Assembly (NCBI GenBank): GCA_963663865.1 | Contig: OY760686.1 | Span: 1,088,001-1,152,000, forward strand | Length of the DNA stretch: 64,000 nucleotides | Source of the DNA: Spirochaetota bacterium | Lineage (GTDB): Bacteria > Spirochaetota > UBA4802 > UBA5550 | Direction of reading: 5' to 3' | Shown here: in pieces, positions 1-64,000 of the stretch | Layout: each line of letters begins with the position of its first letter | Position numbering within the stretch: the stretch's first letter is position 1 | Position numbers and translations under genes: made by a program | The notes under the pieces: model-generated | Database searches by the model: none | What the model was told of the DNA's origin: nothing | Seen by the model: only the letters and a program-made list of their open reading frames with translations

Positions 1-615
1 GTTTGCCGGATGCGCCTCTGAGTGGACGAATCCTGTCTGTATTGCCCGTTCTTCAACCATTATAAGCATCTTGAAAGCGTCCTCAAGCTGGCTTCCCCCC
101 CGTTCAGCTTCGGAGTAAACCGCGAGACAGGTATTAAGGCCTATATATATGGTTGGAATCTCTTTCCATGTCGGACCATGTCCTATCTTGGCAAGGACGG
201 TCGATTCGTCGGAAATGTGATAAAAGGTAGGCACTCCTGGATTCTCTCTAATAATTACAAAGCGCCTTGCGGAAGCGGTATCGCCAAGGCGGCAAGTCGC
301 AAGCGCCCTGTGGAGAAGCGCAACGCTTTTAGTCAGCTGAGATGTGAGTTCGGCGCTCTGTGTGAGACGGCTGAGGATGGTCTGGTCGCTGCCGGCGATC
401 GCATTGTACGAGTTGTTTACAATCTGTAGGATATCGCTTTCAGAAGGCGTATTGCCGGATTTGATATTCTCAATAATTCCCCTGTCAGGATAGATTTCAA
501 ACGCCCTGTCTTCCATAAAAGCGATGTTGATGGCAGATTTGATGAGCTCATCTGACATCATGTGCTCTTCTTCAATCTTGTAGCGGCCAATACTTTTGAC
601 AGGTATATTTTTCAT
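1..615 (-). CDS. Hypothetical protein, runs off the window edge (not in the ORF track)
   Basis: Read by hand: ATG at 615 with GGAG RBS, open frame MKNIPVKSIGRYKIEEEH... continuing to position 1 with no stop. Confidence 0.75.
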   Translation of the reverse strand, partial: MKNIPVKSIGRYKIEEEHMMSDELIKSAINIAFMEDRAFEIYPDRGIIENIKSGNTPSESDILQIVNNSYNAIAGSDQTILSRLTQSAELTSQLTKSVALLHRALATCRLGDTASARRFVIIRENPGVPTFYHISDESTVLAKIGHGPTWKEIPTIYIGLNTCLAVYSEAERGGSQLEDAFKMLIMVEERAIQTGFVHSEAHPAN

Positions 616-792
616 TTGACAGACTCCGGCAAATACAATTTTCTGATAAAACACAAGCTGTCTAGTTTACAACGTAAACGGCTAATGTGCAAATAAAATA
701 TATCAGCCGGATGAAAATAACTCCGCAAGTGAGGGGTAAAGCATTCGGTTTGCTGCATCATTTATGAACAATCACTTAAACGGAACTCTACG

Positions 793-1140
793 ATGGATTA
801 CATTATCGGTCTCATAACCGCCAACACCCTGACGCTGCTTGCGGCTATTATAATAGGCCTCATGGTTTTTCTGGCTATAGTAAAGAGGTTTATAAGGCTA
901 TTTGCTGTAGCTGTGTTTATACTTCTATGCTACGCGGGATATCTTTACTACACAGGGCAGAAGGTCCCTGTCACAAAGGAAGAGATTCTTGAACACGGCT
1001 CTGAAAAGCTTCAGGAATACAGGGTTAAAGAAAAGGCTGACAGGGCGGCTGGCGAAATTCGAAGCGGTGTCAGAGAGGCTGTTAAGGACGAGGTAAAAAA
1101 AGAGGTCAAGAAGGAGCTGGGTTCAGCTAAAGGTGAATGA
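793..1140 (+). CDS. Small membrane protein (2 TM helices + charged tail)
   Basis: Hydrophobic N-terminal half, Lys/Glu-rich C-terminus. Confidence 0.7.
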   Translation: MDYIIGLITANTLTLLAAIIIGLMVFLAIVKRFIRLFAVAVFILLCYAGYLYYTGQKVPVTKEEILEHGSEKLQEYRVKEKADRAAGEIRSGVREAVKDEVKKEVKKELGSAKGE

Positions 1141-1151
1141 AAATCGCCTGA

Positions 1152-2414
1152 TCAATCTGCTGACTGTTCAAGCCAGACTTTCATCGCCCGCGAATAGTAT
1201 TCTAAAGGTGGCGCGGTGACTTCAAGTTTTTTTATCAGTACCTTGCGGGCCCACCTTCTTTCAGCGTATTCACAGAAATCCTTGATGTTCCTGCCTGACA
1301 TTCCATCAGCTGCTTCTCCGAGAACGGCGGTTTCTTCGGGGCTCAGTTGGGACGCGTAATTAGCGAAGATCGATGAACGCTCGCGGGCGTTGGGAAGCGG
1401 GAATCTTATGGACTGGTCAAAACGGCTTATAAGCGCGTGATCAAGGTCGTTCTTTCTGTTTGTCGCGCCGATTGTTATGGAATTTGTGGCTGCGTCAATT
1501 CCGTCAAGCTTTCTTAGAAGTACAGACAGGATGCGCCTCGTGGCTTCGAACATGTTCTGGTCCCGGGAACCGGCGAGAGAGTCAATTTCATCAAGGAATA
1601 GTATGGCTCCCCCCATCTCCTCACACGATTCAAAGATGGCCGCAAGATTCTGTGATGACTGGCCGAACCACTTTGACATTATCGATTCTATGGGGACGTA
1701 CACGAGGGGGATGTTGACCTCTCCCGCTATAAGACGCGCTATGGTAGTCTTTCCTACTCCGGGAGGCCCCTCGAAGAGAATGGCCCTGGGCCTGTTGGAT
1801 TCAAATGTTTTTCTGGTCATTCTGGCGATGGCGTCGTAAATGTCCGGGTTTTTAAGCGGCAGAATGATTGATTCTCTGATGTTGCGTTTCACCTCTTCGT
1901 AGCCGGCGATGTAATCCCAGCCCGGCCCGTTTTCTGGAGAAATGAGCGATGCCCCCAGCTTTTTAAGCTTAAGTACCGGATTTTCCCCATGCCCGGAATA
2001 GCAGTTCTTGTATATCTCTATTGCGGTATTGAGCTCTTCCTGTGTCAGGTTGCCTTTTTTCGATATTTCAACCCTCGAGTTAATCAGGCTGAAAAATTCA
2101 AACTTGATATTTTCGAGCATATTCTCGGTTTTGAACATATTCCTGTTGAGTGCCTGAAAAGCGTAGTGTCCGTCGCCGTATGTGCTTATTCTGATATTCT
2201 CGATGTGTTTTTTTATGACGACGGTACAGCCGTAAAGGGTTGTCTCGTTGAGCTGCGGAATTTTAAAGGAAATCAGGGTGGATCCCTTTTCAAAGGAAAC
2301 ACTCGGGACGTCCGCCATCTCGCCTGAAGGTATGGACATTGTATGGGAAGAAAGCTCACGGTCAAACTGTGCTTTCATTCTGTCGTATGGTATCAGTGTT
2401 TCTTCAGCCGGCAT
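1152..2414 (-). CDS. Single-domain classical AAA+ ATPase
   Basis: Walker A GPPGVGKT, Walker B FLDEID, SRH ATNRKNDLDHALISRFD. Confidence 0.9.
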   Translation of the reverse strand: MPAEETLIPYDRMKAQFDRELSSHTMSIPSGEMADVPSVSFEKGSTLISFKIPQLNETTLYGCTVVIKKHIENIRISTYGDGHYAFQALNRNMFKTENMLENIKFEFFSLINSRVEISKKGNLTQEELNTAIEIYKNCYSGHGENPVLKLKKLGASLISPENGPGWDYIAGYEEVKRNIRESIILPLKNPDIYDAIARMTRKTFESNRPRAILFEGPPGVGKTTIARLIAGEVNIPLVYVPIESIMSKWFGQSSQNLAAIFESCEEMGGAILFLDEIDSLAGSRDQNMFEATRRILSVLLRKLDGIDAATNSITIGATNRKNDLDHALISRFDQSIRFPLPNARERSSIFANYASQLSPEETAVLGEAADGMSGRNIKDFCEYAERRWARKVLIKKLEVTAPPLEYYSRAMKVWLEQSAD

Positions 2415-3076
2415 CAGCCCTCAAGCCCCGGTATTCCATGGAGTGTTATTCTTTCAGGGGGATCGCGGCGTTCAAAGTCAATAATCAGCGTATCCCGTTT
2501 TTTTTCGATTTTTGAGGTAAAGTCATAATTCCATTCAATTTTTATAACAGTAAGATATAGCTTTCTGCCGGCAACATCGTTGATATCAATGAGTGATTCA
2601 CTCTTGTCATAGATGCTGAAGCCTGTTACGCGTCTTTTGCATGTTATTACGCCCTGAGCGTCCGTCCTGACCGAGCTGAAACGGTGATCATCGTCTTTGG
2701 TGTAATACCAGTACGAAGGGGAGTTGTCCGATATTGTCAGAGCTTCATCCTGATTAAAAAGCCCCTCCGCGATGATTGCGCCTTTGAAACCGTTGATTTC
2801 CTTTTCAGGAACGCCGTTTCGAGCCGGTGTAAGGCTGCTTTCGTTGAATGAGGCGTTTATGAATACACCGCCGGGGCGGTCAAATTTAATGATGATGCTA
2901 AACGGAGATTTCGAAAGGCTGACAGCGCCGTTTGCCGGCTGAATCAAAATATCATTTTGCTCAATCTCAAGTGTAAATTCATCGAACTGTGAATCGCGTA
3001 TTAATTCTCTGTTCCCGCCGCAGCTCAATAGAGCAAAAAGTAAAAAGGCAGCGGCAGTCAGTGTGATATTTCTCAT
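2414..3076 (-). CDS. Putative lipoprotein
   Basis: Signal peptide with lipobox LLSC; stop overlaps the AAA start codon. Confidence 0.75.
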   Translation of the reverse strand: MRNITLTAAAFLLFALLSCGGNRELIRDSQFDEFTLEIEQNDILIQPANGAVSLSKSPFSIIIKFDRPGGVFINASFNESSLTPARNGVPEKEINGFKGAIIAEGLFNQDEALTISDNSPSYWYYTKDDDHRFSSVRTDAQGVITCKRRVTGFSIYDKSESLIDINDVAGRKLYLTVIKIEWNYDFTSKIEKKRDTLIIDFERRDPPERITLHGIPGLEG

Positions 3077-3139
3077 ATGTGAAGAACCCGGGTAATGCGT
3101 AATAGTCTTATTCCTGAAAAAGGAGAGAAGTTATTGTGA

Positions 3140-3679
3140 TTACTGTTTCCCGGTTCTGTCAATACACTTTTTAAAAATGCGTCTGAAGACGGCCTTAATG
3201 CCCGCTATAATGATAATCGCGCTTACAAGTCCGGAAAGAGAGTAAACAAGGCCTTCAGTTGTAAGCGGAAAGCCGGGTACAAAATTCTGAAGAGTCGATT
3301 TCAGTATGTCCGGATAGATGTTAGCAAGAAAAGTGGTGAATTTGCTCAAGCCCTCTGAAGCTGACAGCTCCTTTAGAGCGGAGGATATTTCGGCAAGCCT
3401 CTCGACGTTAGCGCTCATGTCCTTTCCGGTCAAAATGAAATCTGTGACCCCGGAGTCAAGAAACACCCTGATATATGATGACAGATCCTTGCCGCTTGCC
3501 GAGGCAGCATCGCGGTACTGCTGAACGACACGGCTCAGTTCGTCGACATGGCCGCCGAGCCTCTGAATGTACTGGGCTATGAGCTGCGGAATCTGGGCGG
3601 CTATTACAGCGCCTGCTGCGGCAGCTGCCCTGTCGGCTATTGTACCCAGGAACCTTATCGGCGCCGTAATCTTCCGCAT
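3140..3679 (-). CDS. DUF2937-like membrane protein
   Basis: QIPQLIAQYIQRLGGHVDEL motif; start at MRKIT chosen for GAGGA RBS. Confidence 0.7.
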   Translation of the reverse strand: MRKITAPIRFLGTIADRAAAAAGAVIAAQIPQLIAQYIQRLGGHVDELSRVVQQYRDAASASGKDLSSYIRVFLDSGVTDFILTGKDMSANVERLAEISSALKELSASEGLSKFTTFLANIYPDILKSTLQNFVPGFPLTTEGLVYSLSGLVSAIIIIAGIKAVFRRIFKKCIDRTGKQ

Positions 3680-3696
3680 AGCTGTTCCTCGCATAC

Positions 3697-4110
3697 TCAT
3701 ACAGTCAAACTGCCGAAATTCGCCATGTTTTCTGAATCCATTACGCATACGGCTTCAATGCCGCCCCTGATATTGTAAACGGTCTTTACTGACAGCCTGG
3801 CCGGCTTGAGGCTTGCCGCCAGGTCTTTGAAAATGCGGTCGGTGGCGGCTTCCTGATATATCCCGGCGTCCCTGTACGAAATAAAGTAGTATTTGAGTGA
3901 TTTAAGCTCAACAATCGCCCTGCCAGGGACGTAAACTATCTCGACCCTTGCTATATCCGGCAGCCCGGAAAATGGGCAAACCGCGCTGAACTCTTCTGTT
4001 ATGTATGTTATCTCCTGGGGCAAACCATTGTAGGGAATTGTCTCAAGAAAGTCGGCTCTTATGCAGCCTTCGTCTTTGAATTCGAATATTCTTCCTTCGG
4101 GTACTGGCAT
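3697..4110 (-). CDS. queF: 7-cyano-7-deazaguanine (preQ0) reductase, unimodular type
   Basis: [13 protein letters not shown] catalytic Cys/Asp and QueF motif ELKSLKYY. Confidence 0.9.
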
Positions 4111-4140
4111 TGTTTTCTCCGGTTTGGGTATGCTGGTGTA

Positions 4141-4743
4141 TTAGTGAGAATTATGATCTTCGGAGATTTCTCCGAAGGTTACCGTCCTGTCTTCCGCTAC
4201 GGAAATAGAAAGGCCGCAGTCCGGGCACATGAAGTCACCATCCTCCCTTATCTTAATAAGGGCTCCGCAGCGGGGACATTCCACAATAAAGGGGGGGATA
4301 TATTCACTGACAGCCGGCTCTTCTGTTTTGGTTTCAGCTGTGTCAGGTTCGGGTTCTACTGTATCTGTCGGCTGAAAGGTCACGGAGATTTCGGAATGAG
4401 TATCGGCAGCTTCAATCGCTTCAACTCTGCTGGACGCTGTCTTAAGTATCCCGTCAAATCCGAGTGCTGAGAACAGCGATGTAATCTCCGGGTTAAGTGA
4501 AAAGAGGATAAAGCAGCCTCCCGCCTGGGTGATCCGCCTTTCCAGATATAGCAGCAGGCCGATTCCCGCTGAGCTGAAGAACTCAATGCCTTCCGCGTCG
4601 AGAAGAATCGAAACGGCTCCGTCATCCGAAAGGGTGCTTATGTATGCGTCAAGATCGGGAGCGCTCCCGCTGTTAATTGGACCTGCCGGTTTGACAATCG
4701 CGGCTGTCCCGTCCAGGATGAGCATGTGGCTTATCTCTGTCAT
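4141..4743 (-). CDS. STAS (anti-anti-sigma) domain fused to a Zn-ribbon
   Basis: STAS motif FFSSAGIG; C-terminal CPRC...CPDC. Confidence 0.8.
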   Translation of the reverse strand: MTEISHMLILDGTAAIVKPAGPINSGSAPDLDAYISTLSDDGAVSILLDAEGIEFFSSAGIGLLLYLERRITQAGGCFILFSLNPEITSLFSALGFDGILKTASSRVEAIEAADTHSEISVTFQPTDTVEPEPDTAETKTEEPAVSEYIPPFIVECPRCGALIKIREDGDFMCPDCGLSISVAEDRTVTFGEISEDHNSH

Positions 4744-5801
4744 TATATCCTCTCAATTTTACGCCCTGCCGGGATGGGATCCTTGACCTTTTTTTCCTGC
4801 TTCCCGTTTCTGTCCCGGCGGCTGACAAGGCTGCCGTGCGGAACGGGCTCTGCGCAGCCGGATTCATCGGAATCTTCCAGCCGGAGCCTGTCAAGTTCAA
4901 TCGTAATGGAACCGTCCGGCTTTTCGATTATCCTTACTTCTCGGGCTTCCCGCGGGACAGGGCGAAAGGTTTCACGCGCCGGTGCGGGCACTGGCTCAGC
5001 TTCGTGTTCCGCGGCCGGGGTTTTTATCTCCGGAAGCTCATCGGTATCAATAAAAGCTGATCTTTGCCGGATAGACCTGTATCTAAGGAATACGAATATG
5101 GAAAGAAGGAGAGCTACAAGAGCTGAGCCCGAAGCGCATAATATAAGGTTCCTTTTGAGAACAGGAATCTGTTCCAGCAGGTAGTCCGAAATCTGTTTTT
5201 TGCTGATGATGAGGCTTACGGTCCCAACGGGTTCGCCCCTGTTGTAAACAGCCCGGCTTGCGATCCATGCCGTGCTTTTAATCCCCGAATACATGTATTG
5301 AGATATGTAATTTCTTATTTCGGGAGTGAACGCCGGTTTTCCGGTTATCAGGTTGTAGTCAGTAAAGAGGGTTTCGGCTTTGCCTTCCTTCGAGCAGGCA
5401 AGAATGAGGTCCATGTTGAAGTATATCCTGTCGTTGAGGATGTTGCCTTTTGCGGCCCTTACGGGCTCGCTGTCAATGGAAGAGATAATTGTGCCGTCGT
5501 TGAGAACGAAAAGCGCCTCTGCGGCCGAGAGGCCATCAAGCCTTCCCTTGAAAAGAGATGAAACCTTCCCCGGCTTTTTAGGGTCGTAGGAGAGCGAGGC
5601 TATATCCGCAAGGGATGAAGCCGCAGAAGAATACCGATTTTTGATGTAGTCTGTGGTTTTTTCAAGCTCATTCTTAACGGAGCTGTAGGTGAAGTAGCCT
5701 GTAAGCCCGGCGGAAACGCAGAGCTGAACCGTAAATACGAGAAGGAATATTCCGAATGGGAAAATACTTTTCCTGCTTTTGGGTATCTGTTTTTCTGTCA
5801 T
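4743..5801 (-). CDS. Membrane protein with periplasmic sensor-like domain between two TM helices
   Basis: Two hydrophobic helices flanking a ~180 aa domain; low-complexity cytoplasmic tail. Confidence 0.7.
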   Translation of the reverse strand: MTEKQIPKSRKSIFPFGIFLLVFTVQLCVSAGLTGYFTYSSVKNELEKTTDYIKNRYSSAASSLADIASLSYDPKKPGKVSSLFKGRLDGLSAAEALFVLNDGTIISSIDSEPVRAAKGNILNDRIYFNMDLILACSKEGKAETLFTDYNLITGKPAFTPEIRNYISQYMYSGIKSTAWIASRAVYNRGEPVGTVSLIISKKQISDYLLEQIPVLKRNLILCASGSALVALLLSIFVFLRYRSIRQRSAFIDTDELPEIKTPAAEHEAEPVPAPARETFRPVPREAREVRIIEKPDGSITIELDRLRLEDSDESGCAEPVPHGSLVSRRDRNGKQEKKVKDPIPAGRKIERI

Positions 5802-5964
5802 ATTATTATTGCCGATTATAAAGTTTGCGTATACGCAGATTATCGGTTCAAATAGGTGTTGTGCTGACTAAAAAATGCGTTTCCAGTCGGTTATAACCTT
5901 TTCAGGAAGAGAGACAGAATTGAGTGAAGAAATCAAGAGCTTTTCAAAACAGCCGGAGGTCGTG

Positions 5965-6627
5965 ATGAGTAATAATGAAAAAATTGAGGAGTGGGATTGG
6001 GGCCTGGCAAAGCCGACAGGACAGCCTGTTGACAGGAGGGAGGCGCACGCAAAGGGCATCGCTCATGAAGGAGTCCATCTGTGGATTGTCAGGGACTCAG
6101 ACAATGGCCCGGAGCTTCTTTTTCAGAGAAGGGCCCGTCATAAAGACAGCTATCCGGGGTATTTTGATATTACGGTGGGCGGTCATGTCCCCTATGGTTT
6201 GACAGAAGGCAAGGTCCAGAAGGAGGCCCGCGAGGAATTGGGGATTGATCCGCCGGAGGAGTCTCTTATCAGCCTGGGGTGCTACAGGTACGAGGAGCAT
6301 GAAGAACAGGGGCGCTTTCACAGAGAGTTCCAGCAGGTGTATTTGCTGCCCGATGCAAGGCCACTTGACGAGTACAGCTTCGCCGATGGAGAGGTGGACG
6401 CCCTCTGCGCGGTGCCTGTTGATGACCTAAAAAGGATGATGCTGGGCAGTCACAGCTTCAGCGCTGTATGTTTTTATGGAAAGGATATGGGCAATTGCGT
6501 TTTAACAGAGAAGGACTTTCATCCGTTGCTTTTTGCTGAATCGATGAAGGCTTACATGGAGGTTCTGCTTGACGCTGTTGATGTTTTTTTAAGCGGAAAA
6601 GGACGATATCCCCAGATGAGGTGCTAA
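5965..6627 (+). CDS. NUDIX hydrolase (IPP isomerase type 1-like)
   Basis: H..GIAHEGVHLW, QRRA..K..YPG.FD..VGGH, KEAREELG; GGAGG RBS before ATG 5965. Confidence 0.85.
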   Translation: MSNNEKIEEWDWGLAKPTGQPVDRREAHAKGIAHEGVHLWIVRDSDNGPELLFQRRARHKDSYPGYFDITVGGHVPYGLTEGKVQKEAREELGIDPPEESLISLGCYRYEEHEEQGRFHREFQQVYLLPDARPLDEYSFADGEVDALCAVPVDDLKRMMLGSHSFSAVCFYGKDMGNCVLTEKDFHPLLFAESMKAYMEVLLDAVDVFLSGKGRYPQMRC

Positions 6628-6682
6628 AAACAGAATAAAAGCAATAAAAAAAGGCATTTTGTTAAACAAAAGCATAATTAGC

Positions 6683-6710
6683 TTGACTTTTTGGGAATGC
6701 CGGTTATGTT
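6683..6710 (+). promoter_or_regulatory. Putative sigma70 promoter of csp
   Basis: TTGACT-N16-TATGTT about 135 nt upstream of the ATG. Confidence 0.5.
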
Positions 6711-6844
6711 GTACTCAGGTGATAAAGCTCTGTATAAATCTTCTATGAATCTTACCCCGTTCAAAACCAGGTAAATTAGTAGCAATGATTGGCATAGCCG
6801 ATAGGGCAATTCTCCTGAAAAAATCAAATAGGAGTCAGTAGTAT

Positions 6845-7045
6845 ATGACACAGGGAACAGTTAAGTGGTTCAACGATCAAAAAGGCTTTGGATTCATCAC
6901 AGCTAATGATGGACAGGATTACTTTGTACACCACACAAGCATTCTGGCCGACGGGTTTAAGACGCTTCCTGAAGGTGCACAGGTGCAGTTTGAAATTGAA
7001 AAAGGCGAAAAGGGACCGAGAGCAGTACAGGTTTCTGTTATATAA
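6845..7045 (+). CDS. cspA: Cold-shock protein
   Basis: GTVKWFN.KGFGFI and FVH RNP motifs. Confidence 0.95.
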
Positions 7046-7070
7046 TAAATATATAATCCTTTTGAAACAC

Positions 7071-7099
7071 AGGCCCGCGTTAATTGACGCGGGCTTTTT
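7071..7099 (+). terminator. Intrinsic terminator
   Basis: GCCCGCGT...ACGCGGGC stem followed by a T tract. Confidence 0.8.
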
Positions 7100-7257
7100 A
7101 GTGTCTGTTGACCTCCGGAATTTTGATCATTTTTTACAGTCTCTGAAAAAAAAGAATACAACAGGAGATTTTATATATTAAATTAATTATACTGCCTCCG
7201 CAATTATTTATTGACGGACAGGGACGAATGTATATTTATTATACTGCTGGTAAATAG

Positions 7258-9279
7258 ATGAATAAACAGATCATATTAACTTCAGGCGCTCAAAAATATG
7301 CCGATGTTCCGGAGTATTCTGATTTTCGCGTTATAGGTCCGTCAGAAATAGACGGATACTTCGCGGAGTCTGCAATCGGAGAGGACAGTCCCTACGTTCT
7401 TGTTTTTTGTAGTGTTGAAGAATACCCTGTAATTCAGGGCAGGCTTGAGACGCATGCTAATGGCGATGTGATCAGTGCGTTTGTGCTCTTCAGCGGCGAT
7501 GGAGAGCACAGTGTTTTTCCGGGCGGCTTTCCGGAAAACATCTCCGATTTGCGTACGGGTCCTGTTTCAAAGGCGGAGCTGCGCTTTATAGTCGAAAGGA
7601 CTTTCCGTTTTATGGAGACAGTTTCAAGAGGCCTAAAAAGAGCCGAGGAGTACAGGCTTGGTCTCGAGGACACGCGCCGCGACCAGGAGGACCTGATAAA
7701 CATAGGAAGGGCCCTGTCTAACGAGAAGGACCCCGAGAAGCTTCTTACTCTAATGCTTTTTCTCAGTAAAAAGATTACCGGAGCGGACGCGGGAAGCATC
7801 TATCTTGTCGAGGATAATCCTGAGGGTGGAAAGAGGCTTCGGTTTAAAACATCGCATACCTTTTCAAGGGAGCTTCCCCTTAACGAGTTCGTTATGCCCA
7901 TGGACAAGAACTCAATAGCCGGATATGTTGCCGTTACGGGCGAGGTGCTCAATATTCCTGATGTCTACAGGCTGAGCGAAACCGGAGAATTTCCCTTTAC
8001 CCACAACTCATCAATTGATATACAGCACAACTACCTAACGCGGTCGATGCTCGTTGTTCCAATGCGCAACTACCAGGATGAGGTTATCGGTGTTATTCAG
8101 CTTATTAACAGCAAGGAGTCAGGAAACTCATCCGGAGAAGCTGAAGGCAACGAAGCCTACGGCATTATGCTGATTACCCCGGATGATTTTGACCGTTATG
8201 TGGTCGCCTTTGACCAAAAGTACAACAGAATTCTTGAGGCGATTGCCGGGCAGGCAGCCATAGCTATTGAAAACAACCGGATGATCAAGCAGATAGAGCT
8301 TCAGTTCGAGCAGTTCGTTAAGGCTTCGGTAAAGGCTATAGAATCCCGTGACCCGGCGACTTCAGGCCATTCGTTCAGAGTAGCAGAGATATGCAAACAG
8401 ATGGCTTTTGCCGTGAACAGCATTCATGAAGGTTATCTCAAGGATATTTACTTTACGCCTACTATGATCAGAGAGCTTGAGTTCGCGGCGCTTCTCCATG
8501 ACTTCGGAAAGGTTTATATCGACCTTGCTATTTTCAGAAAAGAGAAGAAACTTTTCCCGCGCGACTTTGAAAATCTGATGATAAGGCTTGATTATCTGTA
8601 CAGATGCGTAGAATTACAGTTTACCGAAAGAATTGCCGGTGTGCCGCGTGATGACAGAGAGAAGATCAACAAGCTTGTTGATGAGAAGCTCAGTATGCTT
8701 GAGAAGATACTTGAAATAAAGGGAAGACTGATCAGGCTGAATGAACCGGCAGTCACAGAGGAAGATCCGGAAGTTGTACTGGATGCTGTACTCTCCGATA
8801 TGGCAGGGATGGAATGCGTCACTGTCGAAGGCAGCGATATGAAGGTGATAACCGACGTCGACAGACTCAATCTTTCGATAAGACGAGGGAGCCTCAATCC
8901 GGAAGAGAGACGCGAGATAGAGACTCATGTCGTTCACACATATAACTTCGTTAAGAAGATTCCATGGCCCTCGGGATACAAAAATATTCCAGAAATAACA
9001 CTGAGGCATCATGAAAAACTTAATGGGAAGGGATATCCCGACGGGCTGAAGGGACGCGATAGCACCCCTGTCCAGGCCAGGATGATGGCAATCGCGGACA
9101 TCTACGACGCCCTTGCATCACCGGACAGGCCTTACAAGAAGGCTGTCCCCAGGGAGAAGATACTCGACATTCTCTGGGAGGAAGCTGACAAGGGCTATCT
9201 TGACCCGGATCTGGTCGAGATTTTTATCAGCTTCAGGGTCTACGACAGAGTCGATCCTGACATGTTCAGGCAGATGTAG
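7258..9279 (+). CDS. GAF + HD-GYP cyclic dinucleotide phosphodiesterase
   Basis: GAF (SIAGYVA, RSMLVVPM, QLIN), LHDFGK, HHEKLNGKGYP, ADIYDAL..DRPYK. Confidence 0.9.
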   Translation: MNKQIILTSGAQKYADVPEYSDFRVIGPSEIDGYFAESAIGEDSPYVLVFCSVEEYPVIQGRLETHANGDVISAFVLFSGDGEHSVFPGGFPENISDLRTGPVSKAELRFIVERTFRFMETVSRGLKRAEEYRLGLEDTRRDQEDLINIGRALSNEKDPEKLLTLMLFLSKKITGADAGSIYLVEDNPEGGKRLRFKTSHTFSRELPLNEFVMPMDKNSIAGYVAVTGEVLNIPDVYRLSETGEFPFTHNSSIDIQHNYLTRSMLVVPMRNYQDEVIGVIQLINSKESGNSSGEAEGNEAYGIMLITPDDFDRYVVAFDQKYNRILEAIAGQAAIAIENNRMIKQIELQFEQFVKASVKAIESRDPATSGHSFRVAEICKQMAFAVNSIHEGYLKDIYFTPTMIRELEFAALLHDFGKVYIDLAIFRKEKKLFPRDFENLMIRLDYLYRCVELQFTERIAGVPRDDREKINKLVDEKLSMLEKILEIKGRLIRLNEPAVTEEDPEVVLDAVLSDMAGMECVTVEGSDMKVITDVDRLNLSIRRGSLNPEERREIETHVVHTYNFVKKIPWPSGYKNIPEITLRHHEKLNGKGYPDGLKGRDSTPVQARMMAIADIYDALASPDRPYKKAVPREKILDILWEEADKGYLDPDLVEIFISFRVYDRVDPDMFRQM

Positions 9280-9283
9280 AGGA

Positions 9284-10192
9284 TCAGCTGCTTGACGCTC
9301 TGATCCCAATCAGCATAAGCCTGTCTGACGGAGCGGAGGGCGCAATAAAGTTATCGTGTAGCTGTTCGTAACGCATGAAAAGGGAAAACACTGCCCCCTT
9401 CCCCTGATATCCCCCCGATAATTCCACGCTAAAGTCCGATTTAACCGACCCGTTTTTGTAAAAAAAGAGAGAGTATTTTCCCGTAAGACGTATTAGAAAC
9501 CCGGACGCAATTTTGTAGTCAGCACCTGCGGTGATTTCCGAGGAGACGGAGAGTTTCCCGCCATTTGTCTCTATCACATCAGATGTTATACTTCCGTATT
9601 GTCTGTCGTCTTCATAAACAGTAAAACCGTCGGCACGCACGGAGGCGTAAAGCCCAATTCCGGATGCCGGGCATAAAGAGTGTAGTGCCGCTTCGGCCAT
9701 TGCGCTGTCGTAAATTATGACCCTGGAATAATGTTCGCCACGCTCAGAGAGAAGCTCAAGGTTGTCAATATCGTGTTTGCAGCGGTGATAGTAGCCGCCT
9801 CTGATGAAAAGGTTTCCTTTTGAGTAGGAAAGAGCGAAAGCCTCGTCCCAAAAAATGGATCGGGGATTGTACCCGATTTTACTGTGACGGTCGGCTGCCA
9901 GTTCAACGTCTGTGCGGAAAGTCAGGTCAATGCTGTGCAGTGTTAAGAGAGAAACGGAAATTCCAGCGCGTGACCCGTATCGGTAATCGCCGCTTTTTGA
10001 ACTTGAGTATCTTGAGAATTCTCCGAAACCGGCGAGGGCAGTCAGTATGCCGTTGTTCATGTTTGGAAGAAAACCGGTTGTTGAATGTGGAAAGTATCTG
10101 TCAGGGTAGACGGCTCCCTGTGAATGCGCAAAGGGCAACATGGCGGCTAAGGCTGCGGCCAGTAATATGGTTTTCACGTTAGAATATTTCAT
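9284..10192 (-). CDS. Exported protein, probable outer-membrane beta-barrel
   Basis: Signal peptide; alternating aromatic/hydrophobic strand pattern. Confidence 0.6.
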   Translation of the reverse strand: MKYSNVKTILLAAALAAMLPFAHSQGAVYPDRYFPHSTTGFLPNMNNGILTALAGFGEFSRYSSSKSGDYRYGSRAGISVSLLTLHSIDLTFRTDVELAADRHSKIGYNPRSIFWDEAFALSYSKGNLFIRGGYYHRCKHDIDNLELLSERGEHYSRVIIYDSAMAEAALHSLCPASGIGLYASVRADGFTVYEDDRQYGSITSDVIETNGGKLSVSSEITAGADYKIASGFLIRLTGKYSLFFYKNGSVKSDFSVELSGGYQGKGAVFSLFMRYEQLHDNFIAPSAPSDRLMLIGIRASSS

Positions 10193-10298
10193 AGGGTTAT
10201 ATAGCTTGACTATTGCATTTCAGGCTGATCAGGTTCAGGTGGAGATTACCGAAGCGTAATATCCAGAATAAAATTAATATTTACCAGGAGGATTTTCA

Positions 10299-11675
10299 AT
10301 GAAATTCTTTCAATGTCTTGCGGCGTCTTTCGATTATTTGGCGAAAAGCATCTTAATTTTCGGTGTCTTTTTCTGTGTTTCAGTTTTTTCGTCATGCGGT
10401 GATGATGATAACAGCAGCATTACACCCGGTGCTGCAAGCCTTTCGGCACTTAGAATTGGGCCGGGGAAACTTACTCCAGCGTTTAATCCGGCCATTACTG
10501 AGTACAGTACCTCAGTTGACTATTTTGCCGAAAAATTTAGGGTTACTCCTTCTGGTGATGATTCCGCAAGTGCGATTGAGGTCAACGGAGTCGGGGTTCA
10601 ATCCGGTGAGCATGCGGGTCTTGTCGCTTTGAGAGAAGGATCGAATGCGGTGGAAATTGACGTTCTTGATGTGGATGGAAACGTAAAAACCTACACTGTG
10701 AATATTACAAGAAAGACTGAGACTGAATACCCGTATTTTGAACTGGATTATACTGCCGGTCAGGATAACGAAATGACCATTGAGTATGATGGAATAGAGC
10801 GAAGATTTTTTTATTATGTCCCTGCTGATTTTGATTCAGAAGCTTCTCATTCGGTAATTGTTGTGCTTCACGGTTTCAATCAGGATGTAAGCAGTATTAT
10901 TCAGACTTATGGAAGCATGAAGACATTGGCAGACGATGATGGAACTATCATAATATTTCCTGAATCGACCGGCAGCAGTGCTGAATCAACACTGTCGTGG
11001 AACCAGCTGTATGGAGACCTCAGTTCGATTTATGAAACTCTTAATGAGGTCGATGATATAGGTTATATTTCATATCTGATTAATACAATGCTGGGAAACA
11101 TGAACGGCGATCCGGACCGGGTGTATGTTACAGGAACATCCATGGGCGGGGCAATGACTTTTGCCCTATCAACATTTATTCCGGGTAAATTCGCTGCTGC
11201 CGCGCCTGTCATAATGCAGGTAGCGCAGGATTTCGTCGCTCAATTCCAGGATGCCCAGCCGCTTCCGTATATGGTCATAACAGGAACGGCTGACCCGCTT
11301 GTCGATCCGGATGGAACTGATACCGGTACAATAAAAAATGTTTCTCAGGCAGCGAGTATTGAATACCTTAAGATAAGGAACGGCCTGACTGGGGACGGTG
11401 AAATGACAGCTCTTCCTGACACTGTAACGGAAGTATTTCAGGGAGAGGACGCCAACTCATATATTGAACAGTATGTCTGGGAAAGCAGCGCAGGAAACGA
11501 TCTTTTCTATCTGAAAGTAGTTAACGGCGGACACTGGCTTCCTTCGTATATGGGCGGTATGGCCATGGATCCCTCAAATCTTGGTGGATGGGACGGAAGT
11601 TATCTGGGGCACTGGAACAATGATTACGACGCAGCCGCAGGAATTTACAACTTTTTTATGAATTATACAAGATAG
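10299..11675 (+). CDS. Lipoprotein: cadherin-like domain + alpha/beta-hydrolase (PHB depolymerase/LpqP-like esterase)
   Basis: Lipobox FSSC; LTPAFNP..KTYTVNITR cadherin-like region; VLHG, DDIGY, GTSMGG nucleophile elbow, GTADPLV, GGHW. Confidence 0.8.
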   Translation: MKFFQCLAASFDYLAKSILIFGVFFCVSVFSSCGDDDNSSITPGAASLSALRIGPGKLTPAFNPAITEYSTSVDYFAEKFRVTPSGDDSASAIEVNGVGVQSGEHAGLVALREGSNAVEIDVLDVDGNVKTYTVNITRKTETEYPYFELDYTAGQDNEMTIEYDGIERRFFYYVPADFDSEASHSVIVVLHGFNQDVSSIIQTYGSMKTLADDDGTIIIFPESTGSSAESTLSWNQLYGDLSSIYETLNEVDDIGYISYLINTMLGNMNGDPDRVYVTGTSMGGAMTFALSTFIPGKFAAAAPVIMQVAQDFVAQFQDAQPLPYMVITGTADPLVDPDGTDTGTIKNVSQAASIEYLKIRNGLTGDGEMTALPDTVTEVFQGEDANSYIEQYVWESSAGNDLFYLKVVNGGHWLPSYMGGMAMDPSNLGGWDGSYLGHWNNDYDAAAGIYNFFMNYTR

Positions 11676-11711
11676 TTCCGCTGTGTAATAAATAACACAA
11701 CAGGCGGTTTT

Positions 11712-11748
11712 TTGAAAAGGGGATGCCGGGAAGTCATTCCCTTTTCAA
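11712..11748. terminator. Hairpin between convergent genes
   Basis: TTGAAAAGGG...CCCTTTTCAA inverted repeat. Confidence 0.55.
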
Positions 11749-11754
11749 TTTTGG

Positions 11755-12459
11755 TTACTGTGCGTATCCGAGCAGCTTAACGATCCACGGCGAGAACAGC
11801 GCCGTAAGGATGCCGTTCAGTGCCAGGGCGAGCCCGCCGTAAGCGCTGTGCACTTCGCCGAGTTCGGCGGCCCTTGCTGTCCCGAGGCCATGTGAGGCCG
11901 CTCCCATGGCAAGCCCTATGGCCGCCGGCTTCTTAACGCGTATAAGCTTCAGAAACGAGATTCCCATTATTGCCCCGAGAATTCCTACAGTCAGCACAAT
12001 GCCCGCGGTCAGCGGAGGTATGCCTCCCAGTGTGTCGGCAATGTCCATCGCGATGGGCGTCGTGACCGACTTTGGAGCGAGTGAGAGTATTATCTCTCTG
12101 GAAGCTCCGAATACCTTTGCGAGCACAATAACCGATACGATTCCCGTAATGCTTCCGGCAAGCATGGTCAAAATGATACCGTAACCGTTTTTTTTGATGG
12201 TCTGCAGCTGGAAGTACAGCGGAAGCCCGAGCGCGACAACCGCGGGCTGAAGCATGAAACCGATATAGCTTCCGCCCCTGTTGTACTCTTCATAGGTAAC
12301 TCCTGTTCCGAGCAGAAAAGCTATTAGAGCTATGGTAGTCAGGAGAATAGGGTTCAGGAAGAAATAGCTGAAGCGCCCGTGCAGTGTTTTGAACGAGAGG
12401 TAGAGCAGCAGCGTGAGCGTAATGGAGAAAACCTCACTTCTGAGAAAATCATGCATCAT
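11755..12459 (-). CDS. lrgB: LrgB family membrane protein
   Basis: PAVVALGLPLY, SLAPKSVTTPIA, ASHGLGTA motifs. Confidence 0.9.
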   Translation of the reverse strand: MMHDFLRSEVFSITLTLLLYLSFKTLHGRFSYFFLNPILLTTIALIAFLLGTGVTYEEYNRGGSYIGFMLQPAVVALGLPLYFQLQTIKKNGYGIILTMLAGSITGIVSVIVLAKVFGASREIILSLAPKSVTTPIAMDIADTLGGIPPLTAGIVLTVGILGAIMGISFLKLIRVKKPAAIGLAMGAASHGLGTARAAELGEVHSAYGGLALALNGILTALFSPWIVKLLGYAQ

Positions 12460-12790
12460 CTTTACCCGCCTTCTGATAAATAAGCCCCACCACCGCAAGG
12501 ACGATCAGCGTGCTGAAAAACGACGATACGGCGATAGGCACAATTTCATCTTTGATCAGGCCGAAATATGAGAGTATGCCGACTCCCGGCGGAATAAAGA
12601 AGAAGGCCATGTTTTTGATAAAGAAATCGGATATTGACTTTATGGAATGCGGCTTTATCAGCCTGAAGTGCAGTAGCAGAGTCAGCAGAAGCATTCCTAT
12701 GACGCTTGACGGCACCGAGAGTCCGAAGAGCTTTCTGATTCCCTCTCCGGCCAGAAGGCAGCCGAATATTATTGAAGCCTGTTTAATCAT
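12449..12790 (-). CDS. lrgA: CidA/LrgA family protein
   Basis: VPSSVIGMLLL, NMAFFFIPPGVG; overlaps lrgB. Confidence 0.9.
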   Translation of the reverse strand: MIKQASIIFGCLLAGEGIRKLFGLSVPSSVIGMLLLTLLLHFRLIKPHSIKSISDFFIKNMAFFFIPPGVGILSYFGLIKDEIVPIAVSSFFSTLIVLAVVGLIYQKAGKDDA

Positions 12791-13049
12791 GTTAGTTTTC
12801 TCCTATGGATATCATATTAAAACATGCGATTTTTCGCAACAAAAGAAATGAGGACCTGTGCCCTGAACAGCGAATTATTCCGTCAGGGCATTGTGCTTTT
12901 TGCGGTCATTATTGTCTGGTATGGGTGGGGATGATGTCAGCTTAATCAATTTCATTTTTTCAGAATCTATATATAATGTCTGAAAAAGTATGTCATTTTT
13001 CCTCACTGAATTACTCATAGTAAATAATGAAAGCTCATATAAAATCTTT

Positions 13050-13352
13050 GCAAGAGCCGGTGTTCAGAACTTCGCCTTCTATCTTCTCAGCGATGGAGGC
13101 AGCGGTATCAACGAAGACTGTCCGGGCGGGAAAACGTATAATGTGACAGGAATAGGGGTCGAGAATGCCGGCGCGATAGCCATGTACTCAAACTGCAACC
13201 TGCTGACCTCAAACGCGGATTTCCAGGAGTCAGCAGACGCATGGTTGCTTGCTTCATATCTCTTTTATCTTGAGGGGATGGACTGGTATCTGGATAATGT
13301 TGTTTCTACCTGGTGTGCTGTGGGGGTTATTCCTCAGTTGAATGGACATTAA
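13050..13352 (+). pseudogene. 3' fragment of a thermolysin-like (M4) peptidase, copy 1
   Basis: ARAGVQNFAFYLLSDGG...VTGIG...LLTSNADF...WCAVGV resembles the thermolysin C-terminal domain; no HEXXH; the 20 codons upstream are AT-rich and non-homologous. Confidence 0.7.
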
Positions 13353-13374
13353 TATGCTTAAAGGGAGATGGAAT

Positions 13375-14469
13375 ATGAAAATAACAGCTTTAATTATATC
13401 AGCTATGTTTATGCTTATATCATGTGATTCGGACACAAGCAAATCCGTGCCGGAACAGGTTGAGCCACTTGAGGGAGTATTTGTTCTTGGCTCTGTAGAT
13501 GGGAACGTGGGTTACTGGCATGATGGGGAATGGAACCAGTGTGAGGTGCCTGTTGGAGCAGATAGCTGTTCTGGTGATTCAATTTATATTACAGAATATG
13601 ATGTTTATATTGGTGGAGGTTACAGATACGCTTATAATCAATACAATTTTGTACATGTGCCCGGTTACTGGAAGAATTTGGAATGGGAACCACTTTACAC
13701 TGCTGAACCCATAGCTAGTGCTGGAGTGTTTTCTGTGACTTCATCAGATGAAGATATTTATTTTGCCGGACATTTAAATCATGAAGCATGTTATTGGAAA
13801 AACAATGATTTAATATATTTGGATGATTTTGACAATAGTAGTGTTCTTTACAAGCTGGATCCGTACATGGAAATAACATGTATAATGTCAAATAATAACA
13901 ATATTTATGGAGCCGTTCAATCTACAAAACCAGTTTACTTTAAAAATAAAAATTTAATAAGCCTTTCAATTGATGGTGTGGGGAGTTTGGAAACAGTAAT
14001 TATGCACAATGGAGATATCTACGCTGCGGGCCGATGCCATGATGTAGAAGGTAATTATTTTACGGGTTACTGGAAAAATGATGAATGGGTAGCTCTTCCT
14101 AATCCCAATTCTGATGGGAGAATAATTATTATTACCGGTATTGCTGTTTCAGGTGATGATGTTTATGTTTGTGCTTATTCTCAGGTATATGTGGAATCTG
14201 CTCATTCTATTACAATATTAAATTATTCATCTGGATACTGGAAGAATGGTAAATGGTTTGACCTCGAATCGTCGTATGGTACCCCGAAGGCAGAGGCTAT
14301 GGTCGAACACAATGGAGATATCTACATTGTCGGAGGATGTTACAGTAATTACAACTATTCATATACCAGTCACCCTTCTTTCTATGCTGGCTACTGGAAG
14401 AACGGAGACTGGAACGAACTGGGAGTTGAGGGTGAAGATGCGCTAGCTTTTGATATAGTTGTGAAGTGA
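13375..14469 (+). CDS. Lipoprotein with GYWKNG repeats (probable beta-propeller), copy 1
   Basis: GGGAG RBS, lipobox LISC, about 7 D(I/V)Y..G....YWKN repeats. Confidence 0.85.
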   Translation: MKITALIISAMFMLISCDSDTSKSVPEQVEPLEGVFVLGSVDGNVGYWHDGEWNQCEVPVGADSCSGDSIYITEYDVYIGGGYRYAYNQYNFVHVPGYWKNLEWEPLYTAEPIASAGVFSVTSSDEDIYFAGHLNHEACYWKNNDLIYLDDFDNSSVLYKLDPYMEITCIMSNNNNIYGAVQSTKPVYFKNKNLISLSIDGVGSLETVIMHNGDIYAAGRCHDVEGNYFTGYWKNDEWVALPNPNSDGRIIIITGIAVSGDDVYVCAYSQVYVESAHSITILNYSSGYWKNGKWFDLESSYGTPKAEAMVEHNGDIYIVGGCYSNYNYSYTSHPSFYAGYWKNGDWNELGVEGEDALAFDIVVK

Positions 14470-14480
14470 GTCTCATCTCA

Positions 14481-14501
14481 GCCGGTCCCTTGCGGGCCGG
14501 C
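14481..14501 (+). terminator. GC-rich hairpin after lipoprotein 1 (no clear U tract)
   Basis: GCCGGTCC...GGGCCGGC. Confidence 0.45.
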
Positions 14502-14670
14502 AGCCTCATAGGTGCTTACGCCGAATTTCTGTTCGCGTTGATGTTTCCGTAAACAAGGCTGAACATGATTACTGCTAAAGTTATGTTGAAAAAAACCGGC
14601 AAACGATTGTCATCAAAGAATCTCAATTGCTGAACGTCAAAAATTCAATGGTAATGTATTCACAAGCGCC

Positions 14671-14985
14671 CCCGACTATCATGCAAGAGCTGTTGTCCAG
14701 AACTTCGCCTTCTATCTTCTCAGTGATGGCGGCAGCGGTATAAACTACGACTGTCCGGGCGGCAAGGCGTACAATGTTACCGGAATTGGAGTCCAGAATG
14801 CCGGCGCGATCGCTATGTACTCAAACTGCAACCTGCTGACTTCAAACGCGGATTTCCAGGAGTCAGCAGACGCGTGGTTGCTTGCTTCATATCTCTTTTA
14901 TCTTGAGGGGTTTGACGATTATATGGACAACGTGGTTTCCGCCTGGTGTGCTGTGGGGGTTATTCCTCAGTTGAATGGACATTAA
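14671..14985 (+). pseudogene. 3' fragment of an M4 peptidase, copy 2 (no start codon; not in the ORF track)
   Basis: PDYHARAVVQNFAFYLLSDGG...WCAVGVIPQLNGH*; frame closed upstream by TGA at 14587 with no ATG before the fragment. Confidence 0.75.
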
Positions 14986-15007
14986 TATGCTTAAAAGGAG
15001 ATAGAAT

Positions 15008-16084
15008 ATGAAAATTTCAGTTTTAATTATATCAGCTATGTTTATGATTTTATCATGCGATTCGGATTCAGATAACACTCCGTCAGAAAGCGGGCCGGAA
15101 CAGGTTGAGCCACTTGAGGGAGTGTTTGTTTTAGGTTCTTTTGGCGGAAATATGGGTTACTGGCATGATGGTGAGTGGAATAACCTTCCGGTTTCAGATT
15201 CATGGAAAATTGGCAGAGCTTATTCATTATGTGTGTATGAAGATTCGATCTATATGGCGGGTTATGAAAGTTCTGACGGTGGTAAAAACTATAAAACGGG
15301 ATACTATGTCAACAATGAATGGGTTCAGATCAATGAGCCAAATGAATATTGGCATATATCAGATATTGAAGTTCACAACAATAAAATATATTGTGCAGGC
15401 GCATCGGGGTCTACAGCATGTTACTGGATAAACGGTGAGGTAATATTTCCTGCTGATATTGAAGGTGAATCTTATGCCAACGGGAAGATTAACTCAATAA
15501 TCGTTGAAAATGATAATGTTATAGCTGCCGGCGATAATCATGTTTTCCCAGTTTACTGGTTAAACACAGAGCCTGTACAGCTGTCTATACCTGGAGAATT
15601 AATCAATGGCAGTCTGTGGGTAGTAAGGAAATATAACGATAATATTTATACGGCAGGATGGTGTAGAAACCAGGATGGTGATTATCTTACTGGCTATTGG
15701 AGGAACGATGAATGGGTTACATTGACTAACCCGTTTTGTGAAGATGTAATACTTACGATTATCACGGGGATAGAAGTAGTTAATGATGATGTCTATGTTT
15801 GTGCATATTCTGAGGTAATAGTTGAAAGTTATTCGGAAATAACTTCAGGTTACTGGAAGAATGGAGAATGGTTTGAACTTGAGACTCCGAGAGGGACTTC
15901 AATGGCGCGAGGAATGGTAGAACATAATGGTGATATTTACATTGTTGGTTCAAGTTTTGAAAATTTTTGTAGTCTAACCGGTTCCGCATCCGCCTCTTAC
16001 GCCGGTTACTGGAAGAACGGAGAGTGGCACCCTCTTGGCGAAGAAGGAGTTCAAGCAAGTGCATTTGACATTGTCGTGAAGTAA
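15008..16084 (+). CDS. Lipoprotein with GYWKNG repeats (probable beta-propeller), copy 2
   Basis: AGGAG RBS, lipobox ILSC; paralog of 13375-14469. Confidence 0.85.
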   Translation: MKISVLIISAMFMILSCDSDSDNTPSESGPEQVEPLEGVFVLGSFGGNMGYWHDGEWNNLPVSDSWKIGRAYSLCVYEDSIYMAGYESSDGGKNYKTGYYVNNEWVQINEPNEYWHISDIEVHNNKIYCAGASGSTACYWINGEVIFPADIEGESYANGKINSIIVENDNVIAAGDNHVFPVYWLNTEPVQLSIPGELINGSLWVVRKYNDNIYTAGWCRNQDGDYLTGYWRNDEWVTLTNPFCEDVILTIITGIEVVNDDVYVCAYSEVIVESYSEITSGYWKNGEWFELETPRGTSMARGMVEHNGDIYIVGSSFENFCSLTGSASASYAGYWKNGEWHPLGEEGVQASAFDIVVK

Positions 16085-16094
16085 TTTCTGCAAT

Positions 16095-16129
16095 GAGGCC
16101 GGCCTTTAAAGGGCCGGGCTCTTTGTTTT
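16095..16129 (+). terminator. Intrinsic terminator
   Basis: CCGGCC...GGCCGG stem followed by TCTTTGTTTT. Confidence 0.6.
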
Positions 16130-16163
16130 CCAAAACAGTTGATCATAAATCAGGGTCTTAATA

Positions 16164-17486
16164 GAGAGTATCAGATGTTTTGTGTAAATAGCCTTTGATT
16201 ATAATGGTACTCTGTCTCCAAAATATACTGCGAACTGGTTGATAGCAGCACCCCAATCTCTGATTGGCATAGTCCATTTTTTCTCGGCTTTCGTCAATGC
16301 CAAATACAGCACCTTAAAGATTGAATCATCTGTAGGAAATGCCGCTCTTTTCTGGGTTACTTTCCGTAGGCTTGAATTCAAGGATTCAATTGCGTTGGTA
16401 GTATAAATTGCTTTTCGAATATCTGCCGGATAAGCGAAAAATTCGTTGAGGTTTTCCCAATTGGCTCGCCATGACTTTGAAATCATCGGATATTTACCAT
16501 CCCACTTTTTAGAAAATTCATCAAGCGAAGCCAAACCAGCCTTTTCGGAAGGGGCAGAATATATGCTTTTCAGATCGGTACATATCGCCTTTCGTTCTTT
16601 CCATGATACATATTTTATTGAATTGCGTATCATATGAACTATGCACAGCTGAATCCTGGTCTCTGGGAATACGGCATTAACCGCATCTGGAAACCCTTTC
16701 AGTCCATCCATGCAAGCGATGAAGACATCTTCGATTCCTCGATTTTTAAGTTCATTTACAACCTGAAGCCAAAATTTAGCTCCTTCTGAATCGCCAATCC
16801 ATAAGCCTAGAACTTCTTTTTTGCCCTGCATATTGACCCCAATAGCCGTATACACTGATTTATTTGATACTTTGCCGTCAGTTCGGCCTTTGACCACGAT
16901 AGCGTCAAAATACACTATAGGGTACACAGGATCAAGTGGACGGGATTGCCATTCCAGAACATCTTTTATTATCTCATTGGTGACGGTGCTGATCAGGTCA
17001 GGGGAAACCTCTACTCCATAGATATCTTCAAGATGGCCCTGAATATCTCTGGTTGTCATTCCCAACCCGTACATCGATATGATTTTCTCATCAAACAGCT
17101 CGAATCGTTTTTGATGCTTCTTTACTATTCTGGGTTCGAATTCAGCATTACGGTCTCGAGGAATATCAATTAGAATTTCACCATTGTTTGTTAAGAGCTT
17201 CTTGCTACTTCGACCATTACGAGCGTTGGTGCTTTTGCCTGCTGATCTTTCATTTTTGTCGTAACCAAGATGTTCTGCCATCTCAGCTTTCATCGCTGTT
17301 TCGATAATCCTTTTGGTTAATTGCTGAATAAGGCCGTCTTTCCCGGTAATCTGTTCAGGTGTCAGTGCCTTAAAATCCACATCCTCAAGCAATTCATTAA
17401 TGATTGCATCTTTGTCCATAGCCATATTTTTCTCCTTATCTATTGATTAATAATATAGCTATTTACACAAATCTTTTTACACTCTC
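16164..17486 (-). mobile_element. IS256-family insertion sequence (1323 bp)
   Basis: Imperfect 29-bp terminal IRs (GAGAGT...TTTGTGTAAATAGC); 8-bp target duplication TCTTAATA at 16156-16163 and 17487-17494. Confidence 0.95.
16199..17425 (-). CDS. IS256 (Mutator-type) DDE transposase
   Basis: RNG, PRDR, YFDAI, DGLKGF, QLCIVH..RN, YTTNAIESLN. Confidence 0.97.
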   Translation of the reverse strand: MAMDKDAIINELLEDVDFKALTPEQITGKDGLIQQLTKRIIETAMKAEMAEHLGYDKNERSAGKSTNARNGRSSKKLLTNNGEILIDIPRDRNAEFEPRIVKKHQKRFELFDEKIISMYGLGMTTRDIQGHLEDIYGVEVSPDLISTVTNEIIKDVLEWQSRPLDPVYPIVYFDAIVVKGRTDGKVSNKSVYTAIGVNMQGKKEVLGLWIGDSEGAKFWLQVVNELKNRGIEDVFIACMDGLKGFPDAVNAVFPETRIQLCIVHMIRNSIKYVSWKERKAICTDLKSIYSAPSEKAGLASLDEFSKKWDGKYPMISKSWRANWENLNEFFAYPADIRKAIYTTNAIESLNSSLRKVTQKRAAFPTDDSIFKVLYLALTKAEKKWTMPIRDWGAAINQFAVYFGDRVPL

Positions 17487-17533
17487 TCTTAATAATCTAC
17501 ATGCTGAAACACGAGTCCATTCGGAAGTATACA

Positions 17534-18598
17534 TTACAGCCATTTCTTTCTTTTGAAGAATACAACCATGCCGCCGGCGACAACACCCATTACCGCGAGA
17601 CAGATGAAATATCCGTATCTGAATTTGGTCTCCGGCATGTTGGCAAAATTCATACCGTAAACACCCGCAATAAAAGTAAGAGGAATGAATATTGTAGATA
17701 TAAGCGTAAGGACCTTTATGATTTCGTTCATTTTGTTGCTCACGCTTGAAAGATAGATGTCCGTCATGCTTGAAAGAAATTCCCGGTAAATCTCAACGGT
17801 GTCAATGGCCTCAATCGTGTGGTCATACAGGTCTCGCATGTAGGGCATTGTGCCTTTTCTCATCAGCGCGTTTTCTGAACGCATAAGCTGGCTGATCATT
17901 TCACGGAGAGGCCAGACAGTTTTCCTCACAGCGAGCATGTCTCTTTTAAGCCTGTGGAGCTTTGCCATAGTCCGTCTGCCGGGCATGTACAGGAGCTCCT
18001 CTTCGAGCTGTTCAATAAGACTCCCTGTCTTTTCAAGAACAACAAAATAATGATCAATGATTCCGTCCATTATGCTGTAGGCAAGATAGTCAGCCCCTTC
18101 GCGTCTTATTGTCCCCTTCGGGTTCCTGATTCGTGATGTGATATGCTCAAACGCATTACTCTGCTTTTCCTGAAATGATATTACTGTTTTATCATTGAAG
18201 ACAATATTGACCTGCTCCTTTTCAATATCTCCCTTTGCTTCGTTAAATGTGAGGATCTTCATTACGATATAAATATAATCTCCGTAATCGTCGCATTTAG
18301 CCCTTTCGTAGGAATTGGCAATGTCTTCGAGTACCATGGAATCTATTGAATATCGGGCGCCAATCCGTGCGATGAGTTCTACATTATGAGTACCGTCGAA
18401 CTGAATCCACTTAATACGGTGATGGTTTTCGTTCTCAAGGAGTTCCGGAAGAGATATATCCTGCTCTTCGGTAAAACCGCTTTCATCGTAGCAGAGTCTG
18501 CTGATTCGGACTGGCTCGGTCCTGTCCTCTCCGACATGTATAATTACGCCGGGAGGCGATCCGAGTTTTTTTCCTGACCTTACGGGAAAGAGTTTCAT
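17534..18598 (-). CDS. corA: Mg/Co transporter CorA
   Basis: YGMNF..MPE signature with two C-terminal TM helices. Confidence 0.95.
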   Translation of the reverse strand: MKLFPVRSGKKLGSPPGVIIHVGEDRTEPVRISRLCYDESGFTEEQDISLPELLENENHHRIKWIQFDGTHNVELIARIGARYSIDSMVLEDIANSYERAKCDDYGDYIYIVMKILTFNEAKGDIEKEQVNIVFNDKTVISFQEKQSNAFEHITSRIRNPKGTIRREGADYLAYSIMDGIIDHYFVVLEKTGSLIEQLEEELLYMPGRRTMAKLHRLKRDMLAVRKTVWPLREMISQLMRSENALMRKGTMPYMRDLYDHTIEAIDTVEIYREFLSSMTDIYLSSVSNKMNEIIKVLTLISTIFIPLTFIAGVYGMNFANMPETKFRYGYFICLAVMGVVAGGMVVFFKRKKWL

Positions 18599-19025
18599 GT
18601 GAGGGCCTCCTTGAGGATGTCTGATTTCTATCTGTTAAGCTTTTTGATTGTACCCGGGTTCGGATGCCCTACCAGAAATTTGCCGGCATAGCTTTCCATA
18701 GCCTTAAGGGAATTCCTTGCAATAACAATCTCCATTGCGGGTAATGATGGATAAAAACAACATAATCAGCCTCTGCAAGAACTGGGAACTTTGCCCAGCT
18801 TTATTATTTCTTCGGATCAAGTTATAGGAATCATGTATTAAAATATTAGAAGAAATGTTAAAAAGCAACAAATGAGATTTGCGTCGAATACGAGGGATTG
18901 GATGAATTGAACTGTTCAAAGCCGCCTGTCCTGTCACCCTTTTGAATTTGACAAAAATCGGGGAATTGCGTTTTCTGTCATTGTCGAATCCGGCATGCTA
19001 AAAACTTAAAATGCGAGGAGATCAA

Positions 19026-20234
19026 ATGAACGGAATTAAATACGAGAACGGAAAAATTGATGTGCCCGATAACCCAGTGGTGCTTTTCATTGAGGGAGAC
19101 GGTACAGGCCCTGACATCTGGAATGCCACAAGGATAGTTTTGGATGCTGCTGTCGAGAAAGCCTACGGCGGTAAGCGGAAGATTGAGTGGAAGGAGATCT
19201 TAGCTGGCGAAAAGGCATTCAACGAGACAGGCGAATGGCTTCCCGAACAGACCCTTTCGGATATCAAAAAGTACAAGGTAGCAATAAAGGGCCCGTTGAC
19301 CACGCCCGTTGGCGGAGGAATCAGAAGCATAAACGTTGCACTGCGTCAGCAGCTTAAGCTCTACGCCTGCGTCAGGCCGGTGAGGTATTTCACCGGAGTG
19401 CCCAGTCCGGTGAAAAGGCCCGAGAAGGTGGACATGGTAATCTACCGTGAGAACATGGAGGACCTCTACGCTGGAATAGAGTGGAAGGAGGGCACAGACG
19501 AGTGCTCCAGGGTGATTGATTTTCTCAACAGCACTATGGGCAGAAGTATTCCTGCTGATACAGGCATCGGAATAAAACCGATAAGCATCACGAACACAAA
19601 GAACCTGGTTCGCCAGGCTATTCGATACGCCATAGACAACAATAAAAAAAGCGTTACTCTCGTTCACAAGGGTAACATCATGAAGTTCACTGAGGGAGCT
19701 TTTAAGGAGTGGGGATATGAGCTGGCGAAGGAGGAGTTCAGCGATGTTACTATCACCGAGGCTGAGCTCTGGGACAATTTCGGAGGAAAGCAGCCCGAGG
19801 GCAAAATCGTAATCAAGGACAGAATCGCTGACGCGATGTTCCAGCAGGTCCTTCTAAGGCCTGACGAGTACGATGTACTCGCCACTCCTAATCTTAACGG
19901 AGATTACATATCCGACGCTCTCGCGGCACAGGTCGGAGGACTCGGCATGGCACCCGGAGCGAACATTGGAGACAGTGAGGCGGTCTTTGAGGCTACGCAC
20001 GGCACAGCGCCCAAGTATGCCGGACAGGACAAGGTCAACCCCGGTTCGCTTATTTTGTCGGGAGAAATGATGCTTCGATTTATGGGATGGACTGAGGCAG
20101 CCGACGGAATCATCCGCGCCCTTGAGAAGACCATCGATCAGAAGAGGGTGACCTACGACCTCGAAAGACAGATGGAGGGAGCAACCCTTCTGAAATGCTC
20201 CGAGTTCGGAAAGGCCGTGGCTGAGAATATTTAG
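19026..20234 (+). CDS. icd: Isocitrate dehydrogenase (E. coli-type dimeric)
   Basis: [48 protein letters not shown]; GAGGAG RBS. Confidence 0.97.
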
Positions 20235-20243
20235 TATCCCCAT

Positions 20244-20279
20244 CTGATACGGGCATGGAGGTCAGCATGCCCGTATCAG
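20244..20279 (+). terminator. Perfect 14-bp stem-loop after icd
   Basis: CTGATACGGGCATG-N8-CATGCCCGTATCAG. Confidence 0.65.
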
Positions 20280-20383
20280 TAAATAATGACCTGGCTAATC
20301 TCGAAGATCATAATTTGTTATGCCTTCTTCATTCAACTGCTCTCTTAATATAGCAGTCTTCGACCTCTGGCAACTCTATTAGT

Positions 20384-20430
20384 ACCCCTCAGTCTCTCTA
20401 TGCGTGCCAGCTCCCCTAAAAAAGTGAAAC
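20384..20430 (+). repeat. REP/CIR-like element
   Basis: ACCCCTCAGTC...GTGCCAGCTCCCCT; 22/26 identical to 21057-21083. Confidence 0.6.
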
Positions 20431-20488
20431 AGTTCGCAGGAACTCTTAGATGTAAAGCAGTTAGCGAAACCAGTGATAATAAAAGCTA

Positions 20489-20517
20489 TTGACAATTGAC
20501 AGTTGAATGGTTATTTT
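20489..20517 (+). promoter_or_regulatory. Putative sigma70 promoter of hicBA
   Basis: TTGACA-N17-TATTTT. Confidence 0.55.
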
Positions 20518-20556
20518 ACAGTAAAAATTCAATAATGATTTTATAAAGGTTTATCA

Positions 20557-20763
20557 ATGGAACAGGAAATTATCTTTTATATTGAAGATTCTCCAGAGGG
20601 GGGATATGAAGCAAGGGCCCTTGGTTATTCAATATTTACAGATGGCGACACCATGGATGTTGTAAAAGAAAACATCAGGGATGCAATAAAATGCCACTTT
20701 GAAGAAAATGTTCCGAAGATTATACGGCTTCACTATGTTAGGGATGAGGCAATAGCACTTTGA
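20557..20763 (+). CDS. hicB: Short HicB-like antitoxin
   Basis: EGGYEA.....IFT.GDT......NIRDAI pattern; coupled to hicA. Confidence 0.7.
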   Translation: MEQEIIFYIEDSPEGGYEARALGYSIFTDGDTMDVVKENIRDAIKCHFEENVPKIIRLHYVRDEAIAL

Positions 20764-21002
20764 AAATACCGAGAAACATTGATGCTGACCAGCTTATAAA
20801 AATGATCGGGTCTTTTGGGTATGTGCAGACAAGACAGAGCGGCAGTCATATCAGACTTACTACAATTGAGAATGGAATTCACCATGTAACTATTCCGAAT
20901 CATCGCCCAATCAGGGTGGGAACACTTAATGCGATCCTTCACGATATTGCTGAACATTTTGATTTAACAAAAGAAGAGTTGTTAAAGATACTTTTTGATT
21001 AA
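20760..21002 (+). CDS. hicA: HicA toxin (mRNA interferase)
   Basis: RQSGSHIRL, VTIPNH..I..GTL..IL. Confidence 0.85.
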   Translation: MKIPRNIDADQLIKMIGSFGYVQTRQSGSHIRLTTIENGIHHVTIPNHRPIRVGTLNAILHDIAEHFDLTKEELLKILFD

Positions 21003-21056
21003 TCGATAGATGATTTCATTGAAATATCAACTCTCGTGGTCACAGGCTGAGATGCC

Positions 21057-21170
21057 CCCCCTCAGTCACACTGCGCGTGCCAGTTTTCTAAGTATCCCCT
21101 TGGTCTGAGCCCAAAGACAATATCATCCCCTGTTCCAGGGGATGTGCCGGGCCTGCGAGGCGGAGGGGTA
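21057..21170. repeat. Inverted pair of REP/CIR-like elements
   Basis: CCCCTCAGTC...GTGCCAG forward at 21057; reverse-strand ACCCCTCCG...TCCCCTGGAACAGGGGA at 21126-21170. Confidence 0.55.
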
Positions 21171-21196
21171 GGAACATCGAGATAGTCAAGCCCCCC

Positions 21197-22147
21197 TCAA
21201 AAATTCGAGATTACTTCACAATCGCTGAGTCTTCCCAGAAACTCCTTCATGTGTTCCGGAAGGTCCGCTTTAAACTCGAGCATGGCACCTGACTCGGGGT
21301 GACGGAATGACAGGTAGACAGACGCGAGCAGCAGATATGGAACCCTGTGTTTCTCCCATTTCTTGGAGTATATGGGATCTCCCACAATGGGATTGCTTTC
21401 TGACGAGAGGTGAACCCTGATCTGGTGAGTCCGCCCGGTGTGAATTCTCACATCGAGAAGGCTGAAAATGCGTATTCCTGTGTTCCACATTTTAACAATA
21501 TCATATTCGGTCACTGCTTCTTTTCCCGATTCGGTTACGGTCATCTTGTGCCGGTAGACCCTGTGACGCCCGATAGGTGCGTCAATTATACCATGAGGCT
21601 CATGAGGGCGTCCGGTTACCACAGCAGCGTATTTTTTTACAACCTTCCTTGAAGCGAACTGTTCAACAAGCGATGAATGCGCAAGGTCGTTCTTGGCAAC
21701 CACCATGAGGCCCGAAGTGTCTCTGTCGAGTCTGTGCACAATCCCTGGTCTGAGGGCTCCGCCTATTCCTGAGAGGTTCTTGAGCCTGTAGAGCAGGCCG
21801 TTTACCATAGTTCCGTCCCAGTTTCCTGGCCCTGGATGCACTACAAGGCCTGGCTGCTTGTTTATTACAGCGATAAAGTCGTCCTCGTAGATGATTTCGA
21901 GCGGAATATCTTCAGGAGTAACATCTATCTCTTCAGGCTCCGGTATGTTCACAGAAATAGAGTCGTCCGTTTTAGCCTTGTAGTTGGCCCTGACGGTTTC
22001 CCCATTGACGCGGATATCCCCCGTTTTAATCAGCTTCTGGATATAGCTTCTCGACATGTCAATTTCGAGAAGTTGAGTAATTACCCTGTCGATTCTCTCA
22101 AGGTGATAGTCGTCGGGTACTGTAAGTTCAAGCAGTGTGTTTTCCAT
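21197..22147 (-). CDS. rluD: 23S rRNA pseudouridine synthase (S4 + RluA domain)
   Basis: NKQPGLVVHP, VHRLDRDTSG, TGRTHQIRVH, GDPIY. Confidence 0.9.
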   Translation of the reverse strand: MENTLLELTVPDDYHLERIDRVITQLLEIDMSRSYIQKLIKTGDIRVNGETVRANYKAKTDDSISVNIPEPEEIDVTPEDIPLEIIYEDDFIAVINKQPGLVVHPGPGNWDGTMVNGLLYRLKNLSGIGGALRPGIVHRLDRDTSGLMVVAKNDLAHSSLVEQFASRKVVKKYAAVVTGRPHEPHGIIDAPIGRHRVYRHKMTVTESGKEAVTEYDIVKMWNTGIRIFSLLDVRIHTGRTHQIRVHLSSESNPIVGDPIYSKKWEKHRVPYLLLASVYLSFRHPESGAMLEFKADLPEHMKEFLGRLSDCEVISNF

Positions 22148-22262
22148 TTTAGTTATCTTTATTTTTATTTCCCGGGGATGAGGCCTGCTGAAAGAGGGAT
22201 TCTGTCACTGTTTCACGAAAAGTTATTATTGACAAGAAATAATTGCCGCGAAGAATAGAGGC

Positions 22263-22682
22263 ATGACAGTCAACACTTCATTTCTCAGAATACAGCTTCG
22301 CAGGCTTGCCGGATTGGCGCCCGGATTCCTGCCCTATATCTCAACGCTGTACTATTTTGAAATATTCTACCTCTCGTCGGCCCTCCTCATCCTCTATGGC
22401 AAGTCTGCCGCGCTGACGGCCGGTATACTGCTTACACTTCTGTATTCAGTACAGATCATACGGCTCGCGATGAGGAGGAACAGAGCCAGAAAGCTGCAGC
22501 TTCTGATAATGGACATTCATGCTGCTGCCGGCATTGTTTTTGTGGCAAACTACTTCCTGCTTCCGGATACTTCAGGCGCAGTGTCCCTTGCCGCGTTCAT
22601 AATCAGGGCTTTAATCGTAGCAGTCGAGCTGCCTCTTATTGCTGTTCTTACCAGCGATGATGTTGTGAAAAACTATTCATGA
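22263..22682 (+). CDS. Hypothetical 4-TM membrane protein
   Basis: Hydrophobic ORF with GAGG RBS. Confidence 0.65.
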   Translation: MTVNTSFLRIQLRRLAGLAPGFLPYISTLYYFEIFYLSSALLILYGKSAALTAGILLTLLYSVQIIRLAMRRNRARKLQLLIMDIHAAAGIVFVANYFLLPDTSGAVSLAAFIIRALIVAVELPLIAVLTSDDVVKNYS

Positions 22683-22700
22683 TTATCCCTCAAAAACAAG

Positions 22701-22736
22701 TTGACTTTTTATTGTATTTGGCTATTATGGAAAATA
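22701..22736 (+). promoter_or_regulatory. arsR promoter with overlapping putative ArsR operator
   Basis: TTGACT-N16-TATTAT; imperfect palindrome TATTT-N12-AAATA at 22715-22736. Confidence 0.55.
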
Positions 22737-23074
22737 TGAAAGCATATAATACAGAGATGAACAGGCTGACCTCTGAAGTCCTGAAGGCCATATCTCACCC
22801 CACGAGACTTTTAATAGTCAAACTGCTGTCCGAGGGAGACCTGTGCGTCTGCGAGATTCAGAAGTACGCGGGATCACATATCTCCACTGTATCCAAGCAT
22901 TTGAGTATTCTGAAAAATGCCGGGCTTGTGAGCGATAAAAAGAATCACGACAATACCATCACATATAGTTTAAAGGTCAGCTGTCTGATGGATTTCATCG
23001 GGTGTATTGAGAACATAATTGAAAACAGGATCGGCGAGTCAGTTGAGGCGGTGAGGTCTTGCAGGGTATGCTGA
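22736..23074 (+). CDS. arsR: ArsR/SmtB repressor
   Basis: KAISHPTRL, DLCVCEI As(III)-binding box, SKHLSILK.AGLV; start uncertain. Confidence 0.9.
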   Translation: MKAYNTEMNRLTSEVLKAISHPTRLLIVKLLSEGDLCVCEIQKYAGSHISTVSKHLSILKNAGLVSDKKNHDNTITYSLKVSCLMDFIGCIENIIENRIGESVEAVRSCRVC

Positions 23075-23087
23075 TTTTTTTAGCCGG

Positions 23088-23109
23088 TATTTTCGTAAAA
23101 GGCAAAATA
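23088..23109. promoter_or_regulatory. Second putative ArsR operator
   Basis: TATTT-N12-AAATA, same architecture as 22715-22736. Confidence 0.4.
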
Positions 23110-23261
23110 GCAAAATAACAGTCATGCCTGTATCCCGGCTAATGGATTGAAAATGATAAGATGCAGGTCCTGTTCGGGTTTGAACGCTTATTTTCAACAC
23201 ACTGCGGGTTCGCGATAGCTGAAATATAAGCGAATTGATTGAATAATATATGGAGCACAAA

Positions 23262-24557
23262 ATGTGGAAAGATGAATGGAAGCCTCTGCTCGTTTTGGGA
23301 GCGGTATTTCTTTTATTGTACAATCTGCCGGTAGGCAGCGCGAGATTTGACAGCTCACTGTTTGAAGCACTGGAGCTTGTAAAATGGTACGCGAGGGAGC
23401 ATGTTCTTCTATGCCTTGTCCCGGCTTTTTTTATTGCGGGAGGCATATCGGTTTTCTTGAGCCAGGAGTCGGTGATAAAGTATCTGGGGGCCGGAGCGAA
23501 CAGATACATAGCCTACGGGGTTTCCTCGGTTTCGGGGACTATTCTTGCTGTATGTTCGTGTACAGTGCTCCCTCTGTTCGCCGGAATTTACAGGAGGGGA
23601 GCGGGCATAGGCCCGGCCAGCGCTTTTCTGTACTCGGGACCGGCTATAAACATTCTCGCTATAATCATGACCGCCAGGGTGCTCGGCTTTGAGCTTGGGG
23701 CCGCAAGGGCCGCAGGAGCTGTACTTTTCAGTATCGCTATAGGGCTTTCAATGAGCCTGATCTTCCGAAAAGAAGAAAAACAGCAGGCAGCAAAATCTGT
23801 TGTAGCAGGAGACTCTGAGCAGGGAAGGCCGTTGAAACAGACCGCAATATTCTTCTTTCTCATGATACTTATTCTCGTAGCAGCAAATTTCAGCCCGGCC
23901 GATGAGACCGGAGTTGTCTGGAGCTTTCTCTATTCCTATAAGTGGATTATTACATCTGCGGCGGCGGCAGCCTTTGCGGTTGTTCTTGTTCTGTGGTACG
24001 GCCTTTCGCCGTTCAAAGTAGCCCTTGCTTCGCTGCCTCCGCTTGCTCTTGGAGTTATTTTCCCGGAAGAGCCTTTGTTCGCGTTTACATCGGCGGTGCT
24101 GGTACTCTCGGTGATAATAAGCACCGATAAAGCAGAGGCGGGCGAGTGGTTCAGTTCGTCGTGGGGGTTCGCGAAGCAGATAATCCCGCTGCTCTTCGCG
24201 GGGGTTTTTGTGGCAGGAATTCTGCTGGGGAGGCCGGGCAATGAAGGGCTCATTCCGTCGGACTGGATAAACGCTGCTGTCGGGGGCAATTCAATCATGT
24301 CAAATCTATTTGCCTCGGTATCAGGGGCATTCATGTACTTTGCCACTCTTACTGAGATTCCAATAATGCAGGGACTCATCGGAAGCGGAATGGGCAAGGG
24401 CCCGGCGCTCGCTCTTCTACTTGCCGGTCCGGCTTTGTCGCTCCCGAGCATACTTGTCCTGAAGGGAATAATGGGAACTAAAAAGACAGTGGTTTACCTT
24501 ATTCTGGTAATAGTATTTTCAACAGTTACGGGCTGGATTTACGGCTCGCTATTTTAA
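23262..24557 (+). CDS. ArsP/DUF318-family permease
   Basis: LAVCSCTVLPLF, FLYSGPAIN, MYFATLTEIP, LLLAGPALSLP. Confidence 0.85.
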   Translation: MWKDEWKPLLVLGAVFLLLYNLPVGSARFDSSLFEALELVKWYAREHVLLCLVPAFFIAGGISVFLSQESVIKYLGAGANRYIAYGVSSVSGTILAVCSCTVLPLFAGIYRRGAGIGPASAFLYSGPAINILAIIMTARVLGFELGAARAAGAVLFSIAIGLSMSLIFRKEEKQQAAKSVVAGDSEQGRPLKQTAIFFFLMILILVAANFSPADETGVVWSFLYSYKWIITSAAAAAFAVVLVLWYGLSPFKVALASLPPLALGVIFPEEPLFAFTSAVLVLSVIISTDKAEAGEWFSSSWGFAKQIIPLLFAGVFVAGILLGRPGNEGLIPSDWINAAVGGNSIMSNLFASVSGAFMYFATLTEIPIMQGLIGSGMGKGPALALLLAGPALSLPSILVLKGIMGTKKTVVYLILVIVFSTVTGWIYGSLF

Positions 24558-24574
24558 TCATAGAGGTGGATATC

Positions 24575-24808
24575 ATGAAAATTCAGGTTCTGGGCACGGG
24601 CTGCCCTAAGTGCAAAAAGCTTGAGGAGAACGCGCGTAAAGCGGTTGAGGAGCTTTCCCTTGATGCGGAAATAGTCAAAGTAACATCGATTCAGGAAATT
24701 ATGGACTTCGGTGTAATGATGACACCCGCTCTCGCGATTGACGGGGAAGTGAAGTTTGCCGGTAAGGTCCCGGGTGTGGATGATTTAAAAAAGATCATAG
24801 GAGGTTGA
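24575..24808 (+). CDS. Small redox-active thioredoxin-like protein
   Basis: GTGCPKC, GVMMTPALAIDG. Confidence 0.9.
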   Translation: MKIQVLGTGCPKCKKLEENARKAVEELSLDAEIVKVTSIQEIMDFGVMMTPALAIDGEVKFAGKVPGVDDLKKIIGG

Positions 24809-24812
24809 TGAA

Positions 24813-25190
24813 ATGGCTGATTGTGCATGCGGAGGGGCACCGCGTATAGTATATTCCTGCTCAGGGGCGTCAGATGTAGGTGAGCTGAGCGACAGAGTGG
24901 CGAGGTTGCTCAGAGATTCGGGAAAGTGCCGTATGTCATGCCTTGCGGCTGTCGGGGCTGGACTGTCGGGTTATGTCCAGTCAGCTGCAGCAGCCGATAT
25001 CAACATCATCATAGACGGGTGCGTGGTTGGGTGCGGCAGGAAAATATTTGAAAATATTGAAGGACCAAAAAGATATTTTGTTCTGACAGAAATGGGATAC
25101 GTAAAGGGGGCTACACCGGTGTCTGATAAGACGGCAGAGGAGATTTTAGGAACAATTGTGTCTGAAGGTTTTGATACACAGTGTTGTTGA
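24813..25190 (+). CDS. DGC-domain Cys-rich (putative Zn-binding) protein
   Basis: YSCSGAS.VG, MSCLA, IDGC...C. Confidence 0.85.
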   Translation: MADCACGGAPRIVYSCSGASDVGELSDRVARLLRDSGKCRMSCLAAVGAGLSGYVQSAAAADINIIIDGCVVGCGRKIFENIEGPKRYFVLTEMGYVKGATPVSDKTAEEILGTIVSEGFDTQCC

Positions 25191-25261
25191 TATAATCGTA
25201 ACAGTAAGTTAGTAATCAGCCCTTCTCGGGCTGTCAATAATAATGAATTGAGGAGAATTAT

Positions 25262-25720
25262 ATGTTTTTTCCCGGGAAAGCAGTTTTAACTTTATTTTCT
25301 ATTATGGTGGCAATATCAGTTGCTGGATGTAAAAATGAAGACGCAACAGCCCGCAAAGATTCAAAAGCAGTCGGTGAAACATTAAGTAGTGAAGTTTCGT
25401 CAGCGACAGGCAATGCAGGAGAGCAACAAAAGCAGAATAAAGTAACCTTCCTTGAGTTCGGTTCCGTCAATTGCATTCCGTGCAAGATGATGAAGCCTGT
25501 AATGGAGAAGGTTGAGAATACATATCCTGACAGGGTAAAAGTCGTGTTTCACGACGTATGGACTCCTGATGGAAGGGACCTGGGCAGCGCGTACGGCGTA
25601 AGAATGATTCCAACTCAGGTGTTTCTGGACAGTGAAGGAAAGGAATTTTTCAGGCACGAAGGCTATCTTCCCTTTGAACAGGCTGATAAGATTTTACGGA
25701 GTCATGGAGTCGGAAAATGA
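25262..25720 (+). CDS. Lipoprotein thioredoxin
   Basis: Lipobox VAGC, CIPC active site, cis-Pro motif IPTQ. Confidence 0.85.
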   Translation: MFFPGKAVLTLFSIMVAISVAGCKNEDATARKDSKAVGETLSSEVSSATGNAGEQQKQNKVTFLEFGSVNCIPCKMMKPVMEKVENTYPDRVKVVFHDVWTPDGRDLGSAYGVRMIPTQVFLDSEGKEFFRHEGYLPFEQADKILRSHGVGK

Positions 25721-26421
25721 TGTCTGAACTCTTCGAAGGCCTCTCCGCCATGCTGAGTTCCTCCCCGGGCATTGCCGTTGTTGCTTCGTTTTTGTGGGGT
25801 GTGGCAAGTATTATTTTTTCACCTTGCCACCTGGCGAGCATTCCACTGGTTGTAGGCTACATAGACTCGCAGGGCGGCATGAATACCTCAAGGGCTGCCC
25901 TGGTTTCTACCCTGTTTTCCGGAGGCATACTGATAACAATCGCGGCAATAGGAGTTATTACCGGGCTTGCTGGAAGAATGATGGGCGATATCGGTATTTA
26001 CGGGAATGCCGCGGTTGCGGCTATTATGCTTATTTTCGGACTCTACCTTCTCGGGGTAATGCCGATACCGTTTCTGTCAAAAGGCTTTAACACTCCTGGA
26101 ATAAAGCGTAAAGGTCTTTTTGCAGCATTTGTTCTGGGGCTGTTTTTCGGTATTGCGCTTGGACCATGTACGTTCGCGTTTATGGCTCCAATGCTGGGTG
26201 TTGCGTTCGCGGTTGCTTCAGACAACTTACTGTACTCATCGGCGTTGATTGCAGCTTATGCTCTGGGCCATTGCATCATAATTGTACTGGCGGGCTCGTT
26301 CTCTCAGACGGTTCAGCGCGTTTTGAACTGGAATGAAAAATCAAAGGGACTTCTTTACATGAAAAGAGTGTGCGGTTTGCTCGTCATTGCAGCCGGTGTC
26401 TATATGCTTATTAAACTTTAA
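25717..26421 (+). CDS. ccdA: CcdA/DsbD-type transmembrane electron transporter
   Basis: FSPCH and GPCT motifs; about 6 TM helices. Confidence 0.85.
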   Translation: MMSELFEGLSAMLSSSPGIAVVASFLWGVASIIFSPCHLASIPLVVGYIDSQGGMNTSRAALVSTLFSGGILITIAAIGVITGLAGRMMGDIGIYGNAAVAAIMLIFGLYLLGVMPIPFLSKGFNTPGIKRKGLFAAFVLGLFFGIALGPCTFAFMAPMLGVAFAVASDNLLYSSALIAAYALGHCIIIVLAGSFSQTVQRVLNWNEKSKGLLYMKRVCGLLVIAAGVYMLIKL

Positions 26422-26433
26422 CAGGTTATTTGT

Positions 26434-27489
26434 ATGATATGTTGTGATGAAAAAAAACTAACATTCGCCGACAGATTCCTGTCTGTCTGGATACTGCTTG
26501 CCATGATGGCTGGTGTCCTCATGGGATATTTTGTTCCTTCATCGGTAAATTTCTGGAACAGCTTTAACTATGGAACAACGAATATTCCTATAGCAATCGG
26601 CCTGATTCTAATGATGTACCCGCCTCTGGCCAAAGTTAAATACGAAAACCTCCCGGCAGTTTTTAAAAACTGGAGGGTCCTTTTGCTGTCGCTGCTTCAG
26701 AACTGGATAATTGGGCCTTTGCTCATGTTTGCTCTCGCAGTTTTGTTTCTTGCCGATTATCCTCACTATATGACGGGTCTCATAATGATCGGTATTGCCC
26801 GCTGCATTGCAATGGTTATCGTGTGGAATGACCTGGCCGGAGGAGACAGCGAGTACGCGGCGGGACTTGTCGCCTTTAACAGCATTTTTCAGATACTCTT
26901 CTACAGCCTGTATGCCTGGATATTTGCGGCTTATATTCCTGAGCTTCTGGGGCTGGAAGGCGCGGTTGTAGGCATAGGCATGGCCGATGTTGCCGGGAGC
27001 GTTCTGATATATCTTGGAATCCCGTTTTTCGGAGGGATGCTGAGCCGCTGCTTCCTGATAAAATATCGGGGAGAAGAATGGTACAACGGCAAGTTTATTC
27101 CTGCGGTCAGCCCGGTAACACTCGCGGCCCTTCTATTCACCATACTTGTTATGTTCAGCCTGAAGGGTGAATTTATCGTAAAGATTCCTTTTGATGTCCT
27201 TCGAATTGCTGTACCGCTTATGTTCTACTTCGTTATCATGTTTCTTATGAGCTTTTACACTGGCAGGAAGGCCGGAGCGGACTATCCCGTAACCACTTCG
27301 CTTGCTTTTACCGCTGCAAGCAACAACTTTGAACTGGCGATTGCCGTTTCAATTGCGGTGTTTGGAATAAACTCAGGAGAAGCATTCGCGGCGGTAATAG
27401 GCCCGCTTGTTGAAGTGCCGGTGCTTCTGGCCCTTGTTTACGCTGCGAGATTTTTTCAGAAAAAATATTTCGGAGACGGAAAGAAATGA
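26434..27489 (+). CDS. acr3: Acr3 arsenite efflux transporter
   Basis: [32 protein letters not shown]. Confidence 0.95.
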
Positions 27490-29132
27490 GAATCGTAATT
27501 ATCGGAGCTGTAGCTGCAGGGACATCAGTCGCGGCTAAGGCAAGACGTAACTCGGAGGATGCAGAGATTGTTATCTATGAGAAAGACAGCGATATATCCT
27601 ATTCTGTCTGCGGTCTTCCGTATTATATCGGAACCGATATTGAGCGCGCAAAGCTGACCCCCAGAGATCCAGCCTGGTTTAAAAAACGCTACAACATTGA
27701 CATCAAAAACCGTTATGAGGTAGTCGATGTCGATATCAAAAAAAAGACCGTTACAGTCCATGACATCGCCGGTGACAGGGTTTTTAGCGACAGCTATGAC
27801 AGGCTTGTCTTCTGTACCGGAGCCAGACCGGTAATTCCCGGGATACCTGGAACAGATCTCGAGTTTGTCTTCACCCTCAGAAACGTTCGCGACGCTGACA
27901 GGATTAAAGACTTCATTTCGAAAAAGAAAGTCAGCACGGCCCTGGTAGCGGGCTCTGGATTCATCGGACTTGAAATGGCGGAGGCCCTCGCCGGAACTGG
28001 CATAGAGGTTTCTGTTATTGAGAAAGCGTCGTCGATACTTCCGGCTATGGACGGTGACATGTCCGTCTACATTGAGGAATACCTGCGGGGCAGGGGGATA
28101 ATGACCTTCAAAGACGATTATATAACCTCAATAGAAAAGACAGGCCTGTGCCGCACCGCGTCAGGAAAGGAGCACAGAGCTGATCTCATCATAATTTCAG
28201 CGGGAGCACGGCCTGAGACATCGCTTGCCGTTAAGTCCCGCATTGAGACGGCGTCCAACGGTGCTATCATAACCGATGAGTACATGGAAACATCGGTAAA
28301 AGGTGTTTATGCTGCCGGGGACTGCGCTATGACCAGGTCGCTTATCACCGGCGAATATCTTTACCGTCCACTGGGTTCAACAGCGAATAAGACTGGCAGA
28401 ATCTGCGGTGACGCCATGACAGGAGGCCCTTTGAGCTTCAGAGGAATTCTCGGAACAGGTATTGTAAGAATCTTTGACAGGACAGCTGCGATGACCGGCC
28501 TGACCGAGAGAGATGCACGAGAGGCTGGTTTTGTGCCGGAGGTGATTCACAATATAAAACCGGACAGGTCCGAGTATATGCCCGGCAGCAGCCAGATGGT
28601 GATCAAGGCGGTAGCAGACAGGAAGACCGGGCGCATTCTCGGCGCGCAGATTTTCGGTGCTGACGGAGTGGATAAGCGTATTGATGTGTTTGCAACTGCC
28701 ATAACGTTTAAGGCAAAGGCTGAAGACCTGTTTCACCTCGACTTGGCTTACGCGCCGCCCTATTCAACGACAAAGGACCCGGTTATGTATACCGGGATGA
28801 TTCTTGACAACGCGATTAACAGGGGCAGAAGTCTTATTACGCCCGCAGAGCTTAGGCGGCGCGTCGGTGCCGGAGATCTTATTCAGATTATTGATGTAAG
28901 AAGCCCGGCGGATTACGCCAGGGGGCATATTCCGGGCGCGGTCAATATTCCTCTCAGCGAAATAAGGGACAGGCTTGATGAGATCAGCCGGGAGCACCCG
29001 GTTGTGACTCACTGCAACAAGGGAGTATCCGGAAACGCGGCACAGAACATTCTGATTCTTAAGGGTTACAGCGAGGTTTATAACCTCTCAGGAGGATACA
29101 AGAATTATGCTGCCGGCATCGGCCTGAGCTAA
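27486..29132 (+). CDS. CoA-disulfide reductase-like flavoprotein with C-terminal rhodanese domain
   Basis: [33 protein letters not shown]; IDVR...GHIPGA...HCNKG. Confidence 0.9.
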
Positions 29133-29356
29133 GATTGACGGGAAATCTTTTTTGGAGGGGGGATAATGACGTTCCGCGGGTGAATATTCGCCCCTGACGA
29201 AAAATGAATTGAAATTAACAGGCAATTTGAGTTTATAATCAGCCCTGAGGATGGCCTGCGCGAAAATGTTCATTCAGCTTTTTGAAATGTCCGCGGGCTT
29301 TGCCGAAATAAGCTGCCGGTTCTAACAGAACCTGTCGGCAGTAAAAGGAGATTGCT

Positions 29357-30019
29357 ATGCTTTGTAAAAAAATACCGGCAGCGGCATTTGCCGTTATACT
29401 GTTTTTGTCGTGCGCGACTGCCGTGAAGAATCAGCAGGGTGACGAGGTTTCATTCATAAGCGTGGGAGGTTACGCCGGCTCAATACCCCACAGCGAAATT
29501 GCCGATCTTGTCGGATACAGCGTTAATCTGCCTGAAAGGCTTGGAGCCGGATTTTTCATCGCAAACCGCTCAATCGGGGCGGGGCTTTCAGTTCCGGTAA
29601 ATGATAGTGACGCGGCCAGGCTGAGCCCTGTTCTTGAGAAGGCCGTGTTGAACAAAGCCGCATTCAATGAGCTTGCACAGTACAGACCGTACAGGTCATA
29701 CGGCGCGTTCTATTCATCGCGGGGCCGAAGCGGAAACGCGATCGTTGTAGGAACAATGCCGGAAGGGTTCTACGAGGCTGTTGAGGAACGCCCTCTCAAA
29801 GAGAATGCGGCCGGATCAGGAATAAAAATAAGCGGTATTTATATCGACGGTATAAGCGCAGATCTTATTGAGTATCCGGCCGAGTCGAAGCAGCCGCTCT
29901 GTCTCGCGTGGAAAATGAACGGTACGGCATTCATGCTTTTCGGCCTTGAGGGAACGGCGCTTACCCTCAGGGAGGCATCGGACGCCGCCCGTGATGTTAT
30001 AAGGGCCAACCGCCGTTAA
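29357..30019 (+). CDS. Putative lipoprotein
   Basis: AGGAG RBS, lipobox FLSC. Confidence 0.7.
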   Translation: MLCKKIPAAAFAVILFLSCATAVKNQQGDEVSFISVGGYAGSIPHSEIADLVGYSVNLPERLGAGFFIANRSIGAGLSVPVNDSDAARLSPVLEKAVLNKAAFNELAQYRPYRSYGAFYSSRGRSGNAIVVGTMPEGFYEAVEERPLKENAAGSGIKISGIYIDGISADLIEYPAESKQPLCLAWKMNGTAFMLFGLEGTALTLREASDAARDVIRANRR

Positions 30020-30987
30020 CAGTACTTAAGACCGACGGCCTCTTTGACCTCTGACAGCGTCAGGGAGGCCGTCCGGCGGGCTTTTTCGGCCCCCTTTCTT
30101 AGAATGTTTGCTGCCTCCGCCGGGTCTGCGGCCAGCTCTTCTCTCCTCTTGCGGTATGGTGCGAAGTAGTCGATTACAAGCCCGAGCAGTTCCTTTTTTG
30201 CCTCTCCATATCCCATGCCGCCCTTCAGGTATTTTTCTTTCATTATGGCTGCCTGCGCGCTGTCCGCGAAGAGCCTGTACAGGGCAAAGATTGTGCAGCT
30301 GTCGGGGTTTTTCGGCTCTTCAACCGGTGTTGAGTCGGTCACTATCCTCATTATCTTCTTTTTGAGCTGCTTCTCGTCGTCGAAAATGTTTATCGCGTTG
30401 CCGTAGCTTTTTGACATCTTCTGCCCGTCTACACCGGGAATAACAGCGATGTCATCCGATATCTGCGGGTCGGGAAGCACGAGAATATCGCCGTAGGTGT
30501 TGTTGAAGCGCTGGGCTATGTCCCGCGTTATCTCAAGATGCTGCTTCTGGTCCTTGCCGGTCGGAACGAGTTCGGCTTTGAACAGAAGTATATCGGCGGC
30601 CATGAGCACCGGATAGGTGTACAGGCCGGTGTTCGGGGTCAGCCCTCTGGCGACCTTGTCCTTGTAGCTGTGGCTTCTTTCGAGAAGCCCGAGCGAGGTG
30701 TGGCATGAGAGTATCCAGGCAAGTTCGTTGACCTCGGGGATGTCGGACTGGACCCAGAAACAGCATTTGTCCGGGTCAAGGCCGAGGGCGAGAAAATCGA
30801 GGGCCGCTTCCATGGTATTCCTGGCCAGTTCCTTGCCGTCGTGAAGGCTTGTCATTGAGTGATAGTTTGCTATGAAGCAGTAGAGCTCGCTGCTGTCCTG
30901 CAGCTCGATCATCGGCTTCATCATGGCGAAGTAGTTGCCTATATGCAGTGTACCGGAGGCCTGTACCCCCGACAGTATTCTCTTCAT
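30016..30987 (-). CDS. trpS: Tryptophanyl-tRNA synthetase
   Basis: HIGN, YPVLMAADIL, GKDQKQH, KMSKS. Confidence 0.97.
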   Translation of the reverse strand: MKRILSGVQASGTLHIGNYFAMMKPMIELQDSSELYCFIANYHSMTSLHDGKELARNTMEAALDFLALGLDPDKCCFWVQSDIPEVNELAWILSCHTSLGLLERSHSYKDKVARGLTPNTGLYTYPVLMAADILLFKAELVPTGKDQKQHLEITRDIAQRFNNTYGDILVLPDPQISDDIAVIPGVDGQKMSKSYGNAINIFDDEKQLKKKIMRIVTDSTPVEEPKNPDSCTIFALYRLFADSAQAAIMKEKYLKGGMGYGEAKKELLGLVIDYFAPYRKRREELAADPAEAANILRKGAEKARRTASLTLSEVKEAVGLKYC

Positions 30988-31096
30988 GATTAACTCCGTT
31001 TCACGGCGGGCATCGCCGTGTAATGTATTGGGGCGGAAAGTCCACTCGTGTTAGAGAAATGCCGTCGGGCTGATACGTCAATAAAAAATCTGGTAT

Positions 31097-31696
31097 TTAC
31101 GATGTTGTATAAGTTTCAACCACCATGTTCCAGAGTGTTTTGAGGGCTTCGTCAGACGAGCCTGATATCTCGGAGTTTTTAATTATATCTGTGCGGTTGC
31201 GTGTCATCCAGATGAAAAGACGGGATGCCCCGTCGTTAGCGTCTTCAGCAGCGTGGCAGAGCTTTACAAGCTTCCGCATCTCGTCCCTTGACATGAAGTT
31301 TCTCACCGTATCGATAACAATGACGAAGCTTGACTTGTCCTTTGCCTGCACGATCTCTACTTTTGAGTGGTTGAGAGGCCTGGGCGCGAGGATATCTGTA
31401 GAGACGGTCCTTGTCTTTACAACCTCGCTGCGGGCCTGAATTGATTCCCTTACCTTCTTGTTGGACAGCATCGTCTTTGCCTGTTTTATCAGGAAGGCGA
31501 TTTCCGTTTTATCAAGCTGTTTAACAAGCTTTGAGAGATCAGCGGCAAGCTTCCTGTCCTGTGCTGAAGCTTTGCTTACGGCCGCACCCTTGCCGGCAGC
31601 CTTTGTTTTAGCTGCCGCCGACGTGGGAGACTTTTTTGTTGATGCGGCTTTTGTCTTTTGCGATGTTTTTGATGGAACCTTTTTTCCCTTTGTCAT
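31097..31696 (-). CDS. Basic protein with Lys/Ala/Ser/Thr-rich N-terminal tail
   Basis: GGAGG RBS; amino acid composition. Confidence 0.7.
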   Translation of the reverse strand: MTKGKKVPSKTSQKTKAASTKKSPTSAAAKTKAAGKGAAVSKASAQDRKLAADLSKLVKQLDKTEIAFLIKQAKTMLSNKKVRESIQARSEVVKTRTVSTDILAPRPLNHSKVEIVQAKDKSSFVIVIDTVRNFMSRDEMRKLVKLCHAAEDANDGASRLFIWMTRNRTDIIKNSEISGSSDEALKTLWNMVVETYTTS

Positions 31697-31745
31697 GGTT
31701 ACCTCCGGTCAATCATGTGTGTATCGGCAAAAGGTTAGACTGGAA

Positions 31746-32198
31746 TTAGAGATATTTGAGTATCTCATCCGCGTGCTCATCGGGTTTTACTTTTCGGAAT
31801 ACCCTCGCGACGGTTCCCTCTTCATCAATTATGAAAGTGGAACGGATAACTCCCATTGTGGTCTTGCCGTACATGTTTTTTTCACCCCAGGCCCCGTATT
31901 CCTGTATGACGGTTTTTTCAGTATCTGAAAGGAGATAAAAGGGGAGACCGAATTTCAGCTTGAATTTGCCATGCGAGTCCGGTGAATCCGCGCTTATGCC
32001 TATTACAACCGCGCCTTTCGCGGTTATTTCTCCGTAGGCGTCTCTGAAAGAGCAAGCCTCCTTTGTGCATCCGGGTGTGTTGTCTTTCGGATAGAAGTAC
32101 AGCACTACTTTTTTGCCCCTGAAGGAGGAGAGGGATACATTCTCTCCAGTCTCATCAGGAAGAGTGAAATCGGGCGCTTTTGTTCCTTCGTTAATCAT
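31746..32198 (-). CDS. bcp: Peroxiredoxin Bcp/PrxQ
   Basis: YFYPKDNTPGCTKEAC. Confidence 0.95.
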   Translation of the reverse strand: MINEGTKAPDFTLPDETGENVSLSSFRGKKVVLYFYPKDNTPGCTKEACSFRDAYGEITAKGAVVIGISADSPDSHGKFKLKFGLPFYLLSDTEKTVIQEYGAWGEKNMYGKTTMGVIRSTFIIDEEGTVARVFRKVKPDEHADEILKYL

Positions 32199-32264
32199 GG
32201 TTCCTCCCCGGCATAGATGCTCAATGCCTGTTGTTTTATATGGGAGCGATGTGTGACGTTTATG

Positions 32265-33050
32265 TTACGAACCGCCGGGATTTTTGGAGGATTTCCGGCG
32301 TTGCGTGACTGCGAGGGTTATTATCCCCCCGCAAAAAAAGGCTATTGAGAAGAGCTGGCCGTCTGAGAGACCATGAAAGAAAATGCGGTAGTCGTTACGG
32401 AAGAACTCAACTGTAAAGCGACCGGCCGAGTAGAAGATAGCGGAAAAGGCGAATAGCCGACCTGGAGCAAAAAGCTTTTTTTTGTAGAGTCCCGCGAAAA
32501 GCATGCCGCCGACTATGAGATAGGCAGCGCTGATGAGCTGTGTCGGTATGACGGGCTGAAATGTAGCGGTTGCCGGCGCAATCGGGTCGGTGAATGTCAC
32601 CCCGATGGGGCAGTCTGTGTGTACGCCGAAGCAGCAGCCTCCGAAAAAACAGCCGATGCGCCCTATCCCTATGCCGAGTAGGTACGACGGCGAAAGGAGG
32701 TCCGCGAGAGGGGCGAGCTTGAGCTTCCAGCTTTTAACAAGAACAAGCGCGGCAGCGGTTCCCCCGAGAATTCCGCCCCAGCTTACGAGGGCGGGGTCAG
32801 CTTTATCTATGCCGGTTTCGAGAATCTGCGGCAGGTTCATGAGGATTCCAGTGATATAGGCCCCTCCGAGGCCGCAGGCCCCTATAATCAGCAGGGAGTT
32901 GGATACTATGTAGCGCTTGAACTCGGAGTGCCTTGAAAGGCGCAGAGCCAGAGAATAGGCGATAATAGATGCCGCCGCCACGAGTACGCCGTATGTGGCC
33001 ACCGTGAAATCTCTGCCGAATATTGATAAGTGAAAGAGTACGGGATGCAT
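32265..33050 (-). CDS. Lgt-family protein (divergent, GCC-type)
   Basis: MHPVLF..TYG, GRIGCFFGGCCFG, PTQL, RFTVEFFR. Confidence 0.8.
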   Translation of the reverse strand: MHPVLFHLSIFGRDFTVATYGVLVAAASIIAYSLALRLSRHSEFKRYIVSNSLLIIGACGLGGAYITGILMNLPQILETGIDKADPALVSWGGILGGTAAALVLVKSWKLKLAPLADLLSPSYLLGIGIGRIGCFFGGCCFGVHTDCPIGVTFTDPIAPATATFQPVIPTQLISAAYLIVGGMLFAGLYKKKLFAPGRLFAFSAIFYSAGRFTVEFFRNDYRIFFHGLSDGQLFSIAFFCGGIITLAVTQRRKSSKNPGGS

Positions 33051-33084
33051 AATTACCTGCCGTTATCGTGCTTTAGTGTTCGGG

Positions 33085-33342
33085 CTATTTCAACATGAAC
33101 AGGGCGCCGAAACATGCCCCGCAGACGGTAAAAAAAAGCGCCCCGAGAGAAACCGCGACTATCGACATGACAAGCCCTGCTGTCGCGGTTCCTGAAGGGA
33201 GGCCGGTTTCGAGGGCTGACTTTCTGCCCATAGCCCCGAGTATTATACCTACTATTCCCAGCACAATGCCGAGGGGAGAGAAGTAGAACGATAGAGTAAA
33301 AAAAAGAGCCAGTATTCCGAGAACTAAAGAGCCGATATCCAT
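33085..33342 (-). CDS. DUF4190-like 3-TM protein, paralog 2
   Basis: SLVLGI...GIVGIILG...ATAGLVMS; start at MDIG. Confidence 0.7.
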   Translation of the reverse strand: MDIGSLVLGILALFFTLSFYFSPLGIVLGIVGIILGAMGRKSALETGLPSGTATAGLVMSIVAVSLGALFFTVCGACFGALFMLK

Positions 33343-33482
33343 AGATTCCCCCGGGCTTATGGTGTCTATTGAGTTATTATTTTCGGTGTATTGGGGTCTG
33401 TCAAGCTGAATAAGAAAACGGAGAGAAGGTAAGGCTTCAGGTGTCTGAAGGTTGTCCTCCACACACCTGAAAAAGGGACGCA

Positions 33483-33830
33483 CTACTTCTTGTTAAGCTC
33501 TTTAAGGGCTTTGTCGAGGTCTTTTGTTGCATCCTGCATCTGCTTCTGGAAATTGGGGTCTTTGAGGCCCTGCTCAATTCCTTTGGTTACAGCTGAAGCG
33601 CAAGCGAAGCATGTAAGCCATACGATAGCACCGATAACGAGACCGATGATTGACATTACCAGACCGGCTGTTGCTGCCCCTGTAGGCTCCTTTGTTTCCG
33701 CCGCGTTTTTACGAGCGAGAGCTCCGAGAACGATACCAACGATACCGGCTATCGGCGCTATGAACGCGAAAGGCCCGAAAAAGCAGAATACCAGAGATAC
33801 GATTCCGAGTACGAGTGCCGCTATTCCCAT
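33483..33830 (-). CDS. DUF4190-like 3-TM protein, paralog 1, with charged tail
   Basis: ALVLGI...GIVGIVLG...ATAGLVMS. Confidence 0.75.
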   Translation of the reverse strand: MGIAALVLGIVSLVFCFFGPFAFIAPIAGIVGIVLGALARKNAAETKEPTGAATAGLVMSIIGLVIGAIVWLTCFACASAVTKGIEQGLKDPNFQKQMQDATKDLDKALKELNKK

Positions 33831-34037
33831 GATAATCCTCCACTTGGGTTATTTTTTTTAATATTGTTTATTATTAAGGTGCAATTTGTCAAGCCAGGTT
33901 TTTGCTAATTTGCTATATCAAGGGTCTGTATAGGAAAAAATTTATATTTTTTTAATATTATGCTTCAATGAACCAGTTGATTTATGCGGTCAACGCAGGT
34001 GTAACTTTCTAAAATGTTGAATCATTTCAGAAATGAA

Positions 34038-34059
34038 AATAATACATATATGTATTATT
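34038..34059. promoter_or_regulatory. Perfect 22-bp palindrome upstream of nifH (candidate regulator site)
   Basis: AATAATACATATATGTATTATT. Confidence 0.5.
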
Positions 34060-34266
34060 GAATGAGCTGAGGTTCAAATATGTTACATTGTTCTGCCTTG
34101 CGGCCGGCAGTGATGCAGAACAATGGTCTATTTAGCCGCTGAGTTAATACACGTACTACCATATTACCTGAACAATATCATACCCCGAACAAAAAATCCA
34201 GTATTAAATGCTTAAAGTTAAACTTTTTTCGATAAAATCAATGCTTGATCTATTCCGTGAAAGTTA

Positions 34267-34282
34267 TGGCACGACTTGTGCT
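34267..34282 (+). promoter_or_regulatory. Sigma54 (-24/-12) promoter of the nif operon
   Basis: TGGCACGACTTGTGCT: GG-N10-GC, ending about 40 nt before the nifH ATG. Confidence 0.8.
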
Positions 34283-34284
34283 GA

Positions 34285-35148
<864 letters not shown>

Positions 35149-35172
35149 CGAAAACAAAGTGGAGGAATTCTT

Positions 35173-35529
35173 ATGATAATGGTGAGAGCAATAATAAGGC
35201 CGGAAAAGGTGGACTCAGTTTTATCATCTCTTATGGACGCCGGGTTTCCCGCGGTTACAAGGATATCTGTTGTAGGAAGGGGGAAGCAAAGAGGCATAAA
35301 AATTGGCGAAGTGACGTATGACGAAATTCCAAAGGACATGATTCTTATGGTTATAAACAATAAGGACAAGGATTATGTTATTAAGACAATTATTTCATCT
35401 GCGCGCACAAGCGACAAGGGCTCTTTTGGAGATGGTAAAATTTTTGTCTCACCTGTAGATGAAGTTTACACAGTCAGCTCCGGAATAAAAGAGATTCCGG
35501 GCGGTGAGATGGAAGAGGTGCCCGTATGA
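35173..35529 (+). CDS. nifI1: PII-family protein NifI1
   Basis: AIIRPEK, GRGKQ, GDGKIFV; located between nifH and nifD. Confidence 0.9.
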   Translation: MIMVRAIIRPEKVDSVLSSLMDAGFPAVTRISVVGRGKQRGIKIGEVTYDEIPKDMILMVINNKDKDYVIKTIISSARTSDKGSFGDGKIFVSPVDEVYTVSSGIKEIPGGEMEEVPV

Positions 35530-35903
35530 AAGAGGTGATGGCCGTTATCAGGATGAATATGATCAACCAGACTAAACGGGCTCTCACTGCGGCGGGTGTA
35601 TCATCCTTCACAGTGAAGGAAGCCCTTGGGAGAGGCAAGGGCATGGTCGATTTTTCAATTCTCAAGGGAGCGGAGCAGGGATATGAGGAAGCCATTTCAC
35701 AGCTCGGTCAGTCCCAACGGCTTATCCCCAAGCGGGTAATACTATTTGTTGTTCCAGACTCCCATGTCGAGACGGTGGTTAACACAATTATAGACGTTAA
35801 TAGAACGGGAAAATCCGGAGACGGTAAAATATTCGTAATGCCTGTTCTGGATGCTGTCAGGGTCAGGACCGGTGAGTCCGGTCTTGAAGCGCTTGATGAA
35901 TAG
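35526..35903 (+). CDS. nifI2: PII-family protein NifI2
   Basis: AVIRMN, GRGKG, GDGKIFV, VRVRTGE. Confidence 0.9.
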   Translation: MKEVMAVIRMNMINQTKRALTAAGVSSFTVKEALGRGKGMVDFSILKGAEQGYEEAISQLGQSQRLIPKRVILFVVPDSHVETVVNTIIDVNRTGKSGDGKIFVMPVLDAVRVRTGESGLEALDE

Positions 35904-35921
35904 TATTCTCAGGAGGAAAAA

Positions 35922-37559
35922 ATGGAAAATCTAAAACGTAAGGATATGAGTCCGGTTGAAGTGAAAGCCGAACTTTTAAAAGTATATCCCCCTAAAGTCG
36001 CAAGAAAACGAGATAAGCAGATAATTATTAACAGAAAAGACGAAGAAGGAAACTCGCCTGAGATTCAGGCTAATGTCAGAACCATACCGGGAATTATTAC
36101 TCAGCGCGGATGCAGCTATGCTGGATGCAAGGGCGTTGTTCTTGGTCCAACACGCGACATAGTAAACCTGACCCATGGGCCGATAGGATGCGGCTTTTAC
36201 AGCTGGCTAACCAGACGCAACCAGACTAAACCGGAAACGGCCGATTCTCCAAATTATATGACATACTGTTTTTCCACAGATATGCGTGAGGAAGAGATAA
36301 TATTCGGAGGGGAAAAAAAGCTTAAGGCCGCAATACGCGAGATCTACAACATGATCAAACCTAAAGCGATTGGTATTTTCTCGACTTGCCCGGTCGGTCT
36401 TATTGGAGATGATGTTCATGCCGTGGCCAGGGAGATGAAAGAAGAGCTCGGTATTAATATTTTCGGTTTCAGCTGTGAGGGATACAAGGGGGTCAGTCAG
36501 TCCGCCGGTCATCATATTGCCAATAACGAGTTGTTCAGGAATATTGTCGGTCTGGATGATACTGTTAAGGACGGGGATTATAAAATCAATCTGCTTGGAG
36601 AGTATAATATTGGTGGAGACGCTTTTGAGATTGAAAGGACTTTGAACGATTGCGGTATAACTCTTACTGCTTCGTTCAGTGGAAATTCAACGTATGAGCA
36701 ATTTGCCAATGCTCACACTGCAGATCTTAATACAATAATGTGTCACCGTTCTATAAACTATCTGGCTGAGATGATGGAAAAGAAGTTCGGTATCCCCTGG
36801 ATTAAAATTAACTTTATAGGCGCTGAGGCAACAGCAAAATCGCTTCGGAAAATAGCCGAGTATTTTGACGATGATGCATTGAAGGCAAAGGTCGAAGAGG
36901 TAATCAAACTGGAGATGGCCGAGGTGATAAAGGCCAGAGATGAAGCCAGAAAGATAACAGAAGGTAAAACGGCCATGCTTTTTGTCGGAGGTTCCAGGGC
37001 CCATCATTATCAGGAGCTTTTTGCGGAGCTGGGTATGAAAACGTTAACCGCTGGATACGAGTTCGGACATAGAGACGACTATGAAGGAAGAAGAGTTATC
37101 CCGGGTATCAAGGTTGACGCGGACAGCAGGAACATTGAGGAGATTTCAGTGGCACCCGATGAGAAGAGATTCAGGCCAAGGAAATCACCGGAAGAGATGG
37201 ATAAATTAAAAAACTCCGGAGTAACCTTTGAGGAGTACAGAGGAATGATGGCTGACATGGAGGATGGTACTCTTTCTATTGATGATATCAGCCAGTTTGA
37301 AACAGAGAAGCTCCTTGAGATATATAAGCCGGATATTTTCTGCGCCGGTATAAAGGAAAAGTATGCCGTTCAGAAATCGGGGATACCGCTTAAACAGCTG
37401 CACAGCTATGATTATGGCGGACCATATGCTGGATTCAGGGGTGCGATAAACTTTTATAATGACATGAAGAGAATTCTTTCAACGAAAATCTGGACCTATT
37501 CAAAGGCCCCGTGGCAGAAGAATCCGGAACTGAGCGCCAAATTCGCGTGGAAGGAATAA
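35922..37559 (+). CDS. nifD: Nitrogenase MoFe protein alpha chain (group II-like, with insertion)
   Basis: P-cluster Cys (GCSYAG, GPIGC, STCP), SQSAGHH, CHRSINY, LHSYDY; 545 aa. Confidence 0.97.
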   Translation: MENLKRKDMSPVEVKAELLKVYPPKVARKRDKQIIINRKDEEGNSPEIQANVRTIPGIITQRGCSYAGCKGVVLGPTRDIVNLTHGPIGCGFYSWLTRRNQTKPETADSPNYMTYCFSTDMREEEIIFGGEKKLKAAIREIYNMIKPKAIGIFSTCPVGLIGDDVHAVAREMKEELGINIFGFSCEGYKGVSQSAGHHIANNELFRNIVGLDDTVKDGDYKINLLGEYNIGGDAFEIERTLNDCGITLTASFSGNSTYEQFANAHTADLNTIMCHRSINYLAEMMEKKFGIPWIKINFIGAEATAKSLRKIAEYFDDDALKAKVEEVIKLEMAEVIKARDEARKITEGKTAMLFVGGSRAHHYQELFAELGMKTLTAGYEFGHRDDYEGRRVIPGIKVDADSRNIEEISVAPDEKRFRPRKSPEEMDKLKNSGVTFEEYRGMMADMEDGTLSIDDISQFETEKLLEIYKPDIFCAGIKEKYAVQKSGIPLKQLHSYDYGGPYAGFRGAINFYNDMKRILSTKIWTYSKAPWQKNPELSAKFAWKE

Positions 37560-37572
37560 GAGGAGGATTGCT

Positions 37573-38949
37573 ATGCTTTTAAGACATACACCGATAGAAG
37601 TTAAAGAAAGAAGTGCCGTTACGATTAATCCGGCAAAGACATGTCAGCCTGTTGGAGCGATGTATGCAGCGCTTGGGATACATGGATGTCTCCCTCATTC
37701 ACACGGTTCTCAGGGATGCTGTGCTTATCACAGGAGTGCCCTGACTCGCCATTTCAAGGAGCCGGTAATGGCGGCTACAAGTTCATTTACAGAGGGCGCG
37801 TCCGTATTTGGAGGACAGGCGAACCTGCTAAGCGCGATAGAGAACATTTTCACTATCTATGACCCCGAAGTCATAGCTGTACATACAACCTGTCTGTCAG
37901 AGACAATTGGCGATGATGTTCCGCAGATATCGGCAAAAGCCAGAGAAGAGGGGAAAATACCGCCCGGGAAAACCGTTATAAGCGCCAGCACTCCAAGCTA
38001 CGTCGGATCTCATGTAACGGGATATTCAAACATGGTTAAGTCCATTGTGGATCAGGTTTCCGAATCAAGCGGAGTAAAAAGAGATGTTGTTAACCTCATT
38101 CCGGGTTTTGTTGAACCTTCAGACATGGCTGAAATGAAGAGACTGGCCTCAGAGATGGGAATTAAAACGCTTATGTTTCCGGATACCTCCGGTGTTTTAA
38201 ACGGGCCTATGACGGGAAGGTTTAAGATGTATCCTGCAGGAGGGGCAAGGTTGGATGAAATAAGAAGAGCCGGAGACAGCGTGAAAACGCTGGCGCTGGG
38301 CAGTCTTGCTGCCGGACAGGCGGCAAGGTCGCTTGATACGAAGTGCAAGGTTGACTGCGAGATACTTGATCTTCCAATCGGATTTCTTGCAACAGACCGC
38401 TATGTTGAAGCTCTCAGGAAATCCGGTGACTACAATGTTCCAGATTCTATAACTTTCGAAAGAGGACAGCTAATAGATGTTATCTCTGATATGAGCCAGT
38501 ATCTATACGGAAAGCGTGTAGCCCTGGCCGGAGACCCTGACCAGCTTGTTGCTCTGACAGAGTTCCTCGTGTCTATGGATATGCATCCGGTGCACATAGT
38601 TACAGGTACTCCCGGAAAGAAGTTTGAGGAGAAAATCCGGGAGCTGACTTCTGGTATTCCGGTTGAGGTTAATGTAAAAGCTGAGGGCGATTTGTTTCTG
38701 CTGCATCAGTGGATAAGGAATTCTCCTGTTGATCTTCTTATAGGAAATACCTATATGAAGTACATTGCCAGAGATGAGGATATTCCGCTTATAAGGCACG
38801 GCTTCCCTATACTGGATCGTGTCGGTCACTCATATTTTCCAAGCGTTGGATACAGAGGGGGGCTAAGGCTTGTAGAAAAAATTCTCGAAGCTGTTATGGA
38901 TCGACAGGATAGAAATTCGCCTGAAGAGGCATTTGAACTTGTGATGTAA
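37573..38949 (+). CDS. nifK: Nitrogenase MoFe protein beta chain
   Basis: NPAKTCQP, HGSQGC, TTCLSETIGDD. Confidence 0.97.
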   Translation: MLLRHTPIEVKERSAVTINPAKTCQPVGAMYAALGIHGCLPHSHGSQGCCAYHRSALTRHFKEPVMAATSSFTEGASVFGGQANLLSAIENIFTIYDPEVIAVHTTCLSETIGDDVPQISAKAREEGKIPPGKTVISASTPSYVGSHVTGYSNMVKSIVDQVSESSGVKRDVVNLIPGFVEPSDMAEMKRLASEMGIKTLMFPDTSGVLNGPMTGRFKMYPAGGARLDEIRRAGDSVKTLALGSLAAGQAARSLDTKCKVDCEILDLPIGFLATDRYVEALRKSGDYNVPDSITFERGQLIDVISDMSQYLYGKRVALAGDPDQLVALTEFLVSMDMHPVHIVTGTPGKKFEEKIRELTSGIPVEVNVKAEGDLFLLHQWIRNSPVDLLIGNTYMKYIARDEDIPLIRHGFPILDRVGHSYFPSVGYRGGLRLVEKILEAVMDRQDRNSPEEAFELVM

Positions 38950-39021
38950 TATAATCCGGGGAGGGGGAGGTGTTAAAATGCCGCCTCCTGCGGAAAGCCT
39001 AATTCTTATAACGGAGGCATT

Positions 39022-40377
39022 ATGATTAACTTGCTGGAAGCCAGACAAAAGCACATTTATACTAAAGGGAATGCACCTTTTGAAATAGAATGTGATAAGC
39101 ACAGTCTTGCCGGATCTGTAAGTCAGCGTGCCTGCGTTTTTTGCGGGTCGAGGGTGGTGTTATACCCTATTGCTGATGCTGTGCATCTTATTCACGGACC
39201 CATCGGTTGTGCGGCATATACCTGGGATATCAGGGGTTCTCTAAGTTCAGGTCCTGAACTTCACAGGTTAAGCTTCTCAACTGATTTGTCTGAGAAAGAT
39301 GTAATTTTCGGCGGTGAAAAAAAACTGGAAGCGTCTCTTGATGAGCTTATCTCAATGTACAGTCCGAGAGCCGCTTTTGTTTATTCAACCTGTATCATTG
39401 GAATAATCGGAGACGATGTAGACTCAGTATGCAGGAAAATGTCTTCTAAGTACGGTATACCTGTTTTATCAGTTCATTCTGAAGGATTCAAGGGGACCAA
39501 AAAGGATGGCTATAAGGCAGCCTGCGATGCTCTTTTTAAGCTAATAGGCACTTCTTCAAAAAAGGATAAAATTCCATTATCGATTAATATTATGGGAGAG
39601 TTTAACCTCGCCGGTGAAGCCTGGATGATAAGGGATTATTACAAAAAAATTGGGATAAAGGTCATATCAACAATGACTGGAGATGGAAGGATAGATGATA
39701 TCAGGCAGGCTCACAGGGCATGTTTGAACGTTGTCCAGTGTTCAGGGTCAATGACAAGTCTGGCTGTGATGATGAAGGAGCAGTACAATATTCCATTCAT
39801 CAGAGTATCATACTTCGGTTTTGAGGATATGTCTCAGTCACTGTATGACACCGTGAAGCACTTCGGAGACAAAGAGCTTCTCAGCAACGCGGCCGAACTC
39901 ATTAAATCAGAAGTAAAGGATATTATTCCACAATTAGAGAAGTATAAAAAAAGTTTGAGCGGGAAAAAAGCTGCTATCTATGTCGGCGGCGCATTTAAGG
40001 CCTTTTCCCTCGTTAAATCTTTAAGATACCTGGGCATAAAGGTTGTTCTTGCCGGTTCTCAGACGGGAAACAGAGACGATTATGAATTTCTGAAAGAGTT
40101 GTGTGATGAAGGAACAGTTATAGTTGATGATTCGAATCCACTGGAACTGTCAAAGTTTATTATAGAAAAAGGGGCCGATCTTTTTATCGGTGGAGTCAAA
40201 GAAAGGCCTATGGCTTATAAGCTGGGGGTTGCTTTTTGCGATCACAATCATGAACGGAAGATACCCCTCGCTGGATTTCAGGGAATGCTCAACTTCGCGC
40301 AGGAGGTCTATTCCTCCGTTATGAGTCCGGTGTGGAGATTTGCATCTCCGAAGAAAAACTACCCCGGGGGTAAGTAG
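39022..40377 (+). CDS. nifE: FeMo-co scaffold NifE
   Basis: QRACVFCG, HGPIGC, STCI, VQCSGS. Confidence 0.93.
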   Translation: MINLLEARQKHIYTKGNAPFEIECDKHSLAGSVSQRACVFCGSRVVLYPIADAVHLIHGPIGCAAYTWDIRGSLSSGPELHRLSFSTDLSEKDVIFGGEKKLEASLDELISMYSPRAAFVYSTCIIGIIGDDVDSVCRKMSSKYGIPVLSVHSEGFKGTKKDGYKAACDALFKLIGTSSKKDKIPLSINIMGEFNLAGEAWMIRDYYKKIGIKVISTMTGDGRIDDIRQAHRACLNVVQCSGSMTSLAVMMKEQYNIPFIRVSYFGFEDMSQSLYDTVKHFGDKELLSNAAELIKSEVKDIIPQLEKYKKSLSGKKAAIYVGGAFKAFSLVKSLRYLGIKVVLAGSQTGNRDDYEFLKELCDEGTVIVDDSNPLELSKFIIEKGADLFIGGVKERPMAYKLGVAFCDHNHERKIPLAGFQGMLNFAQEVYSSVMSPVWRFASPKKNYPGGK

Positions 40378-40378
40378 C

Positions 40379-41740
40379 ATGAAAAGCAAAGATCATTCAC
40401 CAAAAACAGTTACGCAAAATTCATGTAAGCTTTGCAATCCTCTTGGTGCGTGCCTCGTGTTCAGAGGGGTAAGGCAGTCTGTCCCGCTTTTGCACGGATC
40501 ACAGGGATGTGCAACATATATCCGCAGGTATATGATAAGTCACTTCAAGGAGCCAATTGATATTGCTTCTTCAAATTTCAGTGAGAATACCGCAATTTTC
40601 GGCGGCAAAGGGAATCTGGGAACAAGTCTTGATAATGTTATATCACAGTACAAACCTGAAATTGTTGGTATTGCTTCAACCTGTCTTTCTGAAACAATTG
40701 GTGAGGACGTGACGATGATATTAAAAGAATACAAAGCAGAGCGAAACAGGGAAGGATGGGTGCTTCCTGAGATTGTTTATGTGTCTGCGCCGAGCTATCA
40801 GGGATCTCACTATGATGGATTTCAGGCTGCCATAACATCACTGATAAATCATTTATCAGAGTGCAGGGAGCCCGGGAAGCATATCACGCTTATACCAGGT
40901 ATGGGATCACCGGCAGATTTAAGATATCTTAAAGAAATAATGCACGATTGGGGAATAGACTGCATAATGATGCCCGACTATTCAGACACTCTTGACGGGA
41001 CTATCTGGCATGATTATGAAATGATTCCGGCAGGCGGGGTCAGCGTAGAAGATATTAAAAGAACCGGAGATTCCGAGGCATCAATTGAATTTTGCAGCTT
41101 TTATGACGGCCCAACTGGAGGCAGTCAGTTGCGAGAGAAATGCGGAGTAAACTGTTACCGCTCCGGATATCCGATAGGGCTTACCAAGACAGATGAATTC
41201 TTTTCAATGCTTGCTGAGATTTCCGACAAAGAAGTACCTGAAAAATATAAAAAGGAAAGAGGCAGACTCGTTGATTCTTATGTCGATTCGCATAAGCATA
41301 TGTTCGGAGTAAGGGTGCTCATTTATGGTGAAGAGGATATGGCGGCATCATTGTGCTCTTTCGTGTGTGAGACCGGAATGATACCAGTTGTAGTCGGAAC
41401 TGGCGGTGACTGTTCCGTCTTTAAACAAACGATCTCCGAGATAACTTCTGAATATGGATGTGAACCGATTGTTGCAGTTAATGCTGATTTCAAGGAATTA
41501 GAGGATTTAGCTGAAGAACACAGGCCTGATGTAATTATTGGAAGCAGCAAGGGATATGCCATGTCCAGACGAATGGGTATCCCATTAATTCGGGTCGGGT
41601 TTCCAATTCATGACAGAGTTGATGGTCCGCGTACCATGCATTTCGGATACCGTGGAACACAGCAGCTATTTGATAGAATTGCAAACGCAGTGATACAAAC
41701 AAAGCAGGATAAGCATGCTGCCGGATACACATATATGTGA
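40379..41740 (+). CDS. nifN: FeMo-co scaffold NifN
   Basis: CKLCNPLGA, HGSQGC, TCLSETIG, GFPIHDR. Confidence 0.92.
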   Translation: MKSKDHSPKTVTQNSCKLCNPLGACLVFRGVRQSVPLLHGSQGCATYIRRYMISHFKEPIDIASSNFSENTAIFGGKGNLGTSLDNVISQYKPEIVGIASTCLSETIGEDVTMILKEYKAERNREGWVLPEIVYVSAPSYQGSHYDGFQAAITSLINHLSECREPGKHITLIPGMGSPADLRYLKEIMHDWGIDCIMMPDYSDTLDGTIWHDYEMIPAGGVSVEDIKRTGDSEASIEFCSFYDGPTGGSQLREKCGVNCYRSGYPIGLTKTDEFFSMLAEISDKEVPEKYKKERGRLVDSYVDSHKHMFGVRVLIYGEEDMAASLCSFVCETGMIPVVVGTGGDCSVFKQTISEITSEYGCEPIVAVNADFKELEDLAEEHRPDVIIGSSKGYAMSRRMGIPLIRVGFPIHDRVDGPRTMHFGYRGTQQLFDRIANAVIQTKQDKHAAGYTYM

Positions 41741-41750
41741 GGTGAATAAT

Positions 41751-43013
41751 ATGGCAATAAATTATGATAATCATCCCTGTTTTAACGATAAAGTCAGGCA
41801 TACCTTTGGAAGAGTGCATCTACCTGTTGCGCCGGCTTGCAATGTACAATGCAATTTCTGTGACAGGAGGTTTGACTGTGTTAATGAGAGCAGACCTGGA
41901 GTTTCAAGCTCAATCCTCGAGCCAAACGAAGCTCTTGAGTATCTTGATCGGATTGTCTATGCAAAAGGGAACATCTCTGTAGTGGGTATCGCCGGCCCGG
42001 GGGACCCTTTTGCGAATTCCGATAAAACGATTACAACAATTGACCTTGTAAGAAAAAAGTACCCTGATATAATACTTTGTGTGGCGACTAACGGTCTGAA
42101 CCTTGATAGCTATGTGGATGAATTGACGTTTTATAACATTAGTCATATTACTGTTACGGTTAATGCTGTAAACCCGTCCATATCAAAAAAAATCTATTCC
42201 TGGATTAGGCCTGGCAAAAAGACCATCCCTGTTGAAGCAGGGGCCTCTATGCTGCTTGAAAGTCAATTGAGATCAATAAGCAGAATGAAGGAAAGGGGGT
42301 TGACGGTTAAAGTCAATACAATAATTATTCCTGGAATTAATGATTTTCATGTTCCTGAGGTAGCGGAGAAAATGTCCCGACTAAAAGTGGATATTTTCAA
42401 TGCCATCCCGCTTTATAATAATCCAGAAAGCGTATTTAAGAATATTCCTGAGCCATCAAAAGAGCTTGTTACCGAGATCAGGGAGAAGTCGTCTGAATTT
42501 ATAAAACAGATGCATCATTGTACGCGCTGTCGAGCTGATGCAGTGGGCCTCCTGGGCGATACAGATACTGTAGATTCATTCTCCCTGATGAAAGAGTCAA
42601 GAATTCGCGATAGTAAACTTTCCGAACGTCCTTATGTTGCCGTTGCAAGTATTGAGGGATTTCTTGTCAGCGCTCACCTTGGTGAGGCAGAAGAGCTTAT
42701 GATTTACAAAAAAATGGGAGAAGATATTGAGCTCGTCGAAAGAAGGAAGACCCCCGCACGAGGGGATGGAGATCTGAGATGGGAGAGACTCGCTGGAATT
42801 CTAAGCGATTGTTCAACCATTATTGTAAACGGTATCGGCGAAAAGCCGAAATCAATTCTGTCGAATAATGGCATTAATGTAATTGTTGCTGAAGGTATGA
42901 TACATGATGCGGTCACAGGAATAATGAACGGAGCGGATATTGCTTTCATGCAAAAGAAAGTCAGAAAAGCATGCGGGGCTGAATGCAGCGGAAATGGAAC
43001 AGGATGTCTTTGA
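41751..43013 (+). CDS. nifB: NifB radical SAM enzyme with C-terminal NifX-like domain
   Basis: HPC, CNVQCNFC, ESRPG, AGPGD, CTRCRADA. Confidence 0.95.
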   Translation: MAINYDNHPCFNDKVRHTFGRVHLPVAPACNVQCNFCDRRFDCVNESRPGVSSSILEPNEALEYLDRIVYAKGNISVVGIAGPGDPFANSDKTITTIDLVRKKYPDIILCVATNGLNLDSYVDELTFYNISHITVTVNAVNPSISKKIYSWIRPGKKTIPVEAGASMLLESQLRSISRMKERGLTVKVNTIIIPGINDFHVPEVAEKMSRLKVDIFNAIPLYNNPESVFKNIPEPSKELVTEIREKSSEFIKQMHHCTRCRADAVGLLGDTDTVDSFSLMKESRIRDSKLSERPYVAVASIEGFLVSAHLGEAEELMIYKKMGEDIELVERRKTPARGDGDLRWERLAGILSDCSTIIVNGIGEKPKSILSNNGINVIVAEGMIHDAVTGIMNGADIAFMQKKVRKACGAECSGNGTGCL

Positions 43014-43047
43014 TTATCATTTGAAGTTATAATATGAGGAGGAAGAA

Positions 43048-43356
43048 ATGGATAGACCAGAACATCATATTTTTGTGTGCGGCAGTTTTAGAACAACCGG
43101 TACACCTCAGGGGGTATGCCAAAAAAAGGGTTCTCTGTCTCTTATTCAGTATCTCGAAAATGAAATAATTGACCGAAGTATGCAGGGAGTATCAGTATCA
43201 AGTACCGGCTGTCTGAAAGCATGCGACAGAGGGCCTGTGATGGTTATTTACCCGCAGAACACCTGGTATGGGAAGGTTGAATCTGAAAGTGTGATTGATG
43301 AAATACTTGATGCTCTTGAAGAAGGCAAAGAGGCAGATAACTATATTCTGAAATAG
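43048..43356 (+). CDS. Thioredoxin-like [2Fe-2S] ferredoxin
   Basis: HIFVC...C...TGCLKACDRGPVMVIYP..WY. Confidence 0.9.
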   Translation: MDRPEHHIFVCGSFRTTGTPQGVCQKKGSLSLIQYLENEIIDRSMQGVSVSSTGCLKACDRGPVMVIYPQNTWYGKVESESVIDEILDALEEGKEADNYILK

Positions 43357-43358
43357 GC

Positions 43359-44273
43359 ATGAACGGAAAAAAAAGATTAATTGTATATGATACCACCCTT
43401 AGGGATGGTGAACAGGCTCCAGGGTTTTCCATGTTCCCTACAGAAAAGCTTGCGTTGTTTCGCAGGCTTTTCGCATCAGGGGTTGACGTGGTTGAGGCAG
43501 GGTTTCCCGCCGCCTCCCCTGATGAAGTAGAATCTGTTTCCCGGATTTGCAGTGAGAGCGGTAACGTTGTTGTTTCAGTGCTTGCCAGATCTGTAGAGTC
43601 TGATATACGCACAGCCTGGAATTCAGTGTGCGGCGCTAACAGGCCAAGGCTCCATGTTATTATTCCGTCTTCCGATATACAGATAGAGCACCAGTTAGGG
43701 AAGACAAGGTCTGATGTAATGAAATCGGCTAAAAAGTCTATGGAGCTTGCCATAAAGCTCTGTGATGATGTACAGTTTTCGGCTATGGATGCGACAAGGG
43801 CTGACAGGATATTTCTTAAGAAACTGTTGGATATGGCGGTTGAAGAAGGAGCAAAAACAATTAATATTTCCGACACGACCGGATATGCTCTTCCAGCTGA
43901 GATAAGCTGTATTATTGAATACTTGAAAAACGAAATGAAAAATGCTGACAGAGTATGTTTTTCAATACACTGTCATAATGATCTGGGGCTGGCGACAGCC
44001 AACACACTCGCAGCTGTTGAAGCTGGAGCCGATCAGGTAGAATGCACACTCGCGGGTATCGGTGAAAGAGCTGGAAACGCCGCGGTTGAGGAATTAATGA
44101 ATATTATTATAAAACACAATGGAAGGTTTAACGTAGAAACTAAAGTTGATTATAACGCCTTAATTGAGGCGTGTAGATATATGTACAAAATGCTGGGGAT
44201 GGAGCTTCCCGCGAATAAGCCTGCCATAGGGAAGTATGTTAATGTAAAGCAAGAGCCATATCGGATGCCCTGA
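43359..44273 (+). CDS. Homocitrate/isopropylmalate synthase-family catalytic barrel (NifV-like), apparently C-terminally short
   Basis: DTTLRDGEQ, HCHNDLG, GIGERAGN; ends just after NKPAIG. Confidence 0.75.
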   Translation: MNGKKRLIVYDTTLRDGEQAPGFSMFPTEKLALFRRLFASGVDVVEAGFPAASPDEVESVSRICSESGNVVVSVLARSVESDIRTAWNSVCGANRPRLHVIIPSSDIQIEHQLGKTRSDVMKSAKKSMELAIKLCDDVQFSAMDATRADRIFLKKLLDMAVEEGAKTINISDTTGYALPAEISCIIEYLKNEMKNADRVCFSIHCHNDLGLATANTLAAVEAGADQVECTLAGIGERAGNAAVEELMNIIIKHNGRFNVETKVDYNALIEACRYMYKMLGMELPANKPAIGKYVNVKQEPYRMP

Positions 44274-44634
44274 TTATCATTGAGATGTTCTGGCCTTCTT
44301 CAAAATTTAGGGTGTCAACAATATCAGTTAGTGTCATGGATTCAATTATTCCTATGGGACTGTTAGCTGATAACGATGACAGGAACCTCCCTCTTGTTAC
44401 AAGGGAGATTATTCCTGGAATGTGGTTTGCGGCTGAGGTTGAGGAACCGGCTATTCTTGTCAGCAGCACGTCTGTTTCCTTGAAAAGCACATAAACCTTT
44501 GTTCCGATCTGGTAATAGTCATCAAGTTCCAGCGTGAGAGTTTTCAGTATTACTTCCCTGCCGCAGCTGACTGACACCAGGCGATGAACTCCATATCGGC
44601 CAATGTTCTTAATATGACCTTCAATTCTATTCAT
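44239..44634 (-). CDS. Tandem TOBE (molybdate-binding) protein
   Basis: Two TOBE-like halves (FKETDV; IRASDM); last gene of the mod operon. Confidence 0.75.
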   Translation of the reverse strand: MNRIEGHIKNIGRYGVHRLVSVSCGREVILKTLTLELDDYYQIGTKVYVLFKETDVLLTRIAGSSTSAANHIPGIISLVTRGRFLSSLSANSPIGIIESMTLTDIVDTLNFEEGQNISMIIRASDMALALH

Positions 44635-45505
44635 TTCTATCCTCCAGCTTCATTATGCCGAGATGAAAGGCTTTGGCTGTTATATGAACTTTTTCACCCT
44701 TTTTGAATTCTGATGCGTCTGAACGAGTTGTTACAAGTTTTAGCGGTTGATTTGAACAGCTGGCTGTAATGGTTGATGAAACATCGTCGTGATTTATGCC
44801 GAGAATAACTCCCGGAAGATAGAGCTTATGACTTGATTCAGGATTTGCGGCAAACTTGGAAGGCTCAGAATCGGAGATAATTCGGCCGCTGTCGATTGTG
44901 ATAACTCTGTCGGCCATTCTGTAAATTTCTTCCAGGTCATGCGAGACCATAATTGTGGTCGTACGGTTTTTTCTGCAAAGCGTTTTTATAGCTTCCTGAA
45001 GCCTGGATCTGTTCGTATGATCGGTTGCGGAAAGGGGTTCGTCCAGCAGTAGAATTCGTGGCCTGGTTGATAGCGACCTGATTAATGCGAGACGTTGTTT
45101 CTGCCCCCCCGACAGTATTGATGGATAACAGTGTGATAGAGAATCCAAACCGGAAAGGCGGAGTAGGTCTTTAATAAAGGAGTCATCTCTACAAGCGTAT
45201 CTCATGTTGCTCAATACAGTCTTTTTTCTGAAAAGAGCATAGTCCTGAAAGACGAAGCCGGTTTTTCGTTTATAGGGAGGGATATTTATCTTTACGGAGG
45301 AGTCGAACCAAATTTCATCGGAACATACAATGCTTCCGGAATCAGGCGTGGCAAGACCGGCAATGCATCTCATAAACGATGTTTTTCCGCTTCCCGAAGG
45401 TCCGGTTAGAACATTAAAGCTGTTTTCTTCAAGATCCAAACAAATGTCAAGATCTCCTGTTCTGTCGGCAAAATTCAGTTTTTTTGTAACGCGGACTTTA
45501 AGCAT
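44627..45505 (-). CDS. modC: Molybdate ABC transporter ATPase
   Basis: GPSGSGKT, FQDYALF, LSGGQ, LLLDEP; TOBE-like tail. Confidence 0.9.
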   Translation of the reverse strand: MLKVRVTKKLNFADRTGDLDICLDLEENSFNVLTGPSGSGKTSFMRCIAGLATPDSGSIVCSDEIWFDSSVKINIPPYKRKTGFVFQDYALFRKKTVLSNMRYACRDDSFIKDLLRLSGLDSLSHCYPSILSGGQKQRLALIRSLSTRPRILLLDEPLSATDHTNRSRLQEAIKTLCRKNRTTTIMVSHDLEEIYRMADRVITIDSGRIISDSEPSKFAANPESSHKLYLPGVILGINHDDVSSTITASCSNQPLKLVTTRSDASEFKKGEKVHITAKAFHLGIMKLEDRNE

Positions 45506-46175
45506 GACTGTTGCCTTTGTTCCTGTTCATAATGTTGATGAGGAAAAGAAAAATAATACTCAGTGTTACAAGAGTTAAAGAATAGATATTTGCTGTGTAA
45601 AAGTCAGCCTGTTCTACGCTTTCGTAGATTGCTATTGAAGCAACTCTGGTAACTCCAGGGATGGCTCCGCCGACCATAAGTATAACGCCAAATTCTCCGA
45701 GAGTGTGCATGAATGTCATCACTACGCCTGTTAAAAGAAATGGCTTAAGCTCCGGAAGTACTATACTCCAAAAGGTTATCATCCTCCCCCTGCCCAGAGT
45801 GTAGGATGCTTCAATGCTGCTGCGGTTGATTGACTGGAAGCCGTTTTTAAGCGGCTGAACCATAAATGGCAAAGAGTGAATGCAGGAGGCGAGAACTATT
45901 CCCTTAAAAGAAAAGACAAATGATATATCAAGATGATCCTGTAAAAATTGACCAAGAGAAAAGCGCGGAGAAAAAAGCATCAGAAAGTAAAATCCGAGGA
46001 CTGTTGGAGGAAGAACCATTGGTAGAGTGATTAGAGCTTCGATAATATTTCCGAAAATTCCTTTACTGTTTGAAAGCAGGTAGCCTAAGGGGAAGGCAAC
46101 AATCAGAAGAAGCAAGGTTACTGAGAGGCCCATGAGACCAGAGATAATGAAGGGGGAAGCGTCAAAGCTAATCAT
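45498..46175 (-). CDS. modB: Molybdate ABC permease
   Basis: LPMVLPPTVLG, EAS..LG, GEFG. Confidence 0.93.
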   Translation of the reverse strand: MISFDASPFIISGLMGLSVTLLLLIVAFPLGYLLSNSKGIFGNIIEALITLPMVLPPTVLGFYFLMLFSPRFSLGQFLQDHLDISFVFSFKGIVLASCIHSLPFMVQPLKNGFQSINRSSIEASYTLGRGRMITFWSIVLPELKPFLLTGVVMTFMHTLGEFGVILMVGGAIPGVTRVASIAIYESVEQADFYTANIYSLTLVTLSIIFLFLINIMNRNKGNSHA

Positions 46176-46923
46176 AACCGTATTCCTTCAGAATATATCT
46201 CGCTTCAGCTGAAAGCATGTATTTATAAAAAGAGGATGCCTGCTCCGGGAACCGGCTTCTTTTTAGTAATACCATAGACTGTTTAAGAGGGATGTGTTGA
46301 GATTTTGGAACCTCAATCCAATATTTGCCTTTAACATCGTATTTTCTAATATCCTTATTGTAGAGAGATGACATGGCGATAAAAGCGGCATCGGCCGCGC
46401 TGATGCCCATCTGCAGTGAACCTGATACTGTTTCAGAAAAAACAAGTCTGCCCCTGAGTTTATGATAAAGATTATTATGCTTCAAAACCTCAACGGAGGC
46501 TTTACCGTATGGAGCCACTTCGGGATTAGCGATTGCGACCTTCCTGAAGGATTGATTTAGAAGGCAGTCGATTTTACTGTGCGGCTTAAATGACCTGACA
46601 CAAAAAAGTACGAGACGGCCTTCGGCGTAGACTGCTGGTTCTGACAATGTCATACCGGCTTTTTCTAATTGTTCCGGGAAGTTGGTATCAGCTGACATGA
46701 ACAGGTCGAAGGGGGCCCCGTTCATAATCTGAGAGAAAAGCTTTCTGCTGGATCCGCTTATGAAGGATACTGTTATATCGGGATGCTTAGCTTCAAAGCT
46801 TTTTTTTATACTGACCGAAGGATTGGACATGTTAGACGCCATCGCGACTCTTATCTCCGCCGGCCGGGCAGCAGTGGGTATCAGAAAAAGTATTATACCT
46901 GCGGTTATTATTAATGATCTCAT
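46168..46923 (-). CDS. modA: Molybdate-binding periplasmic protein
   Basis: ASN, GSS.KL..QI.NGAPFDLFMSAD, ANP..APYG. Confidence 0.92.
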   Translation of the reverse strand: MRSLIITAGIILFLIPTAARPAEIRVAMASNMSNPSVSIKKSFEAKHPDITVSFISGSSRKLFSQIMNGAPFDLFMSADTNFPEQLEKAGMTLSEPAVYAEGRLVLFCVRSFKPHSKIDCLLNQSFRKVAIANPEVAPYGKASVEVLKHNNLYHKLRGRLVFSETVSGSLQMGISAADAAFIAMSSLYNKDIRKYDVKGKYWIEVPKSQHIPLKQSMVLLKRSRFPEQASSFYKYMLSAEARYILKEYGYD

Positions 46924-47049
46924 AATTATTCAACCTCACCAGCATAATGTCAAATAATTGTATTCATCTGTCAAAGCGATAATTCTGAATTTACTCTAAT
47001 TTAACAGGCATGTAACAGTAGATTGATAAGAGACTGTGGAGGGTGCAAT

Positions 47050-47105
47050 AAAAAAGGCCGAACCCTGAGGTTTCTTAAAACAGACTTGCCTCAGTGGAAC
47101 GACCT
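47050..47105 (-). terminator. Intrinsic terminator after flgE
   Basis: Minus strand: AGGTCG..CTGAGG/CCTCAG..CGGCCT stem followed by a T tract. Confidence 0.65.
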
Positions 47106-47146
47106 CTCATTAAAACAGGCGTTATTAAGTTGATAAGAACTAATAT

Positions 47147-48520
47147 CTATCGTTTCAGATTTATCAGCTCCTGAAGCATCTGGTCAGACGTAGTTATTGT
47201 CCTGGAGTTTGCCTGAAAGCCTCTCTGTGTTACGATCATGTCGGTGAACTGGTCTGAGAGGTCAACGTTGGACATCTCAAGAGCGCCCGCGATGATTTTT
47301 CCCCGGCCGGCCTGGCCCGCAGATCCAATGTTTTCCATACCGGAGTTGTTTGAGACCTCAAAGAGGTTCTCGCCGCTCGCGGTAAGCCCCTGCGGGTTGG
47401 TGAATACGGCTGTGGCAACCTGGCCGACAATCTGCTTTGTGCCGTTGGAATATACACCTGTTATCATACCCGAGTTGTCAATGTTGAATGATTCCATATA
47501 TCCCATACTGAATCCGTCCTGTTCGACCGCTTTGGTAGTCGATTGGGATGAGAACTGGGTTATGCCTTCAACAAGCCCTGCGTTGCCGAGGTTCAGCGAT
47601 ATCGTTCGTACATTGGGATCCCCTTCGAGTCTGAAGCTCGCGTTTGCGAGAAGGCGTCCCTGGTTGATCTCATCCGGAGTTCCCGCGTCGCCAGCAGAAA
47701 TCAGCCTTCCGTCAGGGCTGAACCTGAGGTTTATGCGGTTAGATGGGTTGGAGTTATTATCCTGGCCGCCGGTTGAAGGAACATCGAGTGTCATGGCTCC
47801 CTGCGCTCCTGAAACGGCAGCAGAGGCTGTCCACTGATTAGCGTCCGTTTTCCAGAATGTCATTGTAAGACGGCGGTGCTCGCCCTGATTGTCGTAAACA
47901 TCTATGTTGGTTGTGACACCGGCAGATGCTCTCATTCTGTCGGTAGCGTTAGGCGGAACTATCGGGCTTCTTGAGTCAAGGTTGCACTGATACCGCACGT
48001 TTGAGGTCTCTCGTGCCTCGGTTTTCTTGTATACCGGAATGACCAGGTCTTCGACAGTGCCGCTCGGGTTGACTGACATCATTCCTGATTCATCACGTGT
48101 GGCCATCCAGCCCTGTACCTTCAGTCCGTTGCCCGGATTTACGAGAGTACCGTCCTTATCGAGTCCGAAAGCTCCTGCCCTCGAATAGTACTGTTTCTCT
48201 CCGTCAGCCACAACAAAGAAGCCGTCGCCTGATATGGCAAGGTCTGTCTGGTTGCCTGTGGTCTGAAGGCTTCCCTGCGTGAATATTCGGTCTATAGAAG
48301 CTATTGTCATGCCGAGTCCAACCTGTTTCGGGTTAACTCCTCCGCGGTTCTCTTCGGGCTTGGCAGCGCCGGAAATGGTTTGAGAAAGCATGTCCTGAAA
48401 AGAGACCCTGCTTGCTTTGAAACCTGTGGTGTTGACGTTGGATATATTGTTACCTACAACGTCCATTCTTGTCTGATGATTTTTCAGGCCTGAAACACCC
48501 GAGAACAGTGAACGCATCAT
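47147..48520 (-). CDS. flgE: Flagellar hook protein
   Basis: MRSLFSGVSGL, NNISNVNTTGFK, LEMSNVDL, QRGFQANSR. Confidence 0.97.
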   Translation of the reverse strand: MMRSLFSGVSGLKNHQTRMDVVGNNISNVNTTGFKASRVSFQDMLSQTISGAAKPEENRGGVNPKQVGLGMTIASIDRIFTQGSLQTTGNQTDLAISGDGFFVVADGEKQYYSRAGAFGLDKDGTLVNPGNGLKVQGWMATRDESGMMSVNPSGTVEDLVIPVYKKTEARETSNVRYQCNLDSRSPIVPPNATDRMRASAGVTTNIDVYDNQGEHRRLTMTFWKTDANQWTASAAVSGAQGAMTLDVPSTGGQDNNSNPSNRINLRFSPDGRLISAGDAGTPDEINQGRLLANASFRLEGDPNVRTISLNLGNAGLVEGITQFSSQSTTKAVEQDGFSMGYMESFNIDNSGMITGVYSNGTKQIVGQVATAVFTNPQGLTASGENLFEVSNNSGMENIGSAGQAGRGKIIAGALEMSNVDLSDQFTDMIVTQRGFQANSRTITTSDQMLQELINLKR

Positions 48521-48587
48521 AATGGCAAATCCCCTTGAATAAAATCTGTAGTATTAGTATCGTTTGAAAAGCTATTTATCATTATCA

Positions 48588-49085
48588 TTAATTGCCGTTC
48601 AGACCCGAAGCTGCGGCACCGGATATGAATTTTTTCTCCTCCGGCTGATGAATGGCCTTGACGCTGTTAAGGTCAATTTCATGTCCATTTACATTCAGCC
48701 TTACCTCATTCTCGGCGAAAAATACGGACTGGACTCTGCCTTTTACGACTTCACCGTTGAGAGGGTTGACCGCCTCAATATCTTTGCCCAACAGAGCGGA
48801 TGCCTTCATTGATTCGGAGCTGGTATAGAGTGACTTAACCTCTTTGTTGAGATTGCTCATCTGTTCAAGCGACGAGAATTGGGCCATCTGTGCGATGAAC
48901 TGCTGGTCTTCCATCGGCTTGGTGGGGTCCTGGTGTTTCAACTGGGTTACAAGGAGTTTAAGAAAGGAATCCTTACCCAGATTGGTTTTTTCGCCCTCAA
49001 AGTTAACGCCGATTTTTTTATTAGCGGAGCTTACCTGAAGCTTTGCCCTGTTGACTTCTGCCGCTGACATTGTAAGATTTTCCAT
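48588..49085 (-). CDS. flgD: Flagellar hook capping protein
   Basis: FLKLLVTQLKHQDP..P..D..FIAQMAQFSSLEQ. Confidence 0.95.
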   Translation of the reverse strand: MENLTMSAAEVNRAKLQVSSANKKIGVNFEGEKTNLGKDSFLKLLVTQLKHQDPTKPMEDQQFIAQMAQFSSLEQMSNLNKEVKSLYTSSESMKASALLGKDIEAVNPLNGEVVKGRVQSVFFAENEVRLNVNGHEIDLNSVKAIHQPEEKKFISGAAASGLNGN

Positions 49086-49093
49086 ATTATCTC

Positions 49094-50467
49094 CTATATG
49101 ACCATGTTGATTGAGCCGTTGTGAACAGCTGCTGAATTTATTTCGTAAACACCTGCAGCTTCAATTTCCATTGACCTGCCTTTCATGTGTTGATAATTAA
49201 CATGTTCCTGTTCAGACTTTTTGTTCTCGCCTCTCACATTGACCTGAAAAGCGCCCACTGAAAGACCGGAGCTTTCAAGCTGGGCTTTTATATGAGCGAG
49301 GTTTTCCATGAGAAGCGTTCTGGCTTCCTGTGTCTCGACGAGGAAGCGCCCGTTTACGACACCCTGGTCCAGGGCGAGGTTCATGCTCACACTGCCCAGT
49401 TCCTTAGGGTTCAGCCTTATCTGAAAATTGGCATTTTTCCCGTCCCTGACCTGGACTTTCCCTTTTTCAACAAGCTCGTTGATCTGCTCCCTGAACGGGC
49501 TGCTCTGTCTGAAACTGCTGCTCCGGGCATCCTGTCCGCTCTGTGCTTCCTTCACGCTTTCGCTGATCGAATGGCTGCGGGTTTCCAGATTGAAGCTTTC
49601 CTGTCTTCTCTGCTCGCCGTTCTCAGGCTTGAAAAACTCCTGTGCCGTTACCCTGTTCTCCTTCACTGCTTCAGCGGGCTTTTCCGGCTCAGCGGAAGAA
49701 AGTTTGCCTTTTTCAACAGCGCCGGATTTCTTTTTCCCGTCCTCTTTCCTGTCCAGCTCGCGGACTTTCTTTTCGAGGTCCTTTATCATTCCCGAAAAGG
49801 CAGGGTCGGCTGGTGAAAAGCTTGTGTCCTTTTTTTGCTTTGTGTCTCCGGCAGCAGCGATAAGATCAACGTCTTTTGATGGGCGGCCGTTGCGGGCAGC
49901 TGGTTTTGACTCGTTATCCGGGTCAATATCCCCCTCAATAACTTTGGTTGCTGTGACCGTGAGCGCTGCGGCATTTTCGGTATCTATTTTTTGGGGGTGG
50001 ATATCGGCCTTTTGATTTGTGCCGTTTTTATCTGTTTCTGCTGCGGCTTTCTTGACCGTCTCAGCCTTTTTTTTACCGTCAGCGCGGAGGGGGGGGGCAG
50101 CTGTGGTCTGCTCTTTGCAGGCCTTGTCGGGACTTTCAGCAACTTTCTCCTTTTCCTGCTTTGAATCAGGCGTTTCGTCCTTTTTTTTCGCGGACTTTTC
50201 TGTCCGGGACTGGTTTTCTTCGCAGCTTTTTGCGCTGGCCGATTCGGGCTTCCTGTCGGTGCTTTCCGTGTCGCGGCGGGCTTCGCCGGGCTTATCCGAG
50301 TGGTTGAGAGAGGCTTTGTCGTCGCGCTGTTCAGACGGGCGCTCATCGTTTATGCGTCTGGTAAGCATATCCTCAAAAGAGGGGGCGTTTCCGGGCGTTT
50401 TAACAGGAGACTGGGGGAGCATATTTTCATTTACGCTCTGTAGTCTCATTGCAGAGATATCAATCAT
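49094..50467 (-). CDS. fliK: Flagellar hook-length control protein
   Basis: Low-complexity N-terminus, C-terminal IRLNPKELG domain; directly upstream of flgD. Confidence 0.88.
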   Translation of the reverse strand: MIDISAMRLQSVNENMLPQSPVKTPGNAPSFEDMLTRRINDERPSEQRDDKASLNHSDKPGEARRDTESTDRKPESASAKSCEENQSRTEKSAKKKDETPDSKQEKEKVAESPDKACKEQTTAAPPLRADGKKKAETVKKAAAETDKNGTNQKADIHPQKIDTENAAALTVTATKVIEGDIDPDNESKPAARNGRPSKDVDLIAAAGDTKQKKDTSFSPADPAFSGMIKDLEKKVRELDRKEDGKKKSGAVEKGKLSSAEPEKPAEAVKENRVTAQEFFKPENGEQRRQESFNLETRSHSISESVKEAQSGQDARSSSFRQSSPFREQINELVEKGKVQVRDGKNANFQIRLNPKELGSVSMNLALDQGVVNGRFLVETQEARTLLMENLAHIKAQLESSGLSVGAFQVNVRGENKKSEQEHVNYQHMKGRSMEIEAAGVYEINSAAVHNGSINMVI

Positions 50468-50760
50468 AACCTTACCTTGGTGGTGATATACAGCTAATAT
50501 CGAATGGAAACTGATTTTCCTGAATTGATATTTTTTTCTTGCGCGGGTGGACACGCTGATTATATATGACTAAATTGATAGAGATTCTTGAGAATGACTT
50601 GTCAGGTAATACTTTATTGCCGGACGAGGGATTTTCAGGTGTTCGCTATTGAAATATTGCGGCGATTGTAAAATAGTGGAAGTCAGGCTGAAGCTGTTTT
50701 ATAATACATTGACAAATATATGCGTTTGAAAAAGCCTGAAAAAACAGGCTGGAGGTTTCT

Positions 50761-51609
50761 ATGTGGGATTATACTGGAAAGGTTAAAGAATATTACACGA
50801 ATCCGAAGAATGTCGGGAAAATTGAAGACGCTACGGCAGTTGCCGAAGTAGGAAGCATAGTATGCGGCGACGCGCTTAAGCTTTATCTGAAGATAGATGA
50901 AAATGAGGTTATCACCGATGCAAAGTTTGAGACATTCGGCTGCGGCAGCGCTATAGCTTCATCCTCCGCACTGACAGAGATGGTTAAGGGCAAGACTGTG
51001 TCCGAGGCCGAAAAGATAACGAACAGGGACATCGCGGAGTTTCTGGGAGGCCTCCCTGAAGAGAAAATGCACTGCTCAGTTATGGGAAACGAGGCCCTTG
51101 AAAAGGCCATAAAGATTTATCGCGGACAGGAGATTGTGGAAGAGGAGGACACCGAGGGTGAGATTGTCTGTCACTGTTTCGGTGTAACTGACAAACTTAT
51201 AAGAAAAGTAGTGAATGAAAACAACCTGAAAACTGTTGAAGAGGTGACGCACTATACCAAAGCCGGAGGCGCGTGTGGTTCCTGTATCCATAAAATCGAA
51301 GATATCATAGACGAAGAACTCAAGTCGCCAGGGGCTGCGGGAAATCAGGCTAAACGCGGGAATAAACCTCTCTCAAACATCAGAAGGATGCAGCTTGTCG
51401 AGGAAACTATAGCAACCGTCATTCGCCCGGAGCTTCAGAAGGACGGAGGCGACATCGAGCTTGTCGATATTGAGGGCAAAAAGGTATTTGTCGCTCTGAG
51501 GGGCGCGTGTTCAACGTGTATGGTGTCTCAGGTCACGCTGAAAAACCTCGTTGAAGCGAGGCTTCGGGAGTTTGTTGAGGCGGATATTGAAGTGCTGCAG
51601 GCAGGCTGA
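50761..51609 (+). CDS. nifU: Fe-S scaffold NifU (IscU + BFD-like + NfuA domains)
   Basis: CGD, FGCGSA, KMHC; CHC...GACGSC; GACSTC. Confidence 0.95.
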   Translation: MWDYTGKVKEYYTNPKNVGKIEDATAVAEVGSIVCGDALKLYLKIDENEVITDAKFETFGCGSAIASSSALTEMVKGKTVSEAEKITNRDIAEFLGGLPEEKMHCSVMGNEALEKAIKIYRGQEIVEEEDTEGEIVCHCFGVTDKLIRKVVNENNLKTVEEVTHYTKAGGACGSCIHKIEDIIDEELKSPGAAGNQAKRGNKPLSNIRRMQLVEETIATVIRPELQKDGGDIELVDIEGKKVFVALRGACSTCMVSQVTLKNLVEARLREFVEADIEVLQAG

Positions 51610-51633
51610 GCTGATTCAGAAGAGGAGAAGAGA

Positions 51634-52824
51634 ATGTCAGAAACCGTTTACCTTGATAATAACGCAACAACCATGGTCGACCCCGAGGTGCTTGACGCCA
51701 TGCTTCCTTTTCTGAAAGGAAGTTACGGCAATCCGTCAAGTATACACAGTTTCGGCGGCAACCTTGCCAAGTATGTGGATGATGCCAGACAGAAGCTGGC
51801 TGCCTTTATAGGGGCAGACAACGACTACGAGATTGTCTACACGGCAACAGGCACAGAGAGCGACAACATGGCAATCATGGGTGTCCTGTCTTACTATAAG
51901 GAAAAGAGGCATATAATCACAACAAGGGTGGAGCATCCCGCTATATTGTCTCTTTGCAAGAAGCTTGAAAAAGACGGCTATCGCGTTACCTATGTGCCTG
52001 TTGACAGCAGGGGCAACCTTGATCTGCAGATGCTCAAGGACTCGGTTGACGATGACACAGCAATAGTATCAGTCATGTACGCCAATAACGAGACAGGCGT
52101 TCTTTTCCCTGTTAAGGAAATAGGGGCCTTCTGCCGTGAAAGGGGAGTCTCGTTTCACGTGGATGCCGTACAGGCAGCCGGAAAGGTGAAGATAGATGTA
52201 AACGATATTAACTGCGACCTGCTTACTCTGTCAGGGCACAAGCTTCACGCCCCCAAGGGAATAGGCGCTCTCTACATAAGGCGGGGGACAAGGACGCGCC
52301 CTCTTCTTTACGGGGGACACCAGGAGCGCGGAAGGCGCCCCGGTACAGAGAATGTGCCGGCAATTGTCGGTCTTGGAAAGGCAGCGGAGTTAGCGCAAAA
52401 TCATCTTGCTGATACGGGCGAAATGAAGAGGCTTCGTGATAAGCTTGAGCAGGGGCTCCTCAGCGCTTTTCCAAATGCCTCCCTTAACGGAGACAGAGAG
52501 AGACGCGTTCCAAACACGACTAATATAGGGTTTGAGTTTATTGAGGGCGAGGCGATACTGCTTTACCTTGATGAAAAGGGAATAGCGGCGTCTTCGGGCT
52601 CGGCGTGTTCGTCAGGCTCGCTTGAACCGTCGCATGTACTCAGGGCAATGGGAGTGCCGTTTACGTCGGCTCACGGCTCCATCAGGTTCAGCCTCAGCAG
52701 GTTTACTACGGAGAAGGAGATTGATTACACCCTTGAGGTCATGCCGCAGGTTGTCAACAGGCTGCTTGAAATATCCCCCTACTGGGACAATGAGAAGAAG
52801 CAGGGGATACCGATTAATCTGTGA
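51634..52824 (+). CDS. nifS: Cysteine desulfurase
   Basis: YLDNNATT, SGHKLH, SSGSACSSG. Confidence 0.95.
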   Translation: MSETVYLDNNATTMVDPEVLDAMLPFLKGSYGNPSSIHSFGGNLAKYVDDARQKLAAFIGADNDYEIVYTATGTESDNMAIMGVLSYYKEKRHIITTRVEHPAILSLCKKLEKDGYRVTYVPVDSRGNLDLQMLKDSVDDDTAIVSVMYANNETGVLFPVKEIGAFCRERGVSFHVDAVQAAGKVKIDVNDINCDLLTLSGHKLHAPKGIGALYIRRGTRTRPLLYGGHQERGRRPGTENVPAIVGLGKAAELAQNHLADTGEMKRLRDKLEQGLLSAFPNASLNGDRERRVPNTTNIGFEFIEGEAILLYLDEKGIAASSGSACSSGSLEPSHVLRAMGVPFTSAHGSIRFSLSRFTTEKEIDYTLEVMPQVVNRLLEISPYWDNEKKQGIPINL

Positions 52825-52934
52825 CGGTATTCTCCCCTTTATATGAAGATGTTGTGTTTTGTTAAGGCGCGAAAAGCGTAATTTTAAATTGTCCCGGGGC
52901 AGCCCTGAGGCCGCCTGGACTTTCAGTGAAAGGA

Positions 52935-53771
52935 TTACCTGCCTACGTCGCTGATAAGCTTTCCTAATGTCGAATCGTGCGTCTGCACGGTTTTCTGATT
53001 GGCCTCGTAGCTTCGCTGGACCTCGATCATGTCTACCATCTCGCGGACAATGTTTACGTTGGATTTCTCAAGAAAGCCCTGCCGTACGGCTGGTGTTTCA
53101 GTCCTGGCAGCCGGCCCGGAGAACTCGGTCTCCCGGTACATGGAGTCGCCTTCTTTTTTTATCTCGCGGATGTTTTCAAAGTCAACAATCTTTAAGCGGT
53201 CGAGTACAATCGGATTGGCCCAGTCGTTTGAATTCTGTCCGACCATTTCTCGGGGATCCCTTGAAATATCACCGTTTACGATTATCTCTCCACGCTGATT
53301 AACGATGAAGTTGTTGTGCTGAACGACAATCGGGCCGTTTTGTCCTACTACTTGGTTGCCGTTTTTTGTCACAAGGATGCCGTTCTGGTTAATGGTAAAG
53401 GCCCCGTCGCGTGTATAGCGCTCGCCGCGCTCGGTCATGACTGTGAAAAATCCCCTTCCTTCAAGAGCAAGGTCGAAGTTGTTTTCAGTCCTCTGAAGGC
53501 TTCCCTGTTCAAAATGAGTGAACACCTCGTTGACTTCGACTCCGGTCCCAAGCTTTCCCACGAAGGGCATAGTATCGTATGAACCGGCCGGTGTTACACC
53601 AAGTCCGCTTTCATTTATTCTCCTTATCAGCATGTCGGGAAAGGACTTGAAGATGGCCGTGTCCTTTTTGTATGCTGTCTTGTCGACATTGGCAAGGTTG
53701 TTGGACACGGTGTCCATTCTGGCCTGCTGAGCGAGCATTCCGCTTGCGCCTGTATATATTCCTCTGAGCAT
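52935..53771 (-). CDS. flgF: Flagellar basal-body rod protein (FlgF/FlgG family)
   Basis: [36 protein letters not shown]; FlgF vs FlgG not resolvable. Confidence 0.8.
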
Positions 53772-53794
53772 GGTTCCTCCTTCAACTGATTACT

Positions 53795-53822
53795 CTATCG
53801 GAACAAGCAGGACATAATCTTA
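53795..53822 (-). promoter_or_regulatory. Sigma28-like promoter of the rod gene
   Basis: TAAG-N16-TCCGATAG. Confidence 0.45.
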
Positions 53823-54072
53823 ATGTAAATTGTAATGATAAACAAATGAATTAAAGCTGCATAAAAACCGAATTATTGGGGATGAAATTTGTATCTATGG
53901 TGATTTATCTGTTTATTCCAACTGGGCTTTTTCGTGAATATTAATTCTTTCTGGGTTTAAGGGAAGAATGTTGTGCAATAGAATATACAAAGTAGTAAAA
54001 GCGAATGTAAATTCTTCTATGCCGCAGAGCAAAAACATTCAGGTTGAATTTTCATATTTTTGAATCAGAATT

Positions 54073-54098
54073 AAAAAAACCGCCCCGAAGGGCGGTTT
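54073..54098 (-). terminator. Intrinsic terminator
   Basis: Minus strand AAACCGCCC-TTCG-GGGCGGTTTTTTT. Confidence 0.85.
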
Positions 54099-54127
54099 GA
54101 GCTTTTTTTGATCACATCAGATTTTTA

Positions 54128-55447
54128 TTACTCTATTGCTGCAGCTGATACCCACAGGCAGTCCAGGTTTGGTACGGTTGAACCTGTTGCCTTGATGACA
54201 ACATTGTATGTTCCTGCTGCAAGAGTTGTACTGAGCGGCATATCATCGAAGTTCTTCATTATCCACCACGATGACCAATCAGCAGAAGGACCGTTTACTG
54301 TACCTGTGCTTAGCGTAACTGTCGCAACAACAGTGTCATCTGACGGGTTGGTAAAGTAGATTTCCATGTTGAGAGAATTTAGAGCTATAGGACCTCCAAA
54401 AACAGAACCTGATCGAAGTCCAACAGAAGCTATTTCATAGGTCGTTGTTACTGAAGCAGTAAAGGTGTTGTCTGCTACTCCCCATGAACCTATTCCTGAA
54501 TTTCCACTAACGATATCATCCAATTCAGCTTCGACAACTGAGGTAGCTCCATATCCGCCGACAGTACCGGCAAATGTCATAGCCTCGCATTCAATCAAAG
54601 TATCAGTCGTTTCACTGAGCACAGGTATTGGTTCTGATGTCGGTACAATAGGGGCACCTCCGTCAGCCTTGTTCAGCCAGCAGAAGTCCAGGTTAGGCGC
54701 GGTCACGACAGCATCGGGTTCACCTGTAACCGCAATTACGATCTTATACTCTGTACCTGCCTGTAGTTCAGCGCTGAGAGGCATGTTGTCGAAGTTTTTC
54801 ATTACCCACCAGTTTGACCAATCAGCAGAAGGGCCTGTGATTTTCTCATCGCTGAGGGTCACAGTTGCAGCTGCACTGTCATCAGATGCCAGGAGGAAGC
54901 TAATGGCAAGAGCGGTCCCTGAGAGAGCGGGTGCTTCAACATCTTCTCCCATACCAAGATAAGCTGAACCAATCCTCAAGCCCATGCTTGAGACGTTAAA
55001 TTCCGGAGTAAAGACATAGGTCAGAGTGTTACCTGCCTTTCCGTAAGAGCCTACACCGGAACCTCCGCTTACAAGTGTTTCATCTTTTCCAGTCTCTACA
55101 ACAGACGCTCCTTCTTGAGTGGGTGTTCCAGCGAATGTAAATGCTTCACATTCAATCTTGATTGTTTTCGACGAATCAAGAGTCGGAAATGCTTCAGATG
55201 TTGGTACATCGTCATCGTCATCATCTGTAGGAGTAACATCGTCATCATCATCTGTAGGTGTAACATCGTCATCGTCATCCGTCGGTGTTACATCGTCGTC
55301 GTCATCTGCAGGTGTTACATCGTCATCATCGTCGACAATCTGTGTCTTGTCTTTGCTGTCATCATCATCACAGCCTGTTGCAACGAAAACAAAGGAAAAC
55401 AGAAAAAGCACTAATGCCAAAAGAGATAGAAAACGGTTTTTAAACAT
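54128..55447 (-). CDS. Acidic lipoprotein with a DDDDDVTPT repeat stalk and two CBM6/35-like domains
   Basis: Lipobox ATGC; duplicated IECEA...GPSADWS.WW.MKNFD.MPL...PNLD domain. Confidence 0.75.
   Translation of the reverse strand: MFKNRFLSLLALVLFLFSFVFVATGCDDDDSKDKTQIVDDDDDVTPADDDDDVTPTDDDDDVTPTDDDDDVTPTDDDDDDVPTSEAFPTLDSSKTIKIECEAFTFAGTPTQEGASVVETGKDETLVSGGSGVGSYGKAGNTLTYVFTPEFNVSSMGLRIGSAYLGMGEDVEAPALSGTALAISFLLASDDSAAATVTLSDEKITGPSADWSNWWVMKNFDNMPLSAELQAGTEYKIVIAVTGEPDAVVTAPNLDFCWLNKADGGAPIVPTSEPIPVLSETTDTLIECEAMTFAGTVGGYGATSVVEAELDDIVSGNSGIGSWGVADNTFTASVTTTYEIASVGLRSGSVFGGPIALNSLNMEIYFTNPSDDTVVATVTLSTGTVNGPSADWSSWWIMKNFDDMPLSTTLAAGTYNVVIKATGSTVPNLDCLWVSAAAIE
55207..55335 (-). repeat. 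About 4.5 x 27-bp coding tandem repeat
   Basis: Encodes (DDDDDVTP[A/T])4-DDDDDDV with synonymous differences between units. Confidence 0.9.
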
Positions 55448-55742
55448 AATCTCCTCCGAGGTGTTTATTGTTACAGATGCCAATTTCTACGCTTTATTAT
55501 TTTAAAACGCAATAAAATTTACGCATGGCAAATTCTCTTTTATTCCACATCAGGAATTCAAAAGATTAATCTGCTTCGCTTTATATGATATCAATTATTA
55601 ACAACGAAGCTTCTTACATTTTTAATATGCTTATAAACATCGCCCTCCGCGGCCTACGTTTATAAGGCTGATACAATTACTGTTTATATTCCAATAACAT
55701 TAAACGTAAGAATAAGAGCTTTTGGAAAAAGGAGGCGCCAGC

Positions 55743-56708
55743 ATGATGCTATTCAAAATCATTAAAAGATTTAATACTATTGCGGCAGTCCATAGATGCA
55801 TGCTATGCGATGTCGCGGGGCATTTCAGGCATTCTCTAATATTCGCAAGCGGCGACAGGCATAAGCTGATTGCAAGAATAATGCTGGCAGCCCATTCGCT
55901 GGAAAAGGGTCTGGCGATGCCCCGGAAAAAAGAGAACTGGGGCGGGCAAAAGGCTATTCAGCTTATAGTGCTGATTGAAAGATATATCAGGAAATATCCC
56001 GTAGAAGAGAGAGTCCATTCTGCTCTTGTCACATTGCAAAGCTTTCGTGATGATATATTCAGCGAAAAAAATCACGGCACAGCGCACGCGATAGATCAGC
56101 TGTTGTCTCGTTGCGGAGTGAGTTGTGAAAAAATAGAAGGCGCAATAAGAAAGATTAAGAAGCCCCGTTTCAGCATGACATATGAAGATATTGTTTCTTT
56201 CTATGAGTCGCGGGCCAGCGTAAGGGAGTTTTCTGATAAGCCGGTTACAGCTAACGAAGTCCGAAAGGTCTGCCGTATGGTAAGAACAACGCCGAGCGCG
56301 TGCAACAGGCAGCCATGCCGGCTTTACACTTTCAGAGACAGGGGCATAATCGAGAAGCTCATTAATAATCAGCTGGGCGATCAGGGCTGGTGCATGAACT
56401 GCAACCTGCTGTTTGTGGTCACGGCTAATCAGTCCTACTACAATGCGACATATGAAAGGTACCAGCCGTTCATTGACGGAGGCATGTTCGCCATGAACCT
56501 GGTTATGGCGCTGCATTCGCAAAAGATCGCCACCTGCTGTAAGATGTTTATTCAGCAGCCGGGGCTTGAGAAGAGGTTTAAAAAGGCCGCCGGAATCCCG
56601 GCATGTGAACGCCCTGTAATGCTGGTCCTGGCAGGACATTATCCCAGGCGGAAGGTGGTCCTTGCTCCGCTCAGCCGCAGGGTTGAGCTTGAAGTCTCAA
56701 TTGTATGA
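55743..56708 (+). CDS. Nitroreductase-family protein with N-terminal extension
   Basis: RASVREFS, TPSACNRQP, DGGMFAMNL; AGGAGG RBS. Confidence 0.85.
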   Translation: MMLFKIIKRFNTIAAVHRCMLCDVAGHFRHSLIFASGDRHKLIARIMLAAHSLEKGLAMPRKKENWGGQKAIQLIVLIERYIRKYPVEERVHSALVTLQSFRDDIFSEKNHGTAHAIDQLLSRCGVSCEKIEGAIRKIKKPRFSMTYEDIVSFYESRASVREFSDKPVTANEVRKVCRMVRTTPSACNRQPCRLYTFRDRGIIEKLINNQLGDQGWCMNCNLLFVVTANQSYYNATYERYQPFIDGGMFAMNLVMALHSQKIATCCKMFIQQPGLEKRFKKAAGIPACERPVMLVLAGHYPRRKVVLAPLSRRVELEVSIV

Positions 56709-56760
56709 TATCTGAAATGACGGGGTATTTAATATACAGTGTTTGACGCGCGGCGCTCTG

Positions 56761-58032
56761 TCAGGCGCCCCCCGGAATCCTATCGATGCGTGCTCCAAGA
56801 GATGAGAGCTTTTCGGGAAGCCTCTCGTACCCGCGGTCAGAGTGGTAGATGCGTCTTATCTCCGTTTCGCCTTTTGCGGCAAGCGCCGCGACAACGAGTG
56901 CCGCTCCGGCTCTGAGGTCAGACATCATCACCGGCGCTGATGAAAGCGATTTCACTCCCCTTACTATGGCCGTGTTGCCTTCAATCGTTATGTCAGCTCC
57001 CATTCGTCTCAGCTCAGGGACATGAGTAAATCTGTTCTCGAAGATTGTCTCGGTAACAGTTGAAATGCCGGGAACTACTGCCGCTAACGCCATGACAGGC
57101 GCCTGCAGGTCGGTGGGGAAGCCGGGATAGGGCACGGCCCTGATGATTGTACCTTTGAGCTTTTTGGACGGGTAAACAGTTGCAGTGTCCTTTGAAGTGT
57201 CCACCCGGTAGCCCATTTCCCTTAGCGAGTCGATGAGGGCGCCTATATGTTCCGGGACAATTTTTTTGATTGTAACCTTGCCGCCGGTAATTGCACCCGC
57301 GATTAGAAATGTTCCCGCCTCAATTCTGTCAGGCATAACCGTATATGTTACCGCGTTGAGCTTTTTGACTCCTTCAATCTCAATGCGCTCGGTTCCCAGC
57401 CCTGTAATTTTGGCGCCCATTTTAATGAGAAAGCTCCCCAGATCGACAATGTCCGGTTCCATAGCGCAGTTTTCAAGAACTGTTCTGCCTTTCGCAAGAA
57501 CAGCCCCCATCATGAGATTGGCAGTAGCCCCGACAGAAACCTTGCTCATCTTATAAGAGGCACCCTTGAGTTTGTCCTTTCCAGTTCTTGCCGTGATGTT
57601 CCCGTGTTCCAGTGTTATCTCAGCTCCCATCGCCTCAAAGCCTGAGAGGTGAATATCCACCGGTCTTTCTCCGATGGCGCATCCGCCGGGCAGGGAGACT
57701 ACTGCCTCTCCGTTAAGGGCGAGAAGCGGGCCCATGACGTAATAGGAAGCCCGCATGGTCTTGACCAGCTCGTAGGGGACCTCATTGCTCTTTATGTTTT
57801 CAGCCGTGATTGAAAGCGTGTTCTTTTCCTGGCTGAATTCACATTTAGCCCCAAGGACCTCAATTACTTTTATTATTGTACGTATATCCATAAGGTTGGG
57901 AACGTTTTTCAGGACTGTTTTCCCTTCGGCGAGAAGGCTGGCGACAATTATGGGAAGCGCCGCGTTTTTTGCCCCTGAAATGGATACTTCACCGGAAAGC
58001 TTTTTTCCGCCTTTTATTCTGTAAATGTCCAA
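56761..58032 (-). CDS. murA: UDP-GlcNAc enolpyruvyl transferase
   Basis: SGAKNA, LPGGCAIG (Cys form), PDRIEAGT, PGFPTD; TTG start with AGGAG RBS. Confidence 0.97.
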   Translation of the reverse strand: MDIYRIKGGKKLSGEVSISGAKNAALPIIVASLLAEGKTVLKNVPNLMDIRTIIKVIEVLGAKCEFSQEKNTLSITAENIKSNEVPYELVKTMRASYYVMGPLLALNGEAVVSLPGGCAIGERPVDIHLSGFEAMGAEITLEHGNITARTGKDKLKGASYKMSKVSVGATANLMMGAVLAKGRTVLENCAMEPDIVDLGSFLIKMGAKITGLGTERIEIEGVKKLNAVTYTVMPDRIEAGTFLIAGAITGGKVTIKKIVPEHIGALIDSLREMGYRVDTSKDTATVYPSKKLKGTIIRAVPYPGFPTDLQAPVMALAAVVPGISTVTETIFENRFTHVPELRRMGADITIEGNTAIVRGVKSLSSAPVMMSDLRAGAALVVAALAAKGETEIRRIYHSDRGYERLPEKLSSLGARIDRIPGGA

Positions 58033-58306
58033 TTGATTTCTCCTGAAGCCGGAAGGCCTGTGATTTGTCTTTTTTTGCAGAGTACCGTTGTTTTTCAAGC
58101 TTTTTTCCGGCGGGAAGGTCTGATGAGCGGGGTTGAATCCAATTCATTATTCTACTGGTTTGAATTATTATTTGAATGAAAATGTACTATGTAAATAGAG
58201 CAAAAGATTGCATATAAACTCAAAATAAGAGATTGTTTGTTGACAGAAAATTGTTAGGGTATTATTTAGATAAAAAAAATAATATAAACGTTACGGAGGC
58301 AGTAAA

Positions 58307-58687
58307 ATGAAAATCGCATCAATGATTATTGGAATTCTTGGCGCTGTGCTGGGAATTATTCTCGGTATCACATGGATGAGTGATTACTTCAGCATGCAGC
58401 AACAGATCAACGCAGCTGGCGCGATTGCAAAATCGCTGAGCAATTCACTTCTTCAGGCACAAATGGCAGAGCTCAGCAAGCTCTACATTGCGAGTTTTGT
58501 GCTTACAATCGGAGGCGTAATCGCGGTTGTTGCAACTATCATGATAAACAAGCTCAAGGAGAAGACTGCCTATGTTTTGATAGCTGTACCGGTTATTGCA
58601 GCTATTCTTGCTCCTAAATCTCTTGTTTTTACATTCCTCATGCCAATTGCAGCAATAATGGTTTTTGTTAAGAGAAAAAGCCTCTAA
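58307..58687 (+). CDS. Small multi-TM membrane protein
   Basis: GGAGG RBS; hydrophobic helices. Confidence 0.7.
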   Translation: MKIASMIIGILGAVLGIILGITWMSDYFSMQQQINAAGAIAKSLSNSLLQAQMAELSKLYIASFVLTIGGVIAVVATIMINKLKEKTAYVLIAVPVIAAILAPKSLVFTFLMPIAAIMVFVKRKSL

Positions 58688-58921
58688 TAATTGCTTGCAC
58701 TAATATTTTTCCGGTTGTTTCGGCAGGCGGAAAACTATTAGTGTAATTCAATTTCCTGCTATATTTATCGGATTAAACAGTTAAATTATTTCTCCCACCA
58801 TTTGTTTGTTGCAGTTATGGCTATATGACCCGCAGCCGGAGTTCAGCTTTTTTTCTTGCCCTATATAAATTATCATGCTAAATTATCCCCTGAAAATAAT
58901 TGGAACAAGAGGATTAGGAGA

Positions 58922-60151
58922 ATGACAAAAGAAGGAATCACACTGTTTCTGTCGGTATTGTTTATGTTTAGCGGACTGGCGGTGAAAGCCGCTGACAACA
59001 CACAGCCCCCTGCGGGGAAGTATTTCTACATAAAGTCAGTACAGGCCGGCAGCCAAAATCTGGGCTACTGGGACCAGCCGGGCAAGCCGTCCAGGTTTAA
59101 AAAAGGGGCTAATCTTGCGCTGTACGCGAAGGACGGCTTCGTGGATCAGCAGTTTAAGTTTATGAATGCCGGAGCAGGCATGTACTACATAGTCTCTAAA
59201 AACGGCGGTTATGTTGATATAGCCGGGGGGAAATCCTCAAACGGAACCAATGCTCTCATCTGGGAAGGACATAAGAAGAGCAACCAGAAGTTCAGGTTAA
59301 AGCACACAGGAGACGGCAAGTGGAAAATCCTAACATACACCAACAGGGCTGTTTGCACTCCGCGTAAATACAGCAACGGGACAAATGTCCACATCTGGGA
59401 AGACCACAATGGTTCATGGACGGAATGGTATCTTGTCGATGCTTCAACCGGTGTTAACTTCGGGGCCGAGACTTACAGCAAGACGCCTGATTTCTTTCTT
59501 GAGAACAGGGACAGGGCCTTTAACTACTCGTCACAGACACTGGTAGGGGGCAACAGGGGAACCGCGTATGTAGCGAGGATAGACTACGGCAGGAATATAC
59601 TGCTCGGACTCGACTATACCGGCATCAATCCTATGAATGGTAAGAAGATGGAAGTCAGCACATTCATGAGACTTTATTACGATAAGGGGCAGTACAAGCA
59701 GGCCGCATCAGACCCGGAATTTCAGCTTGTCGGCAAAGCTGAAAAGGATGATAAAAGGCTCAGCATGAGCCACAGTCAGGGAGGAATAACCCTTGAGGTT
59801 ACCGGAAAGAGCAAAGCTTCAGTAATACCAGCCAGCCCGATGTTTTTCATAAATAACAGGACTAAGCAGTTTGAATATACGACACAGACAGCGTTTTCCG
59901 GAGGCACCAGGGGAACCGCAAAGGTGATTAGCATTAAGGGTAATGCGATAGAGCTCAAGGTGACAGAGGAGCTTACTGATGAAAAGACGGGAAAGAAGAC
60001 CGTCAGGAACTCTACAAAAAAGCTTTATTATATAGATGGACAATACACCTTTAACTATGACGGATATGTAACATATGGATACGCCGGAGGTTCTGACAAA
60101 GTTCTTTCAATCAGCGGCGAGCAGGATTCAACAGACTTCAAGGTTAAGTAG
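58922..60151 (+). CDS. Secreted protein: ricin-B-like beta-trefoil + two repeated unknown domains
   Basis: Signal peptide AVKA; DQQF/NQKF, VDIAGG..NGTN..IW; AGGAG RBS. Confidence 0.75.
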   Translation: MTKEGITLFLSVLFMFSGLAVKAADNTQPPAGKYFYIKSVQAGSQNLGYWDQPGKPSRFKKGANLALYAKDGFVDQQFKFMNAGAGMYYIVSKNGGYVDIAGGKSSNGTNALIWEGHKKSNQKFRLKHTGDGKWKILTYTNRAVCTPRKYSNGTNVHIWEDHNGSWTEWYLVDASTGVNFGAETYSKTPDFFLENRDRAFNYSSQTLVGGNRGTAYVARIDYGRNILLGLDYTGINPMNGKKMEVSTFMRLYYDKGQYKQAASDPEFQLVGKAEKDDKRLSMSHSQGGITLEVTGKSKASVIPASPMFFINNRTKQFEYTTQTAFSGGTRGTAKVISIKGNAIELKVTEELTDEKTGKKTVRNSTKKLYYIDGQYTFNYDGYVTYGYAGGSDKVLSISGEQDSTDFKVK

Positions 60152-60243
60152 ATTAAATATGAAAGTTCCAGTCGGCATCTCAAATGCTGACTGGATAGCT
60201 TAACATGCGAAAATCAGAATGCCCATATTCTAAAGGAGGTGTC

Positions 60244-60651
60244 ATGGCTTTCATCGAATGGTCGGACAGCATAAGTGTGGGAGTTAACCAGTTTGACGAT
60301 GATCACAGGAAGCTCTTTGCTATTGCGAATAAACTTCACGAGAGCATTAAACTCGGTTTTCAGCAGAATGCGCTTGTGCCGATTCTCGAAGAGCTTCTTA
60401 ATTACACTATCTACCACTTCGGGCGCGAAGAGCAGAACATGGTCAATCATTCCTATCCTGACTATGAGAACCACAGGAAGGCACATCAGGCAATAATTGG
60501 AAAGGTTCAGGACTTTTATGACCAGGCAAAAAGCGGAAAGACTTCCATTTCATTGAGCCTGCTGGGTTTTTTCAAGGAATGGCTAATGACTCATATTATG
60601 GGCATTGACGCGAAGTATAAACCATTTTTCAAGGATAAGGATATTGCCTGA
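60244..60651 (+). CDS. Bacteriohemerythrin
   Basis: DDDH, HF..EE, H...H, WL..HI...D. Confidence 0.93.
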   Translation: MAFIEWSDSISVGVNQFDDDHRKLFAIANKLHESIKLGFQQNALVPILEELLNYTIYHFGREEQNMVNHSYPDYENHRKAHQAIIGKVQDFYDQAKSGKTSISLSLLGFFKEWLMTHIMGIDAKYKPFFKDKDIA

Positions 60652-60683
60652 GGCCTTTTATGGCTGGGTAGTTCGACGCAGCT

Positions 60684-60720
60684 GAAAAAAACGCGGATGA
60701 TATAACCGCGGCTTTTTTTC
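60684..60720. terminator. Bidirectional terminator
   Basis: A tract, CGCGG...CCGCG stem, T tract between convergent genes. Confidence 0.6.
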
Positions 60721-60721
60721 G

Positions 60722-62491
60722 TCAGGGTTCAATGATTTCAGCTTCGCTTAAATCATTCTCTTTAAGGACCGCAATCTTTTTATCGTAACGGTTGATATAA
60801 ATGCTGTCTCTGTAAAAGGTTATGAATGTGTCGCTGTCTATTTCTGTTTCAGATTTTGCTTCCAGTTCAAGGTCAGTGTTGAATTTCCCGAGATAATGCT
60901 TTTCAGTGTCGTTGTTTCTGATAATGGCGTATATGTGATTGTCTCTAATCTCTACAAAGCTTCTCCAGAATATGTTCTCTGTCCCTGTTTTTTTTGCTTT
61001 CAGCGTTTCCCTGTCAATGAGTGTCAGATGGTGCCCTGATTTGTGGCGGCCCTTATGCGTAATTACGACTATGCCGCCTGAGAAGATGTCGTATCGGCGG
61101 CCGCAGATGTTTTTTACCGGAGATTCAAATTCAACCTTACGCTCAGCGGCGTTGATCATGTAAAGGTGATTGTTGTAGTGGCCGCCGTCCAGATACTCGC
61201 TGATTTTGAGGTAGTAGAATTTTTCAGCGAACACATTCTTATCTGTTTCTTCTCTGAGAGTATCCTCTCTGCGGTCAAGCTCATTCTCTTTTTTCTCAAG
61301 CTCTACGGCCTTTGCGTCGAGGATTTCTTCTGCTTTTTCAGGGTCCTTCCTGATAGTCTCCTTCAGCTCATCGCGTTCAATCTCTTTTTTGTCAGCTGCC
61401 AGGTCTTTTTCTTTGCCTGCAATCGACTCTTCTTTCTTTTTCGCGTCCTGTTCCAGCTGTTCTGTTTGTTTCTCAGCAGCCTCAATTTGTTCAGCTTTTT
61501 CAGCGGCGTTTTTATTCTTTTCTGAAAGCTCTTTCTCCTGAGCGGCTATTTCCTTTTCCCGGTCCGCTATTCTTTGAAGCTTCTCTTTTTTTTCAGCCTG
61601 GTCGGTAATCCGTTCAGCAGCCTTCTTCTCTTCCTCGACGCTCTGTTTTTCCCTCTGGAGAGAGGCTTCTTCCTTTTTTAAAGCGCTGTCAGTTTCAGCG
61701 AGTTCCTTCTTTTTCTGCAGGATGTCGCTCCTTGCTGCCGATAGCCCCTTCTTCTGCGAGCCGAGCTTTTCTTTTTCAGATTGCAGATTACGCTCTTTCA
61801 TCTCTGCGAGCTCTTTTCTCTCGGATATTGCAGCTTCATCCTTCCTTATATTTCGCCTGACATTTTCATCGGAGATGGCAAAAGGATCGACCGAGGATAT
61901 GCTTCCTCTGAGAGAGTCCTCAGTCAGCGGGATGATGAGCCTTGTAGCGCCGGGCCACTCGAAGTACTTTGTGGAAATGCCGGCGTTTTTAGTGTTAATG
62001 TGTGTAAGCACAATCTTCTTGTATTTACTGCCGAAGTAGTCCAGGTTGCCGCGGTAAACCGCGTTGTAGTACGTGACAAATAGTGAGATAGTTCGGGACT
62101 GCTTTTGAGAATAGCCGTACATTGTCTCAAGGTATCCCTCAATTATCCTGCGGACGTACTGAATGTGGGAGACTTTTGCTTCCCTGTCGATTGAAATGAT
62201 GTCCGCAGAGAGCAGCGCTGGCTCATTTTTAGAAAGCGCCCGTATTATTGAATACTTCAAAGCAATGTTGTATGAGCTTCCGGCCCCGGCTCGATCAGCT
62301 CCTGCTGCGAGTCCGCTTCCGATACTCTTGACTTCTTCAACACTGTCAGCTCTGGGGGAAGGGCCTGTGTAATTTTTGAACTCAACGCTCCGTGTTCTCA
62401 ACTCGTTAATATCCACCTCAAGAGCGAAAAGCGAGGGAATAAAGGCCAGCAATGTTGTGATTGTTAGAAGCAAGGTCGCGGATTTATTCAT
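60722..62491 (-). CDS. P83/100-family spirochaete protein with central coiled coil
   Basis: EVD..EL, F.NY.GP, RRII.GYL...YGY, YNAVYRG, EWPG.T...IPL. Confidence 0.8.
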   Translation of the reverse strand: MNKSATLLLTITTLLAFIPSLFALEVDINELRTRSVEFKNYTGPSPRADSVEEVKSIGSGLAAGADRAGAGSSYNIALKYSIIRALSKNEPALLSADIISIDREAKVSHIQYVRRIIEGYLETMYGYSQKQSRTISLFVTYYNAVYRGNLDYFGSKYKKIVLTHINTKNAGISTKYFEWPGATRLIIPLTEDSLRGSISSVDPFAISDENVRRNIRKDEAAISERKELAEMKERNLQSEKEKLGSQKKGLSAARSDILQKKKELAETDSALKKEEASLQREKQSVEEEKKAAERITDQAEKKEKLQRIADREKEIAAQEKELSEKNKNAAEKAEQIEAAEKQTEQLEQDAKKKEESIAGKEKDLAADKKEIERDELKETIRKDPEKAEEILDAKAVELEKKENELDRREDTLREETDKNVFAEKFYYLKISEYLDGGHYNNHLYMINAAERKVEFESPVKNICGRRYDIFSGGIVVITHKGRHKSGHHLTLIDRETLKAKKTGTENIFWRSFVEIRDNHIYAIIRNNDTEKHYLGKFNTDLELEAKSETEIDSDTFITFYRDSIYINRYDKKIAVLKENDLSEAEIIEP

Positions 62492-62523
62492 GACTCCTCC
62501 ATAGATTTCACTGACGGGCCCCG

Positions 62524-63450
62524 TTAACTCCGACGCGAGGGGTCCCGATCCTCAAGACCAAAGCACTCGTCGTGTTCAAAATTGCCGAGCGGCTCCATAT
62601 GTACGACGATGTCGTAGACGGCGGGTATAGCAGCTTTGATTTTCCCTTCGAGTTCAACTATTGATTCATGCGCGTCTATGACCCTGAGGGCAGGATTGAC
62701 CTCAACATCCATGTCGACGGCGTAAACAGCGCCGATCTTTTTTATCCGGACTCTGTGCGGATTATGAATTCCAGGCGTGCAGCGGACAATCTCAAATATC
62801 TTTTCGTAGAGCTCCCTGTCATGCTCGCCCTCCATGAGTTCAGTTACTGTACCCATGAAGATTTTGAACGCCGAGAACATTATCCAGCATCCTATAATGG
62901 CTGCCAGTATCTTGTCGATTATGGGCAGGCCAAAGAAGTATGCCGCGGCCAGGCCTGCCAGCACTCCGGCGGAAGTAATGATATCGTTTTGCATGTTTTT
63001 CGCATTGGCAGTCAGCATCGCGCTGGATGTCTTTCGGCCAATAGTGAGCTGGCTGCGGGCCAGAAGAAATTTTCCCGCAATTGAAAATATGGTGACGTAG
63101 ACGGCGAGGGGCTCAGGCTGTACAAACTCTGCTCCTGAAACAATGAGGCGTATCATACTGAGAGTGAGCTGTCCTCCAATGAAGAAAATGATAAAGGCGA
63201 GCAGTGTGGTAGCTATCGTCTCAGCTCTGTGGTGGCCGTAAGGATGTTTTTCATCGGGCGGTGCAGCAATGATGATGGAGGCCGCGAGCGTGATAAAGGA
63301 AATAAGAATATCAGTCAGGCTGTCCAGCCCGTCGCCCGTTACAGAGGCGCTTCCGGACACAACTCCGGCTGTGATTTTCACCACTGCGAGAACGGCGTTG
63401 CCCGCGATGCTTATAATTGAGGCGGTTTTGATCAGCTTGTTTCTATTCAT
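62524..63450 (-). CDS. Cation diffusion facilitator transporter
   Basis: DSLTD, PPD.KHPYGH.RAE, C-terminal VHMEP. Confidence 0.92.
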   Translation of the reverse strand: MNRNKLIKTASIISIAGNAVLAVVKITAGVVSGSASVTGDGLDSLTDILISFITLAASIIIAAPPDEKHPYGHHRAETIATTLLAFIIFFIGGQLTLSMIRLIVSGAEFVQPEPLAVYVTIFSIAGKFLLARSQLTIGRKTSSAMLTANAKNMQNDIITSAGVLAGLAAAYFFGLPIIDKILAAIIGCWIMFSAFKIFMGTVTELMEGEHDRELYEKIFEIVRCTPGIHNPHRVRIKKIGAVYAVDMDVEVNPALRVIDAHESIVELEGKIKAAIPAVYDIVVHMEPLGNFEHDECFGLEDRDPSRRS

Positions 63451-63707
63451 TTATCAATCCTGAAAAGCAGAATTGACTATTATAATAGTGTGCTCTGAAA
63501 TAGCAATGATTTTTAGGATTTGTGTATTGAGGGAGCCTTAAGGGCGGGAGCAGTCAGCTGACTCTGTTTTGAAAAAACATGATCATAGTATTTGTAATTG
63601 TTCAATGTAGCAGAGAAAAAAATCAAAAACTTATGGACACATCAGCCAATTTATATAGAATAAAAAATGAGTTTCACAAAATTATTCAAAACTGAGAGGA
63701 GGATGGT

Positions 63708-63986
63708 TTGAAGAAAATTTCACTGATGATGGTTTTAGTTCTCGCCGGATTGACTCTGGTAACGGCTGCGCCGGTGAAGGACAGCGCGGCTGCATACTGC
63801 ATCAAGCGTGTTATTGAGAGTCACAGGAATGGTGTGTATAAAAATGTCACAATAGGGTGTAAAAACGGGTTCCCGACTGCTCACTATTATGATACAACAT
63901 TTAAAAAACAAAGGAATGTTTGGGCTTATTCAGCCAGCCTGGGTAAAAAGGTCAAGGCCGCATGTCCAAAAAATCCCTGCCAGTAA
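63708..63986 (+). CDS. Small secreted basic protein with four Cys
   Basis: GGAGG RBS, TTG start, MKK-hydrophobic signal peptide. Confidence 0.65.
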   Translation: MKKISLMMVLVLAGLTLVTAAPVKDSAAAYCIKRVIESHRNGVYKNVTIGCKNGFPTAHYYDTTFKKQRNVWAYSASLGKKVKAACPKNPCQ

Positions 63987-64000
63987 GTCCCTGTTGAATA

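Follow-up and report, generated by a model that had tools for sequence, protein, structure and literature searches.

The window analysed here is a stretch of 64,000 nucleotides from the genome of an uncultured member of the Spirochaetota, in which two tandem cassettes on the plus strand each join a headless 3' fragment of an M4 peptidase gene to an intact lipoprotein gene. In cassette A, a leader unrelated to M4 (12984..13049) precedes a 198-nt homology arm (13050..13247), which spans 66 codons in the C-terminal domain of M4 and is 88% identical to a full-length M4 gene 406 kb away, and an orphan-type tail (13248..13352), which comprises the last 34 M4 codons and TAA and is 90% identical to the tail of cassette B. 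Cassette B opens with an extra M4-like frame of 31 codons (14590..14682) that contains YHARA and lacks an ATG, GTG or TTG start, and it continues with its own 198-nt arm (14683..14880; 89% identical to the full-length gene) and an orphan-type tail with TAA (14881..14985). After the TAA that terminates each M4 fragment, 22 nt containing GGAGAT lead to the lipoprotein reading frame, lipoA at 13375..14469 (364 aa) or lipoB at 15008..16084 (358 aa). The units share a direct repeat of 300 nt with 89% identity (13049-13348 and 14682-14981), which bears out the tandem headless-M4 and lipoprotein units of the initial annotation. The same annotation assigned about 100 codons of a peptidase 3' end to each unit; the M4-like frame of fragment B, however, runs open over 131 codons (14590-14985) and includes the His that corresponds by alignment to the active-site residue of neutral protease.

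Both frames match Peptidase_M4_C (Pfam PF02868) above its cut-off of 24.4 bits (40.9 bits, E 2.6e-10, and 42.5 bits, E 8e-11), covering profile positions 80-165 of 165 only, and their assignment to the M4 C-terminal domain is therefore upheld. Neither fragment has the HEXXH zinc site or the downstream Glu ligand, and both features are missing from the entire 64-kb window as well; the two fragments are the only ones of 11 genomic PF02868 matches to fall inside it, in agreement with the earlier statement that no full-length M4 gene is present. Judged by sequence, each fragment represents part of an M4 gene and not a peptidase. In an alignment with neutral protease 1esp, the active-site His (in GGVHTNSG) is kept in B (YHARA) and is replaced by Phe in A and by Ser in O1, an orphan cassette at the distant locus. 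The arm begins one codon past this position, and fragment A likewise begins right after it. The extra frame of B shows 56% nucleotide identity to the full gene, equal to background, and aligns weakly at the protein level with the paralogue M4_2716. The leader of A, which is the same as the leader of O1 at 53 of 66 nt, provides an ATG (12990) that opens a 120-codon ORF, and the matching stretch in O1 contains a stop codon; A and O1 have the truncation junction marked by this leader in common. The 120-codon ORF was considered as a conserved small gene and rejected, because the O1 leader has a stop and B has no start.

LipoA, with the lipobox LISC, belongs to a family of YWKNG-repeat beta-propellers and has a core type of its own, with 25-45% identity to the cores of the others, and lipoB, also with a lipobox, is 84-86% identical to the lipoprotein of O1; the two are 47% identical to each other. 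Nine DNA repeats of the GYW(K/H)(N/D)G type are present. The AlphaFold2 model of lipoB is a 7-bladed propeller (pLDDT 87.6), for which a fold search retrieved generic Kelch-like propellers only (TM 0.40 to Keap1). Neither lipoprotein reaches the cut-off of any family in Pfam and NCBIfam, and a protein atlas search with the lipoprotein returned unnamed clusters only, with no likeness to any named family. The lipoprotein genes are mosaic: the 5' 40 codons show a dS of 0.24-0.63 and the 3' ends are conserved, and between types the cores are 24-46% identical in amino acids, with a dS >1.2 or saturated. A related assembly, known through its proteins, holds two more core types with unchanged gene ends.

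A GC hairpin had been reported after each unit. Hairpins are found on the plus strand after both lipoprotein genes, but only the one after lipoB (16099..16117) is terminator-like, with a T-run, and flagged in the terminator scan; the GC-rich hairpin after lipoA (about 14481..14501), which was read from the sequence, has no T-run and is unflagged. The sequence at 16082-16159 shares 90% identity with that downstream of the lipoprotein gene in the full-length operon. An insertion sequence of the IS256/Mutator family on the minus strand (16158..17492; transposase 16199-17425; 35-nt inverted repeats) directly abuts the array, and the genome contains three full copies and one partial copy of this element. 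The promoter scan yielded 15 candidates, which is not above the 10.0 +/- 3.7 expected in shuffles.

Four copies of the repeat are present in the genome, in A, B, O1 and the full-length M4 gene at the distant locus (L015, 3772-5721). This gene encodes 649 aa with an intact HEYGH zinc site (H433, E434, H437), Glu454 as the downstream ligand and His548, and is followed after 20 nt by the lipoprotein gene lipoM (5742-6809). Downstream lies the third orphan cassette, O1, with a headless M4 fragment at about 7027-7395 and lipoO1 at 7385-8515 of the same locus. The full-length M4 gene and lipoM form one of five pairs of an M4 gene with a paralogous lipoprotein gene in this genome, all on the same strand with gaps of 20-56 nt (26-56 nt in the four other M4 paralogues), and a stop-to-ATG spacing of 20-22 nt is common to the full operon and the orphans. 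Full-length pairs of the kind that the initial annotation had called for therefore exist, although within this genome and not in relatives, and one of them shares the 3' sequence of the fragments and has its own orphan cassette; with the Peptidase_M4_C match, two of the three refuting conditions of that annotation are decided in its favor. Across the five pairs, M4 identity follows lipoprotein identity (r = 0.84, reached by 2 of 120 permutations), which indicates that the pair duplicates as a unit. Additionally, short tandem repeats are found at the 5' end of three of the eight long-frame M4 paralogues: an 8-mer repeated 2.5 times lies between the Shine-Dalgarno sequence plus ATG and the reading frame of the full-length M4, and two sister genes carry a 7-mer repeated 3.9 times and (AG)15.5, respectively.

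The tight same-strand linkage of the five pairs, together with their unit-wise duplication and the lipoboxes found on both members, which would place the two proteins in the same compartment, is what favors the reading of the lipoprotein as a cognate inhibitor, immunity protein or specificity subunit of the M4 protease, with the orphans as stockpiled partner alleles in the manner of emfourin and protealysin or CdiI and CdiA-CT. A precedent is the protealysin-emfourin operon, in which an M4 protease gene is accompanied by an operon-encoded inhibitor (PMC9505478). The arrangement here is alike in that the M4 gene is followed, after a small gap, by a partner gene in the same operon, but unlike in that operon, the partner is a 7-bladed propeller lipoprotein with no detectable relation to any named family. 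The lipoprotein bears no sequence or fold likeness to an inhibitor among the families and folds searched and resembles generic Kelch-like propellers, and the part of M4 that varies between cassettes consists of the last 34 residues, which form C-terminal helices and not a separate toxin domain. Furthermore, A, B and O1 combine one tail type with at least two lipoprotein types, which indicates that the tail does not co-vary with the partner and that no code links tail and lipoprotein. Outside this lineage, none of 79 metagenome loci with homologous lipoproteins has an M4 gene in the available flanks (42 of the 79 have at least 2 kb upstream). Predicting the complex of mature M4 (205-649) and the neighboring lipoprotein (20-355) was uninformative either way (score 0.09, mark 0.32). 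The inhibitor, immunity or specificity role proposed by the initial annotation finds no support in these results, and we regard it as improbable.

In other genomes, matches to the lipoprotein occur in 4 of 41, this genome included, and the three relatives with a match have no M4 gene within flanks of roughly 1.5 kb. The same-strand ORFs upstream of the metagenome lipoprotein genes, of which 29 of 31 were scanned (L044 and L071 were left out as duplicates of L042 and L070), are heterogeneous, with Peptidase_C39_2 appearing twice. With the M4 protein as query, a search for related loci retrieved one locus, from Bacteroidales and unrelated, and a 32-nt arm pattern had no matches in the genome contig collection. 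Among 5.8 billion protein clusters, no full-length M4 with an orphan-type tail was found, the sole match being the M4 of this genome itself at 79% identity. The analysis covers one fully read genome, the single representative of its genus in the collection searched.

Comparison with the full-length gene reveals sharp boundaries of the arms. The arms are identical to the full gene at 174-177 of 198 nt (88-89%), whereas identity falls to 56% (B) and 64% (A) in the 90 nt upstream and to 55% between the tails of B and the full gene; the upstream flanks and the B tail equal background, defined as the identity of unrelated sequence under the same aligner. On the left, the arm ends at one and the same codon in all three orphans, although the sequence beyond this edge is still M4-like in B and unrelated in A and O1. 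The variable end of the protease comprises the last 34 residues, in the C-terminal helices of M4. Comparisons between orphans give a dN/dS of 0.05-0.13 at a dS of 0.39-0.50, with a synonymous excess of p = 1.5e-6 to 7.6e-11.

A dN/dS this far below 1 would be expected if the fragments were translated in place, either as a free M4 C-terminal subdomain or as an upstream ORF of 56 codons from which ribosomes are delivered to the lipoprotein gene starting 22 nt further on. The ATG of A with its 120 codons, the in-frame Met located 56 codons ahead of the stop in all copies and the 20-22 nt spacing kept in the full operon and the orphans could be accommodated in the same way. However, the leader that gives A its ATG contains a stop in O1, and B has no ATG, GTG or TTG before the internal Met, so that a usable start is absent from two of the three headless fragments. 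The synonymous bias is as strong upstream of this sole conserved in-frame Met as downstream of it, and a signal peptide is lacking, which makes translation in place very improbable. A synonymous bias that extends to positions where translation is impossible needs time spent in translated genes or copying from them.

Copying between loci is visible in the lipoprotein genes. LipoB and lipoO1 share a near-identical tract of about 405 nt (15297..15701, plus strand; exact runs of 231 and 159 nt) within sequence that has diverged to a dS of 0.3-0.6, which indicates recent gene conversion between cassette B of the window and the locus 406 kb away. The tract joins two orphans, not an orphan and the full gene.

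These data also bear on a plain segmental duplication, in which the breakpoint fell inside M4 and the units were later moved or duplicated, possibly with the assistance of the IS element. The lipoproteins would then be independently expressed paralogues, and the M4 pieces would be dead relics that are kept alike by passive gene conversion, with an arm that has no role. A duplication starting inside M4 yields exactly the observed layout, the junction common to A and O1 fits a single truncation followed by copying, and an IS adjoins the array; the lipoprotein ORFs are all complete, with their own Shine-Dalgarno sequence and signal peptide, and their dN/dS of 0.26-0.43 reflects ordinary purifying selection. 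The failure to find a full-length gene with the orphan tail in the protein clusters is also in keeping with this. However, dead relics would be expected to diverge no more slowly than the neighboring genes, yet the arms are 88-92% identical whereas the lipoprotein cores are saturated. Additionally, the differences between arms are strongly synonymous-biased even where they are untranslatable, and the left edge of the arm at the same codon in B and in A and O1, despite the different sequence beyond it, speaks against this duplication as well. We therefore consider it an unlikely origin of the array, although less so than the partner role discussed above.

The cassettes are structurally similar to the orphan modules of polymorphic toxins. 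In CDI and Rhs loci, a full-length gene and its downstream partner gene are followed by orphans, 3' fragments without a start in which homology to the full gene gives way to a divergent C-terminal end, each with an intact partner gene; the orphans occur in tandem in one orientation and are associated with transposases, and models propose that they originate by displacement and are used by recombination in the homologous stretch (PMC4927057). The distant locus likewise has a full gene and partner followed by a start-less 3' fragment and intact partner in the same orientation, with two more units in the window, and each orphan retains a conserved arm (88-89%) followed by a divergent end (55% for the B tail, equal to background). 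An IS element adjoins the window array, as in CDI orphan arrays (PMC4927057). The homology arm and the CDI/Rhs analogy of the initial annotation hold in this structural respect, with a 198-nt arm and visible past recombination. Unlike in the CDI/Rhs loci, no toxin domain is present, and the end that varies consists of the last 34 residues in the helical domain of the protease itself; the highly variable element is the partner lipoprotein, a propeller of 340 aa, and not a pair of toxin and immunity protein; and no secretion system takes part, part of the array is 406 kb from the full gene, and recombination into the full gene is not observed.

Silent-cassette systems, such as pilE/pilS of Neisseria, vlsE of Borrelia and the tprK donor sites of Treponema pallidum, store promoterless partial cassettes of one expressed gene. 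With these systems the array has in common that variable cores lie between conserved flanks, that several copies are stored, that conversion tracts cover segments of the copies and, for the latter two, that the host is a spirochaete. In contrast, the stored copies here are complete genes with a Shine-Dalgarno sequence, start and signal peptide, there are three copies only, and no conversion into an expression site is seen. The dentilisin operon of Treponema denticola (prcB-prcA-prtP) encodes a surface lipoprotein protease of the subtilisin class with accessory lipoproteins. The co-encoding of a spirochaete protease lipoprotein and accessory lipoproteins is shared with the operon described here, but the protease here is of the M4 class and the accessory proteins are unrelated; we know of no orphan modules of the dentilisin operon.

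Taken together, the cassettes are probably orphan 3'-end modules of a contingency-type M4 and beta-propeller lipoprotein operon that were made and reshuffled by homologous recombination. Each module comprises the 198-nt arm and the last 34 M4 codons, followed by a Shine-Dalgarno sequence and an entire lipoprotein gene. Modules may arise when a new arm-tail-lipoprotein segment enters the expressed operon at its 3' end by recombination and shifts the old end downstream, which would correspond to the displacement proposed for CDI orphans. The stored modules could remain open to crossover in the arm on the upstream side and, on the downstream side, in the terminator or the conserved 3' end of the lipoprotein gene, and such a crossover would swap the lipoprotein allele together with the last 34 residues of the protease. 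The window array may be a copy of such modules that lies apart from the full gene, beside the IS256-family element. Diversification of the exposed lipoprotein partner of the contingency-type protease is the likely driver. The signs of exchange between an orphan and the full gene are indirect, namely the sharp homology boundaries, the synonymous-biased arms and the conversion tract between orphans. Every orphan lipoprotein gene is complete, with a Shine-Dalgarno sequence, an ATG and a signal peptide with lipobox, and may thus be expressed in place, in which case switching would be unneeded.

Contigs of the sequencing runs X1, X4, X5 and X6, compared with the full locus, contain no joint attributable to a tail swap, in short-read assemblies that break at repeats and drop rare variants. 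Contigs of X1, X4 and X5 also include pieces with the upstream junction of B or with lipoA-type sequence, and X6 represents a strain with 93-96% identity whose contigs break within the repeats. Two joints in X6, 5873>7577 and 3996>7249, have no locus assigned, and the same applies to a contig of X5 that departs from the arm at 5522; none of the contigs of these runs is evidence for or against switching.

Among polymorphic toxins, CDI and Rhs are known to have orphan 3'-end modules that carry a homology arm (PMC4927057), and the same orphan architecture appears here around a secreted-type metalloprotease and an uncharacterized family of propeller lipoproteins. No case of such modules for a protease-lipoprotein pair was found in the literature, in a search that was not aimed at that question and that covered full text only in part. 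The array also shows directly, at the sequence level, that loci separated by 406 kb have recombined. A more tentative and rather unlikely proposal is module swapping outside the toxin/immunity setting, in which a phase-variable surface M4 protease would trade its last helices and its propeller lipoprotein for stored alleles by crossover in the arm. In that case the cell could alter the antigenic face or the target or inhibitor specificity of the protease complex, and orphan modules would offer a general strategy for the diversification of operons with two genes. Should the expressed gene take no part in exchange, the array would be a clear example of gene conversion preserving dead gene pieces; should it take part, such exchange would constitute a novel means by which spirochaetes vary their surface and would identify the YWKNG lipoproteins as proteins that work together with M4 proteases.

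Two consecutive units lie in the window, each consisting of a headless M4 peptidase 3' fragment and an intact lipoprotein gene 22 nt downstream, as described in the initial annotation. The fragments of the two units (cassettes A and B) contain a direct repeat of 300 nt (13049-13348 and 14682-14981; 89% identity), and the open frames around the repeat copies span 122 (A) and 131 (B) codons from stop to stop. Both frames match positions 80-165 of the 165-position Pfam profile Peptidase_M4_C with 40.9 and 42.5 bits (cut-off, 24.4 bits), which bears out their assignment to the M4 C-terminal domain; among NCBIfam models, both fragments matched the Leptospira thermolysin model partially and far under its cut-off. 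Each fragment is closed by TAA, and the 22-nt gap, which contains GGAGAT, leads into a lipobox-bearing lipoprotein ORF (lipoA, 13375-14469; lipoB, 15008-16084). The two lipoproteins are 47% identical, and a GC hairpin is present 3' of lipoA and a terminator-like hairpin 3' of lipoB. An IS256/Mutator-family element with 35-nt inverted repeats (16158-17492) lies directly downstream of the cassettes and is one of three full copies in the genome that are 98-100% identical (the others at 176964-178287 and 2241528-2242851 of the host contig); a 221-nt partial copy (267228-267447) is located approximately 350 nt from the 265-kb M4 gene. Cassette A is bordered by an lrgA/lrgB-like pair, just upstream of which is the gene of a putative 458-aa lipoprotein (10299-11675) in which a Cadherin-like beta-sandwich domain precedes weak esterase/alpha-beta-hydrolase matches.

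A Peptidase_M4_C search of the genome confirmed that the window contains no M4 gene with HEXXH. The host is an uncultured spirochaete whose genome is a single contig of 3.16 Mb, with the window at 1088001-1152000; its FliG is 50% identical to FliG of Leptospirales MAGs, and one lipoprotein homologue carries the source name 'Spirochaetes bacterium'. A search of this genome with the 304-nt repeat revealed four copies, the third being another headless fragment (O1) and the fourth (nt 1-197 only, 89%) sitting inside a 649-aa M4 gene (3772-5721 in the numbering of the excised locus L015) that carries an FTP propeptide motif, HEYGH and the conserved Glu and His residues. The lipoprotein gene downstream of this M4, lipoM (355 aa), starts 20 nt past the M4 stop codon; the full-length M4-lipoprotein pair sharing the fragment sequence, for which a search had been proposed, is thus found in the same genome. 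Downstream of lipoM are O1 and its lipoprotein, lipoO1 (365/376 aa), which is 84-86% identical to lipoB. The order is M4, lipoM and the fragment-lipoO1 unit at 1.506-1.511 Mb, and the fragment-lipoA unit, the fragment-lipoB unit and the IS at 1.101-1.105 Mb.

When the four copies are aligned, homology with the full gene sets in at one and the same codon throughout, the codon next to that of the His matching the active-site His of neutral protease; it continues for 198 nt with 174-177 identical positions and then ends abruptly. The flanking identities to the full gene are 55% for the tail of B (the last 34 codons) and 56% (B) and 64% (A) for the 90 nt upstream, which is the background level that the aligner in use gives for unrelated sequence. 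In structure, the proposed homology arm from the protease gene is borne out, and it has sharp edges. The tails of A and B are 90% identical to each other. Upstream of the arm, A and O1 have non-M4 sequence in common (53/66 nt), which indicates that they stem from a single truncation; the corresponding region of B is in a different, weakly M4-like frame. Short-read contigs of four sequencing runs, which break at the repeats, contained no joint ascribable to a tail swap at the full-length locus. One X5 contig (L015 5412-5522) exits the arm at 5522 into sequence resembling the host contig at approximately 882.4 kb (27/30 nt), and one X6 contig joins L015 3996 to 7249, so that M4 codon 75 runs, with 2 additional nucleotides, into the middle of an orphan arm; such joints may reflect either rearranged variants or artefacts of assembly.

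The headless pieces have diverged in the manner of translated genes. In comparisons among the orphans, dS is 0.39-0.50 and dN/dS 0.05-0.13; for the arm by itself, all six pairs, full-gene pairs included, have dN/dS of 0.05-0.09. The excess of synonymous changes (p = 1.5e-6 to 7.6e-11) is also seen over the 40 codons that precede the single conserved in-frame Met, and B has no ATG, GTG or TTG ahead of this Met; the leader that supplies the ATG of A holds a stop in O1. Because this signature is combined with a lack of group-wide translatability, the simplest account is that the fragments diverged mostly within full-length genes or were copied from such genes. In a displacement model, 3' ends would have been pushed behind the operon, leaving start-less modules. 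This model accounts for three features: the arms have sharp edges, the fragments show coding-type divergence, and O1 lies immediately behind the operon.

Neither lipoA nor lipoB passes any family cut-off in Pfam or NCBIfam, and outside this lineage the lipoprotein family is rare and unnamed, with only 37 proteins matching at E <= 1e-5 in a search of 5.8 billion clusters; a protein atlas search returned unnamed clusters. AlphaFold2 (24-row alignment) predicts a 7-bladed beta-propeller (pLDDT 87.6, pTM 0.85), for which the closest PDB structures are generic Kelch domains (TM 0.40) that indicate no function. The genes are mosaics: dS is 0.24-0.63 in the first 40 codons and >1.2 or saturated in the cores, which have 24-46% amino acid identity between types, and the last 19-27 residues are almost invariant. 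A related assembly, known from proteins alone, contains one B-like allele and two additional core types that share these ends, one of the two being truncated (224 aa). lipoB and lipoO1 are 88% identical overall, with two exactly matching stretches (231 and 159 nt; window 15297-15701) bordered by segments at dS 0.3-0.6, which indicates a recent conversion tract linking loci that lie 406 kb from each other and shows that the copies still recombine.

PF02868 occurs at 11 places in the genome, comprising 8 long frames and the 3 fragments. A paralogous same-strand lipoprotein follows within 20-56 nt in five of the long M4s (288, 1507, 1610, 2386 and 2716 kb) and is missing in three (one at 265 kb and two twin copies, at 2366 and 2369 kb); four of the lipoprotein paralogues are solitary genes. 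Pairwise identity among the five M4s is correlated with that among their five lipoproteins (r = 0.84; reached by 2 of 120 permutations), which is expected from a pair duplicating as a unit and is not by itself proof of co-evolution. Outside the lineage, an M4 beside the lipoprotein family was found in 0 of 79 metagenome loci, 42 of which have at least 2 kb upstream, and the upstream genes are heterogeneous. Lipoboxes are present on both M4 proteins and lipoproteins, which would place them in a common membrane-anchored compartment. Gene linkage is the basis for regarding the lipoprotein as an inhibitor or immunity partner of the protease, for which protealysin-emfourin (PMC9505478) provides a precedent. 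The pairing of one tail type with different lipoprotein types speaks against a recognition code between tail and partner, and we consider an inhibitor or immunity role improbable.

The full-length M4 gene has an SD (GGAGGGAG) and an ATG (L015 3702) in a frame other than that of M4, and an 8-nt repeat, TCACGGAC (x2.5, L015 3716-3735), lies between this start and the M4 frame (L015 3690-3780 corresponds to approximately 1505690-1505780 of the host contig). By our reading, one added 8-nt unit would fuse this ATG to a typical lipoprotein signal peptide, and the repeat is a candidate slipped-strand switch that would currently be OFF. The 5' end of the 288-kb M4 contains a 7-nt repeat (x3.9; 3363-3389 of excised locus L012), and that of the 2716-kb M4 contains (AG)15.5 (3396-3426 of excised locus L007), which corresponds to an (SL)n stretch of the signal peptide. 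The 1610-kb M4 (1610190-1615183) is split by a 1.26-kb insertion, an identical second copy of which lies at 60.5 kb; the head of this M4 (1613163-1613474) stands behind another lipoprotein paralogue, giving the order lipoprotein, interrupted M4, lipoprotein. The twin M4s (2366322-2371284) are identical tandem copies with the same in-frame TAA soon after HEFSH, and the 2386-kb M4 (2386921-2388903) has an internal in-frame TGA; all three are likely pseudogenes.

Sequence comparison demonstrates the cassette architecture and past recombination, and we favor, with some reservation, the reading that the cassettes are orphan modules shaped by recombination; their function and switching we infer. No full-length M4 with an orphan-type tail was found in the protein database (5.8 billion clusters), and the orphan lipoprotein genes are intact ORFs that might be expressed in place, both of which count against an active switch. 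That the cassettes are plain relics of duplication is a rather improbable reading, though it ranks above the other rivals, the inhibitor or immunity role among them. With respect to orphan modules shaped by recombination, the analogy to CDI/Rhs loci holds in layout: CDI/Rhs orphans (PMC4927057) are 3' ends that lack a start, have been displaced and retain homology with the full gene. They form tandem arrays accompanied by transposases and are interpreted either as fossils left by serial replacement or as a reserve able to recombine with the full gene. The analogy fails in content, since a toxin is absent from the M4 cassettes, the variation falls on the partner lipoprotein, and in the protease it is confined to the last 34 residues. 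The M4 cassettes are therefore not assigned to CDI/Rhs and would instead represent the same genome strategy on a different operon.
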